This document shows positions 1 to 52,927 of a stretch of 52,927 nucleotides of DNA, piece after piece. The notes below the pieces were generated by a model. The model was not told the DNA's origin and did not search any database. It was given only the letters and a program-made list of their open reading frames with translations. The stretch covers positions 1 to 52,927 of the forward strand of contig JAMCWQ010000034.1 of NCBI GenBank assembly GCA_023480825.1. The letters are read 5' to 3'. Within the stretch, counting starts at the first letter, position 1. Every line of letters begins with the position of its first letter. The translations under genes were made by a program, and so were the position numbers. The DNA comes from Chloroflexota bacterium. Lineage in GTDB: Bacteria; Chloroflexota; Chloroflexia; JAMCWQ01.

Positions 1-138
1 ATGGCGAGGGTGCTGGGTGGCATGCAAGGTCCGTTAGTAGGGATAGTGAGCGTGCTGAACGGCCCCATCAGGTCGCTGGCGTACCTCTTGCAGGCGAGGG
101 CGGACCAGCTTTCCGGTCAGGAACAGCAGGCCGCATAG
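1..138 (+). CDS. rplJ: 50S ribosomal protein L10, C-terminal fragment (gene starts upstream of the window)
   Basis: Frame 1 is open from the window edge to TAG at 136-138. The tail ...GPLVGIVSVLNGPIRSLAYLLQARADQLSGQEQQAA resembles the L10 C-terminal helix. It lies directly upstream of rplL, as in the conserved rplJL operon. Confidence 0.6.
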   Translation: MARVLGGMQGPLVGIVSVLNGPIRSLAYLLQARADQLSGQEQQAA

Positions 139-172
139 GATAGTAAGAGCATAATAATGGAGGGATTTTGAG

Positions 173-559
<387 letters not shown>

Positions 560-587
560 ACTACCGACCCGGCCCCCTGACCCCCGG

Positions 588-617
588 CCCCTTCCCCCCA
601 AAACTGAGGGGAAGGGG
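588..617 (+). terminator. Perfect 10-bp GC-rich hairpin downstream of rplL (possible terminator or processing site)
   Basis: CCCCTTCCCC (588-597) pairs with GGGGAAGGGG (608-617) across a 10-nt loop, 29 nt after the rplL stop. There is no U-tract afterwards, so it is not a canonical intrinsic terminator. Confidence 0.3.
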
Positions 618-794
618 AGCCAGGGGCGATGGGGGTGGCATAATTTGTCATTGTGAACGGAGCGTTCGGCCGGCTAGGCAGACACACAATGGGAATAGTG
701 AGAGTACCGGCCAGGCAGCCTGTAGGTTAGGTCGGGGAGCGAAGTGATCCTTCCGGGGAAGGACTAGTTCCAGGTTGTCTAGCCACCAGGTACT

Positions 795-863
795 AGATTC
801 TTCGGGCTCTCTTGTTACTGGATAGTGTTCTTAAGTCGGGTAGAACGGGCCCTAAGAATGACA
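795..863. repeat. Degenerate copy of the GTCATTC...GAATGAC palindromic repeat family
   Basis: The left arm agATTCTTCGGGCtc and right arm GGGCCCTAAGAATGACA resemble the arms of the perfect copy at 29486-29556 (CGTCATTCTTCGGGCCCGCC / GGCGGGCCCGAAGAATGACG). Confidence 0.35.
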
Positions 864-892
864 GCGAGTTTTCAAAACTCGCCTGAGTTCTC

Positions 893-921
893 TTGACAAA
901 CGCGCAGCGTTAGGTTATATT
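893..921 (+). promoter_or_regulatory. Near-consensus sigma70-type promoter
   Basis: TTGACA (893-898), a 17-nt spacer, then TATATT (916-921). The predicted +1 is about 928. A palindrome GCGAGTT-ttcaa-AACTCGC (864-882) lies just upstream. Confidence 0.5.
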
Positions 922-927
922 TGAAAT

Positions 928-1380
928 TGCCCCGAGGGGTTGACGAGCTAGTCAGCCGGCAGGGCAACCGGAGTTGTTCCGGTCCGACGAGCGGTGCGGA
1001 GCCGTAAGGCAGATCGGCCGTAAGCCGAGGGAAAGAAGCCGTAAGGTTTCGGAGAGATCGGTAATCTGAGGCGAGCCAGGCCCTTCATCCGAAGGAAGCG
1101 GTGGACCACCAGGGAGTTGGGCAGAGAACGTGAGCGGAGGGTTTTCCCTCATTGCTCCGCCGGTTGTTCCTAAAGGAGTTCCTAGTTCGAAGGTTTCTCG
1201 GGGCACTTCGCGTCCAGCGAATGTGAACCTTTGTTGCCTCCCGCTGTAGGGGCACACGGCCGTGTGCCCGCCGGGGGTTGAGGAGGTGGGTATCTGCTAA
1301 GGGGGCCGGCTGATCTTTCTTCGAAGGACGAAATCCGCAGCGTGAAAGGGCATTAGAGAAGGCATCCCCCGCCGGCGCTG
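928..1380 (+). ncRNA. Candidate structured non-coding RNA of unknown class; the best-supported core domain is 928-1205
   Basis: It starts at the predicted +1 of the 893-921 promoter. TGCCCCGAG (928-936) is perfectly complementary to CTCGGGGCA (1197-1205). There are several GUAA-capped hairpins (1001-1010, 1015-1027, 1039-1046), a GAGGG-tttt-CCCTC hairpin, and a GGGCACACGG/CCGTGTGCCC palindrome (1250-1269). No + strand ORF of 60 aa or more lies between 601 and 1544. Confidence 0.35.
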
Positions 1381-1409
1381 TTGCGGGCCTGGCACCCATC
1401 TGTTATAAT
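1381..1409 (+). promoter_or_regulatory. Promoter for tRNA-Pro with an extended -10
   Basis: TTGCGG (1381-1386), a 17-nt spacer, TG at 1401-1402, then TATAAT (1404-1409). It ends 11 nt before the tRNA 5' end. Confidence 0.45.
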
Positions 1410-1420
1410 ACAAGTCGATC

Positions 1421-1497
<77 letters not shown>

Positions 1498-1544
1498 GAT
1501 TAGTAGAGAGCCCTCCAAAGAAGGGCTCTCTGCGTTTGCAGTAG

Positions 1545-1835
1545 TTGTTGAAGACAGGCGAGGTTGTTATGGAAGCCCCGGAAAGTGCCAAGGAAAGAAT
1601 ACATAGCCTAGTCGAACAATTGCCCGAGAGCCAACTCGATGCTGCTGAACGTGTGCTGGCCTACTTGAAAGTGCGTGGCGAAGACCACTTGCTGCAGGCA
1701 CTGGTGGAGGCTCCAGAGGATGATGAGATTGCCGGCGCGGAGGAAGACCGCGCTGCCGATGAAGCGTGGGCGGAGTATTGCCGCGGCGAAGGTCGAACCT
1801 GGGAAGATGTGCGGCGGGAACTAGCCGATGAGTGA
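1545..1835 (+). CDS. Putative antitoxin of a type II TA pair; the likely true start is ATG 1569
   Basis: This small acidic protein overlaps the downstream RelE/ParE-like gene by 8 nt (1828-1835). A GAGG SD precedes ATG 1569. No recognisable DNA-binding motif was seen by eye. Confidence 0.6.
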   Translation: MLKTGEVVMEAPESAKERIHSLVEQLPESQLDAAERVLAYLKVRGEDHLLQALVEAPEDDEIAGAEEDRAADEAWAEYCRGEGRTWEDVRRELADE

Positions 1836-2100
1836 ATCGCCTACTTGGCGAGTTATTATCACTCCAAGGGCCGAGAAAGAACTGAAGCACTTGGATCCCT
1901 GTGACCAAGCGCGTGTGAGAAGAGCCTTGGACTCCTTTGTGAGTGGACCTGGTCGTGTCGACATCAAGAAGTTGAGAAATAGGGGAGATGAGTGGCGCCT
2001 GAGAGTGGGCGACTGGCGCATCCGTTTCCGAATGGACTACCAAGCTCGCACTATAGTTGTGTTGCACATTCTGCCCCGTGGAACTGCCTATCGCGATTAG
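1828..2100 (+). CDS. RelE/ParE family type II toxin
   Basis: The 90 aa product carries the family signature ...DEWRLRVGDWRIRFRMDYQARTIVVLHILPRGTAYR. It overlaps the upstream small ORF in typical TA architecture. Confidence 0.85.
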   Translation: MSESPTWRVIITPRAEKELKHLDPCDQARVRRALDSFVSGPGRVDIKKLRNRGDEWRLRVGDWRIRFRMDYQARTIVVLHILPRGTAYRD

Positions 2101-2111
2101 ACGCAACGACT

Positions 2112-2163
2112 CACCTGAATGGGGTTCAGGTGGTCGGAGGTTCAAATCCTCTCGTCCCGACCA
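2112..2163 (+). pseudogene. Orphan 3' half of tRNA-Pro (right copy of the direct repeat; attR-like), ending in CCA
   Basis: It is identical to 1446-1496 except for one base. It has no acceptor 5' strand or D arm upstream, so it cannot form a tRNA. Confidence 0.85.
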
Positions 2164-2176
2164 GACAAGCGGGGCA

Positions 2177-3916
2177 CTAGTATTCCAGATAAGCACCTTT
2201 CATTGCTGATGAGGCTCTATCGGTGTATTTCTTATAAACTCCCTTTCTTGGCTCAAATTTCGGAAGCATCCAATGAGACTTCCGGTCTGCGAACGTCTCT
2301 TCCACCTCACTTTGACCACAGCGCCTCCCTGCAATGCCCACCACGTTTAGTCTACGGTTAGCCACGTCCAACTCAATTAAGTCTCCATCTTCCACAAGCG
2401 CTATCGGTCCACCAATGGCAGCTTCTGGTGATATGTGCCCGACAGCAGGACCTCTGGTAGCTCCAGAGAACCGCCCATCAGTTAACAACACTGTTGACCC
2501 GGCCAGTCTGCTATCACACAACATTGCTTCTGTGGTCATGACCATTTCCGGCATGCCTGAACCTCGTGGTCCCTCGTACCGGATAATCAGAACGTCGCCG
2601 GGATTTACTCGATCTCCAACTACACAATAATAGCAATCTTCTTCGGAGTTGAAGACCCTTGCCGGCCCGACGTGGTATCTCATGTCCTCTGCTACGGCGG
2701 CGTACTTAATGACTGCACCTTCAGGGGCTATATTCCCTTTTAACACCGCAATTGAGCCCATTTCTTTTGTTGATTCCAGAGGCCTAATCACCTGCTCGCG
2801 TCTTAATTCATAGTTGCGAAGATACCCTTCAACTCTCTCAAAGAAACCATCATTCTTGACGTCCTGAAGATTCTCCCTTAGAGTCTTTCCGGTTACAGTC
2901 ATCACATCAAGGTTTAGAAAATCCCTGAGCAACCACTCCACCATTGGAATACCTCCGGCGAACCACAAGGCTTCTGTAGGGTACTCGCCACTGGGATAGA
3001 TATTGCCAATATGGGGAATCTTGTGATTTAGCTCATCGAACTTCTCCGGCCTCAATTCAATCCCCAGTTCATGAGCAACTGCTGGCAAATGAAGCATTGC
3101 ATTTGTAGATCCACCTATAGCAGCATGTACCACTACTGCATTATGGAAAGCGTCCGGAGTGAGAATATGTTTTGCCGTAATTCCCTTGTTTACCAACTCC
3201 ATTATCTGTCTTCCTGCTCTTCTTGACGATGCTACGATGTCGCGCATCGTTGCCGGAGCAAGAGCGCTGCCAGGTAATGCTAAACCCAGCGCTTCGGACA
3301 TGCATTGCATTGTGCTTGCTGTGCCCAAGAACTGGCAGGATCCCACTGATGGGCACCCTGTAAGTTTAAAATCTCGAACCTCTTGGGGTGTTATTGCATC
3401 TTTCTTCTTTTCTCTTAGTGAGATGTCTCCTGCTTTCACAGAGGTCGACATGTCCGGTCCAGGCCTCATACTCCCGCCTGGAACGAAGACTGTTGGCAGA
3501 TCCAGGCGAGCTGCTGCCATAAGATGAGCTGGAATCGATTTATCACATGAAGAAATCAAAACCAACCCATCCCATCCGACAAATGATCCATGGATTTCGA
3601 CGATGTCCGCAATCGCATCCCTCGAAGCTAGCACAAAATTCATTCCATTATGCCCTTGCGCACATCCGTCGCAAACATCCGTAACGTGATATTCAGCCGG
3701 CCGTCCTCCTTCTTCATATACTCCGATGCTCACCTGATTACTCAATCCCATAAGATGAGCACTTCCAGGATGACTATCACCAAACACGTCATCAATGAGT
3801 ATCTGCGGCTTTCCTAAGTCTTCCTCATCCCAGCCCATCCCCATCTGGAGAGCATCAAATTGTGCCCAGAGCTTACGTTGCGAGGTGCTTCTTGGTATCG
3901 TCAAACCGTCTTCCAT
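2177..3916 (-). CDS. IlvD/Edd family dehydratase (dihydroxy-acid or sugar-acid dehydratase)
   Basis: The 579 aa product has family motifs: ...[34 protein letters not shown]..., ...[13 protein letters not shown]... and ...[23 protein letters not shown].... Substrate specificity cannot be decided from sequence by eye. Confidence 0.85.
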
Positions 3917-4197
3917 GATAGATCGAACTCCCTTGATTACTCGGCTTAATACAAGCCTCTGCTAATTGTAGATTCCGTTTGAAATGTGACCCATCTTTTC
4001 GCCTGAAGATTGACCCATCACTCAAGTTGGCAGGCCGGGCCGATGTCACAATTCTATAGCAGCCGGCGCCACCCTTCCAAGCTTGTCTTTGGGGCGATAG
4101 CTGGGGACATTGATGGCGAAGACCTGGCTGTAGTGTAGTGGTTTGATCCCTTGGCCTGGCAAACGTTAGGCTGTTACCCCTCAGGTTTGTTGGCGTG

Positions 4198-4971
4198 TCA
4201 GTACACCTCCGGCCGGCCTTGGGCGCCGTCGACGGGGATGTTGGCGCCGTTGATCCAGTTGGCTTTCTCGGAGAGGACGAATACCACCACGCTGGCCACC
4301 TCGTCGGTGGTGCCGAGACGTCCCCACGGGAATTCCCGCCGCTCGAACTCGGCGAAGACTTCGGGATTCTCCGCCCGGTAGCGGTCCCAACCACCACCCG
4401 GCTCCATTATGGACCCCGGACTGACGGTGTTGACCCGGATTCTCTTGGGCGCCAGCTCTAAGGCCAAAGCGCCGGAAAGGAAGATCTCGGCGGCCTTGGC
4501 AGCGCCGTACTGGGCCCAAGGCGAGGGCTTCCAACCGGAGATGGAGGCGATAACGGCCACACTACCTCCACCGCGGCGCTCCATGAAGGGCACAGCCGCC
4601 CGGATGGCCCGCACCGCGTGGAAGATGTTCAGCTCAAAGGTGCGCAGCCAGTCTTCCGGAGTCGCCTCCAGCAGACCGCCGCCGACGGATCCGCCCACAT
4701 TGGCCACCAGGAGGTCAACGCCACCCAGCGCCGCGGCGCTCTCGTCCACGAAGCGCTCGACTTCGCCCGGAGCTGTCACATCGGCCGTAACGCCGTGCGC
4801 CCGCACGCCGGTCTCCCGTAGCTCCGCTACCACACGGTCGAGCTTCTCCGCGGTCCGCCCGCAGATGGCGGTGTGGCACCCCTCCTGCGCCAGTTGGCGG
4901 GTTATGGCCAGGCCGATGCCCGCGCTGCCACCGGTCACCAGCGCCACTTTGTCTCTAAGTCCCAGGTCCAT
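4198..4971 (-). CDS. Short-chain dehydrogenase/reductase (SDR) family oxidoreductase
   Basis: It has the Rossmann motif VTGGSAGIGLA and the catalytic YGAAKAA (YxxxK). The start is set at the ATG preceded by GGAGGT (MDLGLRDKVALVTGG...). Confidence 0.88.
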   Translation of the reverse strand: MDLGLRDKVALVTGGSAGIGLAITRQLAQEGCHTAICGRTAEKLDRVVAELRETGVRAHGVTADVTAPGEVERFVDESAAALGGVDLLVANVGGSVGGGLLEATPEDWLRTFELNIFHAVRAIRAAVPFMERRGGGSVAVIASISGWKPSPWAQYGAAKAAEIFLSGALALELAPKRIRVNTVSPGSIMEPGGGWDRYRAENPEVFAEFERREFPWGRLGTTDEVASVVVFVLSEKANWINGANIPVDGAQGRPEVY

Positions 4972-5044
4972 GGTGCACCTCCACTTCGACCACAATATCC
5001 CGCTAATACTATTCTACGTTGTGTGCCTCACAGTGATTATATTC

Positions 5045-5704
5045 TCAGATTTCTTTTCTTGTGTATATCGAATCCGATACCAGCACGGAAATCGCCAGCA
5101 GTAGCAACCCGCCCACAATGCCGATTATCGGCAATAGGTACATGTTGTCAGCGAAGAATTTGACAAATTGGCTCAATTCATTCAAATAGTTCGTCTTGCG
5201 GGTAAGGAGCATGAACCCAAGCAAAATCAGGTACATGGGCAGCATTGCAAAGGGGCTAGCCTTTGCGAAGCCGAACTTGAAATAAATCGGGTAAGCAACG
5301 CCCACTGCGAAGCCATAATAGACAAACGCAAACGCCAGTGCGATCCAAAATGTAACTGGGTCTAAGCTTACATTGAGAACACCTGCAATAACCCAGGAAA
5401 GCACACCCGCAACCACGAGGCTGAACACGCCGATGACCAGCGCGTACAGATACCTGCCCATGATCATCTCATCTCTTTTCAGCGGCAGGATACCGTACAG
5501 TTTGTCGCTGTGATTTTTCTCCTGCGCAGAGAAAACCGTCCCGCCCAAGTATGTGACGAATATCATTACAAACGGCATGGTGAATGCCGGCTGCTTCATC
5601 GCCGCCGCGATGACGATTACGAGCATGAACATGAGAGCCGACAGCTTCAAGGTTGATCTGGCCGTGTAGAAATCGAGTTTTGTCGCATTCAGAATTCTAT
5701 TCAT
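5045..5704 (-). CDS. ABC-2-type integral membrane permease
   Basis: The protein is multi-pass and hydrophobic. Its start MNRIL overlaps the ATPase stop by 8 nt (ATGAATAG). It is the third gene of a GntR/ATPase/permease operon. Confidence 0.65.
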   Translation of the reverse strand: MNRILNATKLDFYTARSTLKLSALMFMLVIVIAAAMKQPAFTMPFVMIFVTYLGGTVFSAQEKNHSDKLYGILPLKRDEMIMGRYLYALVIGVFSLVVAGVLSWVIAGVLNVSLDPVTFWIALAFAFVYYGFAVGVAYPIYFKFGFAKASPFAMLPMYLILLGFMLLTRKTNYLNELSQFVKFFADNMYLLPIIGIVGGLLLLAISVLVSDSIYTRKEI

Positions 5705-6560
5705 GATTTGCTTGCCTCTTGCTGATGTAGACCAAGATTTCATCAATGTCCGGTTCCTCCGTCACAATGCCGCCCGGCAACCCTTGCATCTCTGAAACCG
5801 GCAGCATTCCGGTAAATCCCGTGGATGTGACCGACAGGCCTATGAACTTCCTTTTCAGCGGGTCGGTCAAATCCGCTTTGGTTCCTTTGATCATGCGGAA
5901 ATGCTCCAACAGGCCATCCTTTGTTCCGGTGTAGAATATCTTGCCGTGGTCGATCACGGTGATGTAGTCGGCGATCCGCTCCAAATCGGACGTGATGTGC
6001 GTGGAAAAGAACACACTCTTTTCCCCGTCCGCGACGTACTCCCGCAGAATATCAAGTAGTTCGTCGCGAGCAACCGGGTCAAGGCCGCTGGTCGGCTCGT
6101 CCAGAATCAGCAGCTTCGCGCCGTGGGACATCGCCACCGCCAGCATGAGCTTCAGTTTCATGCCTCGCGATAATTCTTTCACCTGTTTGTCAGGCGAAAG
6201 ATCAAAAGATTTGAGATAATCGTAGTACAGCTTGCTGTCCCATTCACTGTAAAAACCCTTTATAACTTTCTCCACTTCGCGCAGACGCCACGAGTCGACA
6301 AAGAAGATTTCGTCGAACACGGCGGCCAGTTCCTGCTTGACCACGAGTTCATCGCGCACATTGTCTAACCCGAAGATTTTTATCTCGCCGCCAGTCCTCG
6401 CAGCCATGTTCAGGATGCAACGGATCGTAGTTGTTTTGCCCGCGCCGTTCTGTCCGACAAAACCCATAATGTGTCCGGCGGGTAATGAAAAGGATATGGA
6501 ATCCAGCGTAAAATCGGGATAGGTCTTATGGAGGTTCTGTACCTCCAGAGCATTACTCAT
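5697..6560 (-). CDS. ABC transporter ATP-binding protein
   Basis: It has Walker A GQNGAGKTT, the signature LSRGMKLKL and Walker B LLILDEPTSGLD. The start MSNALEVQNL is preceded by GGAGGA and overlaps the GntR stop (ATGAGTAA). Confidence 0.92.
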   Translation of the reverse strand: MSNALEVQNLHKTYPDFTLDSISFSLPAGHIMGFVGQNGAGKTTTIRCILNMAARTGGEIKIFGLDNVRDELVVKQELAAVFDEIFFVDSWRLREVEKVIKGFYSEWDSKLYYDYLKSFDLSPDKQVKELSRGMKLKLMLAVAMSHGAKLLILDEPTSGLDPVARDELLDILREYVADGEKSVFFSTHITSDLERIADYITVIDHGKIFYTGTKDGLLEHFRMIKGTKADLTDPLKRKFIGLSVTSTGFTGMLPVSEMQGLPGGIVTEEPDIDEILVYISKRQANHE

Positions 6561-6936
6561 ACTTATTTTCCTCCAATGTAAATTCAAATAGTCTTCGAAA
6601 TTCTTCACGCGGCAGTTTCGCAATCCGGGCGGCGTTTATCGCGGCATTGAAGCCGTACTCAATTTTGCGGAGAAGCTGCTCGCGTATCAGGTCGCTGTCT
6701 TTCGGGGCAACATAACAGCCTTTGCCCTGTACGTTGACGATATAGCCCTCCTGTTCAAGCTCGGTGTATGCCCGCGTAGTCGTAATGACGCTGACCTTCA
6801 GATCTGCGGCGAGCTGGCGGATGGATGGCAATACATCGCCTTCATTCATTTCACCGTTCAGAATAGCCTCTTTGACCTGCTCCTTGATCTGCTCATAAAT
6901 CGGCATTTCGGACGAGTTCTTGATGATGATCGTCAA
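6553..6936 (-). CDS. GntR family transcriptional regulator, YtrA-like short form
   Basis: The 127 aa product has a winged-HTH: PIYEQIKEQVKEAILNGEMNEGDVLPSIRQLAADLKVSVITTTRAYTELEQEGYI. It is the first gene of the operon. Confidence 0.88.
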   Translation of the reverse strand: MTIIIKNSSEMPIYEQIKEQVKEAILNGEMNEGDVLPSIRQLAADLKVSVITTTRAYTELEQEGYIVNVQGKGCYVAPKDSDLIREQLLRKIEYGFNAAINAARIAKLPREEFRRLFEFTLEENKYE

Positions 6937-7047
6937 TTTCTACTCACCTCCGTGTCATTTGAGCTTATCTCGTAAATGGTGTATGTACTGTATAGCCAAC
7001 AGGATAACACTTAATGCGCAACACTTCAAGATGAGTGAATACGGCCC

Positions 7048-7076
7048 TTGACACCCCCCTGTTCCTTGACCATAAT
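7048..7076 (+). promoter_or_regulatory. Sigma70-type promoter upstream of the 7160 gene
   Basis: TTGACA (7048-7053), a 17-nt spacer, then CATAAT (7071-7076). Confidence 0.4.
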
Positions 7077-7159
7077 AGGCGCTGTCTCTCAGCACTGCCG
7101 AGGCCAATGGCCGGCCGGGAGCCTGCCGGCTGCCAGGGCCCCGAACGCAGTGAGAGAAA

Positions 7160-8668
7160 ATGGGCTTGAACGCCGCGACCATCCGCCAACGCAGCAGGAG
7201 GAAAAGCGTGCGAAAGTTACTCCTTGTCCTCACGGCAGTATCTATCCTGGCGACCCTTGTTCCGATGCTCCCCGCCAGTGCGTTCGCCGCAACGCCCACT
7301 TTCGCCGATCAGGCGTTCAAGAACGTGTGGGATCGCACGGATTACCTTGTTTCCCTGAATGCAGTGGAAAGGTCGTGGTATTGGGGGCCAACCCCTCTAT
7401 TCCAGTCGCAAGAGCGGTATGGGCCGAATGCAGGCGACAGCCGCCTCGTGCAGTATTTCGACAAGTCGCGCATGGAGATCAACAATCCCGCCGGCGACCG
7501 GAGCAGCCAGTGGTTCGTCACCAATGGCCTGCTGGTGAAGGAGTTGATTTCCGGGCAAATGCAGATCAGCGACAGCCAATTCGAAGCGCGAACCCCCGCG
7601 GATATTCCGGTGGCGGGGGATCCGCGGAATGTCAATCCGAACGCGCCCTCCTATGCGGCTCTGGCTGGCGTGGCGTCCCTGCAGAACGACAAGCGGGCCG
7701 CCAACCGGGTGGGCCAGGTGGTAGACGAGACCATCGGCCCGGACGGTAAGACGGGCGAGAACGCCAATCTGGGACTGTACGCCGGCACGAAGATCGCGCA
7801 ATACGATGACCATCTGGGTCACAACATCCCCCAAGCCTTCTGGGACTTCATGACTTCGAATGGCTCTGTGCTAGTGAATGGCCAGGTGAGAAATGAAACA
7901 CTCATAGACTGGGTGTTCGTGATGGGATATCCGATCACCGAGCCCTATTGGGCGCGTGTCGTGGTTGGGGGACGCGAGCGGGACGTCATGATTCAGGCGT
8001 TCGAGCGCCGGGTGCTCACGTATACCCCGTCCAATGCGGTCAGTTGGCAAGTGGAGATGGGAAACGTGGGCCAGCACTATTACAACTGGCGCTACAATTC
8101 CGCGACCCTGACCGTTGATCCCGCCTCCGCCAAGGCAGGAACCCCCTTTGCCTTCACGGCGCGGGGGTTCGGGGCCGGGGAGCAGCTTAGCGCCTCATTG
8201 TCCGCTCCCGACAAGACGGTGTTCGGGAGCCCGTGGCAGGTGAAAGCCGATGGCTCCGGCCAGGCTGTTCTCTACTTCTGGTCGCCCAAGAGCACCCAGC
8301 CGGGGAAGTGGAAGATGACCGTGCAGGGCGCTACCACCGGACGGAAGGGTGTGGCCAGTTTCACGGTTGAGCAAGCAGATGTAGGATCGGTGTCCCTAAC
8401 GGTTCAGCCCGGTTCTGGCCCGAAAGGAACGCGATTTGATTTCACCGGCTCAGGCTTTGCGGCTGGAGAGCTGGTGAGCGTCTGGCTGACCGGCCCGGAT
8501 GGAGCCACTCAAGGGTCATTGGGCCAGTATGCGGCCGGAGACGATGGGAAAGTGACGTTCAAGTTCAAATCGGGAGCCAACTCCCAGGTGGGAAGCTGGA
8601 CGGCGCGAGCGAAAGGGGTTACGAGCGGCCGCTCCGCCGACGCCCAGTTTACTATCACTGGCAACTGA
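7160..8668 (+). CDS. Secreted hypothetical protein with two C-terminal Ig-like repeats
   Basis: The N-terminal signal peptide is (K/R-rich)-LLLVLTAVSILATLVPMLPASAFA. Two repeats of about 90 aa are present: LTVDPASAKAGTPFAFTARGFGAGEQLS... and LTVQPGSGPKGTRFDFTGSGFAAGELVS.... Confidence 0.75.
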   Translation: MGLNAATIRQRSRRKSVRKLLLVLTAVSILATLVPMLPASAFAATPTFADQAFKNVWDRTDYLVSLNAVERSWYWGPTPLFQSQERYGPNAGDSRLVQYFDKSRMEINNPAGDRSSQWFVTNGLLVKELISGQMQISDSQFEARTPADIPVAGDPRNVNPNAPSYAALAGVASLQNDKRAANRVGQVVDETIGPDGKTGENANLGLYAGTKIAQYDDHLGHNIPQAFWDFMTSNGSVLVNGQVRNETLIDWVFVMGYPITEPYWARVVVGGRERDVMIQAFERRVLTYTPSNAVSWQVEMGNVGQHYYNWRYNSATLTVDPASAKAGTPFAFTARGFGAGEQLSASLSAPDKTVFGSPWQVKADGSGQAVLYFWSPKSTQPGKWKMTVQGATTGRKGVASFTVEQADVGSVSLTVQPGSGPKGTRFDFTGSGFAAGELVSVWLTGPDGATQGSLGQYAAGDDGKVTFKFKSGANSQVGSWTARAKGVTSGRSADAQFTITGN

Positions 8669-8832
8669 GCAGGGTCTTGGTACGAATCCTGCTATAGGCC
8701 GAAATGACTAGTCGGGATGCTCACCCCTGATGATGGAGCGGGCGGTCGTTTGATAGACTCCTACTCCGGGTCGGCGCCCCTCTAGGGCTTTGGTTGGTAC
8801 GGTCTATGATGGGCTCAGTGAGAGGTGGAAAC

Positions 8833-9072
8833 ATGGCTCCCTTGTACAATGAGGACGGGGAAATGCTTTTCGTTGCCGGTGACGAGGCGCCGGCGGGTCA
8901 TTATGTCAGAGTGGATGTGGCGCAGTCGCGTGAAGTGTTGCTCAAGGCACGTGATTTCCTGCCCGCAAGCCACGACGGACACGTAGCGGTATACCGCCGC
9001 GTGGATAAGAATTGGCTGGCGATACTCGGGGCGAGTGAGCAAAGGGAACCAGGGGCCGCTGCCGGCCTCTAA
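8833..9072 (+). CDS. Hypothetical small protein
   Basis: ATG 8833 is preceded by GAGGTGGA. An equally long antisense ORF exists, so coding status is uncertain. Confidence 0.35.
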   Translation: MAPLYNEDGEMLFVAGDEAPAGHYVRVDVAQSREVLLKARDFLPASHDGHVAVYRRVDKNWLAILGASEQREPGAAAGL

Positions 9073-9108
9073 ACCTGCGGGTCCACAACTCAAATAGGGG
9101 GAGTTTGC

Positions 9109-10326
9109 ATGAGCAGGGTTCTGGAAAACGTCGCCAAAGAAGTGCTACGGGAGCACAGCATTCCTGTCCCGCAGTTCGCGGTTGCTTCCACCCCTCAAGG
9201 AGCTGTCGAGGCTTTCAAGTCAATCGGGCCGCCGGTGGTTCTCAAGGCTCTGGTGCCTGTCGGGAAGCGCGGCAAGGCCGGTGGGGTCCGCTTTGCTTCC
9301 GAGGAGGGCGAGGCGGAGGAACAGGCCCGCGATTTGCTGGGCCGTGAGTTGCGCGGTTTCCCGGTTGACCGGCTGATAGTGGAGCAAAAGCTGGACCTGG
9401 CGAAGGAGCTTTACGCATCCATCACCTTTCATCCCTCCGAGCGGCGCCCGGTTGTGGTAGTGAGCGCTCTCGGCGGCGTGGATATAGAAGAAACGGCTCA
9501 AACCTCTCCGGGCAGCGTGGTCACGGCCACCTTTGATCCATTTGTCGGCCTCCCGGTTTACAAAGCCAGGGAGATGTGGTCGGACGCGGGCCTCTCCGGA
9601 AGTGAGCTGCGAGGGGCAACCGATATTTTGTGGAAGCTGGGCAAGGCCTTTCTGGACCTCGATGCCAAGATCATCGAAGTGAACCCCTTGGGCATTCTTC
9701 AAGATGGAAGCGTGGCGGCGGTGGCGCTGCTGATGGGTGTGGACGACGATGCGCTTTACCGGCATCAGGCGCTATCCGGCAGGGTTCAGGCCGGCAGCGA
9801 CCGTGCCTGGAGACCGCTCACCAAGCTCGAGAAAGAGATGATCGCCGTCGACGAGGCCGATCCCTACCGGGGCACTGCCCGCTACACGGAGATGGATGGA
9901 GGGGATATCGGCTTTCTGTGTGGCGGTGGTGGTGGCAGCCTTCTGATGTTCGACGCCCTCAGCCGCCACGGAGGCCGGCCGGCCAATTACACGGAGTTTG
10001 GCGGCAATCCCCCGGAGCGAAAGGTATATGGACTGACAAAGGGTATCCTCTCCAAGCCAGGCGTTAAAGGGCTGTTTGTGGCGATGAACATCACCAACAA
10101 CACCCAGACCGACGTGGTCTCGGCGGGAATAGTGCGGGCCCTAAACGAGCTAGATATTGACCCCCGGACCTTCCCGGTCACTGTGCGGCTGGCGGGAGTT
10201 AATGAGCCGGAGGCGAAGGCGGTGCTGAGCGCCGCCGGGGTGGAATATCACGGCGACGACATCACCATGGAAGACGCGGCGAGCATGATGGTGAAGAAGA
10301 TGCGGGCCGCCTACCCGGGCTATTAG
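9109..10326 (+). CDS. Succinate--CoA ligase beta-subunit-like ATP-grasp protein (divergent)
   Basis: The N-terminal ATP-grasp region reads ...VVLKALVPVGKRGKAGGVRFA... . The length (405 aa) and pairing with an alpha-like subunit 10 nt downstream fit the family. A GGGGGAG SD is present. Confidence 0.75.
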   Translation: MSRVLENVAKEVLREHSIPVPQFAVASTPQGAVEAFKSIGPPVVLKALVPVGKRGKAGGVRFASEEGEAEEQARDLLGRELRGFPVDRLIVEQKLDLAKELYASITFHPSERRPVVVVSALGGVDIEETAQTSPGSVVTATFDPFVGLPVYKAREMWSDAGLSGSELRGATDILWKLGKAFLDLDAKIIEVNPLGILQDGSVAAVALLMGVDDDALYRHQALSGRVQAGSDRAWRPLTKLEKEMIAVDEADPYRGTARYTEMDGGDIGFLCGGGGGSLLMFDALSRHGGRPANYTEFGGNPPERKVYGLTKGILSKPGVKGLFVAMNITNNTQTDVVSAGIVRALNELDIDPRTFPVTVRLAGVNEPEAKAVLSAAGVEYHGDDITMEDAASMMVKKMRAAYPGY

Positions 10327-10335
10327 GAGGAGAGA

Positions 10336-11232
10336 ATGGCGATCCTTGTCAACAGCCACTCCGGCATACTGATTCAAGGCATCACCGGCCGCGAAGCGTC
10401 GATGGTCACGAAACACTCTCTGGATTATGGAACCCGGATCGTGGCGGGAGTAACCCCCGGAAAGGGCGGAGAGAATGTGTATGGTGTTCCCGTGTTCGAC
10501 ACCATCAAACAGGCGCGCCATGGCAACCACATAGACACGGCGGTGATCTACGTGCCGCCGGCTTTTGTCTATGACGCGGTGCTGGAAGCAGTAGACAATG
10601 AGGTGAAGCTGGTTCTCATCATGACCGAGCGGGTCCCGGTGCATGATGTGGCCAAGCTGATAGCTATGACCCGCCAGCGGGGAGTGACGGTGGTAGGGCC
10701 GAACTCCGTTGGCATAATCAGCCCTGGTGAGCGGGCGAAGCTGGGGGCGATCGGCGGCGACAACCCCGCACGCTGCTTCGTGCCTGGCACGGTGGGGGTC
10801 ATCTCCCGGAGCGGAGGAATGACCGCCGAGTGCGCCTGGATGGTGAAGCGAGCCGGGTACGGGGTATCGACGGCCGTCAGCCTGGGTGGCGACGCGATGG
10901 TCGGATCGACACCCAAGGACTTGCTGAAAATGTTCGAGCAGGACAAGGAGACGCAGGCCGTGGTGATGTGGGGAGAGCCGGGCACTCCTTATGAGGAAGA
11001 GGTCGGTGATTTCATCGCCAACGGTGGTTTCACCAAACCGCTGGTCGCCTTTGTGGCCGGCCGGTTCGTGGAGGACTTGCCGGAAGGCACGGTGTTCGGC
11101 CATGCCGCCTCCATTGTGCAGGGCAAGAGCGGAAGACCTTCCACGAAGATCGCGGCCCTGAAAACCGCCGGGGCGTATGTGCCCGACTCGTTCAACGACA
11201 TCGAGTCAGTCTTGAAGCAAGTGCTCGGTTAG
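10336..11232 (+). CDS. Succinate--CoA ligase alpha-subunit-like protein (divergent)
   Basis: It has the CoA-binding N-terminus ILIQGITGREAS...VAGVTPGKGG, then ...VGPNSVGIISPG...ISRSGGMT.... The phosphohistidine loop reads FGHAASIVQGKSG rather than the canonical GHAGA. Confidence 0.8.
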   Translation: MAILVNSHSGILIQGITGREASMVTKHSLDYGTRIVAGVTPGKGGENVYGVPVFDTIKQARHGNHIDTAVIYVPPAFVYDAVLEAVDNEVKLVLIMTERVPVHDVAKLIAMTRQRGVTVVGPNSVGIISPGERAKLGAIGGDNPARCFVPGTVGVISRSGGMTAECAWMVKRAGYGVSTAVSLGGDAMVGSTPKDLLKMFEQDKETQAVVMWGEPGTPYEEEVGDFIANGGFTKPLVAFVAGRFVEDLPEGTVFGHAASIVQGKSGRPSTKIAALKTAGAYVPDSFNDIESVLKQVLG

Positions 11233-11318
11233 GATGGGAGTTGGCTCTCGTGCCAACTTCCCGCTGAAGAGCGAAAATCGAGGCTGGTTGGCCCAATGGC
11301 CGGCCAGCCATTTGTTGT

Positions 11319-11522
11319 TGTCATTCCGCCTGCCTGCTGCAGGCGGGAAGGAGCGGTGGAATCGGGATGATTCCTGGGCAGACATTAAACAGCGACTGAG
11401 GAATCCGTAACCCGGCAAGGGGCTAAAGCGACCTTGTTAGGGTACGAGGTACGGATTCCTCAGCCCCGCCCAACCGAGGGCCAGCAATTGTCTAAGGGAT
11501 GAGGCGGGGCTTTCGGAATGAC
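11319..11522. mobile_element. MITE-like nested-palindrome repeat with termini TGTCATTCC...GGAATGAC
   Basis: The terminal inverted repeats are GTCATTCCG (11320-11328) and CGGAATGAC (11514-11522). Internal stems are CCGCCTGC/GCAGGCGG, CTGAGGAATCCGTA/TACGGATTCCTCAG (14 bp) and AGCCCCGCC/GGCGGGGCT. It shares its termini and the GAGGAATCCGT/ACGGATTCCTCAG core with 40943-41108. Confidence 0.6.
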
Positions 11523-11532
11523 GGTATTATCT

Positions 11533-11640
11533 TGTAGGTTCGACTTCAGTCGAATGGCCGGCCGCCAGGCCGGCCATCTCTCTTCGGTGTTATAGATGGG
11601 CCGGCTGACGCCGTCCAATGCGAATAAATTCGCACCTACA
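11533..11640. repeat. Second type of composite palindromic element
   Basis: The outer arms are TGTAGGT (11533-11539) and ACCTACA (11634-11640). Inside are hairpins TCGACT-tc-AGTCGA, ATGGCCGGCC-gcca-GGCCGGCCAT (11554-11577) and GCGAAT-aa-ATTCGC. Confidence 0.5.
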
Positions 11641-11967
11641 ATACACTTGCTTGTTTAGTCAAAGTGCATAAGGCCGGCCCGCCTTTCCTTTTATCTTCTG
11701 CCTGCCCAGACCATGAGCGTGCGAACCACGAGCCCGAACCCCAAAGCCAAAGCACCGGAGATCGCCAGAGAAGGTATGGAGAAACCGCTTCCCCCGGCCT
11801 GAGGGAGCGTCGTGCCGGCTGCTCTTACCACTACCTTGGTACCGGCGGATATTCCACTGGCAGACGTGGCGACTCTAGGCTATAATCCTAGTTCAAGGCT
11901 GTGCGGTGGGGTATATCGTATGTCCTACAGTCAGGCTACGGTCACTAATCGAGCGTGGGAGGGTTTG

Positions 11968-12615
11968 ATGCGCGTTTTGGTGCGCTTTTTCGCCATGTAC
12001 CGGGAAATAGTCGGTTCGCCGTCTGTCGAAGTGGAAATCCCTGAGGGATCAACCCCTGAGGACCTTTGGCACAAGTTGTGTGCAGAGTACCCCAGGTTGC
12101 CACAGGGCCGGCCCTGGGTGGCAGTGGCGGTGAACCGGAAGTATATCCCGGGGCAGAGCAGGTTGAATGAGGGCGATGAGGTTGTCTTCATGCCACCGGT
12201 CAGCGGAGGATCAGATATGATCGGCATAACTGACGAGGGGCTGGCTTGCGACGACATGCTGGAGTCGGTTATTGATGATGCCACGGGAGCGGTGGTGGTG
12301 TTTGTCGGCACTGTACGCGGGTTCAGCGGCGATAAGGCGGTGGCGGCGTTGGAGTATGAGGCCTACCGGGAGATGGCGGAACCGAAGATGGCCGAGATCG
12401 CCGGAGAAATACACTCCAAATGGAACGTCCGCAGCGTCGCCATGAAGCACAAGACTGGCCGGATGCAGGTGGGCGAAGTAAGCGTGATCATCGCTGTATC
12501 GGCTTCACACCGGAAGGAGGCGTTTGAGGCCTGCCAATACGCCATTGACCGGCTGAAAGAGATCGTGCCCATCTGGAAGAAGGAAATCGGTCCTGGCGGA
12601 GAGGAATGGCTCTGA
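11968..12615 (+). CDS. Molybdopterin synthase MoaD-MoaE fusion protein
   Basis: Residues 1-81 form a ThiS/MoaD-like module ending ...VVFMPPVSGG, with the Gly-Gly codons at 12205-12210. The rest matches MoaE (...GAVVVFVGTVRG...EYEAYREMAE...VIIAVSASHRKEAFEACQYAIDRLKEIVPIWKKE). ATG 11968 is preceded by GGGAGGG. The longer ORF from 11812 lacks an SD. Confidence 0.82.
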   Translation: MRVLVRFFAMYREIVGSPSVEVEIPEGSTPEDLWHKLCAEYPRLPQGRPWVAVAVNRKYIPGQSRLNEGDEVVFMPPVSGGSDMIGITDEGLACDDMLESVIDDATGAVVVFVGTVRGFSGDKAVAALEYEAYREMAEPKMAEIAGEIHSKWNVRSVAMKHKTGRMQVGEVSVIIAVSASHRKEAFEACQYAIDRLKEIVPIWKKEIGPGGEEWL

Positions 12616-12625
12616 GGCTTTGCTG

Positions 12626-13249
12626 CTACCCGGCCATCCTGGCGCGCCGCTGGAGCAACTGCTGGATTGTGAGCTGGAGGGCCGAATTGAAGACCTCCCC
12701 TATCGAGTCCAGGGCATCATGCCAGTAGTCGACGTATCCGAAAATGAGTGGCTGCGACAGGGTGCAGGCGGAGATAGCAAGTAGGTTTCCGTCTTCGTGC
12801 TGTTCCCTGCGTATTGACATAATCTCGTCGAGATAGATGTTGAAGGTCGTCTTCTCGCCGGCGAACATGAGCCGACCACCGGTAATCGCCAACACACCGG
12901 CGTCATAGAACTTGACTTCATGCCACTTGCGAGCGGAGACCCATTCGGCGGCCGGTCCGTTCACCCTCGATCTTGCTTCCTCTGCCTTGGGTAGGGAGTC
13001 GACAACCGTGTAGAGGCACATGCCTGTGCAGTAGTAGCAGCGCTCGCCGGCGCGCAGGGAAATCGGTAGCCGCAGCTCCCGTGGTAGGGGGATCAGGTTT
13101 CCGGCCTGGATTTCGTGCAGTAGGCCAACAGCGTAGCGGCGCTTGGCCTCCCGTTGCTGCTGCTCGGCTGCTTCCTGAGCCGCCTCACAAGGATCGCAGA
13201 CCGACTTGCCCCATCCCGCCTTATGCCCGCAAATTGTGCATTTCCCCAT
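12626..13249 (-). CDS. Hypothetical protein with an N-terminal zinc ribbon
   Basis: It has CTICGHKAGWGKSVCDPC at the N-terminus and a charged coiled segment. The C-terminal ~100 aa have a beta-rich pattern (GVLAITGGRLMFAGEKTTFNIYLDEIMSI) reminiscent of bacterial PH/GRAM-like domains. Confidence 0.55.
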   Translation of the reverse strand: MGKCTICGHKAGWGKSVCDPCEAAQEAAEQQQREAKRRYAVGLLHEIQAGNLIPLPRELRLPISLRAGERCYYCTGMCLYTVVDSLPKAEEARSRVNGPAAEWVSARKWHEVKFYDAGVLAITGGRLMFAGEKTTFNIYLDEIMSIRREQHEDGNLLAISACTLSQPLIFGYVDYWHDALDSIGEVFNSALQLTIQQLLQRRARMAG

Positions 13250-13869
13250 CTTGCTTCCCAACAACCACTTCTAATGCCAATCTAATACTTGCCGCAGTGC
13301 CGGGCAAGGGGAGAAATACCAGCCGGACATGGGAATATTACCCAGTCCGTAAGCAAGCGAGTGTCGTGCTCGGAGGGGTATGCCACTGGTCTAGGCTCAG
13401 TTAGCGCTTCTCAGGCTTCGCCAGGCATTGACCTGGGTTCCCGATTGTTGCAGGACCTAACAGCAAGTGGTTGGTGCAATCGAGTCCCTCGAGCCCGACT
13501 CCTCCTTAAGCAAGAATTTCGGATCCCATCAAGTGAACTGCGGCATTAGCGTCATGGAGCTGTGCCAACACGATGGCGTGTAGCATGGTGTCGCGGAGGC
13601 AGGGTGGGGATGCTAGATCTAGGCAATAGTGCCTTAACGCGCACATGCTATCTGCGTGTAAGGTCGTATGAATTACTATGGGTTTCGCGCGTGTTCTAGT
13701 GTATACTAAGGGATAGCATAGCAGTTGTAGAAGGCGGATTCCGGGAGAGTCTCTTGGCTCCGTATTTTCAAGCAGCAAATGTGGCTGGACGTTGGTCAAG
13801 TCCTCGTTGCTTTCCATCGCCATTTAATCCGGCAGATTGATTTTCTCAGCGCAAAATGGAGGACCCTTA

Positions 13870-14640
13870 GTGGGTGGAAGGGTATTAAGGAACAAGCCGC
13901 TCGTGGAGGCTGTATTTGAACTGCACTGGGCACTACAGGAGCAACCATCGGGTGGGAAGGTAGACCCGTATTCCAAGATCCTTGTCGGCAGGGTGTACGA
14001 TCTTGTGAAAGACGAATACAGGTTCCACGAGCAGCTTCCGGCTGCTTCGATGCCCGACGAGTTGATCAATTTTGTTCCACAGCATCGATTTAGGGTTGGA
14101 AAGGACCAATGGCCATTGATTCAAATAGGACCTGGTGTCCTTTCTGTTAACGACACTGAGACTTATGGTTGGGAAGATTTCAGTACCCGCATTTCGTCCG
14201 CAGTCAATGTTCTCTGCCAAACATATCCAGATCGCGAGGCGCTGCGGTTCACCGAGTTACAGCTCAGGTATATCGATTCGATCCCATTTGACTATGACGA
14301 GAACAATGTGCTTGACTTTTTGCGGCGCAAAATGAAATTAGTTGTAGAGTTGAGTCCTAGCCTTTTCCAGAATACCGGTGTTGAGAACAAACCACTGGCA
14401 ACCAGCTTCGGGTTCGTGTTTCCTACCAGTGCCCCTGAGGGAGTCATCGAGTTCAGAATCCGAAGTGGAAGCCGTGGTGACGAAACAGCTCTAATATGGG
14501 AGACCCAGATACGTGTGCAAGGCGAAGGTGTGCCCGAGAATGAGAATGGCATTGACGCGTGGGCGAGCGCAGCTCACGAACTTTCAAGCGGCTGGTTTTT
14601 CAAGATTATTGAAGGAGAATTACTGAAGGAGTTCGAGTAA
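13870..14640 (+). CDS. TIGR04255-like uncharacterised protein (gene 1 of a three-gene operon)
   Basis: The ORF is open from 13837. GTG 13870 is preferred because GGAGGA lies 6 nt upstream. The N-terminal signature ...KPLVEAVFELHW... and the length of about 256 aa match my recollection of the sporadically distributed TIGR04255 family. Confidence 0.6.
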   Translation: MGGRVLRNKPLVEAVFELHWALQEQPSGGKVDPYSKILVGRVYDLVKDEYRFHEQLPAASMPDELINFVPQHRFRVGKDQWPLIQIGPGVLSVNDTETYGWEDFSTRISSAVNVLCQTYPDREALRFTELQLRYIDSIPFDYDENNVLDFLRRKMKLVVELSPSLFQNTGVENKPLATSFGFVFPTSAPEGVIEFRIRSGSRGDETALIWETQIRVQGEGVPENENGIDAWASAAHELSSGWFFKIIEGELLKEFE

Positions 14641-15056
14641 TGCCACTTGATACGCGCCAGTACGCGAAGCAGATTCGCCAGTGGCCATATATGTCTCAGT
14701 CTGTGAATACAAACGTAGAGCTAGGCTATTTCCTAGCGGAGACCTTGCCAACTAGCAGCAAGCTTGTCGTCATGTCGGAAAGGGCAGACGAATTTTGGAA
14801 ATGGCACGCCTTCTATGAAGGCCAGTCACTGGCTGAAATGCTTACAGCCGGAACTACCAGCCAAGGAATTGAGCCTACAGAGGGCGTGTGGGACGATCTG
14901 CCAATCCATCACAAGCACGATGACTCCGACATCGAGCAAGAGCTCACTGGCTGTCTCGCTCCTAAGAAGAGCTATAGCGTCGAATTGGAAGTCAAGAGTA
15001 TCACCAAGGGGAAGTTAGCGACATATAACTCCGAGGACTTCAACGAGGAATTGTAG
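14640..15056 (+). CDS. Hypothetical acidic protein (gene 2 of the three-gene operon)
   Basis: Its ATG overlaps the upstream TAA by 1 nt (TAATG, 14638-14642). A GAAGGAG SD lies 8 nt upstream. No recognisable domain. Confidence 0.6.
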   Translation: MPLDTRQYAKQIRQWPYMSQSVNTNVELGYFLAETLPTSSKLVVMSERADEFWKWHAFYEGQSLAEMLTAGTTSQGIEPTEGVWDDLPIHHKHDDSDIEQELTGCLAPKKSYSVELEVKSITKGKLATYNSEDFNEEL

Positions 15057-15583
15057 TGATACGAACTTATCCTTGGTATGATAAGGTGGATAGAGAGCAG
15101 GCTCTAGCTCAAGGCGACGTTATCAAGTCATGTCCAACTGCGGTACCCCGCGTTCTACCTCATGGTGAATCAAAGCTGTCGGCGGACATCTCGGAGTACG
15201 ATGTGATTGTGATGAGTCAGTCCTGCGATCTTGAATTCAAGAAGTTGCGTTTCGTTCTCGTGTGCCCATTGGCGGAGTTGCCCCAGGCAAAGGAGCTTAT
15301 ACCTGAACTGAAGGAAAAAGGCCGATGCGAGTCGGTAAGAAGAGGCAATGTCCCGGGTCTGCACATGCTGAATAAATGTGACATAAAGGGCATGGAAACG
15401 GACTACTTCGTCGTTGATTTCAAGACCGCGCTCAGTGTGCCCTTCGAACTTCTTGAGACGCTGGTTCAAGGAAATCGTCGCACCATGCGTCTGCTCCCTC
15501 CATACAGAGAACAGCTGTCGCAAGCCTTTGCGAGATTTTTCATGAGAGTTGGCCTGCCGGTTGATATCCCAGGCTTTAAGTAG
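15056..15583 (+). CDS. Hypothetical protein with a conserved-looking QSCD motif (gene 3 of the three-gene operon)
   Basis: Its GTG overlaps the upstream TAG by 1 nt (TAGTG, 15054-15058). A GAGGAA SD lies 5 nt upstream. It has the motif YDVIVMSQSCDLEF and a C-terminal ...LLPPYREQLSQAFARFFMRVGLPVDIP. No family recognised. Confidence 0.6.
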   Translation: MIRTYPWYDKVDREQALAQGDVIKSCPTAVPRVLPHGESKLSADISEYDVIVMSQSCDLEFKKLRFVLVCPLAELPQAKELIPELKEKGRCESVRRGNVPGLHMLNKCDIKGMETDYFVVDFKTALSVPFELLETLVQGNRRTMRLLPPYREQLSQAFARFFMRVGLPVDIPGFK

Positions 15584-15856
15584 GCGACCAGCACGAAACT
15601 GTCTGCAACATGAGGCTAGCACTCTATAGGCACGTAGAGGCTCTTGACGCCCGCCCACTCTGTGGCCTGCAAATGGCACGACACGAAGGACCGGATGTTG
15701 ACGCGAAGTTCTATACTCGCGGCTACGGAGTGGACCGGTGCTGACCCATTAGCTTGGCGGGCAGGTGCCCCAACCTCTGGATTCACTTGGTTCAGGCGGG
15801 CGGTCTCGAATCTCAGCATACCGATTCAGGACAACACACCACACAAGGGGGATATC

Positions 15857-16948
15857 ATGGCTGAGAAGACAAAAGCCGGCGTTGGTATCATTGGCTCCCA
15901 GTTCGTTAGCGATCTCCACGCAGAGGCCTTCAGGCACGTTCACAATGCCGAAGTACTAGCGGTCGCTTCTCCCAACGCAGAACATGCCCAAGGGCTGGCC
16001 CAGAGGCACGGGATTCCCAACGTCTTTACCGACTACCACGACATTCTCGGGATGCCGGAGATCGATATAGTGGTTATCGGCATTCCCAATTACCTGCACA
16101 AGCAGGTCTGTGTCGATGCGGCGAGGGCCGGCAAACATGTGATCTGCGAGAAGCCTCTTGCCATGACCCTGGAGGAATGCGATGAGATGATCGCGGAGTG
16201 CCGCACGAACGGAGTGAAGCTGATGTACGCCGAGGAGCTTTGCTTCGCTCCGAAGTACGTGCGGGCCAAGATCATGGCTGATGAGGGAGCCCTTGGGAAG
16301 ATCTACATGCTGCGGCAGAGCGAAAAGCACTTCGGGCCCCACTCCGCCTGGTTCTGGGACGTGAAGCGCTCCGGCGGCGGGTCATTGCTGGACCTGGGTT
16401 GCCATGCCATCGCCTTCATGCGCTGGGTGATGGGCAAGATGCCGGTGAAGAGTGTATCGGCGACACTCGGCACCTATGTGCATGCCGACAAGACTGTCGC
16501 AGACGACAACTCCATTGCCATCCTCACCTTTGAGGATGGCACTGTTGCAGTTGCGGAGGGTAGCTACGACAAGCGCGGCGGCGTGGATGACAAGCTGGAG
16601 ATCTATGGATCGGAGGGGGTGGTCTATGCCGACCTGCTGATGGGCAGCTCTCTGCTGACTTACAGTGAGCATGGCTACTCCTATGCGGTGGAAAAGGCTC
16701 CTACGACGACAGGCTGGACGTTTGCCATGTTCGAGGAAGTATGGAATTATGGCTTCCCCCAGGAGATGCAGCACTTCACCGACTGTGTACTCCAGGACAA
16801 GCAGCCGATGGTGACCGGCGAGGATGGCCGGGTAGTGCTGGAGATCATCTATGCCGCCTACGCCTCGGCCGGCCAGCGGAGGGTAATCGACTTGCCCTTT
16901 TCCGCCAAGGTGAGAAAGCCGATTGATCTTTGGAAGCCCGGTTTGTAA
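15857..16948 (+). CDS. Gfo/Idh/MocA family oxidoreductase
   Basis: It has the N-terminal Rossmann segment VGIIGSQFVSDLHAEAF...VLAVASPN and ...HVICEKPLAMTLEECDEMI.... ATG 15857 is preceded by AAGGGGGA. The ORF-track extension from 15644 has no SD and looks non-coding. Confidence 0.88.
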   Translation: MAEKTKAGVGIIGSQFVSDLHAEAFRHVHNAEVLAVASPNAEHAQGLAQRHGIPNVFTDYHDILGMPEIDIVVIGIPNYLHKQVCVDAARAGKHVICEKPLAMTLEECDEMIAECRTNGVKLMYAEELCFAPKYVRAKIMADEGALGKIYMLRQSEKHFGPHSAWFWDVKRSGGGSLLDLGCHAIAFMRWVMGKMPVKSVSATLGTYVHADKTVADDNSIAILTFEDGTVAVAEGSYDKRGGVDDKLEIYGSEGVVYADLLMGSSLLTYSEHGYSYAVEKAPTTTGWTFAMFEEVWNYGFPQEMQHFTDCVLQDKQPMVTGEDGRVVLEIIYAAYASAGQRRVIDLPFSAKVRKPIDLWKPGL

Positions 16949-17030
16949 GGAGTGGCGGTGCATCATCGGGGCCTATTCCGTGCACTTTATCGAGTATTTT
17001 AGTAACATTAACATGACACCCAAATAGAAT

Positions 17031-17615
17031 TTGATGGAGCTGGTCATGGATATTGGAGATCAATTGCGAAAGATCCACGGAGACAACGTGGTCGAAGTCG
17101 AACACAAGGCGTTTGACGGCACTACTAAGAAGGTGCCGCACGTCAAGCACGACAAATCGAGCGTCCGGAACGTCAATAACGAGATGCAGGGCACTTTCAC
17201 TGCACTGGAGCGAGTGGCCATTGTCGTCACCGACCGCGTCGGCACTTTTGGCTTCTTTCTGATAATTCTCGCGTGGACCATTGTCTGGCTGGGATGGAAT
17301 ACTCTGGGGCCGCGTGGCTTGCGCTATGACCCAGCGCCGGCCTTCGTCCTGTGGCTCTTCATATCGAACATGCTTCAGATCATGCTAATGCCCTTAATCA
17401 TGATCGGGCAGAATCTTCAGGGGAGACACGCCGAGTTGCGAGCCGAGGCCGATTTTGACGTGAATAAACGAGCCGAGCAGGAGGTGGAAACCATCCTGCT
17501 CCACTTGGAACATCAAGCGGCGGAGATCGAGCGGCAAGGCGAGCTGATTCTGGAGATCCTGGGCAAACTAGAGCCGGAGAAGTCGCCGGAGGTGGGGAAG
17601 CCGACTCAAGGCTGA
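17031..17615 (+). CDS. DUF1003-like two-TM membrane protein
   Basis: It shows the pattern ...FGFFLIILAWTIVWLGWN...PAPAFVLWLFISNMLQIMLMPLIMIGQNLQGRHAELRAEADFDVNKRAEQEVE..., typical of the DUF1003 family. Confidence 0.7.
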   Translation: MMELVMDIGDQLRKIHGDNVVEVEHKAFDGTTKKVPHVKHDKSSVRNVNNEMQGTFTALERVAIVVTDRVGTFGFFLIILAWTIVWLGWNTLGPRGLRYDPAPAFVLWLFISNMLQIMLMPLIMIGQNLQGRHAELRAEADFDVNKRAEQEVETILLHLEHQAAEIERQGELILEILGKLEPEKSPEVGKPTQG

Positions 17616-17929
17616 GGGGCAGGCCTTTCGATCCGGTTGATTATCTCGAATAGCTCGAGTTGCGGCTCCTCACCGGTGGCCTGGAACATCTGCACGCCGC
17701 GCGGGGTTTCGGATTCCCTTCTCGTCTCTTCCAGCCCCTCGTGGCTATCCCAGATGGTGATGATTCGCCATAGGTTGGGATCGGATGTGCTCTGCACCAG
17801 GTAGCTCTCGACAAGATGACTGGATCGCTCGTGTTTTGCCGCTTGATAGCCTCTCTCCAAGATCTCCCAGTTGTCCGGTACAATGTGCGCTTCGAGTATG
17901 GTCATCACCGGGTGTTTTTCCATAGCCAT
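17606..17929 (-). CDS. Small ABM (antibiotic biosynthesis monooxygenase)-like / ferredoxin-fold protein
   Basis: The product is 107 aa and has an AGGAGAG SD. The size and pattern VMTILEAHIV...LVESYLVQS...LWRIITIWDSHEGLE fit the family. It converges on the DUF1003 gene with a 10-nt overlap. Confidence 0.5.
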   Translation of the reverse strand: MAMEKHPVMTILEAHIVPDNWEILERGYQAAKHERSSHLVESYLVQSTSDPNLWRIITIWDSHEGLEETRRESETPRGVQMFQATGEEPQLELFEIINRIERPAPQP

Positions 17930-18211
17930 CTCTCCTATCTTTGCGGTTTATTTGCCTCAAGCAAGCTTTAGGTGAGCACCGTGCGGTGGATTGCCCGCGT
18001 CCATTTCGAGACAATGCAATAAGCATGCCACATGTGGCCGCTACTCAACAATGGGCTGCTTATTGGCGTGGGATAAAACGAGCAGAATGGTGTCTACCGG
18101 GCCGCGGATTCCGCTGTAACCACGCGCACGATCTAATGCCGTTCTTCAGAGAATTGTGCTAAACTACCTGCAACTTACCAGCGCTACACAACACCGGTGG
18201 AGGACTCTTGC

Positions 18212-19549
18212 ATGAGAAAAATGGCCGTAGTCCTCGCAGTTGTCTCGGCAGTCGTGCCATTCATGTTGGCCGGTTGTGCTCCCTACCTCTCCGCCGCTTC
18301 GCCCACAGCCACCACAAAGGGCCTGGAGACAATCGAACACTTTGTCTTTATTATGCAGGAGAACCGCAGCTTTGATTCCTATTTCGGGACTTATCCAGGG
18401 GCGGACGGCATCCCCGCCGGCGTCGCTCTCGAGGGATCGCCTGGTAGCCCCCAGCTCGCTCCTTACCATGATACAAACAACGTGAACAGAGGTGGTCCTC
18501 ACGGCTGGGATGCCTCTAAGGCAGCAATCAACGGTGGGAAGATGGATGGGTTTCTGAAGGAGTCCCTGAGAGGCGGGAAGGGCGGGGACGGGCTACCGCC
18601 TTGCGAGCCCCCCGGCCCCAACTGCCCTCCGGGGCGTAACCCACTGGACGTCATGGGATATCACGACTTCAACGAGATTCCCAATTACTGGAACTACGCC
18701 CACCTCTATGTGCTCCAAGATCGGATGTTTGAGTCCGTGGCCTCCTACAGCCTGCCCGCCCACCTCTACATGCTGGCTGCACAAAGCGGCGGCTATGTGG
18801 GTAGCAGCGGCCAGCCCATTCCGTCTGCCTACACCTTCCCGGAGATTACCGAATTGCTGACCAGCGGCAAAATCGATTGGAAGTACTATGTGACATCCGG
18901 CAGCGAACTGGATCCTGAAGATGGATACATTGCCGGCACTCCATCACAGCAGAAACAACATCCCAAAATGTACACCTACTGGAATCCTCTTCCGGCCTTC
19001 CCGTCGGTGAAGAATGATCCGGCGCAGTGGAAGCGTTTGGTGGATACCAGCCAGTTCTACCGTGATGCTCAAAATGGGACCCTGCCACAAGTGAGCTGGG
19101 TAATACCTTCAAACGAGGTAAGTGAGCACCCGCCGTTCGGAGTGCGCGAGGGCATGGCCTACGTAACCGGCCTGGTAAACGCAGTAATGCAGAGCCCGGA
19201 CTGGGATACAACTGCGATATTCATAAGCTGGGATGATTGGGGTGGCTTCTACGATCATGTAGCCCCTCCGCAGGTCGACGAATTTGGCTACGGGGTAAGG
19301 GTGCCAGGTTTAGTCATCAGCCCTTACGCCAAACAAGGGTTTGTCGATCACAGCACCTACTCGTTCGATTCGTGGCTGCGAATAGTTGAGCGACGATTCG
19401 GGGTGCCCTCGATGACCGACCGTGACGCGGAGGCTAACGACATGCTGGCTGCTTTTGACTTCAATCAGAAGCCGCGGCCGCCGGTGGTCCTGGCGGCCAC
19501 GGTAGAGGGATCGCCCTACCCGCAGCCGCAACAGCGCATTCAACGGTAG
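18212..19549 (+). CDS. Phosphoesterase family lipoprotein (phospholipase C / acid phosphatase AcpA family)
   Basis: It has the lipobox FMLAGC and the family motif [26 protein letters not shown]. The later ...[16 protein letters not shown]... also fits. ATG 18212 is preceded by GGAGGA. Confidence 0.85.
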
Positions 19550-19568
19550 TGATAGCTGGAGTAAGGAA

Positions 19569-20840
19569 CTACGGGACGTTCTTGATCTTGCTCAGGTCGC
19601 CATCGCAAGCGGCGGCCAGAATCGGCTCCATGTATGTGTCTATCATGTCGGCGGTCAGTGGCACCGGCATATTCTCCAGCTTCATCTTGAGTTGCGGGTC
19701 CTTGGCGGCGTTAAGCGCCCGAGTCACATGTTCTTCGGTGAACCCGTTCACTTCCCGCAGGGTGGCGGGGAAGCTAATCGTTTTGCCCAACTCGATCAGC
19801 CCTCTCGCAACGGCTTCCCCAAGCTCACGGCCGCTCAACTTATCGATGTCTGCCTTGGTGAGGCCTGCGTCCTGAAGGATACGGCCGACCAAACGTAGGG
19901 GTTCCTCGACCGCCGGGGCAAAGAAGACAGTGTAATAGGGGTTCATGATGGCGCAGGCCCTACCATGGCTCAAGATGTCCACGAGTGAGAAGCTAGTCAG
20001 GTGAGCGCCATTCGTGCCGCCGAGCATAATGGAGTAGCCACCCAAGTCTGTAGCGAGCCCGAGCGCGGTCCTTGCTTCCAAGTCTTTGGGGTTCTCGACT
20101 GCTCTCCCAACGTACTCAACGATCAGGCTAATGCACTCCTTGGCTACCTCGGCCATTTTCGGATAGTAAGGTTTGCCCACAGCTCCATAGAGCACTTCGA
20201 GGGCGTGCGCCAGGCCATCGAGCGCGCCATCGGCGGTGAAGGCCGGCGACATGGAGATGGTGAGGTCATAATCAAAGACCGCACGGGCCGGGACGATAGC
20301 CTCGTCGACGATCAATTTCTTCTGGCCGGTGGAAACATCGGTGATATTGGAATACTTGGTGAGGTGGGCCCCGGAGCTGGCGGCGGTCTGAATGGCTACC
20401 AAGGGGGTAAGCTTCTTGCCGCTGGCCTTTAGCGCCTCCGAAACCTTTCCGGTTCCGAAATAATCATCAATGGAGCCGCCTAGTGTACGCAGTACCTCAG
20501 CAGCCTTGGCGGCGTCGAGCGTGCTGCCGCCACCGATACAGACGATGACATCGGGCGCCAACCGGCGCAGGTCATCCGCGATCCGGAGCACGTCTTGCCG
20601 GGGAGCGTTTGGTCCGGCCCCTTCTATCTTGCCCAGTACCTGGACCCCCGAAGAGGACAGAGAGCCCTCGACCCGTTGGATTAGCACCGAATTGCCCGGG
20701 AATACCGTGTAGACCACTGCTGCCCACTTGCCGAGACCCGCGGTCACCTCTCCAACCTTGTCCAGCACCCCCGAGCCGAACACATAGTTGTCGCCTTTGA
20801 AGTCATGTATCAGTTGTCTTGCTTTTTGGAAGTCAGACAT
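19569..20840 (-). CDS. Iron-containing alcohol dehydrogenase family protein
   Basis: It has ...VIVCIGGGSTLDAAKAAE... and downstream metal-binding His-containing segments (GLAHALE, GGTNGAHLTS). A GGGAGGAG SD is present. Confidence 0.88.
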   Translation of the reverse strand: MSDFQKARQLIHDFKGDNYVFGSGVLDKVGEVTAGLGKWAAVVYTVFPGNSVLIQRVEGSLSSSGVQVLGKIEGAGPNAPRQDVLRIADDLRRLAPDVIVCIGGGSTLDAAKAAEVLRTLGGSIDDYFGTGKVSEALKASGKKLTPLVAIQTAASSGAHLTKYSNITDVSTGQKKLIVDEAIVPARAVFDYDLTISMSPAFTADGALDGLAHALEVLYGAVGKPYYPKMAEVAKECISLIVEYVGRAVENPKDLEARTALGLATDLGGYSIMLGGTNGAHLTSFSLVDILSHGRACAIMNPYYTVFFAPAVEEPLRLVGRILQDAGLTKADIDKLSGRELGEAVARGLIELGKTISFPATLREVNGFTEEHVTRALNAAKDPQLKMKLENMPVPLTADMIDTYMEPILAAACDGDLSKIKNVP

Positions 20841-21946
20841 AGCTCCTCCCTTGCCTGCTCTAAATCTGCGGGACTATCCAGCCATCCAATTCTACTCGCC
20901 CGGTACTCGTCTTCGCAACCCGCTGTCCAGTAGTAAGGAGGTGTCTTCCGTCCCGCCTGCGCCTGGCGAAGGAAGGTATCGGCCCGTCTGTATTCTCCTC
21001 TCATGATACAAACTGCCCCGAGTTTTTCAAGGGTTGCCAATGCTTCGGGATGTTCCGGACCGAGAATACGCTGGGCCTGAAGTGCGCTGCTATAAAGCGC
21101 TTCGGCCTCGGAAAGCCGGCCCTGCGCGATGAGCGAGTCCGCGACGTGGCTCAGAATCAGTCCAAGCTGTGAGCGCTTTGGCGATGCCTGTAGCTTCATT
21201 AGATGTAGAGCACGGCGGAAACACGCTGCTGCTTCGGACCATTCTCCTTGAGCGGCATAGGCCGAGCCCAGGGCGTCCATCGCCTCGGCCAGAAGGGGAT
21301 GCTCCGGTCCCAGTTGGCCAGCGACGGAATCAATAGCGCGTTGGCAGAGTGCCTTGGCCGCCTCGTTGTCGCCAACGGCGGAGAATATCGATGCCAGAGC
21401 AATGTGGGAGGCAAAGATATCTTCCCGGTGGCCGGCCGTTTCGGCGACTCGTAGGGCCTCGATGCAGAAGGCGGCAGCGCCGCCGTATACTCCCCAAGCC
21501 CGGCAAACCTCACCGAGACCGCGCAGGGAAGGGGCCGTGGAGGGGTCATGCCGGTCCTCCGATGTGTCGACTGTTGCCAGTGCCAGGATATAGTAGTGCC
21601 AGGCTTCTTCGAGCAAGCCTTGTTCCTTGCGGAGGGAGGCAATTCCCCTCAGGGCAAACGCGAAAACTCCCGTTGCCGGGGGCTTTAGCTCCTGGAGAAT
21701 CGTAAGGGACTCTACGTACAAGGGACCAGCCTGCTGAAACTTACCTTGCAGTCTGAATGCCTCCGCTAAATGGGTGAGAGACTGGCCTAGTCTCCATGGT
21801 TCAGATTGCAGTTGTTCAGCACAGGCAACTGCCGCCCGGAATTGCTTCTCCGCCCGCACGTACCGGCCCTTGTCCTGCGATTTTACACCTGCCGAGATAT
21901 GCGACTGCCAGAGGGCGGCGAGGCGCTCGTGCTCAGCCATAGCCAT
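20810..21946 (-). CDS. Tetratricopeptide repeat (TPR) protein
   Basis: It contains repeated 34-40 aa A/L/Y-rich helical units (e.g. ...GRLSEAEALYSSALQAQRILGPEHPEALATLEKLGAVC...). Its 3' end overlaps the ADH start by 31 nt. Confidence 0.75.
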   Translation of the reverse strand: MAMAEHERLAALWQSHISAGVKSQDKGRYVRAEKQFRAAVACAEQLQSEPWRLGQSLTHLAEAFRLQGKFQQAGPLYVESLTILQELKPPATGVFAFALRGIASLRKEQGLLEEAWHYYILALATVDTSEDRHDPSTAPSLRGLGEVCRAWGVYGGAAAFCIEALRVAETAGHREDIFASHIALASIFSAVGDNEAAKALCQRAIDSVAGQLGPEHPLLAEAMDALGSAYAAQGEWSEAAACFRRALHLMKLQASPKRSQLGLILSHVADSLIAQGRLSEAEALYSSALQAQRILGPEHPEALATLEKLGAVCIMRGEYRRADTFLRQAQAGRKTPPYYWTAGCEDEYRASRIGWLDSPADLEQAREELCLTSKKQDN

Positions 21947-22182
21947 ACTCCTCCACCGGATTACGTCACCCGGGGGCTAGATCTTCTCGATTGTGCTGGT
22001 CTTCTCTCAGTTCCTGGCAAAGTGATGATATAGCGAAGGAGCGACAACTACGGTCGTTCGGTTGGGCAGCATGCAATTCCTGCCGCGGGTGCCCCAACAC
22101 GGAGAGGGCAGCGCGGTAGCTGCACATTTTGCGGTCCTCCGCATTGGCGAGTCTGAGCCCCGTCTGGGCAAAACCGTGGCAG

Positions 22183-22971
22183 TTACTTGAACTCCGGTGA
22201 GGCGTTGGGGTCAAAGGGATTGGTGCGCACGGCAAGGGAGAAGAGGTAGGGATAGTCAACTCTGAGGTGGTCCATGTAGGCGAGCCATGATGCCAGCAAT
22301 TGTACGTATGCCCTTTCCATGTCCGCGGAGATGTGTGCGTAATCCGCCTGGGGTAGGTTCAGCAAGTTGGCCCGTGCTTTCAATTCCTCGGCAAGATGAA
22401 GCACCGCCCAAAGAAGGTCGGTAAATCGCGTATGCTCGAGAAGGTTGGGATTTTCCAATAGCCGCAAGAGGAACTCCCTGCGCTGAAGCAGAAAGTCTCG
22501 GAGATACACGATGTCGCCGGCACGGCTATCCAACCGGAAATCGCAACTGCGCACAGTCTGGGCAGACTTCGAGAATTGGTTTTCGTCCCATCTGCCGCCT
22601 ACAGCCAAATCGCTGCATGTCTTCCCGACGTCGAGGTCGAAAGAGGAGAGCAGTCTGAGCATCTCGGTACCTACTTCACTGAAGAAGGCGCCAATTACCA
22701 TATTTAGCTTGCGCATGGTGGCACGTTTCTCTCGCTGGGTGAGGAGCCCCGATATGATGAGAGTGACAAAAAGGACCTCTAACGGCATGAAACCGAGATC
22801 GATTAGAAAGTAGTCAACTAAGTGCGCGGCGTCCCGGAAAATGACGAAATGAAGGGCGTAGACCACGGCCGACACGGCGACCAGACTCGCCCCAAGAACC
22901 ACCTGCCAGAGGTATCGCCTCACTTCCAACGTGCTCCTAAGAATCGATAAAAGTACTCTATATTGTACCAT
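22183..22971 (-). CDS. Hypothetical membrane protein
   Basis: The start is set at MVQYRV.... Two clear TM helices are followed by a soluble domain of about 170 aa with no recognised motif. Confidence 0.55.
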   Translation of the reverse strand: MVQYRVLLSILRSTLEVRRYLWQVVLGASLVAVSAVVYALHFVIFRDAAHLVDYFLIDLGFMPLEVLFVTLIISGLLTQREKRATMRKLNMVIGAFFSEVGTEMLRLLSSFDLDVGKTCSDLAVGGRWDENQFSKSAQTVRSCDFRLDSRAGDIVYLRDFLLQRREFLLRLLENPNLLEHTRFTDLLWAVLHLAEELKARANLLNLPQADYAHISADMERAYVQLLASWLAYMDHLRVDYPYLFSLAVRTNPFDPNASPEFK

Positions 22972-23232
22972 TTCTCTCCCCTGGCAGGCCCGCTCTCCCA
23001 AGGCAGGACTGAGTCCCCACATCTCCAGTGACAAATGATACACCCGCGCCATGGGGCATCTGCTTGAATGACGCGTCTGCATCATTCGAGGATCCGCGCT
23101 GCCAAGTAGACTGTTGGTGTAAAACGGTAAAACCAGAAGAGAGCACGTCAAGAGACCCGAACCGATCCAGCGGGCTCCTGCAGGTTAGATCAGGAATCTA
23201 TTACACCTGCCATCTGCCAGAGGTGAATGCAT

Positions 23233-24003
23233 ATGGCGAAGACGAAGACGAAGTCCACCTTCATCGGGCTCCGGTTGACGGCTGATCAAGCAGAGCAACT
23301 CGCTAGCCTTCAGCAGTCTCTGAACTCATCAACCAAAACAGAGGTCCTGCTGAAAGGCTTGGAGCTGATGGCCAAGGCCCAACCCACGGCTGTGCCGGAT
23401 GGGAGAAGAAGATCGCTGGGCCCGGTTCCGCCCGACTTTGGAATACCGGATAGCATCGGCTTGCGGCAGCTAAAGGCCGAATCCCTAAGATATGCAAGCG
23501 CAGTACAGCAGTCGATTAACAGGAGGAGAAAGATGATCAGTCAGGTAACAGAGGAGCTAGCTCGGACTGACGAGATAATCGACAGGTACGGAGGAGATAA
23601 GTCAGCCCTTATCCAGATACTCCTGGAGCTTCAACAGGAAAACCGCTGGCTTTCCGAGGATTCCCTTGAATGGATAAGCCGGAGGTTGGGCGTTCCCCTC
23701 ACTGAGGTCTACCACGTCGCCACCTTCTACAAAGCTTTCAGTCTCACGCCACAAGGGCGCCACTCGGTATCCGTGTGCCTTGGTACTGCATGCCAGGTGC
23801 GTGAAGCGCCCCGCCTGCTGGACAAGGTGGTCGACATATTGAAGATCAACCCCGGAGACACGTCAAGAGACATGCGATTTAGCCTCAACACTGTGAATTG
23901 CCTGGGCTGCTGCGCATTAGGTCCGGTGATGGTGGTGGATGGGAAGTATTACAGCAACCCATCAGTCGAAGACTTGAACAAAATCGTAGCCGAGTGTGAC
24001 TGA
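23233..24003 (+). CDS. NuoE/HoxE-like [2Fe-2S] subunit with an in-frame N-terminal extension of about 100 aa
   Basis: The C-terminal 155 aa match the NuoE family (...ALIQILLELQQENRWL...VSVCLGTACQV...VNCLGCCALGPVMVVDG). Strong internal SD AGGAGGAG sits before ATG 23533. The N-terminal part (TFIGLRLTADQAEQL...KTEVLLKGLELMA) looks ribbon-helix-helix-like. Confidence 0.8.
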   Translation: MAKTKTKSTFIGLRLTADQAEQLASLQQSLNSSTKTEVLLKGLELMAKAQPTAVPDGRRRSLGPVPPDFGIPDSIGLRQLKAESLRYASAVQQSINRRRKMISQVTEELARTDEIIDRYGGDKSALIQILLELQQENRWLSEDSLEWISRRLGVPLTEVYHVATFYKAFSLTPQGRHSVSVCLGTACQVREAPRLLDKVVDILKINPGDTSRDMRFSLNTVNCLGCCALGPVMVVDGKYYSNPSVEDLNKIVAECD

Positions 24004-24023
24004 CGCCACTAGGGGGAAATGAT

Positions 24024-25901
24024 ATGCCCAAAATGAATTCGATTGGCGAATTGAATGCCTACAGAGGGCAACTGAGGAACTCCGCTTTTCCAGAAAAGAC
24101 TTGCATAGCTATTTGCTGCGATACGGGATGTGAAGCCTGCGGGTCGAACTATCTTGTGGAAGCCTTCAATAGGGAGATTGAACGCAACGGTCTTGGCGGC
24201 GCGGTCGAGGTGAGGCAGACTGGTTGCCTTGGCTACTGCGAGCGTGGCATCGTCGTCGTGATGCTGCCGGACGATATCTGCTACCTTAGCGTCAAGCCAT
24301 CGGACGTCCCGGATATTGTCTCGGAGACGATTATGGGAGGACGATTGGTCGACAGGTTGCTGTACCAAGATGAGGACGGCAACAGGATCGCCAGGCAAGA
24401 TGAGATCCCTTTCTACAAGCGGCAGATGAGACTTGTCTTCGGTAGCAACAAGCATATGAACCCGCGGAGCATCGACGATTACATCGCACTGGGCGGCTAC
24501 TCAGCGTTGGCCAAGGCGCTCGGCGAGATGACTCCGGAGCTCGTTCTCGCGGAAGTCAAAGAGGCGAATCTTCGAGGCCGCGGCGGTGGTGGTTTCCCGG
24601 CTGGAGTCAAGTGGGAGACCACGCGTAACGCGCCGGGAGAGATCAAATATGTGATAGTGAACGCCGACGAGGGAGATCCGGGCGCCTATATGGATCGTAG
24701 CCTGCTTGAAGGCAATCCGCACAGCGTCTTGGAGGGGCTGATAATCGGAGCCTATGCCATAGGTGCTCACCGCGGGTACGTCTATGTCAGGCAAGAGTAC
24801 CCGGCAGCTCTGGAAAGCATACAGGTTGCCCTGAAGCACGCAAGGGAGTATGGGCTGCTGGGGCAGAACATACTGGGATCAGGGTTCGATTTCGACGTAG
24901 TGATACACCGTGGAGCGGGGTCATTTGTGTCTGGTGAGTCCAGCGCTCTCATGACGGCGATCGAAGGGAAGGTTGGGCGACCACGTCCGAAATACATCCG
25001 CACTTCCGTGAGCGGGCTTTGGGATAGACCCACGAATCTCAACAACGTGGAGACTTGGGCCACGGTGCCGTTAGTCATCAACAGGGGCGCCGGGTGGTTC
25101 AAAACCATAGGAACCGAAGGAAGCAAGGGGACAAAGATTTTCTCTCTGGTTGGCAAGGTGAAGAACACCGGCCTGGTTGAAGTGCCTATGGGGACGACAC
25201 TTAGAGAAGTGATCTTCGATATCGGTGGCGGCGTGCCGGGTGGGAAGGCATTCAAGGGTGTCCAAACCGGCGGCCCGTCAGGGGGGGTGCTGCCGGTCAG
25301 CCTGCTGGACTTGCCGGTGGATTTCGATGCGCTGAGCGAGGCCGGCTCGATGATGGGATCGGGCGGTATGATCGTGATGGACGAGACCAACTGTGCTGTC
25401 AACACGGCTAGATACTTTCTGGAATTCCTGGTCGGAGAGTCCTGTGGCAAGTGTACACCTTGTCGTGAGGGAGTCGCACAGATGCTGGCGATCCTCAATC
25501 GCATCTGTGAAGGTGATGGATTGCCCGGAGATATCGAAAGATTGCAGGACATTTCAGCGGTAGTCAAAGAGGCCTCTTTGTGCGCTCTCGGCCAGTCGGC
25601 TCCGAACCCTGTACTAAGCACCATCAGATATTTCCGCGGTGAGTACGAGGCTCACATCTACGAGAAACAGTGTCCCGCCGGCGCCTGCAAGTCTCTGATC
25701 GAATACTACATCGATCCCGAGAAGTGCAAGGCGTGCATGATTTGCCTCCGAAACTGCCCGGCCGGAGCCATTAGTGGCGGCAAGGGGCAAGTTCACACAA
25801 TCGACCAGACGAAGTGCACGAAGTGCAATACGTGTTTGGATGTCTGCCCTTCACGCTTCGGCGCCGTCACTAAGCGGTCAAAGACTGCCGTGCTGGTTTG
25901 A
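24024..25901 (+). CDS. NuoF/HydB-type NAD(P)H-binding flavoprotein subunit with extra FeS domains
   Basis: It has an N-terminal thioredoxin-like Cys cluster domain, the FMN/NADH motifs RGRGGGGFPAGVKWE and the N3 cluster motif ESCGKCTPCREG. The C-terminus carries two CxxCxxCxxxCP ferredoxin motifs. Confidence 0.9.
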   Translation: MPKMNSIGELNAYRGQLRNSAFPEKTCIAICCDTGCEACGSNYLVEAFNREIERNGLGGAVEVRQTGCLGYCERGIVVVMLPDDICYLSVKPSDVPDIVSETIMGGRLVDRLLYQDEDGNRIARQDEIPFYKRQMRLVFGSNKHMNPRSIDDYIALGGYSALAKALGEMTPELVLAEVKEANLRGRGGGGFPAGVKWETTRNAPGEIKYVIVNADEGDPGAYMDRSLLEGNPHSVLEGLIIGAYAIGAHRGYVYVRQEYPAALESIQVALKHAREYGLLGQNILGSGFDFDVVIHRGAGSFVSGESSALMTAIEGKVGRPRPKYIRTSVSGLWDRPTNLNNVETWATVPLVINRGAGWFKTIGTEGSKGTKIFSLVGKVKNTGLVEVPMGTTLREVIFDIGGGVPGGKAFKGVQTGGPSGGVLPVSLLDLPVDFDALSEAGSMMGSGGMIVMDETNCAVNTARYFLEFLVGESCGKCTPCREGVAQMLAILNRICEGDGLPGDIERLQDISAVVKEASLCALGQSAPNPVLSTIRYFRGEYEAHIYEKQCPAGACKSLIEYYIDPEKCKACMICLRNCPAGAISGGKGQVHTIDQTKCTKCNTCLDVCPSRFGAVTKRSKTAVLV

Positions 25902-25944
25902 AGCGGACGCCAAGTCACAGTTCATACAGATGCGAGGTGGAGAA

Positions 25945-26598
25945 ATGGTTGAACTAGGAACAAGGGTTGTCACAAAGCGCGAGGCCGGACCAGTCCAAAT
26001 CACTATGACTATCAACGGCGTCGAAGTCAAAGCTTCGGAGGACATGAACATACTGGAGGCCGCCAGGGAGGCGGGGATAGATGTGCCGACTTTGTGTTAT
26101 CACAAAGACCTGACTCCCTACGGCGCCTGCCGTCTCTGCACCGTAGAGATAACCAAAGGAAAACGAACACGGCTGGTGGCATCGTGTGTCTACCCGGCCG
26201 AGGAAGGCCTCATTGTGCAGACTGAGACCGAGACCATCACCAGAATCCGAAAGACCATTCTGGAGATGATGCTGGCCAGGGCACCCGGGGTCCCGGTGCT
26301 GAGAGAACTCGGATCCCGGTATGGGGCCGACAGCCGTAGGTTCGATGCGGATCACACCTTCTGTATTCTCTGCGGGCTCTGCGTCCGCTACTGTGACGAG
26401 ATCAAGAATGCACACGCGATCGGGTTTGTGGGGCGTGGGGAGGACCTGGAAGTCTCCTTTATTCCGGAAATTGCCGCAAAGGAATGCCCGGATTGTGGTT
26501 GGGAGTGCATGTCCGTATGCCCGACCGGGGTGATACCTTCCAACTACGCTTTGGCTGCTGTCCCGCATTTCAGCTACCCCAAATCACTAATCAGGTAG
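25945..26598 (+). CDS. HoxU / NuoG-N-terminal-like FeS protein (2Fe-2S plus 4Fe-4S) lacking any catalytic domain
   Basis: It has CYHKDLTPYGACRLC...SC (plant-type 2Fe-2S spacing), CILCGLCVRYC and CPDCGWECMSVCP. ATG 25945 is preceded by GAGGTGGAG. The product is only 217 aa. Confidence 0.8.
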   Translation: MVELGTRVVTKREAGPVQITMTINGVEVKASEDMNILEAAREAGIDVPTLCYHKDLTPYGACRLCTVEITKGKRTRLVASCVYPAEEGLIVQTETETITRIRKTILEMMLARAPGVPVLRELGSRYGADSRRFDADHTFCILCGLCVRYCDEIKNAHAIGFVGRGEDLEVSFIPEIAAKECPDCGWECMSVCPTGVIPSNYALAAVPHFSYPKSLIR

Positions 26599-26641
26599 CC
26601 ACCTAGCCGTCACAGCCGGCGAAGACGCGTGTCGATCATCG

Positions 26642-26677
26642 GGGGTCGCCTCAAACGATGCGACCCCTTTTCGCTTT
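26642..26677 (+). terminator. Rho-independent terminator
   Basis: GGGGTCGC (26642-26649) pairs with GCGACCCC (26660-26667) across a 10-nt loop and is followed by TTTTCGCTTT. Confidence 0.8.
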
Positions 26678-26704
26678 GACCCATGAGCCAGAAATTGGTA
26701 TAGT
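26676..26704 (+). promoter_or_regulatory. typA promoter with an extended -10
   Basis: TTGACC (26676-26681), a 17-nt spacer ending in TGg, then TATAGT (26699-26704). Confidence 0.5.
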
Positions 26705-26775
26705 AGTTATCCGCGCGCCAGCCTGGGCCTCCATCCGGGCGCGAGAGAAAACAGTTTTATCGGAGTTGACTTCCA

Positions 26776-28590
26776 TTGAACATACGAAATGTTGCCATCA
26801 TCGCGCATGTGGACCATGGCAAGACCACCCTGGTTGATGGCATGCTGAAACAATCCGGTGCGTTTCGCCACAATGAAGCGGCGATGTCCCAGACACTGCT
26901 GATGGATTCCAATGATCAGGAGAGAGAGCGGGGCATAACGATTCTGGCTAAGAACACGGCCATTGATTACCGGGGGACAAAGATCAACATCATCGATACG
27001 CCCGGCCATGCCGATTTTGGCGGTGAGGTCGAGCGAACACTCAACATGGCGGATGGCGCGCTCCTTGTTATTGACGCTCAAGAGGGGCCGATGCCCCAGA
27101 CGAGGTTTGTTCTGAAGAAGGCCCTTGAACTTGGGCTGAGGCCAATAGTAATCATCAACAAGATTGACAAGAGTAGCAGAAGGGTTCAAGACGTCATCCA
27201 CGAGACCGGCGACTTGTTCCTAGAACTGGCAACAGACGCGTCTCAGCTTGATTTCCCCGTTTACTACGCTGTGGCGCGTGATGGGAAGGGCTGGAAGGAA
27301 CTACCGGCGGATATCTCTCAACCGGCCGACCTAACGCCGATCATGGAGGGCATACTGGAGCATGTTCCCCCGCCACAGGCTGATGCCAATGGACCGTTCC
27401 AGATGCTGGTGACCGCCCTCGACTGGGATAGCTTCCGCGGCAAGTACGTTATTGGGCGAACCAGGAGAGGAATTGCCAAGCCCGGCCTGGCCGTCTCAGT
27501 GATGGGCAGAGGCGAAAATGACGAGCCGGCGCGCATCGACAAGGTGTTCATTAGCTACGGGCTGAAGCGCTTGGAGGTGCCGGAGGCTGTGGCCGGTGAC
27601 ATTGTGGCGATTACGGGGATCAAGGGCGCGGGGATCGGGGATACCATTGCCTGTGCTACTGCACCGGAGCGTTTGCCGGCCATCGAGATCGGCGAGCCGA
27701 CGCTCAAGATAGCGGTTTCGTCCAACACCTCTCCCTTCGCCGGCCAGGAAGGCCAATTCGTGACCGGCAGGCAGATACTGGAGCGCATATACAGGGAACT
27801 GGAGACCAACGTATCGCTCAACTTTGAGATGGGGCAAAACGGAGAGTATGTACTCTCAGGCCGGGGCGAGCTCCACTTAGCAGTGTTCATCGAGACGCTG
27901 CGGCGGGAAGGGTACGAGCTGGAGGTTGGAAAACCGCAGGTCATTACGAAAACGATGGACGGCGTCGTGATGGAGCCCGTGGAAGAGTTGACCGTAGACG
28001 TTGACAGTGAATACACGGGGGTAGTTGCGAGCGAGGTTGGCCGGCGCCGGGGAGTCTTGCACGCCCAGACGGTGAATGCTGACAGTACCAGCCGCATGGT
28101 CTTTGAGATCTCCACCCGCGGATTACTGGGCCTGCGCAGCCAATTACTTACGTTGACACGCGGCACAGCGGTGCTGAACTCGCAGTTCCTTCGCTTCGAC
28201 AAGATCGGGGCTGATATTCCTAAACTACGAAATGGCGCTCTGATCGCTTCGGAGACAGGCAAAGCCGTCACCTACGGGCTGAACAATGCGCAAGACCGTG
28301 GCGTTACTTTCATCGAGCCGGGCACCCCCGTCTACGAAGGGATGATTGTCGGCCTTCATTCCCGGCACAATGACCTCGAGGTGAATGTGGCCAAGGAGAA
28401 GAAGCTGACAAATATCCGCTCGTCGACGTCGGATATCGCCGTAGTGCTCACTCCGCCATTGGTGCTGAGTCTTGAGCAAAGCCTCGACCTTCTGGAGGAT
28501 GATGAGCTGCTCGAGGTAATGCCCAAGACTCTCCGCCTCCGCAAGCGCCTGCTTACAAGCTCTGCACGGGCGCGGGCCCGCAAAGGGTAG
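26776..28590 (+). CDS. typA: Translational GTPase TypA/BipA
   Basis: The N-terminus is IRNVAIIAHVDHGKTTLVDGML. It has DTPGHADFGGEVER and NKIDK, and the overall length is 604 aa. It has a TTG start with GGAG upstream. Confidence 0.95.
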   Translation: MNIRNVAIIAHVDHGKTTLVDGMLKQSGAFRHNEAAMSQTLLMDSNDQERERGITILAKNTAIDYRGTKINIIDTPGHADFGGEVERTLNMADGALLVIDAQEGPMPQTRFVLKKALELGLRPIVIINKIDKSSRRVQDVIHETGDLFLELATDASQLDFPVYYAVARDGKGWKELPADISQPADLTPIMEGILEHVPPPQADANGPFQMLVTALDWDSFRGKYVIGRTRRGIAKPGLAVSVMGRGENDEPARIDKVFISYGLKRLEVPEAVAGDIVAITGIKGAGIGDTIACATAPERLPAIEIGEPTLKIAVSSNTSPFAGQEGQFVTGRQILERIYRELETNVSLNFEMGQNGEYVLSGRGELHLAVFIETLRREGYELEVGKPQVITKTMDGVVMEPVEELTVDVDSEYTGVVASEVGRRRGVLHAQTVNADSTSRMVFEISTRGLLGLRSQLLTLTRGTAVLNSQFLRFDKIGADIPKLRNGALIASETGKAVTYGLNNAQDRGVTFIEPGTPVYEGMIVGLHSRHNDLEVNVAKEKKLTNIRSSTSDIAVVLTPPLVLSLEQSLDLLEDDELLEVMPKTLRLRKRLLTSSARARARKG

Positions 28591-28604
28591 CTAGGAAAGG
28601 TGAT

Positions 28605-28814
28605 CTAACTCTTGCGCACAGCGACGAGAGTCACGCCCAGTTTCTTCTCCGCGTCGTGCACCTTATCGAGCTGCTCCTGAGTGAGGTCACTTGTCGTGAT
28701 GGGTGTCTCAGAGAAGGCGATAAGGACGCCATCTCCAACAGCCTGCTCCGCCTGCTTCAACTCTTGCTCTTGACTGGGATCCAGATGAGCGTAAGTCCAT
28801 ACTCCCTTTGGCAT
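28605..28814 (-). CDS. Hypothetical small protein (69 aa)
   Basis: ATG 28814 is preceded by GGGGAGGG. The product is acidic and helical (MPKGVWTYAHLDPSQEQELKQAEQAV...). The longer ORF-track version to 28964 lacks an SD. Confidence 0.5.
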   Translation of the reverse strand: MPKGVWTYAHLDPSQEQELKQAEQAVGDGVLIAFSETPITTSDLTQEQLDKVHDAEKKLGVTLVAVRKS

Positions 28815-28815
28815 T

Positions 28816-29058
28816 TCAACCCTCCCCTTCTTGCTTGCTGTACTGGCTCTGTTGCAGCACGTATCGTGCCATGGCCCCGGAATCCCCCTCTCTGGTAGCG
28901 GCTTCGTAGTAGCCGAACTGTTCCCGCTTCTTGTCACTGGCGATTGGCCATACGGCCAGTGCAAACACCGTCCGGCTGCTCAGGGCGAGGTCTGTGCCTC
29001 CGGCTAGCGTGTCCTTCTTGTGCCAGTCGTAGAATGCTGCTGAAGAACATTGAAGCAC
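28816..29058 (-). CDS. Hypothetical small protein, possibly a gene fragment
   Basis: It has a GTG start without a clear SD. Its stop lies 1 nt before the downstream ATG. The sequence looks protein-like, but there is no family match by eye. Confidence 0.3.
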   Translation of the reverse strand: MLQCSSAAFYDWHKKDTLAGGTDLALSSRTVFALAVWPIASDKKREQFGYYEAATREGDSGAMARYVLQQSQYSKQEGEG

Positions 29059-29093
29059 TCAGACAACGAGTCTAGATAGAAGGAGAGAAGAAA

Positions 29094-29435
29094 ATGGCAA
29101 CGACAGCAGTCAGGAAGGGGAAACACCAAGCGGCGGAAGGGAATCTGAAGCATCGGGACTGGGCGGCAAATCTCATGATCGTTGGGGCTGCGGTTGTGGT
29201 AGTGGCCGCCGGGGCTTACGTGGCTCAGATGGCAGGAGTCCCTGTGCTAGGCACGCTACAGGATTTCGGCTCCATGGTTGTCGGGGGCGCACAGAATTTT
29301 GCGTCGATGGTCCTCTCGGGAGTCCAGAACTTCGTCTCGATGGTCGTTACCGCCCTCCAGAATCTTGGTGGGCTAATCGGGGAGGAAGCAGGGGAAGCCG
29401 GGCAATTTCTTGGCAATCTGAATCCTTTCAAATAG
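29094..29435 (+). CDS. Small membrane-anchored protein with tandem 11-residue repeats
   Basis: It has a GAAGGAGAG SD and one TM helix (LMIVGAAVVVVAAGAYVA). Then come 4-5 repeats of Q(D/N)F.SMV....: QDFGSMVVGGA, QNFASMVLSGV, QNFVSMVVTAL and QNLGGLIGEEA. Confidence 0.65.
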   Translation: MATTAVRKGKHQAAEGNLKHRDWAANLMIVGAAVVVVAAGAYVAQMAGVPVLGTLQDFGSMVVGGAQNFASMVLSGVQNFVSMVVTALQNLGGLIGEEAGEAGQFLGNLNPFK

Positions 29436-29485
29436 TGCGAGCATAACTCCGAAATTACAGCGGTTATCTTTAGGATTAGACCTAT

Positions 29486-29556
29486 CGTCATTCTTCGGGC
29501 CCGCCTTAACCTGCCCCAACACGGTAATTAGCCTCAGGCGGGCCCGAAGAATGACG
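29486..29556. repeat. Perfect 20-bp inverted repeat with a 31-nt loop (GTCATTC family; possible terminator or MITE)
   Basis: CGTCATTCTTCGGGCCCGCC (29486-29505) pairs with GGCGGGCCCGAAGAATGACG (29537-29556). It lies 50 nt downstream of the 29094-29435 gene. Confidence 0.7.
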
Positions 29557-29796
29557 TCCCCAAAGCATGGGTACTAACACATCTGGTTCCGGGATTCTTC
29601 GCTTCGCGTCTCGCCCAACCCTTCGTCTGCTTAATTGGCTGGTCAGTCCCATCCGGCCATTTTCTGCCTGGCCGATAGCACGCTCGGCGACATGACGCTC
29701 TTGGCTTTCTTATCTCAAAAGGAGCCGGTAGCTGCCAGCCGCCATTCCTATCTCCATAGCAGAACGAATCCTCGTGTGGCGCTGCTGGCCGCTTGC

Positions 29797-31044
29797 TCAG
29801 GCAGTGGCAGCCTTCAATGCCAGTATCCGGCTCATTTCGTTGACCACGATCATGTATCCCTCATCCACGCCCATGCCTGGTTTGGCAAGAACCTGGTCGG
29901 GCTGCGTGGCCATTCCGATATGGGTGCAGACCTGGCCGGAACGGTCGGTTTCGTTGCAGGTCCCGCCCACATAGGCGCCCATCCCGTGAGAGCGACAGTA
30001 GATGATGGCCTCGATGGTATTATTGATCCCGCCGAGGTCCGGTGTCTTTGTCTGGATCATGTGGCCGGCCCCGTTGTCGGTGAACAGCTTTATATCCTCC
30101 AGCGTGTTGCACCACTCATCCGCGACTATCTCCAGAGGGATATGCCGGTCGTCGATCTTCTTCCGTAGCCGGGCCAATGCCTCCAGTTGCCCCATCTGGT
30201 CCCCGACGTCCACGGGCCCTTCAATCCTGATTCGCAACGGGGCCACCGCCTCCGCCAGCCGGCTCAGGTAGGATAGAATCTTCTCATCATTGTTGTTGAA
30301 GGCCAACCCAATAGTGCCATAAACATCGAAGTGCAGCACCGGTTGGTACTCGGCGTATGGCTTGAGCTGTTCTATTCGCCGCCGCAACCACGAGGCGTAC
30401 TCCAGAAATATCTCACCATCCGGGCCGAGCTTTGTGCGAACGTTGTTGATAAGACCGTGAGGAAGCACCGGTACGGCCTTGAGGATCATCTTGTCGGCAT
30501 TGACATAACGGTCATCGCCACTTTGCACAAATATCGGAACCGCCGCGGCGGCAGGCTGGGTGCCATACTCCTCGGCGATAACGTCCACCATAAGCTTGTG
30601 AGTTGCTTTGCCTACAGCGTCGAGAAGGGCCTGCGTTACGCCGTAGCGGATGGCGCTGTGCAACAATCCACCTGTTTCCGGGTCCCGGATGCTGTCGAAC
30701 TCCTCAGCCATGTCGCGGAATGTGGTCAACTCTCGCCCTTCCAGCTTGGGCTTCAACACTCGATTGATGACCGGTATATACTCTTTGGTGAGGAATAGCG
30801 GGTATCTGCCGCCGGCGCCGGCGTACTGGACAGAAGCGCAGTCGCCATAAGCGACCTGCCCATCCTCAAGAAGCAGAAGGATGGATACACATTCTCCGGC
30901 CTGGCGGATGGCTGTGAAGCCTGGAAGCATGGGCTTGCCCAGATACGTGAAGCCGTCCGAGCCTTCGCTATGCCTAATAGCCAATTGGTCGTCCGAGAAG
31001 AACCCAGTCAACCCTGGGGCACAGACTACTTTGCTGATTTTCAC
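29797..31044 (-). CDS. 3-methylaspartate ammonia-lyase (enolase-superfamily MAL)
   Basis: Similarity to clostridial MAL runs nearly end to end. Matching segments include KISKVVCAPGLTGFFSDDQ, GFTAIRQAGECVSILLLLEDGQVAYGDCASVQYAGAGGR, LHSAIRYGVTQALLDAV and IQTKTPDLGGINN. GTG 31044 is preceded by GGAAAGGGG. Confidence 0.88.
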   Translation of the reverse strand: MKISKVVCAPGLTGFFSDDQLAIRHSEGSDGFTYLGKPMLPGFTAIRQAGECVSILLLLEDGQVAYGDCASVQYAGAGGRYPLFLTKEYIPVINRVLKPKLEGRELTTFRDMAEEFDSIRDPETGGLLHSAIRYGVTQALLDAVGKATHKLMVDVIAEEYGTQPAAAAVPIFVQSGDDRYVNADKMILKAVPVLPHGLINNVRTKLGPDGEIFLEYASWLRRRIEQLKPYAEYQPVLHFDVYGTIGLAFNNNDEKILSYLSRLAEAVAPLRIRIEGPVDVGDQMGQLEALARLRKKIDDRHIPLEIVADEWCNTLEDIKLFTDNGAGHMIQTKTPDLGGINNTIEAIIYCRSHGMGAYVGGTCNETDRSGQVCTHIGMATQPDQVLAKPGMGVDEGYMIVVNEMSRILALKAATA

Positions 31045-31306
31045 CGACGAACCCCTTTCCTGCCGAATTGCGAGCAACACCGCTCTTCCGGAATCGTGCC
31101 AAGCAGCCTCGCTGGGCCGGGCCGTCCCCACCGGGCAAGCCTTGGGACCAGGAGATCGAGGCACACCTGCATGACATTATAGCTTGCGAGGTCAATGGAT
31201 CAATGCTGCGGTGGAGAGAAGACGGACACACGGGATGAAGAATATGGGAAGCTCAGGGCAGCCAAAATGGCTCACCGATGAGCTCCCGGCCTCACGACTG
31301 GGCTGG

Positions 31307-32035
31307 CTAGCCAATGGCTCTCTGGTGCATCTCCTTGCCCCAGCCGTTCTCGAGGAGCTCCACGAGGTCCTCGACGGCCGTCTTGAAGTAGTTGAGCATG
31401 AACTCCTCATCCTTGGTGTAGGCTCCCCCAGCGGTCCCGTCGCCAATCAACTCCCTGAGGCGCTGAGGCCCATAGGTGGTGTAGTCCTGCAAGTCGGCAG
31501 AGGGTTTCACCTTGTTCGGCACTTCCACCGGCCGGTTGATCCAGGAGAAACTCTCCAACCAACTCGCGTGGTCCCAGTGATCGGTCCCCTGAGACTGCAT
31601 GATTTGGTAGGCTCGCGGGAGCATATACCATGAGCGAAGCCGGACATTTAGATCTGGGACTTCTGCAGATAGCTCCTCTATGACGTAGCTCGCCATCTCG
31701 TTCTGGCCGTGCCCATTGAGGATCAGAATGCGCTTAAACCCTTGCCTCATCAGCGACCGCAGGATGTCGTTTATCAGGGACATGAATGTCTGCGGCCGGA
31801 TGCTAATCGTACCCGGGAAGGCGTTGGCCCAATCGGCAAAGCCATAGTTCACCGAAGGCGCCATGAGAACACCTGTCTTCTCACAAGCGGCTTTGGCCAC
31901 CTCCCAAGCAGTCTGCGTATCGGTGGCCACGGTATTGTAGCCGTGCTCCTCCATCGAGCCCGTCACCAAAACCACCCGGTCGTCTTTCTTGAGGTATTCC
32001 TCCACCTGCATCCAGTTCATGTTCTCCATCAACAT
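31307..32035 (-). CDS. Creatininase (creatinine amidohydrolase) family protein, paralog 1
   Basis: It has ...VLVTGSMEEHGYNTVATDT..., ...FPGTISIRPQTF... and ...ILILNGHGQNE.... An AAGGAGAA SD is present. Confidence 0.82.
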   Translation of the reverse strand: MLMENMNWMQVEEYLKKDDRVVLVTGSMEEHGYNTVATDTQTAWEVAKAACEKTGVLMAPSVNYGFADWANAFPGTISIRPQTFMSLINDILRSLMRQGFKRILILNGHGQNEMASYVIEELSAEVPDLNVRLRSWYMLPRAYQIMQSQGTDHWDHASWLESFSWINRPVEVPNKVKPSADLQDYTTYGPQRLRELIGDGTAGGAYTKDEEFMLNYFKTAVEDLVELLENGWGKEMHQRAIG

Positions 32036-32239
32036 TGTGATTCTCCTTCTTCATTCTTGCCCTGTGCTCCAACCATGGCTCATACCTCCAATGAGACGTA
32101 ACCTATTGCAGTAGCCCGGTAACAAAAAAGGCGTTGAAACGGGGCTTGGCTGACAGCACGAAAATTCTCAAACGGCGCCGGGGACCAGGTGGTCTCCCAT
32201 CTGGCCCCCGGCGTGATGACCTATCGATCTTCTTGACGG

Positions 32240-33214
32240 TTACTGGCTATCATCCCGCCCGGCTATCCTACCATGCTCGACTATCACATTGCCGGGCTTG
32301 ACCGCGGGGCTGGTGCGGATCATGGTAATGATGCCGTCCGCCGATGCCTTGACTTCCATTATCCTCTCGCCAAAGTAGTCTCGAATTTCCCCTACGACCT
32401 GGCCCTTCTTGACGAGGTCATTGGGCACGACCTTGGAGTACCACATGCCGTCGATCTCACTGCGAGCTTGCACATAGTCTTCAAGGAAGATTCTTTTGAC
32501 TGTGTTTACTATTTGGCCATCGAACATGCCCAGGTGAACCATCACATTGCGCAAGCCGGTAAGATGCGTCTGCATCTCCTCCATTTTTAGGATGCCTTGC
32601 TGGCCTGATTCGCAGAGGATTGCCGGCTTGCCGCGAGCCTGGAACACTCCGAACGCGGCATGAGGCGGATCATTGGGATTTGATACGTCGTCTTTGACGA
32701 CAATGGGAATGTTGTAGGCCATGGACATGGCCTTGGACTTGGCGTCGGCCTCCGCATCTCCCGAGGCGGGATGGATGGTGAACGGGGTGAGCGCCTCCGG
32801 GATGTCTCCGCCGTGCAGCTCCACGAAGTAGTCGGCTTTGCTGAGCATTTCTTGATCGAAGTAGTAGGCCATAGCTTCGCCGTAGGTGCCTATCGGAGTG
32901 CCCGGGAAAGTGCTGCAGGGATTTCTACCGTCGTGAGGAATTAGGAAACCAAGGTTGTTGACGAACGCGGGCAGGTTGTAGATCATCCCAACCTTCAGTG
33001 TTCCCTTTAGTTTGGATGGGTCGACCTCATTGAATAGGCGGATGGCTGCTTCGATGCCGGCGTACTCGCTGCCGTGCATTCCACCGAGCACCAGAAGGGT
33101 CGGACCATCGCCAGATCCATAGACCGTGCCGACCGGAAAACGAATTGGCTCGCCAGTGTTCCGGTATTTGAACTCCAGCCAGCCTTTCTCTTTGGTTCCT
33201 TTGTTCCCCGCCAT
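32240..33214 (-). CDS. Succinylglutamate desuccinylase/aspartoacylase (AstE/AspA) family zinc deacylase
   Basis: It has ...LLVLGGMHGSEYAGIEAAIRL... and ...YFVELHGGD.... An AGGAGG SD is present. Confidence 0.8.
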   Translation of the reverse strand: MAGNKGTKEKGWLEFKYRNTGEPIRFPVGTVYGSGDGPTLLVLGGMHGSEYAGIEAAIRLFNEVDPSKLKGTLKVGMIYNLPAFVNNLGFLIPHDGRNPCSTFPGTPIGTYGEAMAYYFDQEMLSKADYFVELHGGDIPEALTPFTIHPASGDAEADAKSKAMSMAYNIPIVVKDDVSNPNDPPHAAFGVFQARGKPAILCESGQQGILKMEEMQTHLTGLRNVMVHLGMFDGQIVNTVKRIFLEDYVQARSEIDGMWYSKVVPNDLVKKGQVVGEIRDYFGERIMEVKASADGIITMIRTSPAVKPGNVIVEHGRIAGRDDSQ

Positions 33215-33357
33215 GCCTGCAACCTCCTATCGCGGTGTTTTCGCCGGCGACGCCAACCTTTCTGAGCCTGAAGCATCAGCCAGAGAAGACGGAGGGCGTC
33301 GCCGGCGCAGTGACTAAATGCTAGCGAATTTCACTATCTTACCTAGATACCGGTTGG

Positions 33358-34068
33358 TTAAACCGTCTTGCCCCAGCCATTGTCCAGGAAGTCCTCCAGT
33401 TCTGCTACGGCAAGATCGTAGAACTCCCGCATGAGTGATTCGGGTTGCTTGTACTTGCCGCCTCCAACACCGTCGCCCAATGCCTCCCGCGTCTCGGCCG
33501 CGGAAAGAGCATAATAGTCTTCGGGAATGGCACGCGCTTTGGTCTTATCAGGGATCGGCTCTGGTTGGTTTATCCATGAAAAGCTCTCCAGCCAGCTTCC
33601 ATGGTCCCACTCGTCGCTCCCCAATTCTTTGATGCGGGCGTAGGTCTTCGGCATCATATACCACTCGCGGAACTTGATGGTTAGATCATTCCGGTCCAGG
33701 ACATACTCGGTGATCACATCCATGGCCGGCTTGTTCCCGCCGTGGCCACTGTAGATGAGGATTCGCCTGAAGCCGCTGCGAACAAGGCTGTCTAGGATAT
33801 CCTTCATCATGTCCATGAAGGTTTGCACGCGAAGGCTTATTGTACCCGGGAATCCGAGGGAGAATGCGGAGGGCCCGACCGGCAGGGCCGGACCGAGCAT
33901 TACACCCTTGTTGTTGCACGCCGCCTTAGCTATCTCCCAGGCGGTCTGTGTATCTGTTCCCAATGAGTTGGGGCCATGTTCCTCTGTAGCTCCGGCGACG
34001 AGGACGATCCTGTCGTCCTTCTTGACGTGGTCCTCCACCATTTTCCAGTTCATCTTCTCGAGTTCCAT
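33358..34068 (-). CDS. Creatininase family protein, paralog 2
   Basis: It has ...VLVAGATEEHGPNSLGTDT..., ...FPGTISLRVQTF... and ...ILIYSGHGGNK.... By eye about half of the positions are identical to paralog 1. A TAGGAGG SD is present. Confidence 0.82.
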   Translation of the reverse strand: MELEKMNWKMVEDHVKKDDRIVLVAGATEEHGPNSLGTDTQTAWEIAKAACNNKGVMLGPALPVGPSAFSLGFPGTISLRVQTFMDMMKDILDSLVRSGFRRILIYSGHGGNKPAMDVITEYVLDRNDLTIKFREWYMMPKTYARIKELGSDEWDHGSWLESFSWINQPEPIPDKTKARAIPEDYYALSAAETREALGDGVGGGKYKQPESLMREFYDLAVAELEDFLDNGWGKTV

Positions 34069-34188
34069 GACGACCTCCTAAACATAGTGTGATAGAGTGG
34101 AACGACTGTCATGTGGGCTCCCGCAGCCGGCTTCGCCTGCATCGTGACTCTCCACGCCGAGCGGCTGGAATGGAGAGGGGAGTGCGGT

Positions 34189-35208
34189 TCAGTTCCCCAT
34201 GGATGCCTCCGCCATGGAGCAGGCAACGAAATGCCCGCTCTCGACTTCTTTCAAAATCGGGATTTCCGCCTGGCAGGATTGGCTTGCCGAAGGGCATCTC
34301 GGATGAAAACGGCATCCGGGCGGGATGTGGATAGGGCTGGGAGGGTCTCCCTGGATGGCAGCAACCTCGGTACGCAAGGTAGGATCGGCCTGGGGGGCCG
34401 CTGCCAGCAGCACTTTGGTGTAGGGATGACGGGGATTCGAGAAGATCAGGCTTGTTGTGCCCATTTCCATAATCTTCCCGAGATACATCACGACAATCCG
34501 GTGGCTAATGTGTCTAACGACTCTCAAGTCATGTGACACGAATATCATGGTGAGGCTCAGCTGTGATTGCAGGTCCATGAGCAAGTTGATTACCTGAGCC
34601 TGAACCGACACGTCGAGCGCCGACACCGGCTCATCTGCGAGGAGCAGGGTAGGCTCCATCGCCAGTGCTCTCGCTATGCCGATGCGCTGTCGTTGCCCGC
34701 CGCTGAACTGCGAGGGCAGGCGATGGGCGGCGTCGGCATGCATGCCAACCATCTCCAGCAGCTGGGCAACTCGTTCGCCGCGCTGGTTAGGCGGGCAGAC
34801 ATTGTGGACAGATAGTACCTCATCCAGCATTCGACCTACTCTGAATCGGGGATTCAGCGAGGAGTAAGGGTCCTGAAAGATCATCTGGATCCGGCGGCGC
34901 TCCGAGCGCATCTCACCTGAGCGCATTTTCAGGATATCTTTGCCATCGAATAGGATTTGTCCTGAGTCGGGGTCATACAGCCGGGCTATGCACCTGAGTA
35001 ACGTGGTCTTGCCGCAACCAGACTCACCGACGATCCCTAGTATCTCCCCCTTGGAAACGTGCAGAGATACATCATCCACGGCGGTCACAACCTCAGGCTT
35101 GCGTCTAAGGATGGCAGGAACCAGTCCCAATGGGAGTTCAAAAGTCTTCGTAACGCTCTGAACCCTGAGAACCGCGTCTCCGTAGCTATCTAGTGCCTTC
35201 CCGCTCAT
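34189..35208 (-). CDS. Oligopeptide/dipeptide ABC transporter ATP-binding protein (OppF/DppF type)
   Basis: It has Walker A GESGCGKTT, the signature FSGGQRQRIGIARAL and Walker B LLLADEPVSALD. The C-terminal oligopeptide-type extension includes ...GCRFHPRCP.... The start is uncertain (35208 or 35253). Confidence 0.9.
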   Translation of the reverse strand: MSGKALDSYGDAVLRVQSVTKTFELPLGLVPAILRRKPEVVTAVDDVSLHVSKGEILGIVGESGCGKTTLLRCIARLYDPDSGQILFDGKDILKMRSGEMRSERRRIQMIFQDPYSSLNPRFRVGRMLDEVLSVHNVCPPNQRGERVAQLLEMVGMHADAAHRLPSQFSGGQRQRIGIARALAMEPTLLLADEPVSALDVSVQAQVINLLMDLQSQLSLTMIFVSHDLRVVRHISHRIVVMYLGKIMEMGTTSLIFSNPRHPYTKVLLAAAPQADPTLRTEVAAIQGDPPSPIHIPPGCRFHPRCPSASQSCQAEIPILKEVESGHFVACSMAEASMGN

Positions 35209-35242
35209 CCGCGACCACCATTCCCATCGCAGTCTTTGGCGT

Positions 35243-36271
35243 TCATCGCACATCCTTGATGCAGGCTGATAGGTGCTCCGGAGAAATCTCCCGTAGTGGG
35301 AATTCCCCTTGCCTGCACTCGTCCGAAGCATATGCACACCGGGGGTGAAACCGGCACCCTTCCGGCACATGAGCCAGGTTGGGAGGACTTCCTGGAATCG
35401 GCTGAAGCCTTTCGCCGGCCGACCTCGCCGAGGGCACCGACGCAATCAACCCTAACGTGTAGGGATGGTGTGGGGCCTTGAAAAGTGTCATAGTAGCCGC
35501 TTGTTCTACGATTCGCCCCGCGTACATCACTGCAACGGTGTCACAAGTCTGTGCGACAATTCCCAAATCATGAGTCACGAACAGCATGCTCATGCCCAGC
35601 TCTCGTTGTAGTCTCATGAGCAGCTTCAGAATCTGATCCTGAATAGTCACATCAATTGCTGTTGTCGGTTCATCTGCCAGCAGCAGGTGGGGGCCCCGCG
35701 AGAGGGCGATGGCGATCATCACACGCTGTCGCATGCCACCCGAGAATTGGTGCGGGAACTCGCGCAATCGTCGCTCCGGAGCAGGAATTCCCACCATTTT
35801 CATCAGCTGAATGGCCCGCTCTGTTCTCTCCTGCCTGCTGGCCTTATCGTCTTTGCTGAGCGTTTCCAGTATCTGGTTGCCAATCCGGAGAACAGGGTTC
35901 AGAGCAGTCATCGGATCCTGGAATATCATGGAGATCTCGCGACCACGGATGCGGTCGAAGTCACTGCCCGGCATTGTCAGAAGCTCGCGGTTCTGAAGCT
36001 CGCGGTTCTGATATCTGATGCTTCCGGCTACGATTTCCCCGGGCGGATGTATCAGGCGAAGGATTGAGCGGCACGTTACGGTCTTCCCGCTGCCCGATTC
36101 GCCTACCAGGCCGAAGGTCTCTCTCGACCGGATGGAGAAGGACACCCCGTCGACAGCCTTGACAATCACTTGTGGGGCGACAAAATGCACTGCTAGATCC
36201 TGCACCTGAAGTAAGGGGCCAGTATCATTTGTTGTCTTGTCAGAACCGATTTCCTGAGACGTCTGTTTCAC
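35243..36271 (-). CDS. Oligopeptide/dipeptide ABC transporter ATP-binding protein (OppD/DppD type)
   Basis: It has Walker [10 protein letters not shown], the signature [15 protein letters not shown], Walker [14 protein letters not shown] and the C-terminal ...[10 protein letters not shown].... Confidence 0.92.
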
Positions 36272-36273
36272 TG

Positions 36274-37164
36274 TTAGGACTTAAACCCTCCAGGTCTTAG
36301 CAGGTCTGCTAGACCATCTGCCAGCAAGGCAAACCCCACGCCAGCAATGACGATCGCTATGCCGGGAAATGTCGATATCCACCATCCAGTTGTCATGAAC
36401 CCCCGTCCCGAGGATATCAGAGCGCCCCATTCGGCCTGCGGCGGCTGAACCCCCAACCCTAGGAATCCCAGCGATGACGCTACGAGAATGTTGAGCACCA
36501 CGTCGACAGCGGCAAATACAATTGCTGGTGTAATGACGTTCGGCAGGATGTGGATTGCCATAATGCGGAGATTCCCGTAGCCGAGTGTCTTGGCGGCCAT
36601 GACATATTCGAGATTCTTAGCGACCAGGATCTCTCCCCGGATGATCCTGGCGTAGATAATCCAACTGGCTACGGTGATGGCGATAACAGCGTTCTGTAGG
36701 CCGGGGCCCATGACGGCAATGATGGCGATGATCAGGACCATGAAGGGGAAAGCGATTACCACGTCCACCAGTCGCATGATGACGTTGTCGACAATCCCGC
36801 CGTAGTAGCCGGACAGCATGCCGACTACAATGCCGATCAAGAACGGAAACAGCACCGACAGAACGCCTACTTGGAGGTCAAGCGGAGTAGCGCTGATGAT
36901 CCGGGAGAGCACATCCCGGCCGAAATTATCAGTCCCGAGCAGATGCTGGGCATTAGGGGCCTGTAGAATATTGTTCCAGTCCTGGGCAATCGGATCATAG
37001 GGAGCAATTTGGTTGGAAAAGACGGCGACAAGCCCCATAACTAGAACGAGGACTCCTCCAACCACTAGCGCAGGATTCCTACGGAGAATGCTTCGCCCCC
37101 CGCTCGCTGACCGGAGCATTCCCCGGAGGCCCGTATGCTCAGCTGTAACCAATGGTGTCGACAT
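36274..37164 (-). CDS. ABC transporter permease (DppC/OppC type)
   Basis: The protein is multi-TM and carries an EAA-like loop (...YVMAAKTLGYGNLRIMAIHILPN...). Confidence 0.88.
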   Translation of the reverse strand: MSTPLVTAEHTGLRGMLRSASGGRSILRRNPALVVGGVLVLVMGLVAVFSNQIAPYDPIAQDWNNILQAPNAQHLLGTDNFGRDVLSRIISATPLDLQVGVLSVLFPFLIGIVVGMLSGYYGGIVDNVIMRLVDVVIAFPFMVLIIAIIAVMGPGLQNAVIAITVASWIIYARIIRGEILVAKNLEYVMAAKTLGYGNLRIMAIHILPNVITPAIVFAAVDVVLNILVASSLGFLGLGVQPPQAEWGALISSGRGFMTTGWWISTFPGIAIVIAGVGFALLADGLADLLRPGGFKS

Positions 37165-37187
37165 GTCTTGGTACTCTTACCCTGGAA

Positions 37188-38126
37188 TCATAAAGTCACA
37201 CGCGGATCGAGAAATGAATAGGTCAAGTCAGTGGCAATATTGATTATCACCACAATGCCCGCGAAAACCAGGGTTGCGCCCTGAACAACCGCATAGTCAC
37301 GGGCGAAAATAGCGTCCAACATCAGCATCCCCATGCCGGGGATAGCGAACACCCGCTCGACGACCACTGTGCCGCCGACCAGGTAGCCGACGTTTAGTCC
37401 CAGTATCGTCACAGTTGGAATCAGGGCGTTGCGCAGGATGTGTTTCATGAGGACCATTCGCTCACGCAGGCCCTTGGCTCTGGCAAAATCGACATAGTCG
37501 GCGCCCAAAACATCGATGACATCAGAGCGTAGAGATCTGACCAACATAGCTGCTTGAGAAAGCCCCAGTGTGAATGCAGGCAAGAAGAGATAATAGAAGT
37601 GGTCGGCAAAAGTGTCTCCATACCCGCTCACAGGAAAGATGCCGATACGCACACTAAAGATCATCAGGAGCAGGATGCCGACCCAGAACTGGGGCATGCC
37701 CAGAGCCAAGACAAACCCCCCTCGGATCATTTGATCGGCCAGTCTGTCCTTCCGCAGGGCTGACCAAATGGCCATTGGTACCGTTAAGACCACCGAAATG
37801 ACCGTGGCGTAGAAAACCAGGAACAGGGTAATTGGGAACCGCTGCCCAATCAACTGCCCGACCGGGGAGTCATACATGAAGGAATTGCCGAGATCAAGCG
37901 ACGCTAGATCCCGCAGGAAGAAGAGATACTGTGTCCAAAGAGGCTGGTCCAAACCCATCCGGGCTCGGAGGTTGGCGACGGCTTCGGCAGTAGCATGGAT
38001 GCCAAGTCTGATCTGAGCCGGATCCCCTGGGATAGATCTGATAAGAAAGAAGAGGACAATCGTGATTCCGAGGGCAACCGGAATCAATTGGAGCAACCGG
38101 ACAACTATGTAGTTGAATCTGCGCAA
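37188..38126 (-). CDS. ABC transporter permease (DppB/OppB type)
   Basis: It has the N-terminus ...IVVRLLQLIPVALGITIVLFFLIRSIPGDP... and an EAA loop ...DYVDFARAKGLRERMVLMKHILRNALIP.... Confidence 0.9.
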   Translation of the reverse strand: MRRFNYIVVRLLQLIPVALGITIVLFFLIRSIPGDPAQIRLGIHATAEAVANLRARMGLDQPLWTQYLFFLRDLASLDLGNSFMYDSPVGQLIGQRFPITLFLVFYATVISVVLTVPMAIWSALRKDRLADQMIRGGFVLALGMPQFWVGILLLMIFSVRIGIFPVSGYGDTFADHFYYLFLPAFTLGLSQAAMLVRSLRSDVIDVLGADYVDFARAKGLRERMVLMKHILRNALIPTVTILGLNVGYLVGGTVVVERVFAIPGMGMLMLDAIFARDYAVVQGATLVFAGIVVIINIATDLTYSFLDPRVTL

Positions 38127-38213
38127 AGGACTGGCCTCCCGCTAGGATACCTCAGGACTCTGGAGGAGGTCCTGCCCACACAAAATCTGTGTGGGCAGGA
38201 CCTCTTCAAGCTA

Positions 38214-39878
38214 CTAGGAGATGTCTAGGTCTCGCCACACGTAAGTGCCAAGGTAAGTCTGAGCAAAGTTCTTGACGTTCTTCCGCACGACTATCAAGTA
38301 CGGTTCATGCCATAACGGGATGAGCGGCACTTCGTCGTTAAAAATCTCCTGTATACGGAAGTAGATCGCCTTGCGTTTCTCAGGGTCGGTCTCCTTTACG
38401 CCCTCGGCAGCCAGCGTGTCGCACTCCGAATTCTGGAATCCGCTGTGCATCGACTCTGCGGTCGCGAAAACAACTGCATAGTTGGTCTGCTCGCTGGGGT
38501 CCGGAATGTCGTCAGTCCATTGGACAATCTGCATCTCGAACTTGTTGTTATAGTAGTTGTCGTTCCACAGGCCGGTCTCCAGTTCCTGTATTGTCAAATC
38601 GACACCGATCTTGGACCACATGTCCTTGATGACCGTCGCCGCCTGCTTGTCGCCCTCACTAGCTCCGTTGACCTGTAACGTAGCTTTGATGCCGCTTCCA
38701 TATCCGGCATCCTTTAGCAGACCCTGTGCTTTTGCTGTGTCGTACGGCCAACCTGGAAGGCTATCATCGTAGTACACCGTTCCAGCCGGGCGGAAGGTCT
38801 TGGCCGGGATTCCGATTCCGAAATTGATGGTCCTAATCAACGCGTCCCGGTCGATGGCGTAGGACAGGGCTTGGCGGACGCGCTTGTCATCAAAAGGCTT
38901 GTTGCGATTGTTAACCGTGATCTGTGTAACCTGCGCCGCATTGAATTGCAGCACGTTTAGATTTGAGTCGGTCTTCAACTGCGCAACCTGGCTCTTGGGA
39001 GGGAAGTTGATGGCGTCAACGTCGCCTTTCTGCACAGCCAGGACTCGGGTGTTGTCCTCAGGTATGTACTTGAGCAGTATTTCGTCTACCAGTGGCTTTC
39101 CCTGCTCCCAGTAGTTTGGATTCTTGACCAGCGTCATCGTGTCGCCCTTGACCCATTCCTTCATGATGTAGGGGCCGGTCCCCACCGGTTGCAGCATGAA
39201 CTTCTCCCAGCCCCCAGTCTTGGCGACCAGCGCTTCCGGCATTACAACAGTGTTAAAGAGCGCCATCGAGTATATGAATGGAACGTTAGGCTGCTTGAGT
39301 GTGATTACCACCTGAGTGTCGGTGGCTTCTATCTTGTCGAACCCTTCTAGGGTAAATGAGAAGATCCCGTTCTTGGGGTCCACTGCCCGGTTAATGGACC
39401 AAACAAAATCGCTGCCCTTCACCGGCGTTCCATCGGAGAACTTGAGGCCGGGCTTAAGCTGGAATGTGTAAGTGAGTTGGTCTTGGGAAATCTCCCATTT
39501 ATCGGCCAGGTCACCCTCGACGGTCGTGTCGGCCTTGAAGCGCAGAAGGCCACTGTAATACTGCTGCATATACCAAATGTCTGCGTTGTTGTCATTCATG
39601 ACAGGGTCAGGGACTATGGCATCCAAGTATCGCCCGAACTTGAAGGTCTTCGCACCACCTGTGGACTGTCCGGTTGTTGTACTTGTGGCCGAAGCGGTCT
39701 CCGAGGCCGCTGGTGTTGAAGTAGCCGCTCCCCCTCCGCAGGAGGCCAGGAATGTGACCAACGGCGTCGCCGTCAGGCCGAGGGCAGCCATTGCCTTGAG
39801 CAACTGCCGCCGTGGCACCCTACCATTCAACACGTCTTGCAGCAACTTCTGGTACTCCGGCGAATCTGAAGCGCCCAT
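38214..39878 (-). CDS. ABC transporter substrate-binding lipoprotein, family 5 (DppA/OppA type)
   Basis: It has an RRQLLK twin-Arg-like signal plus the lipobox LASC. The family-5 SBP body includes ...YLIVVRKNVKNF.... ATG 39878 is preceded by GGAGGGGG. Confidence 0.88.
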   Translation of the reverse strand: MGASDSPEYQKLLQDVLNGRVPRRQLLKAMAALGLTATPLVTFLASCGGGAATSTPAASETASATSTTTGQSTGGAKTFKFGRYLDAIVPDPVMNDNNADIWYMQQYYSGLLRFKADTTVEGDLADKWEISQDQLTYTFQLKPGLKFSDGTPVKGSDFVWSINRAVDPKNGIFSFTLEGFDKIEATDTQVVITLKQPNVPFIYSMALFNTVVMPEALVAKTGGWEKFMLQPVGTGPYIMKEWVKGDTMTLVKNPNYWEQGKPLVDEILLKYIPEDNTRVLAVQKGDVDAINFPPKSQVAQLKTDSNLNVLQFNAAQVTQITVNNRNKPFDDKRVRQALSYAIDRDALIRTINFGIGIPAKTFRPAGTVYYDDSLPGWPYDTAKAQGLLKDAGYGSGIKATLQVNGASEGDKQAATVIKDMWSKIGVDLTIQELETGLWNDNYYNNKFEMQIVQWTDDIPDPSEQTNYAVVFATAESMHSGFQNSECDTLAAEGVKETDPEKRKAIYFRIQEIFNDEVPLIPLWHEPYLIVVRKNVKNFAQTYLGTYVWRDLDIS

Positions 39879-40563
39879 GATACCCCCTCCATCCGTTTTC
39901 ATTGACCGAGACAATTCATGTGAACGATGTGACATGACGAACCCAGATACTCGCAGGCTCACCCAGGGCAGCAGGCCTGCCACCTGCTGGACCGGTCTAC
40001 AAAAACTTCAACTGATAGACGGAGAAACGAACGGGCGAAAGACTTGTTTTTGCGAGTGTGCTAGCCTACCGAAAGACGAGTTTGCGAAAATTGGCGGAAT
40101 CGCAAATTGCCATGCTAAGAGCGCCGGGCGACCCAGCGAATTGAAGAATTGCCGAGTACCGAGATGACGATGGTAGTCTACCACCGCCCATAGAACTCAA
40201 ATACTACAAAAGCAAACACGAATGAAGAAATGACGAACGCTCAGTCTTTGTCGTTTGTTCAGGACCTAAGCAACTCGATGCCGTCGGAGTTGCGACCCGT
40301 AAATGTGACACGAGCCATCCGGGGTACTGGATGTTGGGTGAACTAAGAGTACATCACATTGCGCGCAGTATACTCTCAGCCAGTTCCTTTGTCAATACTC
40401 TTGCCCGCTCACAGTTGCTGGTGTAGACTGCGAGGTGAACTCATCGACTTGGCACTGGCAGTGCCGGCCGCTCCAGAGTTCATCGGCATTAACAAGCAAG
40501 GCGAGACGACGAAACCGGGCCAGTGCTGTCACACCGGCCCGGCGATGATGAAAGGAGTAGATC

Positions 40564-40812
40564 GTGGCCACTCCCTTCAATGTAGTTGTACGTCAGAAAA
40601 AGGGGAAAATTGAGTCTCCGGAAGTAGAGGAGAAGAGGGACTTTATCACATTTCTGGAACGAGCCAGCTCCGATGAACTGAGAATGTTTGTGGGATATCT
40701 GAGGGAGAAGGATCCAGAAAACTGCTTGCTACCACTATTCACCAAGCTGATCGAGGTGACCGACCGGGCCGAAAGGGCCGCCGAGGCTGTAGTCAGGCGG
40801 CCACGCCAATAG
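40564..40812 (+). CDS. Hypothetical small protein (82 aa)
   Basis: The GTG start is preceded by AAGGAG at 7 nt. It sits in a 1.2-kb otherwise non-coding spacer. No family recognised. Confidence 0.4.
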   Translation: MATPFNVVVRQKKGKIESPEVEEKRDFITFLERASSDELRMFVGYLREKDPENCLLPLFTKLIEVTDRAERAAEAVVRRPRQ

Positions 40813-40942
40813 GACCGCCATCAACACCACGGAAACCTGTCCGATGACCCGGGCCTGAAATCGTCTTACGCTGTCATCCTGAATCGTGTACCTCGTTATT
40901 GATATAGCCACCCGAAATATTGCCAGGGGAAGGTAGGGCGTT

Positions 40943-41108
40943 CTGTCATTCCTCCAGCCCGCCCATGCGGGAATCGAGTGTAATGCTTGATTAGAAAGGC
41001 GGGCTGGAGGAATCCGTGCCTGGTTGGGAGGGAAGACGGATTCCTCAGTCGCTATTGCATTCTCGCCCCGGATGCCCTTAGAATCTGCCCGCTCCTTAGG
41101 AATGACAG
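40943..41108. mobile_element. MITE-like nested-palindrome repeat, same family as 11319-11522
   Basis: The terminal repeats are CTGTCATTCC (40943-40952) and GGAATGACAG (41099-41108). Internal stems are CCTCCAGCCCGCC/GGCGGGCTGGAGG (13 bp) and GAGGAATCCGT/ACGGATTCCTC (11 bp). Confidence 0.6.
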
Positions 41109-41181
41109 TTCTGCCTATCTACTTGTCTGGACGGTATTTCTACATGAAGCTCTTTGCAATCCTCCTGAGCGGCCTTGAGCC

Positions 41182-42255
41182 CTATAAGGGGAGACACTTC
41201 CTCACCTCTTGGACTATGGTCTCCAGGTCTTGCGTAGTCAAGGAAGGATGGACAGGCAGAGATAGCACTTCGGAACTGGCCCTTTCCGCCACGGGCAGTG
41301 TGCCATTGTAGCCAAGGCCCACATAGAGTTGCTGCTTGTGCACGGGTATTGGGTAGTGAATGCCAGTGCCAATGCCGGCAGCGTTAAGAAATGTGGCTAC
41401 CTCATCCCGGCCTGTGCGGACACGTATCGTATACTGGTGATAGACGTGCTTGTAGCCAGCGGGTGTGCTGGGTGTGATGCCGGACGGCAGATTGGCGTTG
41501 AGATACCCAGCGTTCGCTATCCGTTTGGACGTAAACTCCTCGAGGCGATTGAGTTGCGCCAGGCCAATTGCGGCCTGGAGGTCGGTCAACCGGTAGTTGT
41601 AGCCGAGCACCGGATGGTCGTACTTGGCGCGCTGTCCCTGGTTTCGTAACATTCTCACCTGTTCGGCAATTTCGTCGTGGTCCGTCGTGATGGCGCCGCC
41701 TTCTCCTGTGGTGATGTTCTTTGTGGCGTAGAAGGAGAAGCAGCCGGTTCCAAAGCTGCCAGCCGGCTTGTTCCCGATGGCGGCACCGATCGCTTGCGCG
41801 GCATCCTCGATTATGGCCAGATGGTGATTAGAGGCGATCTCGTGCAATGCGGCCATATCAGCCGGGCAACCATAGAGATGCGTGGGGAGTATGGCCTTTG
41901 TCCTCTTGGTAATTTTGGCTTCGATGGCGGATGGGTCAAGGTTTAGGGTGTCGTCGCAGATATCGGCAAATACCGGCCTTGCCCCCGTATAGAGCACAGC
42001 ATTTGCCGTGGCAATGAAGGTAAAGGGAGTTGTAATTACCTCGTCGCCCGGGCCGATCCCATGCGCTAGAAGCGCTAGGTGGAGAGCGGCGGTGCCCGAT
42101 GAGACCGCCAATGCGTGTTTCACGCCGACCACTTCGGCGAGCTGCTTCTCAAACTGCTCTACGATCTTTCCTTGAACCAAGTGCCGTGATCGCAGCACCC
42201 CCACAACCGCGTCGATTTCCTCTTTTTCCAGAACCGGCGATGCTATCGGGATCAT
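41182..42255 (-). CDS. DegT/DnrJ/EryC1/StrS family PLP-dependent sugar aminotransferase
   Basis: It has ...GKIVEQFEKQLAEVVGVKHALAVSSGTAALHLAL...DEVITTPFTFIATANAV... and ...FSFYATKNITTGEGGAI... (the Schiff-base Lys context). An AGGAGG SD is present. Confidence 0.9.
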   Translation of the reverse strand: MIPIASPVLEKEEIDAVVGVLRSRHLVQGKIVEQFEKQLAEVVGVKHALAVSSGTAALHLALLAHGIGPGDEVITTPFTFIATANAVLYTGARPVFADICDDTLNLDPSAIEAKITKRTKAILPTHLYGCPADMAALHEIASNHHLAIIEDAAQAIGAAIGNKPAGSFGTGCFSFYATKNITTGEGGAITTDHDEIAEQVRMLRNQGQRAKYDHPVLGYNYRLTDLQAAIGLAQLNRLEEFTSKRIANAGYLNANLPSGITPSTPAGYKHVYHQYTIRVRTGRDEVATFLNAAGIGTGIHYPIPVHKQQLYVGLGYNGTLPVAERASSEVLSLPVHPSLTTQDLETIVQEVRKCLPL

Positions 42256-42309
42256 TAGTCGGGTACCTCCTGCAACGGATTGATCGGGGCAACTCCTGCC
42301 CGGACGAGA

Positions 42310-43383
42310 CTAACGAGAAGCGGAGAGGCCGTTTAGGATCTCTCCGGTCAAAGTCTGGGAATCAAAGATCGCATATCCGTTGAACCCATTGGCCCGGAGC
42401 AGTCCTATCTGAGCATCGCTCTGCTCCCAAGACTTAGGATTGGTCTTCCCCAACTTCAGCGAATAGGCGACTGATAGGCCCGGGACGACCCTTTCGGCAT
42501 GGGGGAGAGCCTTCCACTCGGCAATGCGGCGGCTCAGCTCGGCTTCCTCACTCGGACCGTAATAGGCCATCGGCATTACAGCGTCGATATAGCCCCCTGC
42601 CAGCCATTCGGCCCAATTCTGCAGGTGATTCGCCGAAGCAGCCTGGCCGTCCAGAACTGCGGCGGTCAGTTCTACATTGGGCTTGACTGCTTTTAGCCTG
42701 GAGTAAGCATCCTTCACCGTCTGGGGCACATCGTTGGCGCCGAAGAACTTGCGTGGGTCTATTGGGCTATATGGTGGCGGTGGGGGATAGCGGATGTAGT
42801 CCAGATGTATGCCATCCACTTCGTATTTTTGGGCGATTTCTAGGACAACGTCTCCGACGAACTGGCGCACCTCGGGCTTGGAGAAGTTCAGCCAGTGGAA
42901 ATTGTCCGGGATGCCACGCACAGTAGCAATATCCCACGACGGATGCTGGTGACGAAATTCCGTCCCCTGCACGGCGATCCCCGGACACCACCATGCCTGC
43001 ACCTTTAACCCCCGGGCATGAGCGGCTTGAACAACATATGCTAGACTATCAAAACCATTGGCAACCGAAGACGCGCGCGGCAATAGGTCACTCTCGTATC
43101 GAACAACCCCACTACCAACCAGGTAAAGCACCGTATCGAATCCCGCCTGGGCGATCTGGTCCAGTGTCGCGTCTAATTCCGCCGGGGTGCTATCCGCATC
43201 ATCTTGCACCCAAATCGCCCGCATTGCCAAGGAAGGAAGCGGCGTTGGGGTAGGGCTAGACACCATGGGAATCAACCCATTGGCTTGGCCGCACGCGGTA
43301 GCCAGCAAGAAGATTAAAAGGATTGCAATTAGACTCGAGAGTCGTAATTTATTGCCGGTGGCGTGAGCTCTCAGGGTGTTCAA
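42310..43383 (-). CDS. Glycoside-hydrolase-like GHL10 (DUF187/YngK-like) lipoprotein
   Basis: It has the lipobox LLATAC, ...RAIWV..., ...AHARGLKVQAWW... and ...VDGIHLDYIRYP..., typical of the GHL10 family. Confidence 0.7.
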   Translation of the reverse strand: MNTLRAHATGNKLRLSSLIAILLIFLLATACGQANGLIPMVSSPTPTPLPSLAMRAIWVQDDADSTPAELDATLDQIAQAGFDTVLYLVGSGVVRYESDLLPRASSVANGFDSLAYVVQAAHARGLKVQAWWCPGIAVQGTEFRHQHPSWDIATVRGIPDNFHWLNFSKPEVRQFVGDVVLEIAQKYEVDGIHLDYIRYPPPPPYSPIDPRKFFGANDVPQTVKDAYSRLKAVKPNVELTAAVLDGQAASANHLQNWAEWLAGGYIDAVMPMAYYGPSEEAELSRRIAEWKALPHAERVVPGLSVAYSLKLGKTNPKSWEQSDAQIGLLRANGFNGYAIFDSQTLTGEILNGLSASR

Positions 43384-43398
43384 GTTGCCCCCTTCCGC

Positions 43399-44748
43399 TT
43401 AGTGCCCCAAGAACCTGAGTCCATAATCCCAGATCGTCAGAGCGTCGATGTCGCCGGTGATCGCCAAGGCGCTGCGCGCATCTCCCGGCCAGCGCCCTAG
43501 CTTGACCAACGGCCGATTGCCCTCCTCAATCCGGGCGAGTAAGGAACGGGTGATTTCCGGTGCAGGACCCAACTGATCCAGATAGACTGAGTAGGCATGG
43601 GATTCACTGCTGGTCTCGACAATGTATCCCAGTTGCCGCAAGAGGGCGGGCCAGTCGGCAGGTGTGCTCCTAGGTAGGCCGACGAAGGGCCGGATACGGG
43701 AGCTAAGAACGACTGGCTGCGACTCGATCCGGCGGTATCCTTGTGTCCAGGGACGAGTCTGCCCTCTCACTTCCACGTTGCGAGCAAGAATGGCGAGGCC
43801 TTCCGGCCCGTTCCAGCGTATTCGCAAATCACCTTCCGCAGTGTCGTCTATGGAGACCTCGGAGCCGGAACGGGCACGCCACCAAGCCGAAATCTGGTTC
43901 ATTCGGGCCACCCAAACCGGTGGATCTAGCGACTGCGCCGCGGAAAGCAACTGCGAGAGGGCAAGAGCGCAGCGGGCGGTCCGTTCGGGATGCAGCATGA
44001 GAGTGAACAACTCTTCGCGCTCGTAGGTCTCGGCGAGCAATCGAGACCATGCTTGCTCAGCAAGCCCGCCACCCCCATCGTTTAAGCGGTCCAGCAACAT
44101 CTCATCGTCCGGCAAGGAAATCGGAATCTCGACCAAAGTGCCGTACATCCGGGGCAGGGAAGGACTCTCGACGGACGGCCAGGCGCCATAGAACTCGATG
44201 GCCCGCTCGTAAGCCGCGAGAGCGCTTGGCGTAACGGACCCGGCTGGAACGACATCCCATGCTATCGATTGGTTGCTTAGGTAGTCCAGCCCGGTCTCCT
44301 CGGCCGCCCGGCGCAGATGGCCGTTGAACTGCAGATAGGGTAAGCGGAATCCAGATGCCGGGATGCCTGCCGCGGAGAAGGCCATCTTGGCGCGATACAG
44401 ATCGTGAACCAGTTGTTCGTAGGGCAACTGCGAGTGGTCAATGTGGTGGTAGCCATGGATAGCAAACTCCATGCCCCTAGCGGCGCACCTTTCAAAGTCT
44501 CTGCTGTGTCGCATCACAACGCTGGCGGTAACCGGGCAGGTCGCATTACAATGAAACTGCTCCAGTATCCGGATGAACTGATCCAGGGCGTGCACCATCC
44601 GGAGAGAGGTTAGTCCATAGCCCTTGACGATGGCCTGGCCCCTCGCTAAGTAGTTGCCAAGACCTTTGGCTCGCACACCCACAACCACCGGCTTCATAAA
44701 CAAGAACCTCCTCATCTGAAACGAGAGGCTGGTTTTCTGACGCTGCAT
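43399..44748 (-). CDS. Polysaccharide deacetylase (CE4/NodB-like) domain protein
   Basis: It has ...GMEFAIHGYHHIDHSQLP... and later ...LMLHPER..., consistent with a NodB-type metal site. The long C-terminal region has no family match. Confidence 0.6.
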   Translation of the reverse strand: MQRQKTSLSFQMRRFLFMKPVVVGVRAKGLGNYLARGQAIVKGYGLTSLRMVHALDQFIRILEQFHCNATCPVTASVVMRHSRDFERCAARGMEFAIHGYHHIDHSQLPYEQLVHDLYRAKMAFSAAGIPASGFRLPYLQFNGHLRRAAEETGLDYLSNQSIAWDVVPAGSVTPSALAAYERAIEFYGAWPSVESPSLPRMYGTLVEIPISLPDDEMLLDRLNDGGGGLAEQAWSRLLAETYEREELFTLMLHPERTARCALALSQLLSAAQSLDPPVWVARMNQISAWWRARSGSEVSIDDTAEGDLRIRWNGPEGLAILARNVEVRGQTRPWTQGYRRIESQPVVLSSRIRPFVGLPRSTPADWPALLRQLGYIVETSSESHAYSVYLDQLGPAPEITRSLLARIEEGNRPLVKLGRWPGDARSALAITGDIDALTIWDYGLRFLGH

Positions 44749-44749
44749 G

Positions 44750-45994
44750 TCACACGCGATGGTTCGCTACATCCACGAATATTCCAGCTAGCCGGCCGAC
44801 GTTCTCCCGGATATCGAACTCCCGCTCGACAAGGAGGCTACCGTTGCTCACGAGGCGTTTGCGCAGCTCGGCATCCCCAGCCAAATGAGATATGGCATCG
44901 GCAAGCGCTTCGGCATTTTGTTCCGGAACAAGCCAACCCGAGTCGTCATGGCGCACCAGCTCCGGAATTCCGGAGACCGGCGTCGAAATAACTGGCAGAC
45001 CAACCGCCATGGCCTCCATAAGCACTACGGGAATGCCGTCCCGGTCACCCCCCGGAGCTACAATGCACGGGAGCACGAAGACGTCGCTTTCCCGGTATGC
45101 CTCAAGGACCTCATGACGTTCCCGCCCGCCGGCTAGAACAACCCTGTCTTGCACCCCGCAGTCAGCCGCTAGTTGTGTCAAATGGTCCTTTCCCGGTCCT
45201 TGGCCGACGATTGTGCAACGAAAGTCCTCCCCCCTTTGTTTTAGGATCTGACACGCCTGTATTAGGTAGGCATGGCCCTTCTTGCCTATCAAGCTGCCTA
45301 CTGACAAGATCTGCAGTGGCCGGCCGGCATGGGCGTTGGGGGCCGAGGGGGTGAACAAGTCGCGCCGGATTCCACAGTGAACAACGGCGATCTTATCGGC
45401 GTCGGCTCCTGGACAGAGCGCCAGGACCTGCTGCCGGTTGTAGTTGGAAATGGCGATCACCCGTGAGGCTGAGCGGGCAACCAAATCTAGCAGGTCGTTC
45501 GACGCGTAGATGTCGTAGGCGTGGACCGTGACTGTGAAGGGGATTCCTAGAAGCCTCGATACCACAGCCGCTGCCGCTCCCGGCAGCGAGGCGAAATGGG
45601 CGTGCGCCAATTGGACTCGGCTGCCCTCCAGTTTGCGGGCCACCCACGCGGCCTTCAAGAACACCGTGAGTCTCTTGAGGGCCGATTGGGAGACGGACCT
45701 CGCATACGGCTGCCGGATCAGACTCCTCAGCATGTCAAGGTAGGCCGACGGCGAATGGGCCAGGAAATGGGCCTGCGACGCCCATAATTGCCAGGAGAAT
45801 AGGCCCGGCGCGTACTCGACGTCTTTTGCCAGTTGTTGTGATAGCTGGTGCATGATGCCCGGCTTGGGCCTGAGGAGGGAGAACAAACGGATATCAACAC
45901 CCTGTTTCCTCGCTTCGGCGATCTCATCGGCGATGAAAGTCTCGGTCAAGATTGGGAATCGGGATAGGATGTAGGCGACACTCAATCTTTCCAA
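44750..45994 (-). CDS. Glycosyltransferase family 4 (GT-B fold)
   Basis: It has the C-terminal GT1/GT4 motif ...SDVFVLPCIVAPGGDRDGIPVVLMEAMAVGLPVISTPVSGIPELV.... Confidence 0.88.
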   Translation of the reverse strand: MERLSVAYILSRFPILTETFIADEIAEARKQGVDIRLFSLLRPKPGIMHQLSQQLAKDVEYAPGLFSWQLWASQAHFLAHSPSAYLDMLRSLIRQPYARSVSQSALKRLTVFLKAAWVARKLEGSRVQLAHAHFASLPGAAAAVVSRLLGIPFTVTVHAYDIYASNDLLDLVARSASRVIAISNYNRQQVLALCPGADADKIAVVHCGIRRDLFTPSAPNAHAGRPLQILSVGSLIGKKGHAYLIQACQILKQRGEDFRCTIVGQGPGKDHLTQLAADCGVQDRVVLAGGRERHEVLEAYRESDVFVLPCIVAPGGDRDGIPVVLMEAMAVGLPVISTPVSGIPELVRHDDSGWLVPEQNAEALADAISHLAGDAELRKRLVSNGSLLVEREFDIRENVGRLAGIFVDVANHRV

Positions 45995-46009
45995 CTCGCG
46001 ACCAACCTC

Positions 46010-47200
46010 TCAGCTTCGCTCCCAAAGGCCGTAGCAGAAATCTTGCCAAGCCCTCGTTGTGCATGTCTGCAAGTATTCCCGCTCGTTACTCCCATGGGAC
46101 TTGAATCGTTTGAGAGCCAGGACTCTTCCGAGTTGCCGGCGCGTTTCCGTCATCTCTCTATCTCGGCCTCCTAAGAACACCAGAGGAACCACGGAGTAGA
46201 CAACATGGTGGGCTGGACAGCTCCCCATGCCAATTAGGCGTAGAGGCAAGCGGTGCTGGTCGTGCAGACTGCGCAGGATTAAATATGAGTTCTGCGAGAG
46301 AATTGTAGGTAGTAGGGGAATCGGATGCGCTCGTATCTTGTTCTGAGCCAACATGTTGCGCTGGTACTGACCGGGAAACTCGGCATAGGTGTCAAACGAG
46401 AAACCCAGATATTCGCGAATCAAGTAACGAAGGGTTGCATCACAGGCTTGTTTCAGGGCTTGCTGGATGGGATGTAATGGTGCAGGGTAGCAGTCAAGCG
46501 ATGGGCGCAGCTTAAATGCCGTTGCTGACCGCACTAGTTCGCGCATGCCACTAGCCCTTTCGCTGAGTCCGTCCAAGTGCGGTAGCAAATCTGCAAAGCG
46601 GCGGCCTCGTTCGGCGTATGAGTAGTGGTACTGGCCACATGCCAGCAGTAGAGACTCGGCACAGGCCAAGGCCGTCTTCGTGATCCAGCGCAGCGTCTCC
46701 AAGTCGTCGGCAGCAGATTCGTTGCCGAGAGACTCGGCCATCCTGTTCAGCAGCAACCGCAGAGCTGACCAGAGATCCAATGAGCGCGGATCCGTAGCCG
46801 GCACTCTGCCAAGAACCGGCTCTCCCCAGAGCACCATACCGCCGTTTTGCATTTCATACATAGCAATAGTGTGCCCGGCGGCCATCCCCGCGAGGACATC
46901 TTGTGGGTGCAGCCGGGAAATGCTTATCTCCACTCCAAGTCTTGCCGTCAGGTCGCGGCTGACCGTTCGTAACACCGAGCGATCTGAGACATGCGGCGAC
47001 ACCACAACCAACTCATAGTCGCTCAGGAAGGTAAGTTGATCACCATCAGTGACCACACTGCCCTCGCCTCTCGCGAAACTACCGCGCAAAATTATGGAAT
47101 CCGGGGACAACTGTGCCCTAATGGCCGTGACGATCTCGCGCAAGTGGTGTTCTACAGTCTGGTCCACGAGCGGATCATCCCAAGCGGTGAACCTACCCAT
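46010..47200 (-). CDS. Hypothetical protein with an N-terminal nucleotidyltransferase-fold motif
   Basis: It has ...IILRGSFARGEGSVV...LSDYELVVV... (a GS...D.E pattern of pol-beta-type NTases). Its start MGRFT overlaps the upstream stop (ATGGGTAG). Confidence 0.55.
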   Translation of the reverse strand: MGRFTAWDDPLVDQTVEHHLREIVTAIRAQLSPDSIILRGSFARGEGSVVTDGDQLTFLSDYELVVVSPHVSDRSVLRTVSRDLTARLGVEISISRLHPQDVLAGMAAGHTIAMYEMQNGGMVLWGEPVLGRVPATDPRSLDLWSALRLLLNRMAESLGNESAADDLETLRWITKTALACAESLLLACGQYHYSYAERGRRFADLLPHLDGLSERASGMRELVRSATAFKLRPSLDCYPAPLHPIQQALKQACDATLRYLIREYLGFSFDTYAEFPGQYQRNMLAQNKIRAHPIPLLPTILSQNSYLILRSLHDQHRLPLRLIGMGSCPAHHVVYSVVPLVFLGGRDREMTETRRQLGRVLALKRFKSHGSNEREYLQTCTTRAWQDFCYGLWERS

Positions 47201-48395
47201 TGAGGGCCTCCGCCTTTTCCCATAGTACTTGCCCATCGGCATAACCGGGTATTGGCAAGCCCAATGAAGCGAGCAGCGTCGGTAGAATGTCCACTAACTC
47301 GGCGTGCTCGCCCGCTACCAAGGGCCTTTGGCTAAGGAACAAGCCATCGGAGGCGGGATGATCAGGTAGGTAGCCATGCATCGATTTTTGGCCGCGGCTG
47401 AAGCCCCAAATTGTCTTGGAGAAGAGATATGGCGCGTCGAGGTAGAAGACGAGGTCGCCATAGCGATTATCGGGCATCTCGAGATGATAGCGGTGGAAAT
47501 GCTCATCTTGGAGAATGAGCCCCTCATGCATGCCGGACAGGACCCGCTCCACGATGGCCCTTTCGCGGTCGTTCCGGAACCAGAAACGAGCATAGTTGGA
47601 CTCTATCAGATGGATGAACCGGCTCAACTTGACGCCGTGCTGCTGAAACACCGCGTGGATATCCACGCGTTTCGGGGCGGGGATGTGCCCGTGGTCGGAA
47701 AACACGAATACATCGAATTCGGGCACCAACTGCTCATATGCCCGGTACTTCGACTCCACAAGTTGGTCCAGGCGGCGCATTCGGTCGATTGTCTCCGGAG
47801 CGTCCTGGCCATACTTGTGCGAATAGCCATCGATGCTGCCGAGGAAGAAGTAGGTCCAGGGACGGATCTTTGCGAACCGGTGGTTCCCGATCTGATTGAA
47901 CTCGCTCCCGGCTCCTTTGGTCATACCCACTATCTCGAACTGCACGCTGTGACTGCGCAGAATGTCGAATACCGTGGGATATGTCTTCAGGTAGCCCGGC
48001 TCATCCCAGGCGCGGTCCTCGACAACGTTGAAGTAGGGCCAGTAACGCAATGGCACGTTGACCAGCAGGGGCACACCAAACCAGGAAGTATTGTTGGGTC
48101 TGTACTGCCGCGTGTATTTGTGAAGGAAGTACCGAGAGCCGACGTTGTCCACAAACCCGAGGTACTTGAAGACGCGTGCCCACCGGAAGGGCGTATTACC
48201 GGGATCGTACTTCCAGACGAACCATTGCAGGTGCTTGTTCGGGTGCACGCCGCTGTACATTGAGGGGTGGCATGTAACCGAATGGCCCAGCTCCGAGCGC
48301 ATTCGCCGCTTGTAGGGAAAGGAATCTAGAAAGGGCATGTATTTCAGGCTCTCCGGCTTCAGGGCGTCAAAGAAGAAGGTGAGGACCGGTCTCAT
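47193..48395 (-). CDS. Alkaline phosphatase superfamily protein (nucleotide pyrophosphatase/phosphodiesterase-like)
   Basis: It has the N-terminal ...TFFFDALKPE... and ...VFVFSDHGH... metal-site motifs. Its start overlaps the GT2 stop (ATGA). Confidence 0.7.
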   Translation of the reverse strand: MRPVLTFFFDALKPESLKYMPFLDSFPYKRRMRSELGHSVTCHPSMYSGVHPNKHLQWFVWKYDPGNTPFRWARVFKYLGFVDNVGSRYFLHKYTRQYRPNNTSWFGVPLLVNVPLRYWPYFNVVEDRAWDEPGYLKTYPTVFDILRSHSVQFEIVGMTKGAGSEFNQIGNHRFAKIRPWTYFFLGSIDGYSHKYGQDAPETIDRMRRLDQLVESKYRAYEQLVPEFDVFVFSDHGHIPAPKRVDIHAVFQQHGVKLSRFIHLIESNYARFWFRNDRERAIVERVLSGMHEGLILQDEHFHRYHLEMPDNRYGDLVFYLDAPYLFSKTIWGFSRGQKSMHGYLPDHPASDGLFLSQRPLVAGEHAELVDILPTLLASLGLPIPGYADGQVLWEKAEALNG

Positions 48396-49498
48396 GATGC
48401 TTCCTTTCCTTCGATGGCGGCGGTTCCGGCAGCTACAGCCGCATGCGTTCCCGCACCGTTACCCTGGCGCTGCAGGATGATGGCATCCCTAGGATATTGG
48501 TCCGGGTCTTGCCTGCCTTGGAAGAACCCCGTGACCAGCCCGTAGACAATCATGACTCTGGCCAGGAGGTTGGCAAATGCGGAGCGGGCGGAGCTCTTGC
48601 GGATTGCATAGGTGACGAAAATCGCTCCCGAGCAGGCCAGCCAGGCTTTTAGCCATCTGCGGTCGAATATGGCCGAGAATGCTGATAACAGACCAGCGAA
48701 AAGGTAAGTGCCGGTTACCACGTAGTTCATCAGGAATTCGCGAATGAACCGGCCCGCCAGGCCATTGTTGTAGGTTGCCCGCAAAGTGCGGCCTGCTCGA
48801 GGGTAGAAGCCGACGTGGAAACGGCGAATCGTCTCCCGGTAAGTGCCACGGGGGAAGGAGTAGTGCTTGGTCATGGCTATCGGCAGACGCCACAGTGTGT
48901 ATCCGGCTTTGCGCAGACGCAAGGCCAGCTCTGCCTCTTCGTTCCAGGCCAGGTAGGGATTGAAGGTTCCCGCCTCATTGAGAGCAGAGTGGCGGTAGAG
49001 GGCATCGCCACCAAGGCCAGGGACTTCGGTTGCCTCGCGAACCCGGTAGCGGCGGTGTATCTCTCCCGTGAGTTCCCCCTGCTCGTCGACGTAGAATTCT
49101 TCTCTCGTTCCCCCCACGCCGGCAACTGTAGGATGTTTCTCCAGGAAGTCCAATGCGTCTGGAAGGAATTCCGGGTAGATCCATGTGTCCCCGTCAACAA
49201 AAAGGATATATTCGCTGTGACTGGCTAGAGTGCCCAGGTATCTACCGGCTCCTGGTGTAAGAGGCCACTCCGGCTTCAGCTGAACGATAGTGATCGCGAA
49301 TTTGCCAGCGATCTCCGGTGTACCATCGGTGGAGGCGGAGTCCACGAGCATGACCTCCGTCTCAGGAAACCGGGATGCAGCTGCCAAGGCCGACTCGATG
49401 CACTTGCCTATTCGCCTGGCCTCGTTCCTGGCGATTATCACTATGGAGAGCAAGTTACAATCAGTGCCATCTAATCTTCGGTTCATATCGGTCAGCAC
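48392..49498 (-). CDS. Glycosyltransferase family 2 with C-terminal TM helices
   Basis: It has ...LSIVIIARNEARRIGKCIES...MLVDSASTDGT...ILFVDGD.... The start is uncertain (GTG 49498 or ATG 49486). Confidence 0.85.
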   Translation of the reverse strand: MLTDMNRRLDGTDCNLLSIVIIARNEARRIGKCIESALAAASRFPETEVMLVDSASTDGTPEIAGKFAITIVQLKPEWPLTPGAGRYLGTLASHSEYILFVDGDTWIYPEFLPDALDFLEKHPTVAGVGGTREEFYVDEQGELTGEIHRRYRVREATEVPGLGGDALYRHSALNEAGTFNPYLAWNEEAELALRLRKAGYTLWRLPIAMTKHYSFPRGTYRETIRRFHVGFYPRAGRTLRATYNNGLAGRFIREFLMNYVVTGTYLFAGLLSAFSAIFDRRWLKAWLACSGAIFVTYAIRKSSARSAFANLLARVMIVYGLVTGFFQGRQDPDQYPRDAIILQRQGNGAGTHAAVAAGTAAIEGKEAS

Positions 49499-50844
49499 GG
49501 CACATCAGCCCTCAAATCGACCGGTACTTCTGAAATTACAAATAGGTGCTTGCCAGCAGGTGTTGGCGGGATTTGATCCACTTGCTGGAACCTCAACATC
49601 ACTTCCGGGCCAAGATGTGCTTGAATCTCCCTTCTTCGTCCTTCGATCCATGCTTGGTCTGGAGAGCCGTCAGCCTCGTATAAGATATCTACCTGATCGG
49701 TGCTTGGCTGCCGCACCTGATATTTCCGAACGCCCGGCCAGCCCTTCAGCAGATGCACGAAGTAGTGCCCTGAGATTACCATCCCCGAGGGCATGCTGAA
49801 GAAATCGCACTTTCTTCCCACAAGTTCGCTCAACACCGGCAGCCCGCGGCCGCAGCTGCAGGTATTACCATCCATGCGCGCTACGTCCCCGTTGGCGTAC
49901 CTGATCAGAGGCATGGCGTACTCTTCAAGGGCGGTGATAACTACTTCGCCCATCTCCCCCGGCTCTACAGGCTGCCCGTTGTTTACGACCTCCAAGCGGT
50001 GCAATTCGGCCCAGATGTGTAGCGATCCAGCAGAGCACTGTCCGGCTATCTGGCCTGTTTCCCTGGCACTGTAGGATTCGGCGACTGGACAGCCGAAGGT
50101 CTGCTCGATGAGATCGCGCTGAAAGTCGTGTAGCTTGTCGAGGCCTCCGAAGATCACCCTGGGCCGATTCAGCGCTAGCCCGTTCTCACGGAGATAGTAG
50201 GCGAACAGCCACAAAGCCGAATTGCAGCCCCGGATCACCTCCGGTCTGAACCGCATGACGTATTCAGCGAAGGCTTGCATGTTTTCCTTCCCCATGTCGT
50301 AGCTGCTCAGCCATCGCTCGCGACGAAGCCACGATCTTGCCTTTTGCATGGTGGTCGGCTGCAGGATGAAGTCTCCTCCCGAAATGACCGCCACCTTGGT
50401 CCCCTTTTCGACGCCAAACCAAGCGTTCAGCCGGCTGTGCGCCGCCCAGCTCCAATCCAGCCGGTTCTTGGAGTAATAGAACCCCATGGGCACGCCCGTT
50501 GAGCCTCCTGTTGCGCTTTCAAGCACTTCATTCCTTGGGAAGTTCACAGCCACCATTGACTGCCTATTCTTGACCACTTCTTCTCTGGTTAGTACGGGAA
50601 TTCTCGCCAGATCGCCTAAAGACACAATGTCGTCCGGGTGGACTCCTGCTTCCTGGAGTCTTCGCCTGTAGAACGGGACATTGGTGAAGGCGTGGTCTAG
50701 CAGGCGTTTCATCTTGGCTAGCTGCAGGGTTTGTATCTCTTCAGGACTCAGCCACTGGCTCTGCAGGAGCTCCACTAGCCTTTGGTGTTGAGCCCTCCCC
50801 TCGGGGAAGAGTAGTCGCACACGCTCATACATACTGCTGTACAA
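49492..50844 (-). CDS. Phenylacetate-CoA ligase / coenzyme F390 synthetase (CapK-like) family adenylate-forming enzyme, copy 1
   Basis: It has ...FYRRRLQEAGVHPDDI...IPVLTREEV...ATGGSTGVPMGFYYS... and a C-terminal ...TPAGKHLFV.... Confidence 0.82.
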   Translation of the reverse strand: MYSSMYERVRLLFPEGRAQHQRLVELLQSQWLSPEEIQTLQLAKMKRLLDHAFTNVPFYRRRLQEAGVHPDDIVSLGDLARIPVLTREEVVKNRQSMVAVNFPRNEVLESATGGSTGVPMGFYYSKNRLDWSWAAHSRLNAWFGVEKGTKVAVISGGDFILQPTTMQKARSWLRRERWLSSYDMGKENMQAFAEYVMRFRPEVIRGCNSALWLFAYYLRENGLALNRPRVIFGGLDKLHDFQRDLIEQTFGCPVAESYSARETGQIAGQCSAGSLHIWAELHRLEVVNNGQPVEPGEMGEVVITALEEYAMPLIRYANGDVARMDGNTCSCGRGLPVLSELVGRKCDFFSMPSGMVISGHYFVHLLKGWPGVRKYQVRQPSTDQVDILYEADGSPDQAWIEGRRREIQAHLGPEVMLRFQQVDQIPPTPAGKHLFVISEVPVDLRADVPC

Positions 50845-50857
50845 TGTCTGTTCCTCT

Positions 50858-52192
50858 CTAGCTCAGGCTCACCGGCACCTCAGAGGAGGTGAACAGGTAT
50901 TTCCCGGCGGGCGTCGATGGGATATGGTCCACCCTTGTGAACGACAACTCGATGGAGCCTCCGAGGTGCTCCAGGAATTTCTGTCTCTGTGACTCCAGCC
51001 ATTCCTGGCCAGGCTCCGCATCGGACTCGAACAACACGTCAATCTTGTCCACGCTTGGCTGATGCACGCGGAACTTCCTCATGCCCGGCCATACTCGCAG
51101 CATCCGCCCAAAGTAATGGCCGGAGACCAACTTACCAGAGGGTGTAGTGAAGAAGTCGCTGGTGCGCCCCATCACCTCGGCCAAAACCGGCAGCCCCCGC
51201 CCACACGGGCAGGGCTTTTCGGCGAATTTCGCAACGTCTCCGAGCGCATAGCGGATGAAAGGCATGGCGTAGTTCTCGAGGTCGGTGATAATTACCTCCC
51301 CTAGCTCGCCAGGCACAGCACTCCGCCCGTTGGCGATGAGCTCGACGTAGTTTAGCTCCGCGACGACATGAAGGGAGCCTTCTGGGCACTGGCCCGCGAT
51401 TTGCCCCGTTTCCCTTGCTCCGTAATCGTCCACCACGCGGCATCCAAAAGCCTTCTCAATTTGTTCCCGCTCGAAATCGTGGAGTTTGTCCGCACCCCCG
51501 ATTACCACCTTGGGGCGGATCCCGGAAAGGCCGTGTCGCTCTAGGTGTTGCGCAAACAGCCAGATGGCTGAGTGGTGCCCGCGGACGAGTTCAGGCTGGC
51601 AGTCCAATAGGAGGCTGGCGAAATCCTGCATCTTCCTTTCATCCATGTCGAGGGAGTTGAGCCACTTCTCGCGGCGCAGCCACAATTTGACCCTCTCTGG
51701 GAAGGCGGATCGACTGGCTGGAACTGGCGCTATCACCCCAGTTCGGCAACCGTTTTCCACCCCGGACCAGTTGCAGAGGCGACTGAAAGCGGCCCAGCTC
51801 CGGTGTAGTCGTCTGTCGGAGTAGTAGAACTTGGTTGCGGTACCCGTTGAGCCGCTTGTGTACTGTTCCCTTAGCCATGCCCGCGGGAAGTCATTTGCAA
51901 TCATCTCCTCGCGACAACCACGCACATCGTCCTTCGTCAGTATAGGGACCCTTTGGAAATCATCCATGGTCTTGATGTCACCCGGCTGAATGCCCTCCTT
52001 TTGGAACCGTCGCCGGTAGAACGCGACGTGAGTGTAGGCGTGCTCGAGCACTCTCTTCAGCTTCACGAGCTGGAGGGTCTGAAGCTCTTCCGGCTGCAGC
52101 CACTGAGTCTGCAGTAGCTCTCTCAAGTTTCTGCGCAGTTCTCTGCCTTCAGCGGAAGCCAGCCGTGCATACCTGCAAAATTGAGCGTACAT
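50858..52192 (-). CDS. Phenylacetate-CoA ligase / F390 synthetase (CapK-like) family adenylate-forming enzyme, copy 2
   Basis: It is collinear with copy 1 (...FYRRRFQKEGIQPGDI...VPILTKDDV...TSGSTGTATKFYYS...TPAGKYLFT...). By eye nearly half of the positions are identical. Confidence 0.82.
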   Translation of the reverse strand: MYAQFCRYARLASAEGRELRRNLRELLQTQWLQPEELQTLQLVKLKRVLEHAYTHVAFYRRRFQKEGIQPGDIKTMDDFQRVPILTKDDVRGCREEMIANDFPRAWLREQYTSGSTGTATKFYYSDRRLHRSWAAFSRLCNWSGVENGCRTGVIAPVPASRSAFPERVKLWLRREKWLNSLDMDERKMQDFASLLLDCQPELVRGHHSAIWLFAQHLERHGLSGIRPKVVIGGADKLHDFEREQIEKAFGCRVVDDYGARETGQIAGQCPEGSLHVVAELNYVELIANGRSAVPGELGEVIITDLENYAMPFIRYALGDVAKFAEKPCPCGRGLPVLAEVMGRTSDFFTTPSGKLVSGHYFGRMLRVWPGMRKFRVHQPSVDKIDVLFESDAEPGQEWLESQRQKFLEHLGGSIELSFTRVDHIPSTPAGKYLFTSSEVPVSLS

Positions 52193-52303
52193 TCCTTCGC
52201 CTCGTCTTCGGCTTGCCGTAGAGTACTACTCGCTCCTCTCGTCACCCATGTTAACCGGCACGTCGAAAGTGGTGAACAAGTACTTTCCTCCAGTCCCAAA
52301 CAC

Positions 52304-52927
52304 TCAACGGCTTTTCACGAGCCTTCTTCCCCGGCTATTATTGGAAGCCGCGATGCTATCATAGACCTGCAGTAGGGTTCGGCCTATCACCTGCCAGTCG
52401 TAGCGCGACTCCACAAGGAGGCGTGCATTGGCGGCCAGCCGGCCACCAAGCTCCAAATCGGTGAGTAGGCGAATCGTCTGTTCGGCCAGGCCTCTTGCTG
52501 TATCTGCGATGAGGATATCGGCCTCAGGTGTTACGGCAAGCCCCTCGCATCCCACTGTAGTAGACAGAACCGGCCGCCCCAGGGCCATGGCCTCGAGAAT
52601 TTTCAATCGTGTGCCGCTGCCAGCCCGCAACGGGACAACAGACAGGCGCGCTCTTTCATAGTAAGGGACAACATCCTCTACATAACCTGTGACTTCCACC
52701 GCCGGGTCGGCGGCCAGCGCCTTCACTAGAGGCGCTGGATTGCTGCCGACTACAAGCAACCGGGCCTCCGGCAGGGCCTGTCGGATGAGCGGAAAGACCT
52801 CATGATAGAAATACAGGGCCCCATCCACGTTTGGGGCGTAGTCCATTTTGCCGATGAAGAGAATCTCCTTGGAGCCACCCTGCTCTGGCAGCACTCGGTA
52901 CTTGGTTGCGTCGACGCCATTGGGTAC
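52304..52927 (-). CDS. Glycosyltransferase family 4, C-terminal part (the gene continues beyond the window)
   Basis: The frame stays open to the window edge (VPNGVDATKYRVLPEQGG...ILFIGKMDYAPNVDG...LRAGSGTRLKILEAMALGRPVLSTTVGCEGL). Confidence 0.85.
   Translation of the reverse strand, partial: VPNGVDATKYRVLPEQGGSKEILFIGKMDYAPNVDGALYFYHEVFPLIRQALPEARLLVVGSNPAPLVKALAADPAVEVTGYVEDVVPYYERARLSVVPLRAGSGTRLKILEAMALGRPVLSTTVGCEGLAVTPEADILIADTARGLAEQTIRLLTDLELGGRLAANARLLVESRYDWQVIGRTLLQVYDSIAASNNSRGRRLVKSR

Follow-up and report, generated by a model that had tools for sequence, protein, structure and literature searches.

New classes of bacterial RNA of around 280 nt and comparable complexity are rare, and those that are known are ribozymes, scaffolds of core ribonucleoproteins (RNPs) or open puzzles. 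The 6S RNA is a rod of ~180-200 nt with a central bubble. Ms1 is ~300 nt long (accessible part of PMC9130861). The raiA motif RNA is a monomer of 205 nt, whereas ROOL, GOLLD and OLE form RNA-only multimers, many GOLLD members exceeding 800 nt (all from the accessible part of PMC12286853). In signal recognition particle (SRP) RNA, a symmetric loop in helix 8 is conserved and the apical loop is of the GRRA type (PMC2905702, in the part available). The RNA described here resembles 6S (RF00013) and Ms1 (RF02566) RNA in being free-standing, promoter-driven and closed by paired ends, raiA in being an orphan with several junctions, of comparable size and without a known partner, GOLLD, ROOL and OLE in being a structured orphan, one copy of which lies near a tRNA gene, and the large bacterial SRP RNA (RF01854) in forming a rod of ~265-280 nt that ends in a junction with hairpin arms. 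The window analysed is the whole 52,927-nt contig JAMCWQ010000034.1 (C27) of the Chloroflexota genome GCA_023480825.1 (G000), which is 51% complete and whose nearest relatives compared share only its class. Positions 927-1206 of the forward strand are probably a stand-alone, promoter-driven non-coding RNA gene of ~280 nt that lies outside the Rfam families, and this is very probably a real conserved RNA.

The RNA is preceded by a sigma70-type promoter at 893-921 on the same strand (-35 box 893-898, -10 box 916-921). The preliminary description of this DNA had read TTGACA-17-TATATT here, and the site matches the consensus at 11 of 12 positions and was the best of four found in positions 1-3000, where shuffled sequences lead to an expectation of 1.2. 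In the window copy and all three homologs described below (genomes G423 and G434, metagenome locus L339), the boxes are 17 nt apart and exactly 5 nt separate the -10 box from the paired 5′ end. The ends of the RNA were placed from the promoter and from the homolog boundaries, and would lie at 927 and 1206 (280 nt). The complementarity proposed between 928-936 and 1197-1205 is genuine but forms part of a longer helix, P1, of 14 pairs (928-941/1192-1205) with a mean pair probability of 0.94; in 5,000 shuffles, a perfect complement of the 9 nt at the 5′ end arose in 0.64% and any 8-mer was present three times in 1.1%. Folding of 926-1210 gave a z score of -3.65, with 0 of 200 shuffles as good, and the z scores counted in favour of a structured RNA were -3.65, -5.78 and -5.09. 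The forward strand folded better than the reverse (z -3.42 vs -2.5), and the inner stretch 967-1135 folded alone was of unremarkable stability (z -1.02). The version of ~450 nt that had also been considered gave a z score of -1.10 (926-1380) and its distal part one of +0.27 (1207-1380), leaving 927-1206 alone. The signal is lost on extension because the flanks, 571-874 and 1233-1359, are genome-wide repeats.

No forward-strand open reading frame of at least 60 aa is present, as had been stated, and the longest within the RNA are 31 and 39 aa. A conserved small open reading frame had been named as the competing outcome; those inside the RNA were conserved in no homolog and had no meaningful Pfam or PHROG match. 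The stretch 926-1210 is single copy in G000, in which no second copy was found. The only sequencing run holding the stretch, X1, which may be the source sample of G000, contains a 712-nt contig that spans 739-1450 with three differences, none of them listed inside 927-1206. As this contig crosses the rplL-tRNA join in one piece, the join is not an assembly error, with the proviso that X1 may be the source. RNA run X18 covers only the tRNA, and runs X21 and X22 have no coverage of the RNA; these have no bearing on its expression.

BLAST with the window copy, the comparison first suggested for relatives, gave short chance matches only and nothing useful in 60 relatives, 400 class genomes and 400 phylum genomes. 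Homologs were found instead with a covariance model, R1, for which only the window sequence and the fold predicted for it were used. Across 149 phylum genomes, R1 returned a single end-to-end match, in genome G423, which lies outside the class of the window (contig C15, 5441-5722, 282 nt, 28.9 bits, E 1.8e-5 per genome, R1 E-values being rough and ~300 genomes having been scanned in all). This was the only such match among the 149 other genomes, and across 149 class genomes R1 gave one partial match of 31 nt. G423 was probably among the 400 phylum genomes searched by BLAST and was missed there. At ~52% identity, the family is one that BLAST misses and that a structure model of a single sequence can find. 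A BLAST search of 180 other genomes with the G423 copy identified a 90-91% identical copy in G434 at the same locus. A core pattern shared by the copies was matched at 13 metagenome loci: L339, which was full length and nearly identical to the G423 copy, and 12 others that matched in a hairpin only and were set aside. Between G423 and G434 the RNA is 91% identical, which barely exceeds the 88% at four-fold codon sites but is far above the 54% of the upstream spacer.

The window copy shares 51-54% global identity with its homologs (51% with G423), and its alignment to the G423 copy scored 110 vs 55 ± 10 for shuffles, none of 300 reaching that score; the rplL proteins of G000 and G423 are 70% identical. 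In the reciprocal direction, a sequence-only profile ranked the window locus first in G000, weakly (E 0.083), and a structure model of three G423-type sequences, itself partly informed by G000, gave the window 37 bits vs 14.8 for the next match. Covariance-model alignments between the two lineages were end to end in both directions. Searches of 5, 79 and 147 genomes (sets that overlap slightly) with a four-sequence model, R2, brought no new member, the two large ones scoring only 12-23 candidates per genome; one weak R2 match, in G401, was discarded as it looks like coding sequence. No match was found in G445, which belongs to the genus of G423 and is 84% complete, and the distribution among the genomes searched is very patchy. 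A degenerate pattern for the C-terminus of the lineage's rplL returned 0 metagenome loci, the rplL relatives closest to G000 were P0002 and P0003, and an rplL scan of genome contigs gave mostly distant taxa. Successive viral pattern scans contained no copy (66 loci of tandem repeats, 58 loci, 0, 3 and 2 coding chance matches, then 0, 0 and 0), and the RNA was not found in the phage or plasmid collections searched. Together, the copies probably represent a new family of free-standing structured bacterial RNA of ~280 nt that occurs in two distant lineages.

In G000 the RNA sits between rplL (173-559) and tRNA-Pro(GGG) (1421-1496, forward strand), which has its own promoter at 1381-1409, as previously read, with an extended -10 box. 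At 29 rplL loci of relatives (including two, both negative, from the unpublished genomes G012 and G036), tRNA-Pro was found within the 1.5-kb flank in 9, typically 70-200 nt downstream. The absence of rpoBC, which had been remarked on, is therefore no clue, because rplL is commonly followed directly by tRNA-Pro in the class. The spacer between rplL and the tRNA has grown in G000 to ~860 nt, comprising repeats, the candidate RNA and its promoter. Repeat elements that are multi-copy in G000 and are not part of the RNA occupy 571-874, between rplL and the promoter, and REP-type repeats with many G000 copies occupy 1233-1359, including a palindrome at 1246-1269. The hairpin at 1250-1269, earlier counted with the structured region, belongs to these genome-wide REP-type repeats (in G000, 15 matches on the two strands together when up to 4 mismatches are allowed). 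Between them, the two repeat blocks contain at least three families of palindromes with many G000 copies, some nested in composite units of ~230 nt. The 3′ part of tRNA-Pro (1446-1499) is repeated at 2112-2165, 670 nt downstream, with 52 of 54 bases identical, and the repeats bracket a cassette of two genes, one at 1545-1835 and one at 1828-2100 encoding a ParE-family toxin, the whole being a tiny integrated toxin-antitoxin island whose ends are att-like. At another rplL locus (L131, in G006), a promoter and then a leader lie ~130-330 nt after rplL; the leader resembles a cobalamin riboswitch in its motif.

The G423 and G434 copies are also intergenic, lying between genes that, on reading their sequence, we take to be cpaE-like and ltaE-like, and the gene downstream of both (ltaE-like in G423) is convergent. 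The G423 copy has no tRNA within ~1.5 kb, which makes the link to a tRNA incidental, and is followed by a hairpin and a U-rich run that by eye look like a terminator. Since the gene neighbours differ between the lineages and the downstream gene is convergent in G423 and G434, the setting argues against a target in cis. No partner protein or neighbour gene common to both lineages was found. These observations also bear on the possibility that there is no functional RNA, the G000-G423 match being due to chance or the region being merely a long tRNA-Pro leader. The ~300 genomes scanned with R1, the rough E-values and the weak sequence-only reciprocal match would allow for chance; however, equal length, coinciding ends, promoter offset and intergenic position agree between the copies and were no part of the search, and a leader is at odds with the separate promoter of the tRNA and with a G423 copy that adjoins no tRNA. 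The absence of a functional RNA is therefore considered very improbable.

The proposed fold begins with the two ends. P1 shows one double-sided and several one-sided changes, and P2 (944-951/1182-1189; probability 0.99) has its first four pairs in common among the copies, one of them broken in G423 and L339. Two further helices are hand-derived and tentative, namely P3 (953-957/1162-1166), with a probability of 0.59 in G000 and 0.0 in G423 and G434, and P4 (969-974/1154-1159), with a probability of 0.0 in all three folded sequences and three double-sided changes on a structure-fitted alignment. P5 (984-988/1116-1120), which closes a distal multi-way junction, has a probability of 0.92 in G000 and 0.0 in G423 and G434, and in the sequence-only alignment two of its five pairs show double-sided changes. 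Within the junction, the P6 arm (991-1021) consists of P6a (991-994/1018-1021; probability 0.67 in G000, 0.96 in G423 and 0.99 in G434) capped by a GUAA hairpin at 1001-1010. The P7 arm (1024-1062) is the most conserved part and the best sequence-only reciprocal match; it comprises P7a (1024-1028/1058-1062), in which three of five pairs change on both sides, and the nearly invariant P7b (1035-1040/1045-1050) with a GNRA loop, separated by a 6x7 purine-rich internal loop. The P8 arm (1076-1104, with an apical hairpin at 1082-1095; probability 0.94) resembles SRP helix 8 in the window copy only, the homologs carrying a different hairpin at this position. Side hairpins P9 (1137-1150) and P10 (1167-1178, with an A-rich loop) have probabilities of ~0.9 in G000, G423 and G434 and of 0.51, 0.48 and 0.92, respectively. 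All helices are on the forward strand.

Of the three GUAA hairpins initially proposed, those at 1001-1010 (probability 0.81) and 1035-1050 (0.97) were upheld, whereas that at 1015-1027 (0.02) was not, its bases pairing as in the homologs (1018-1021 with 991-994, and 1024-1028 with 1058-1062). Similarly, the other internal hairpins proposed divide into 1137-1150, which was retained (0.91), and 967-983, which has a probability of 0.29 and is without a counterpart in the homologs.

The sequence-only alignment places P1, P2, P5, P6a, P7a and P7b in register. Over 38 pairs, 98% of 152 cells are paired and there are seven double-sided changes, compared with 0 of 500 shuffles and 23-43% in slid controls, the shuffle control ignoring kinship and the helices having been chosen after the sequences were seen. 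The four sequences amount to about two lineages, three rows being close kin, and the covariation is mostly one deep comparison; with a full-length homolog in the second lineage, it nevertheless bears out the conservation expected of a structured RNA. The structure-fitted alignment, which is biased towards the model and contains a stray fragment as one of its rows, adds P3, P4, P9 and P10 and gives 14 double-sided changes over 83 pairs. When G423 and G434 were folded alone, P3, P4 and P5 had a probability of 0.0 and P7a one of 0.08-0.25, and the energy penalty of the shared model relative to the optimum is 7.5 kcal/mol in G000 and 18-37 kcal/mol in the homologs; in G423 a rival 12-pair helix dominates. 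Both lineages can form a 5′ hairpin whose loop carries a P4 strand, in which case P4 would be a pseudoknot; this hand-derived pseudoknot, with which one change in L339 is consistent, may form from the hairpin loop. Most of the conserved sequence lies in the P7 arm and in the unpaired linkers of the junction. The conserved core measures only ~75 nt, and the centre is plastic. In general kind, the RNA would thus be an orphan structured bacterial non-coding RNA with conserved, covarying structure in two independent lineages only.

A search of the window with Rfam 15 detected only tRNA, 927-1206 giving chance-level matches (E 1.1 and 7.6), and the G423 copy gave none at E 0.1 and three at E 0.67-5.5; neither copy reached the gathering score of any family. 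At the locus there was no match to the RNase P RNA model RF00010 (the RNase P RNA of G423 lies elsewhere, at 295 bits), no tmRNA was detected there by ARAGORN (the tmRNA of G000 is on contig C94), and the raiA motif and OLE models of Rfam and the known ribozyme models were unmatched. A literature search found no description of such an RNA in the accessible text of its sources; the supplements of PMC8632094, PMC11109978 and PMC6429828, or the cluster database of bioRxiv 10.64898/2026.10.21.760802, may yet contain one. The view that this is an independent structured RNA of no known class therefore gains homologs, covariation and the missing Rfam match, and loses the 450-nt extension, two hairpins and a link to GOLLD and ROOL.

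Proximity to the Ms1 RNA in size (~300 nt in the accessible part of PMC9130861), closed ends, an own promoter and a weakly paired centre with side hairpins would all suit an Ms1- or 6S-like RNA that binds RNA polymerase by mimicking an open promoter, a special case of protein binding in trans. However, the 6S models have no match at the locus, and neither has the Ms1 model RF02566 in G000, G423 or G434, although no control genome passed the cut-off of the latter. A normal 6S RNA was found elsewhere in G000, G423 and G434, so that all three carriers keep a separate one, and the neighbours, rplL and tRNA or the cpaE-like and ltaE-like genes, are not the HAD-hydrolase synteny of Ms1. The conserved part is moreover a branched tip and not a central bubble, and unlike Ms1 and 6S the RNA ends in this tip rather than in a simple terminal stem. 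A polymerase binder is accordingly regarded as distinctly unlikely.

An RNA that functions alone, whether compact or self-assembling in the manner of raiA, ROOL or GOLLD, or as a new ribozyme or ligand binder, would use its GNRA loops and purine-rich loop for RNA-RNA tertiary contacts. The multi-way junction with short fixed linkers, the several GNRA caps, the possible P4 pseudoknot and the lack of a co-located protein gene are what such an RNA might show, and there are precedents in the RNA-only multimers and the raiA monomer of PMC12286853, as far as its accessible part goes. Against this stand the small core of ~75 nt, the plasticity of the centre, the lack of a match to any known ribozyme model and the failure to find a copy in the phage collections searched. 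The RNA further differs from raiA in having no Rfam match and no raiA-type neighbour gene and in being far rarer, from GOLLD in being much shorter, and from GOLLD, ROOL and OLE in not having been found in the phages searched, in its non-conserved tRNA adjacency and in its lack of an Rfam match. The tie to the tRNA-adjacent GOLLD and ROOL RNAs drawn in the preliminary description is consequently given up (280 nt, no phage match, and no tRNA within ~1.5 kb of the G423 copy). Function by RNA alone is judged unlikely. Somewhat less weight still is given to the bolder idea that this is the first known member of an old class of large RNA with a new activity (a ribozyme or a scaffold of an unknown RNP), kept in deep-branching Chloroflexota beside SRP, RNase P and 6S RNA, with a centre that forms a pseudoknot or can switch, a conserved arm for docking and a wider spread than the searches could reveal.

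The best explanation overall is that of a free-standing non-coding RNA that would act in trans by protein binding, as a scaffold or decoy, for which a rough probability of 0.5 is given. Junction linkers, a purine-rich loop and a GNRA-capped stem make a surface of the sort used for docking on RNA or for binding a protein. Comparison of the sequences shows a housekeeping-type promoter placed to start the RNA at the first base of P1, and two ends that pair into a long rod ending in the multi-way junction of P5, P6, P7 and P8. The paired ends may protect the RNA from exonucleases and allow it to accumulate, the face formed by P6a and P7 would engage a cellular protein or machine, and the purine-rich loop and GNRA hairpin would dock either within the RNA or onto the partner. 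It would then work in the manner of 6S, Ms1 and OLE, which are abundant RNPs of the orphan and regulatory kinds, with membership of none of them. From the own promoter, defined ends, shared core fold and independence from neighbours, we infer a stable trans-acting RNA. Its defined ends, promoter and short conserved core mean that the RNA can be made in vitro and probed, and the core provides a search handle for larger databases.

The RNA could instead be a component of a mobile or selfish module, such as an antitoxin, a guide or a leftover scaffold RNA, with the protein gene of the module elsewhere or lost. This would fit the patchy presence at different loci and the location in G000, where the RNA is an insertion among repeats and beside a tRNA that also serves as an integration site. 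However, it is single copy in G000, no transposase, nuclease, reverse transcriptase or toxin gene lies beside the G423 and G434 copies, the locus is stable in two species, and no copy was found in the plasmids or phages searched; a module of this kind is thus improbable.

The remaining comparison concerns SRP RNA, as the RNA could be a diverged second SRP RNA, or that of G000 itself, binding Ffh through P8. Positions 1073-1101 resemble SRP helix 8 (a motif also seen in the SRP RNAs of relatives), the length is near that of the large SRP RNA, and G000 encodes Ffh and FtsY (ftsY and ffh are side by side at C105:5757-7903) with no SRP RNA match. However, in the window copy the helix-8 flanks are combined with a longer stem and a non-GRRA loop, and the homologs lack the flanks; the homologs do not share the motif, and for this reason identity as SRP RNA was rejected. 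In addition, G423 has a canonical SRP RNA elsewhere, a profile of 26 class SRP RNAs (two from the unpublished genomes G012 and G036) matched no copy, a relaxed helix-8 motif occurs 32 times in G000, and G000 is only 51% complete. Relative to RF01854, the RNA has no Alu domain, no conservation of the motif and no profile match, and an SRP role is hardly credible. Neither SRP RNA nor RNase P RNA was found in the G000 assembly (51% complete). An SRP RNA match was present in 53 of 60 class relatives, and as the neighbours of SRP RNA vary among relatives, comparison of its neighbour genes is uninformative.

Several observations on SRP RNA were made in passing. All ten class relatives checked (L009-L038) carry a large, Alu-containing SRP RNA. 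Of 150 genomes searched together, 136 gave an SRP RNA match, compared with none of the seven genomes of the phylum family f33 (G420, G431, G453, G464, G488, G520 and G536), which are near-complete (99-100%) and small (1.4-1.9 Mb), which may reflect loss of SRP RNA or a non-canonical SRP RNA in this family. Genomes G408, G512 and G544 were likewise without a match, and G485, G508, G517 and G555 gave two SRP RNA matches each, which may reflect duplication or bin contamination.

Follow-up and report, generated by a model that had tools for sequence, protein, structure and literature searches.

A probable toxin-antitoxin-type cassette of three coupled genes, headed by a TIGR04255 protein and ending in a protein with a predicted MazF-type fold, on a Chloroflexota contig

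The window (the whole stretch of 52,927 nucleotides that was analysed) carries an islet of three genes read in the same direction, which are joined by stop/start overlaps of a single nucleotide and are each preceded by a Shine-Dalgarno site (Table 1). The motifs NKPLVEAVFEL, DVIVMSQSCDL and RFFMRVGLPVDIP were all found in the window. An earlier, sequence-only reading of this DNA had listed these open reading frames, overlaps, Shine-Dalgarno sites and motifs, and all of them were confirmed. Alignment of homologues favours the GTG start of gene 1 over the alternative TTG upstream of it and backs the GTG start of gene 3. The operon promoter presumably lies in the region of about 600 nucleotides that precedes gene 1, in which a scan for sigma-70-like sites and an Rfam scan gave no match. 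Scans for Rfam families, tRNAs, promoters, terminators and repeats around the islet revealed no boundary or RNA feature. This agrees with the sequence-only reading, which had reported neither an integrase nor a repeat boundary; at the locus we found no integrase, no flanking repeat and no nearby tRNA either, the sole tRNA of the window lying at positions 1421-1496. Carriage as prophage cargo was ruled out for the window, no phage genes being present close by.

Table 1. Genes and sequence features of the islet (positions in the window).
Feature	Position	Strand	Description
Upstream region	13265-13869	+	About 600 nt, GC 0.52, without a convincing gene; only short open reading frames without family support
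Shine-Dalgarno site of gene 1	13858-13863	+	GGAGGA, read in the sequence; spacing 6 nt to GTG 13870
Gene 1	13870-14640	+	TIGR04255 family protein, 256 aa; alternative upstream TTG start at 13837
Shine-Dalgarno site of gene 2	14625-14631		GAAGGAG; spacing 8 nt to ATG 14640
Gene 1/gene 2 junction	14638-14642		TAATG, stop/start overlap of 1 nt
Gene 2	14640-15056	+	138 aa, predicted antitoxin or adaptor; N-terminal part divergent
Conserved C-terminal module of gene 2	14922-15038	+	Residues ~95-133, DIEQELTGCLAPKKSYSVELEVKSITKGK; the rest of gene 2 does not align to the family HMM
Shine-Dalgarno site of gene 3	15045-15050		GAGGAA; spacing 5 nt to GTG 15056
Gene 2/gene 3 junction	15054-15058		TAGTG, stop/start overlap of 1 nt
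Gene 3	15056-15583	+	175 aa, undescribed family, predicted toxin with a predicted MazF/PemK/CcdB-type fold
Q55-S56-C57-D58 motif of gene 3	15218-15229	+	Candidate active-site residues where the first helix begins
C-terminal helix motif of gene 3	15500-15559	+	Residues 149-168, PYREQLSQAFARFFMRVGLP

The islet had also been described as richer in AT than its surroundings. Its GC content of 0.500 indeed falls in the lowest 2% of the window (mean 0.565, sd 0.024, in segments of 1747 nt), and the GC3 of its genes is 0.54-0.62 compared to 0.67-0.76 in those flanking and nearby genes for which it was measured. Low GC is, however, not unique to it: the housekeeping IlvD gene (2177-3916) has a GC3 of 0.45, equal to or below that of the islet, and the ABC transporter (5045-6623) is overall about as low in GC. 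The composition of the islet is therefore only suggestive.

Gene 1, which had been assigned to TIGR04255 on sight, matches the NCBIfam profile of this family over its full length (E 2.1e-39; 135.8 bits at a curated cutoff of 30 bits; profile positions 2-252 of 252). It has 333 homologues with an identity of around 50%, and single-sequence and profile searches against solved structures gave no match. In its AF2 model (pLDDT 85.8), the order of the secondary-structure elements fits two beta-alpha-beta4-alpha repeats (S1-H1-S2-S3-S4-S5-H2) in a TBP-like arrangement. Foldseek matches are weak overall (TM 0.15-0.37) and include no close solved relative; TBP is found with a probability of 0.96-0.98 but a TM of only 0.27-0.37, AdoMetDC, START/Bet v1 and CYTH proteins score similarly, and RnlA is not among the top 50. 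A fold of tandem TBP-like repeats is thus only weakly indicated by the model. Gene 1 is absent from the phage collection searched; one distant TIGR04255 protein sits in a Pantoea prophage, where the two genes downstream have no convincing match. The literature search returned no mention of TIGR04255, CHP04255 or IPR026349.

Genes 2 and 3 had not been recognised by the sequence-only reading, in line with the profile searches: neither has a match in Pfam (E <= 1) or NCBIfam, and none of the three proteins matches PADLOC-DB v2.0.0 at E <= 1. PHROGs yielded only weak matches to families without known function. For gene 3, single-sequence and profile searches against solved structures gave no match. 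Its own family is large: 3578 homologues (over 3,500 clusters at 90% identity) were found, and clustering at 50% identity leaves 2362 clusters. A motif-limited scan detected it in at least 565 of 185,579 species, patchily distributed over Bacteria and Archaea, with identities of about 50-57% across both. The family is also found in Promethearchaeum syntrophicum MK-D1 (L059), an Asgard archaeon in culture, and in methanogens, groups whose toxin-antitoxin and defence biology has been little explored.

The AF2 model of gene 3 (pLDDT 86.7, pTM 0.83) has as its top 35 Foldseek matches in the PDB exclusively MazF/Kid/PemK-type toxins or their toxin-antitoxin complexes (best E 1.7e-4; target-normalised TM 0.58-0.73), with CcdB further down the list. 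In this confident prediction, gene 3 has the SH3-like barrel fold of MazF, Kid and CcdB. A type III toxin of the ToxN/AbiQ type was ruled out, being absent from the top 50 fold matches. Alignment of the gene 3 family to MazF/Kid/YdcE with hhalign gave no signal (probability 0.15%), so that the link to MazF holds at the level of the fold only. In the hhalign register, read along the sequence in an alignment without statistical support, T52 of MazF faces A73 (W in most homologues) and the same register has no Arg at the position of R29. The catalytic Arg and Thr of MazF are thus apparently not conserved, and the activity of gene 3 may therefore differ from that of MazF. A reading of the sequence together with this short register suggests that the N-terminal QGD strand and the 'VIVMS...LVLVCP' strands of gene 3 may mirror the 'GD' and 'RPxVVLS...VxVxPxT' layout of PemK. 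In 138 representatives (139 aligned sequences with the window protein), C57 is conserved in 100%, D58 in 99% and Q55 in 96%, and H103 is 88% conserved; the first helix starts at residue 56 in the model. In the C-terminal helix, P149, E152 and R164 are each conserved in 99%, and Y150 and M163 in 96%. The window protein is basic (pI 8.3), while the family median is near neutral (6.15).

Gene 2 is acidic (pI 4.7). A single-sequence search of 5.8 billion proteins returned no match beyond gene 2 itself, and its family was recovered only by local iterated HMMs: against an HMM of the genes upstream of gene 3, built without gene 2, it scores an E of 2.4e-9. In 74 of 87 loci, the gene that directly precedes gene 3 ends in the C-terminal module; minimal forms of 70 aa and RES- or TPR-fused forms are among the carriers, and gene 2 evolves fast outside of the module. 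We predict that gene 3 is bound by this module of about 40 residues. No DNA-binding domain is recognisable in gene 2, and the 70-aa minimal forms are too short for one. Searches against solved structures gave only chance-level matches to gasdermin and L13, and no fusions of gene 2 and gene 3 occur among the longer family members.

The order of the three genes recurs in dozens of unrelated genomes and is therefore not a matter of chance. Among 38 three-gene loci, the junction of genes 1 and 2 overlaps in 82% and the spacer between genes 2 and 3 measures at most 30 nt in 95%. Co-occurrence outside the window, which the sequence-only reading had singled out as a check, is wide and patchy and spans Bacteria and Archaea. 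Its view of the locus as a unit of three genes stands insofar as the unit recurs widely, but the conserved core is the pair of genes 2 and 3; TIGR04255 is frequent but replaceable, being present in about half of the gene 3 loci. The cassette is widespread and undescribed.

A comparison of 69 close gene 1 homologues with room downstream shows what may occupy the last position. Genes 2 and 3 follow in 39 of them, while gene 3 is replaced in the remaining 30. In 25 of these 30, the middle protein matches the HMM of the gene 2 N-domain (E down to 5e-36), to which the N-terminus of gene 2 in the window has no match, and in at least 27 the last gene encodes 133-137 aa. A PIN domain (PF01850) was found in five out of five such genes tested, with E-values of 7.5e-14 and 1.5e-8 for two of them, the assignment of the other three resting on locus context. 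At locus L131, the last gene is a canonical PemK/MazF toxin (PF02452, E 1.5e-9). The C-terminal tail of the middle protein varies with the toxin type while its N-terminal domain is kept, a clean case of module swapping in which one N-terminal domain is combined with one of three toxin-specific tails. Since PIN and PemK take the place of gene 3 with the N-domain kept and the tail changed, the position of gene 3 is a toxin slot, and a two-part antitoxin or adaptor is predicted for gene 2. Two undescribed families are thereby defined, the gene 3 family with its modelled MazF fold and the two-part gene 2 adaptor. TIGR04255, a family without an assigned role, gains its first functional context as the lead gene of three-gene cassettes ending in a putative toxin, and gene 1 is predicted to be the accessory partner.

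The cassettes are inserted between unrelated housekeeping genes. The 108 proteins that neighbour 29 loci are mostly housekeeping, with a minority of toxin-antitoxin, restriction-modification or Abi genes, and a defence-island setting, which the sequence-only reading had brought up, is not clear from them. Isolated matches among the neighbours comprise PIN (three proteins), M78 peptidase (two), HTH domains (two), a type I MTase, AbiEi, HmaC, mad2 and a type II REase. Locus L094 lies amid CRISPR RAMP, HEPN/NTase, IS110 and restriction-modification genes, and PIN, HEPN/NTase, a ThsB-like TIR, RES, DUF6414, AbiEi and restriction-modification proteins are found as neighbours or partners at some loci. 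In the literature searched, DUF6414 is mentioned solely as DolA, a component of Dodola; we claim no link to Dodola for the DUF6414 protein of locus L003, which matches no PADLOC model. None of 72,556 plasmids carries gene 3, and its family is rare in viral contigs (six loci). The patchy distribution, the low GC of the islet, the insertion between unrelated housekeeping genes and the occasional toxin-antitoxin or defence neighbours speak for a mobile, horizontally acquired cassette, and a defence function is plausible.

The locus is probably, though far from certainly, a horizontally acquired three-component cassette of the toxin-antitoxin type, with gene 3 as toxin, gene 2 as antitoxin or adaptor and gene 1 as accessory. 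Typical traits of such systems are present: adjacent small genes, an antitoxin-type gene ahead of a toxin-type gene and a patchy distribution. The toxin-immunity-type module proposed by the sequence-only reading thus finds support in the predicted MazF-type fold of gene 3 and in its replacement by PIN and PemK in sister operons. Gene 3 would represent a new toxin family on the MazF/PemK/CcdB SH3-like barrel with conserved residues of its own (QGD, QSCD, H103 and PYRE...R164), most likely a nuclease or nucleic-acid-directed growth inhibitor and presumably directed at RNA. Its invariant cysteine is unusual for an RNase and counts against the toxin explanation, as do the lack of a sequence-level link to MazF, the near-neutral median pI of its family, the missing DNA-binding domain and the unmatched N-terminus of gene 2, the weak fold assignment of gene 1, the absence of PADLOC matches, the scarcity in plasmids and viral contigs and the mostly housekeeping neighbours. 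The C-terminal 40 residues of gene 2 would bind gene 3 physically, holding and neutralising it, while the N-terminal part would tether gene 1. Gene 1 would act as a sensing or regulating subunit and, if the TBP-like domains of the RnlA toxin are a guide, may bind nucleic acid. Translational coupling would provide the three proteins in fixed proportion. Loss or displacement of gene 2, as might follow from infection by a phage, from stress or from losing the element, would then set gene 3 free to arrest growth. A more far-reaching version, which we consider fairly unlikely, is that TIGR04255 and the N-domain of the middle protein form a general plug-and-play sensor or regulator that can be connected to toxins of at least three types, namely PIN, MazF and the gene 3 family, in Bacteria and in Archaea, the Asgard group among them, and that gene 3 is a new toxin class that combines a MazF barrel with a cysteine-centred site and non-RNase chemistry. 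If so, the cassettes would make up a new family of tripartite abortive-infection systems.

One other possibility is that gene 3 is not an RNase but a thiol-dependent enzyme (e.g., a peptidase, transferase or amidase) on a MazF scaffold, in the same cassette architecture. It would employ C57 together with H103 and an acidic residue, and its target would be a protein of the host or of a phage, or else the conserved module at the C-terminus of gene 2. The helix N-terminus is a common place for nucleophilic cysteines, and C57 takes this place in the model; C57 (100%), D58 (99%) and H103 (88%) are conserved, the catalytic residues of MazF are apparently not kept, and the gene 2 module is better conserved than antitoxin tails usually are, which would fit a role as substrate or pseudosubstrate. 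Yet no thiol enzyme occurs among the top 50 fold matches of gene 3, and the PIN and PemK proteins that replace it in sister operons are RNases; we consider this enzyme decidedly unlikely.

A reversed polarity, in which TIGR04255 (or RES, TIR or DUF6414) is the effector and the MazF-fold gene 3, with the tail of gene 2, acts as a clamp that regulates or senses and holds the effector off, appears very unlikely. Many loci consist of only a 70-aa gene 2 and gene 3, without a candidate effector, and in operons headed by gene 1 it is bona fide toxins (PIN, PemK) and not regulators that are swapped in for gene 3. The predicted fold of gene 1, moreover, resembles binding domains and not known toxins. 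This has to be set against the direct fusion of a RES effector domain to the gene 2 module in some loci, the ThsB-like TIR upstream of the pair of this module and gene 3, and the conservation of gene 1, which is as strong as that of gene 3 and includes many invariant polar residues. The least probable reading, to which we give a very slim chance, is that the cassette is no conflict system at all but a dispensable, horizontally mobile housekeeping or regulatory complex (e.g., in RNA processing or stress regulation). Mostly housekeeping neighbours, very high sequence conservation across the domains of life and the lack of a PADLOC match would suit such a complex; the patchy distribution (at least 565 of 185,579 species in the motif-limited scan), the exchangeability with PIN and PemK toxins, the association with RES, TIR, HEPN/NTase and restriction-modification genes, the fast-evolving middle gene and the atypical composition of the islet would not.

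As a putative toxin-antitoxin-type cassette, the locus resembles MazEF and PemIK (Kid-Kis) in several respects. The predicted fold of gene 3 matches MazF/Kid best, a small acidic protein is encoded directly upstream and translationally coupled, the conserved and presumably neutralising part of that protein is its C-terminal tail, and the sister locus L131 has a canonical PemK where the window has gene 3. On the other hand, gene 3 has no PF02452 match or profile similarity, is around 60 residues longer with a helical insert and conserves QSCD, H103 and PYRE...R instead. Gene 2 also lacks the DNA-binding domain of classical type II antitoxins, be it AbrB or RHH, and TIGR04255 is present as a third gene. 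The likeness to VapBC lies in the approximately 40% of close TIGR04255 operons that carry a gene of 133-137 aa in the place of gene 3, a PIN protein in every case tested, behind a middle protein that shares the N-terminal domain of gene 2; the window itself contains no PIN domain, and the two are equivalent in their slot without being homologous. Three-gene toxin-antitoxin operons exist (TAC, omega-epsilon-zeta, paaR-paaA-parE), but the accessory element here consists of a TIGR04255 protein paired with the N-domain of gene 2 rather than a known chaperone or repressor as third component, and we found nothing that relates it to SecB, omega or PaaR in sequence or fold. RnlA/LsoA, with two TBP-like domains and a HEPN RNase restrained by the antitoxin RnlB, similarly joins a tandem TBP-like module to an RNase-type toxin, a comparison for which the TBP-like character of gene 1 is drawn from weak Foldseek matches and from secondary-structure topology. 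The TBP1 domain of RnlA is needed for substrate binding by this antiphage RNase toxin (PMC8266594; PMC3710099). In the cassette, the putatively TBP-like protein is a separate polypeptide, presumably linked through gene 2, and the predicted toxin fold is MazF-like and not HEPN. Partner swapping and accessory antitoxin domains are well established in type II toxin-antitoxin networks (PMC10440598). As in Panacea/PanA and NetFlax, the antitoxin would here combine a toxin-specific neutralising element with a separate accessory domain (PMC10440598).

Three co-directional ORFs with 1-nt overlaps and a Shine-Dalgarno site each had been described in a sequence-only reading, and all of these elements were read in the window sequence.

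Features of the three-gene cassette
Feature	Position (nt)	Strand	Remarks
Gene 1	13870-14640	+	GTG 13870 start backed by homologue alignment; longest ORF opens at TTG 13837
Gene 2	14640-15056	+	138 aa
Gene 3	15056-15583	+	175 aa
Gene 1/gene 2 junction	14638-14642	+	TAATG, 1-nt overlap
Gene 2/gene 3 junction	15054-15058	+	TAGTG, 1-nt overlap
Shine-Dalgarno sites	13858-13863, 14625-14631, 15045-15050	+	Purine-rich, 5-8 nt ahead of each start

Gene 1 is indeed a member of TIGR04255, as had been proposed, with a full-length profile match (NCBIfam; E 2.1e-39, 135.8 bits versus a cutoff of 30) and no match in Pfam or PADLOC. Close homologues (255-260 aa, approximately 50% identity) are found in both Bacteria and Archaea. 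The confident AlphaFold model (pLDDT 85.8, pTM 0.85) comprises two predicted repeats, each of strand-helix-four strands-helix. Foldseek returned no close solved or viral relative of this model; its weak matches (TM 0.15-0.37) are TBP, START/Bet v1, DynU16 (double-START), AdoMetDC and CYTH proteins, from which a tandem TBP-like, binding-type fold can be tentatively proposed. A literature search found no searchable paper naming TIGR04255.

Genes 2 and 3, neither of which had been recognised from sequence, have no counterpart in Pfam, NCBIfam, PADLOC or the PDB. The gene 3 family is large (3578 clusters at 90% identity, 2362 at 50% identity), and its members are nearly all stand-alone proteins of 165-215 aa annotated as 'hypothetical'. 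A motif-limited scan places them in at least 565 species genomes, including those of Methanothrix, Methanosarcinales, Asgard archaea, Planctomycetota, Chloroflexota, Nitrospirota and Omnitrophota. The cultured Asgard archaeon Promethearchaeum syntrophicum MK-D1 encodes a homologue with 48% identity (locus L059; chromosome, 2794492-2806998), preceded by genes that match neither the gene 2 nor the gene 1 HMMs; this locus may be a further cassette variant. The AlphaFold model of gene 3 is also confident (pLDDT 86.7, pTM 0.83), and every one of its best 35 PDB matches in Foldseek is a MazF, Kid or PemK-type toxin or a complex of one (best E 1.7e-4, target-normalised TM 0.58-0.73, approximately 10% identity), with CcdB lower in the list. 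The likeness lies at the level of the predicted fold, as a sequence relation to MazF is undetectable. In an alignment of 138 diverse representatives (139 sequences with the window protein), W7, Y8, Q19-G20-D21, Q55-S56-C57-D58, K63, C70, G97 and H103 are near-invariant, with C57 at 100%, as is a C-terminal helix motif, P149-Y-R-E...R160...M163-R164-V-G-L-P.

Gene 2 encodes an acidic protein (pI 4.7), which was its own sole match when the single sequence was searched against 5.8 billion proteins. Family HMMs were therefore built locally from the genes that directly precede gene 3 in 87 loci, 74 of which carry a homologous small gene at this position; an HMM made without the window protein still detects it (E 2.4e-9). 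The likeness is confined to the last ~40 residues (consensus 'iEhDivVrMPPKk.YtVev.vKsI.KA.P.ivEPE'), while the N-terminal part is variable, spanning ~85 residues beside close TIGR04255 homologues and being nearly absent in 70-aa minimal forms. Directly upstream of gene 3 homologues, the C-terminal module is also fused, in place of this N-terminal part, to a RES domain (PF08808, E 4e-8; L047 367-1488, a Chloroflexia MAG) or to TPR repeats (L065 5006-5980, a Planctomycetes MAG). Two metagenome contigs (L108, L109) encode gene 1 and a full-length gene 2 with the predicted gene 3-binding module, but lack a gene 3 ORF behind it; decay of the cassette or an orphan antitoxin may explain this.

The association of genes 2 and 3 with TIGR04255, left as a check by the sequence-only reading, recurs from both sides. 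Of 71 evaluable genome loci with gene 3, 40 have a TIGR04255-like gene two positions upstream of it; elsewhere, gene 2 and gene 3 occur as a pair alone, beside housekeeping genes, or with another partner, such as a ThsB-like TIR protein (PF08937, E 5e-25; L073 1776-2453) directly preceding a short gene 2 and gene 3, or DUF6414 (L003). Two archaeal loci (L054 4680-5591, L071 4933-5601) have in the usual TIGR04255 position a common unrelated protein (303 and 222 aa) with a 'DIRPIFN' motif and no Pfam family. Conversely, among 69 metagenomic gene 1 loci with enough downstream sequence, 39 continue with gene 2 and gene 3 (368-448 nt between gene 1 and gene 3). The other 30 give the key result. In them a protein of 119-182 aa comes next, which in 25 cases is matched by an HMM of the gene 2 N-domain (E as low as 5e-36) built without any middle protein of these loci. 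The third place is taken in at least 27 of the 30 by a gene of 133-137 aa, and all five such genes tested encode a PIN domain (a Pfam search identified two, E 7.5e-14 and 1.5e-8; for L094 and its duplicates, precomputed Pfam assignments were used). L131 has a canonical PemK/MazF toxin in this place (PF02452, E 1.5e-9). The middle protein ends in a different C-terminal tail with each toxin: the 'PPKK' module with gene 3, a helical '...FDEAVKRRxLF' with PIN and an acidic, Trp-containing tail with PemK. Across 38 loci, genes 1 and 2 mostly overlap by 1 or 4 nt (82% overlapping overall), and in 95% no more than 30 nt separate gene 2 from gene 3.

Gene 3 thus occupies the position of bona fide type II toxins, and its model adopts the fold of one such toxin type. 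The protein upstream joins a toxin-specific tail to a domain that accompanies TIGR04255. Most simply, the locus can be read as a three-component toxin-antitoxin-type cassette, in which gene 3 would be the toxin, gene 2 a two-part antitoxin or adaptor and gene 1 an accessory subunit. This fits type II networks, where partners are swapped, MazF/PemK and PIN folds recur and antitoxins can join a dedicated neutralising element to an accessory domain (PMC10440598). Functionally, gene 1 would be most closely analogous to RnlA/LsoA, an analogy that depends on the weak fold assignment of gene 1; in RnlA/LsoA a HEPN RNase follows two TBP-like domains, of which the first is required to bind the substrate (PMC8266594, PMC3710099). 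The logic is that of known toxin-antitoxin systems and not categorically new; what is new is a predicted toxin family with a modelled MazF fold and a predicted two-part antitoxin or adaptor. TIGR04255 gains a first context, as lead gene of cassettes with interchangeable predicted toxins. The reading is clear and testable, and moderately surprising to a toxin-antitoxin or defence specialist.

A non-conflict housekeeping role is unlikely because the distribution is patchy and toxins are swapped. A reversed polarity is also conceivable, gene 1 (or RES or TIR) being the effector and gene 3 the regulator, but the minimal two-gene forms and the replacement of gene 3 by PIN and PemK at its own position argue against it. 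Even as the predicted toxin, gene 3 may act through thiol chemistry and not as an RNase: in the model the invariant C57 sits at a helix N-terminus, H103 is conserved, and the MazF catalytic residues do not seem to be retained.

Toxin-antitoxin-type modules are often antiphage, and the cassette is possibly a defence system, as had been suggested from sequence. That suggestion stands in part: some partners are defence-type (RES, TIR), and PIN, AbiEi and type I MTase genes lie near some cassettes, but PADLOC matched none of the cassette proteins and housekeeping genes make up most of the 108 nearest neighbours in 29 loci. Also against defence, viral contigs rarely carry the gene 3 family (6 loci in 2.9 million), and it is absent from PLSDB plasmids. 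In favour of defence, a TIGR04255-adaptor-PIN cassette in a complete 2.19-Mb genome (L094; CP184673.1, 873091-887864) lies amid type III CRISPR RAMP genes, with a HEPN/nucleotidyltransferase pair, an IS110 transposase and an MjaI-type restriction-modification system nearby; these surroundings are a hotspot of defence or mobile elements. Also in favour, a distant TIGR04255 gene (22% identity) is the first of three clustered genes in the accessory slot of a Pantoea prophage, between its lysis genes and terminase (L181 4983-6831; Pantoea sp. Lij88 plasmid NZ_CP118267.1); the products of the other two (189 and 149 aa), downstream, matched no Pfam family.

The islet had been called lower in GC than its flanks. 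Its GC is 0.500 versus 0.565 for the window (sd 0.024 for same-length windows; lowest 2%), and its genes have a GC3 of 0.54-0.62 versus 0.67-0.76 in the measured flanking and other nearby genes. By itself, however, composition is weak evidence, because an IlvD gene is equally low or lower in GC3 and an ABC transporter is similar in overall GC. The proposed flanks hold on the right (a Gfo/Idh/MocA oxidoreductase), while the 'Zn-ribbon' protein on the left is Cys-rich but without Pfam match. As in the sequence-only reading, no integrase or flanking repeat was found around the islet; the scans also gave no Rfam family or sigma-70-like promoter, and no tRNA gene lies within 12 kb of it. Upstream of gene 1, ~600 nt (13265-13869) hold no supported gene, promoter match or Rfam match, unusually long for a compact region. 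The ABC transporter pair (ABC_tran ATPase and ABC-2 membrane protein; 5045-6623, - strand) is a second compositionally atypical stretch, with an overall GC of 0.48-0.51 and GC3 of 0.63-0.65. The IlvD (dihydroxy-acid dehydratase) gene (2177-3916, - strand) has the window's lowest GC (0.49; GC3 0.45), lies ~700 nt from its sole tRNA gene (tRNA-Pro, 1421-1496) and may be a horizontally replaced housekeeping gene.
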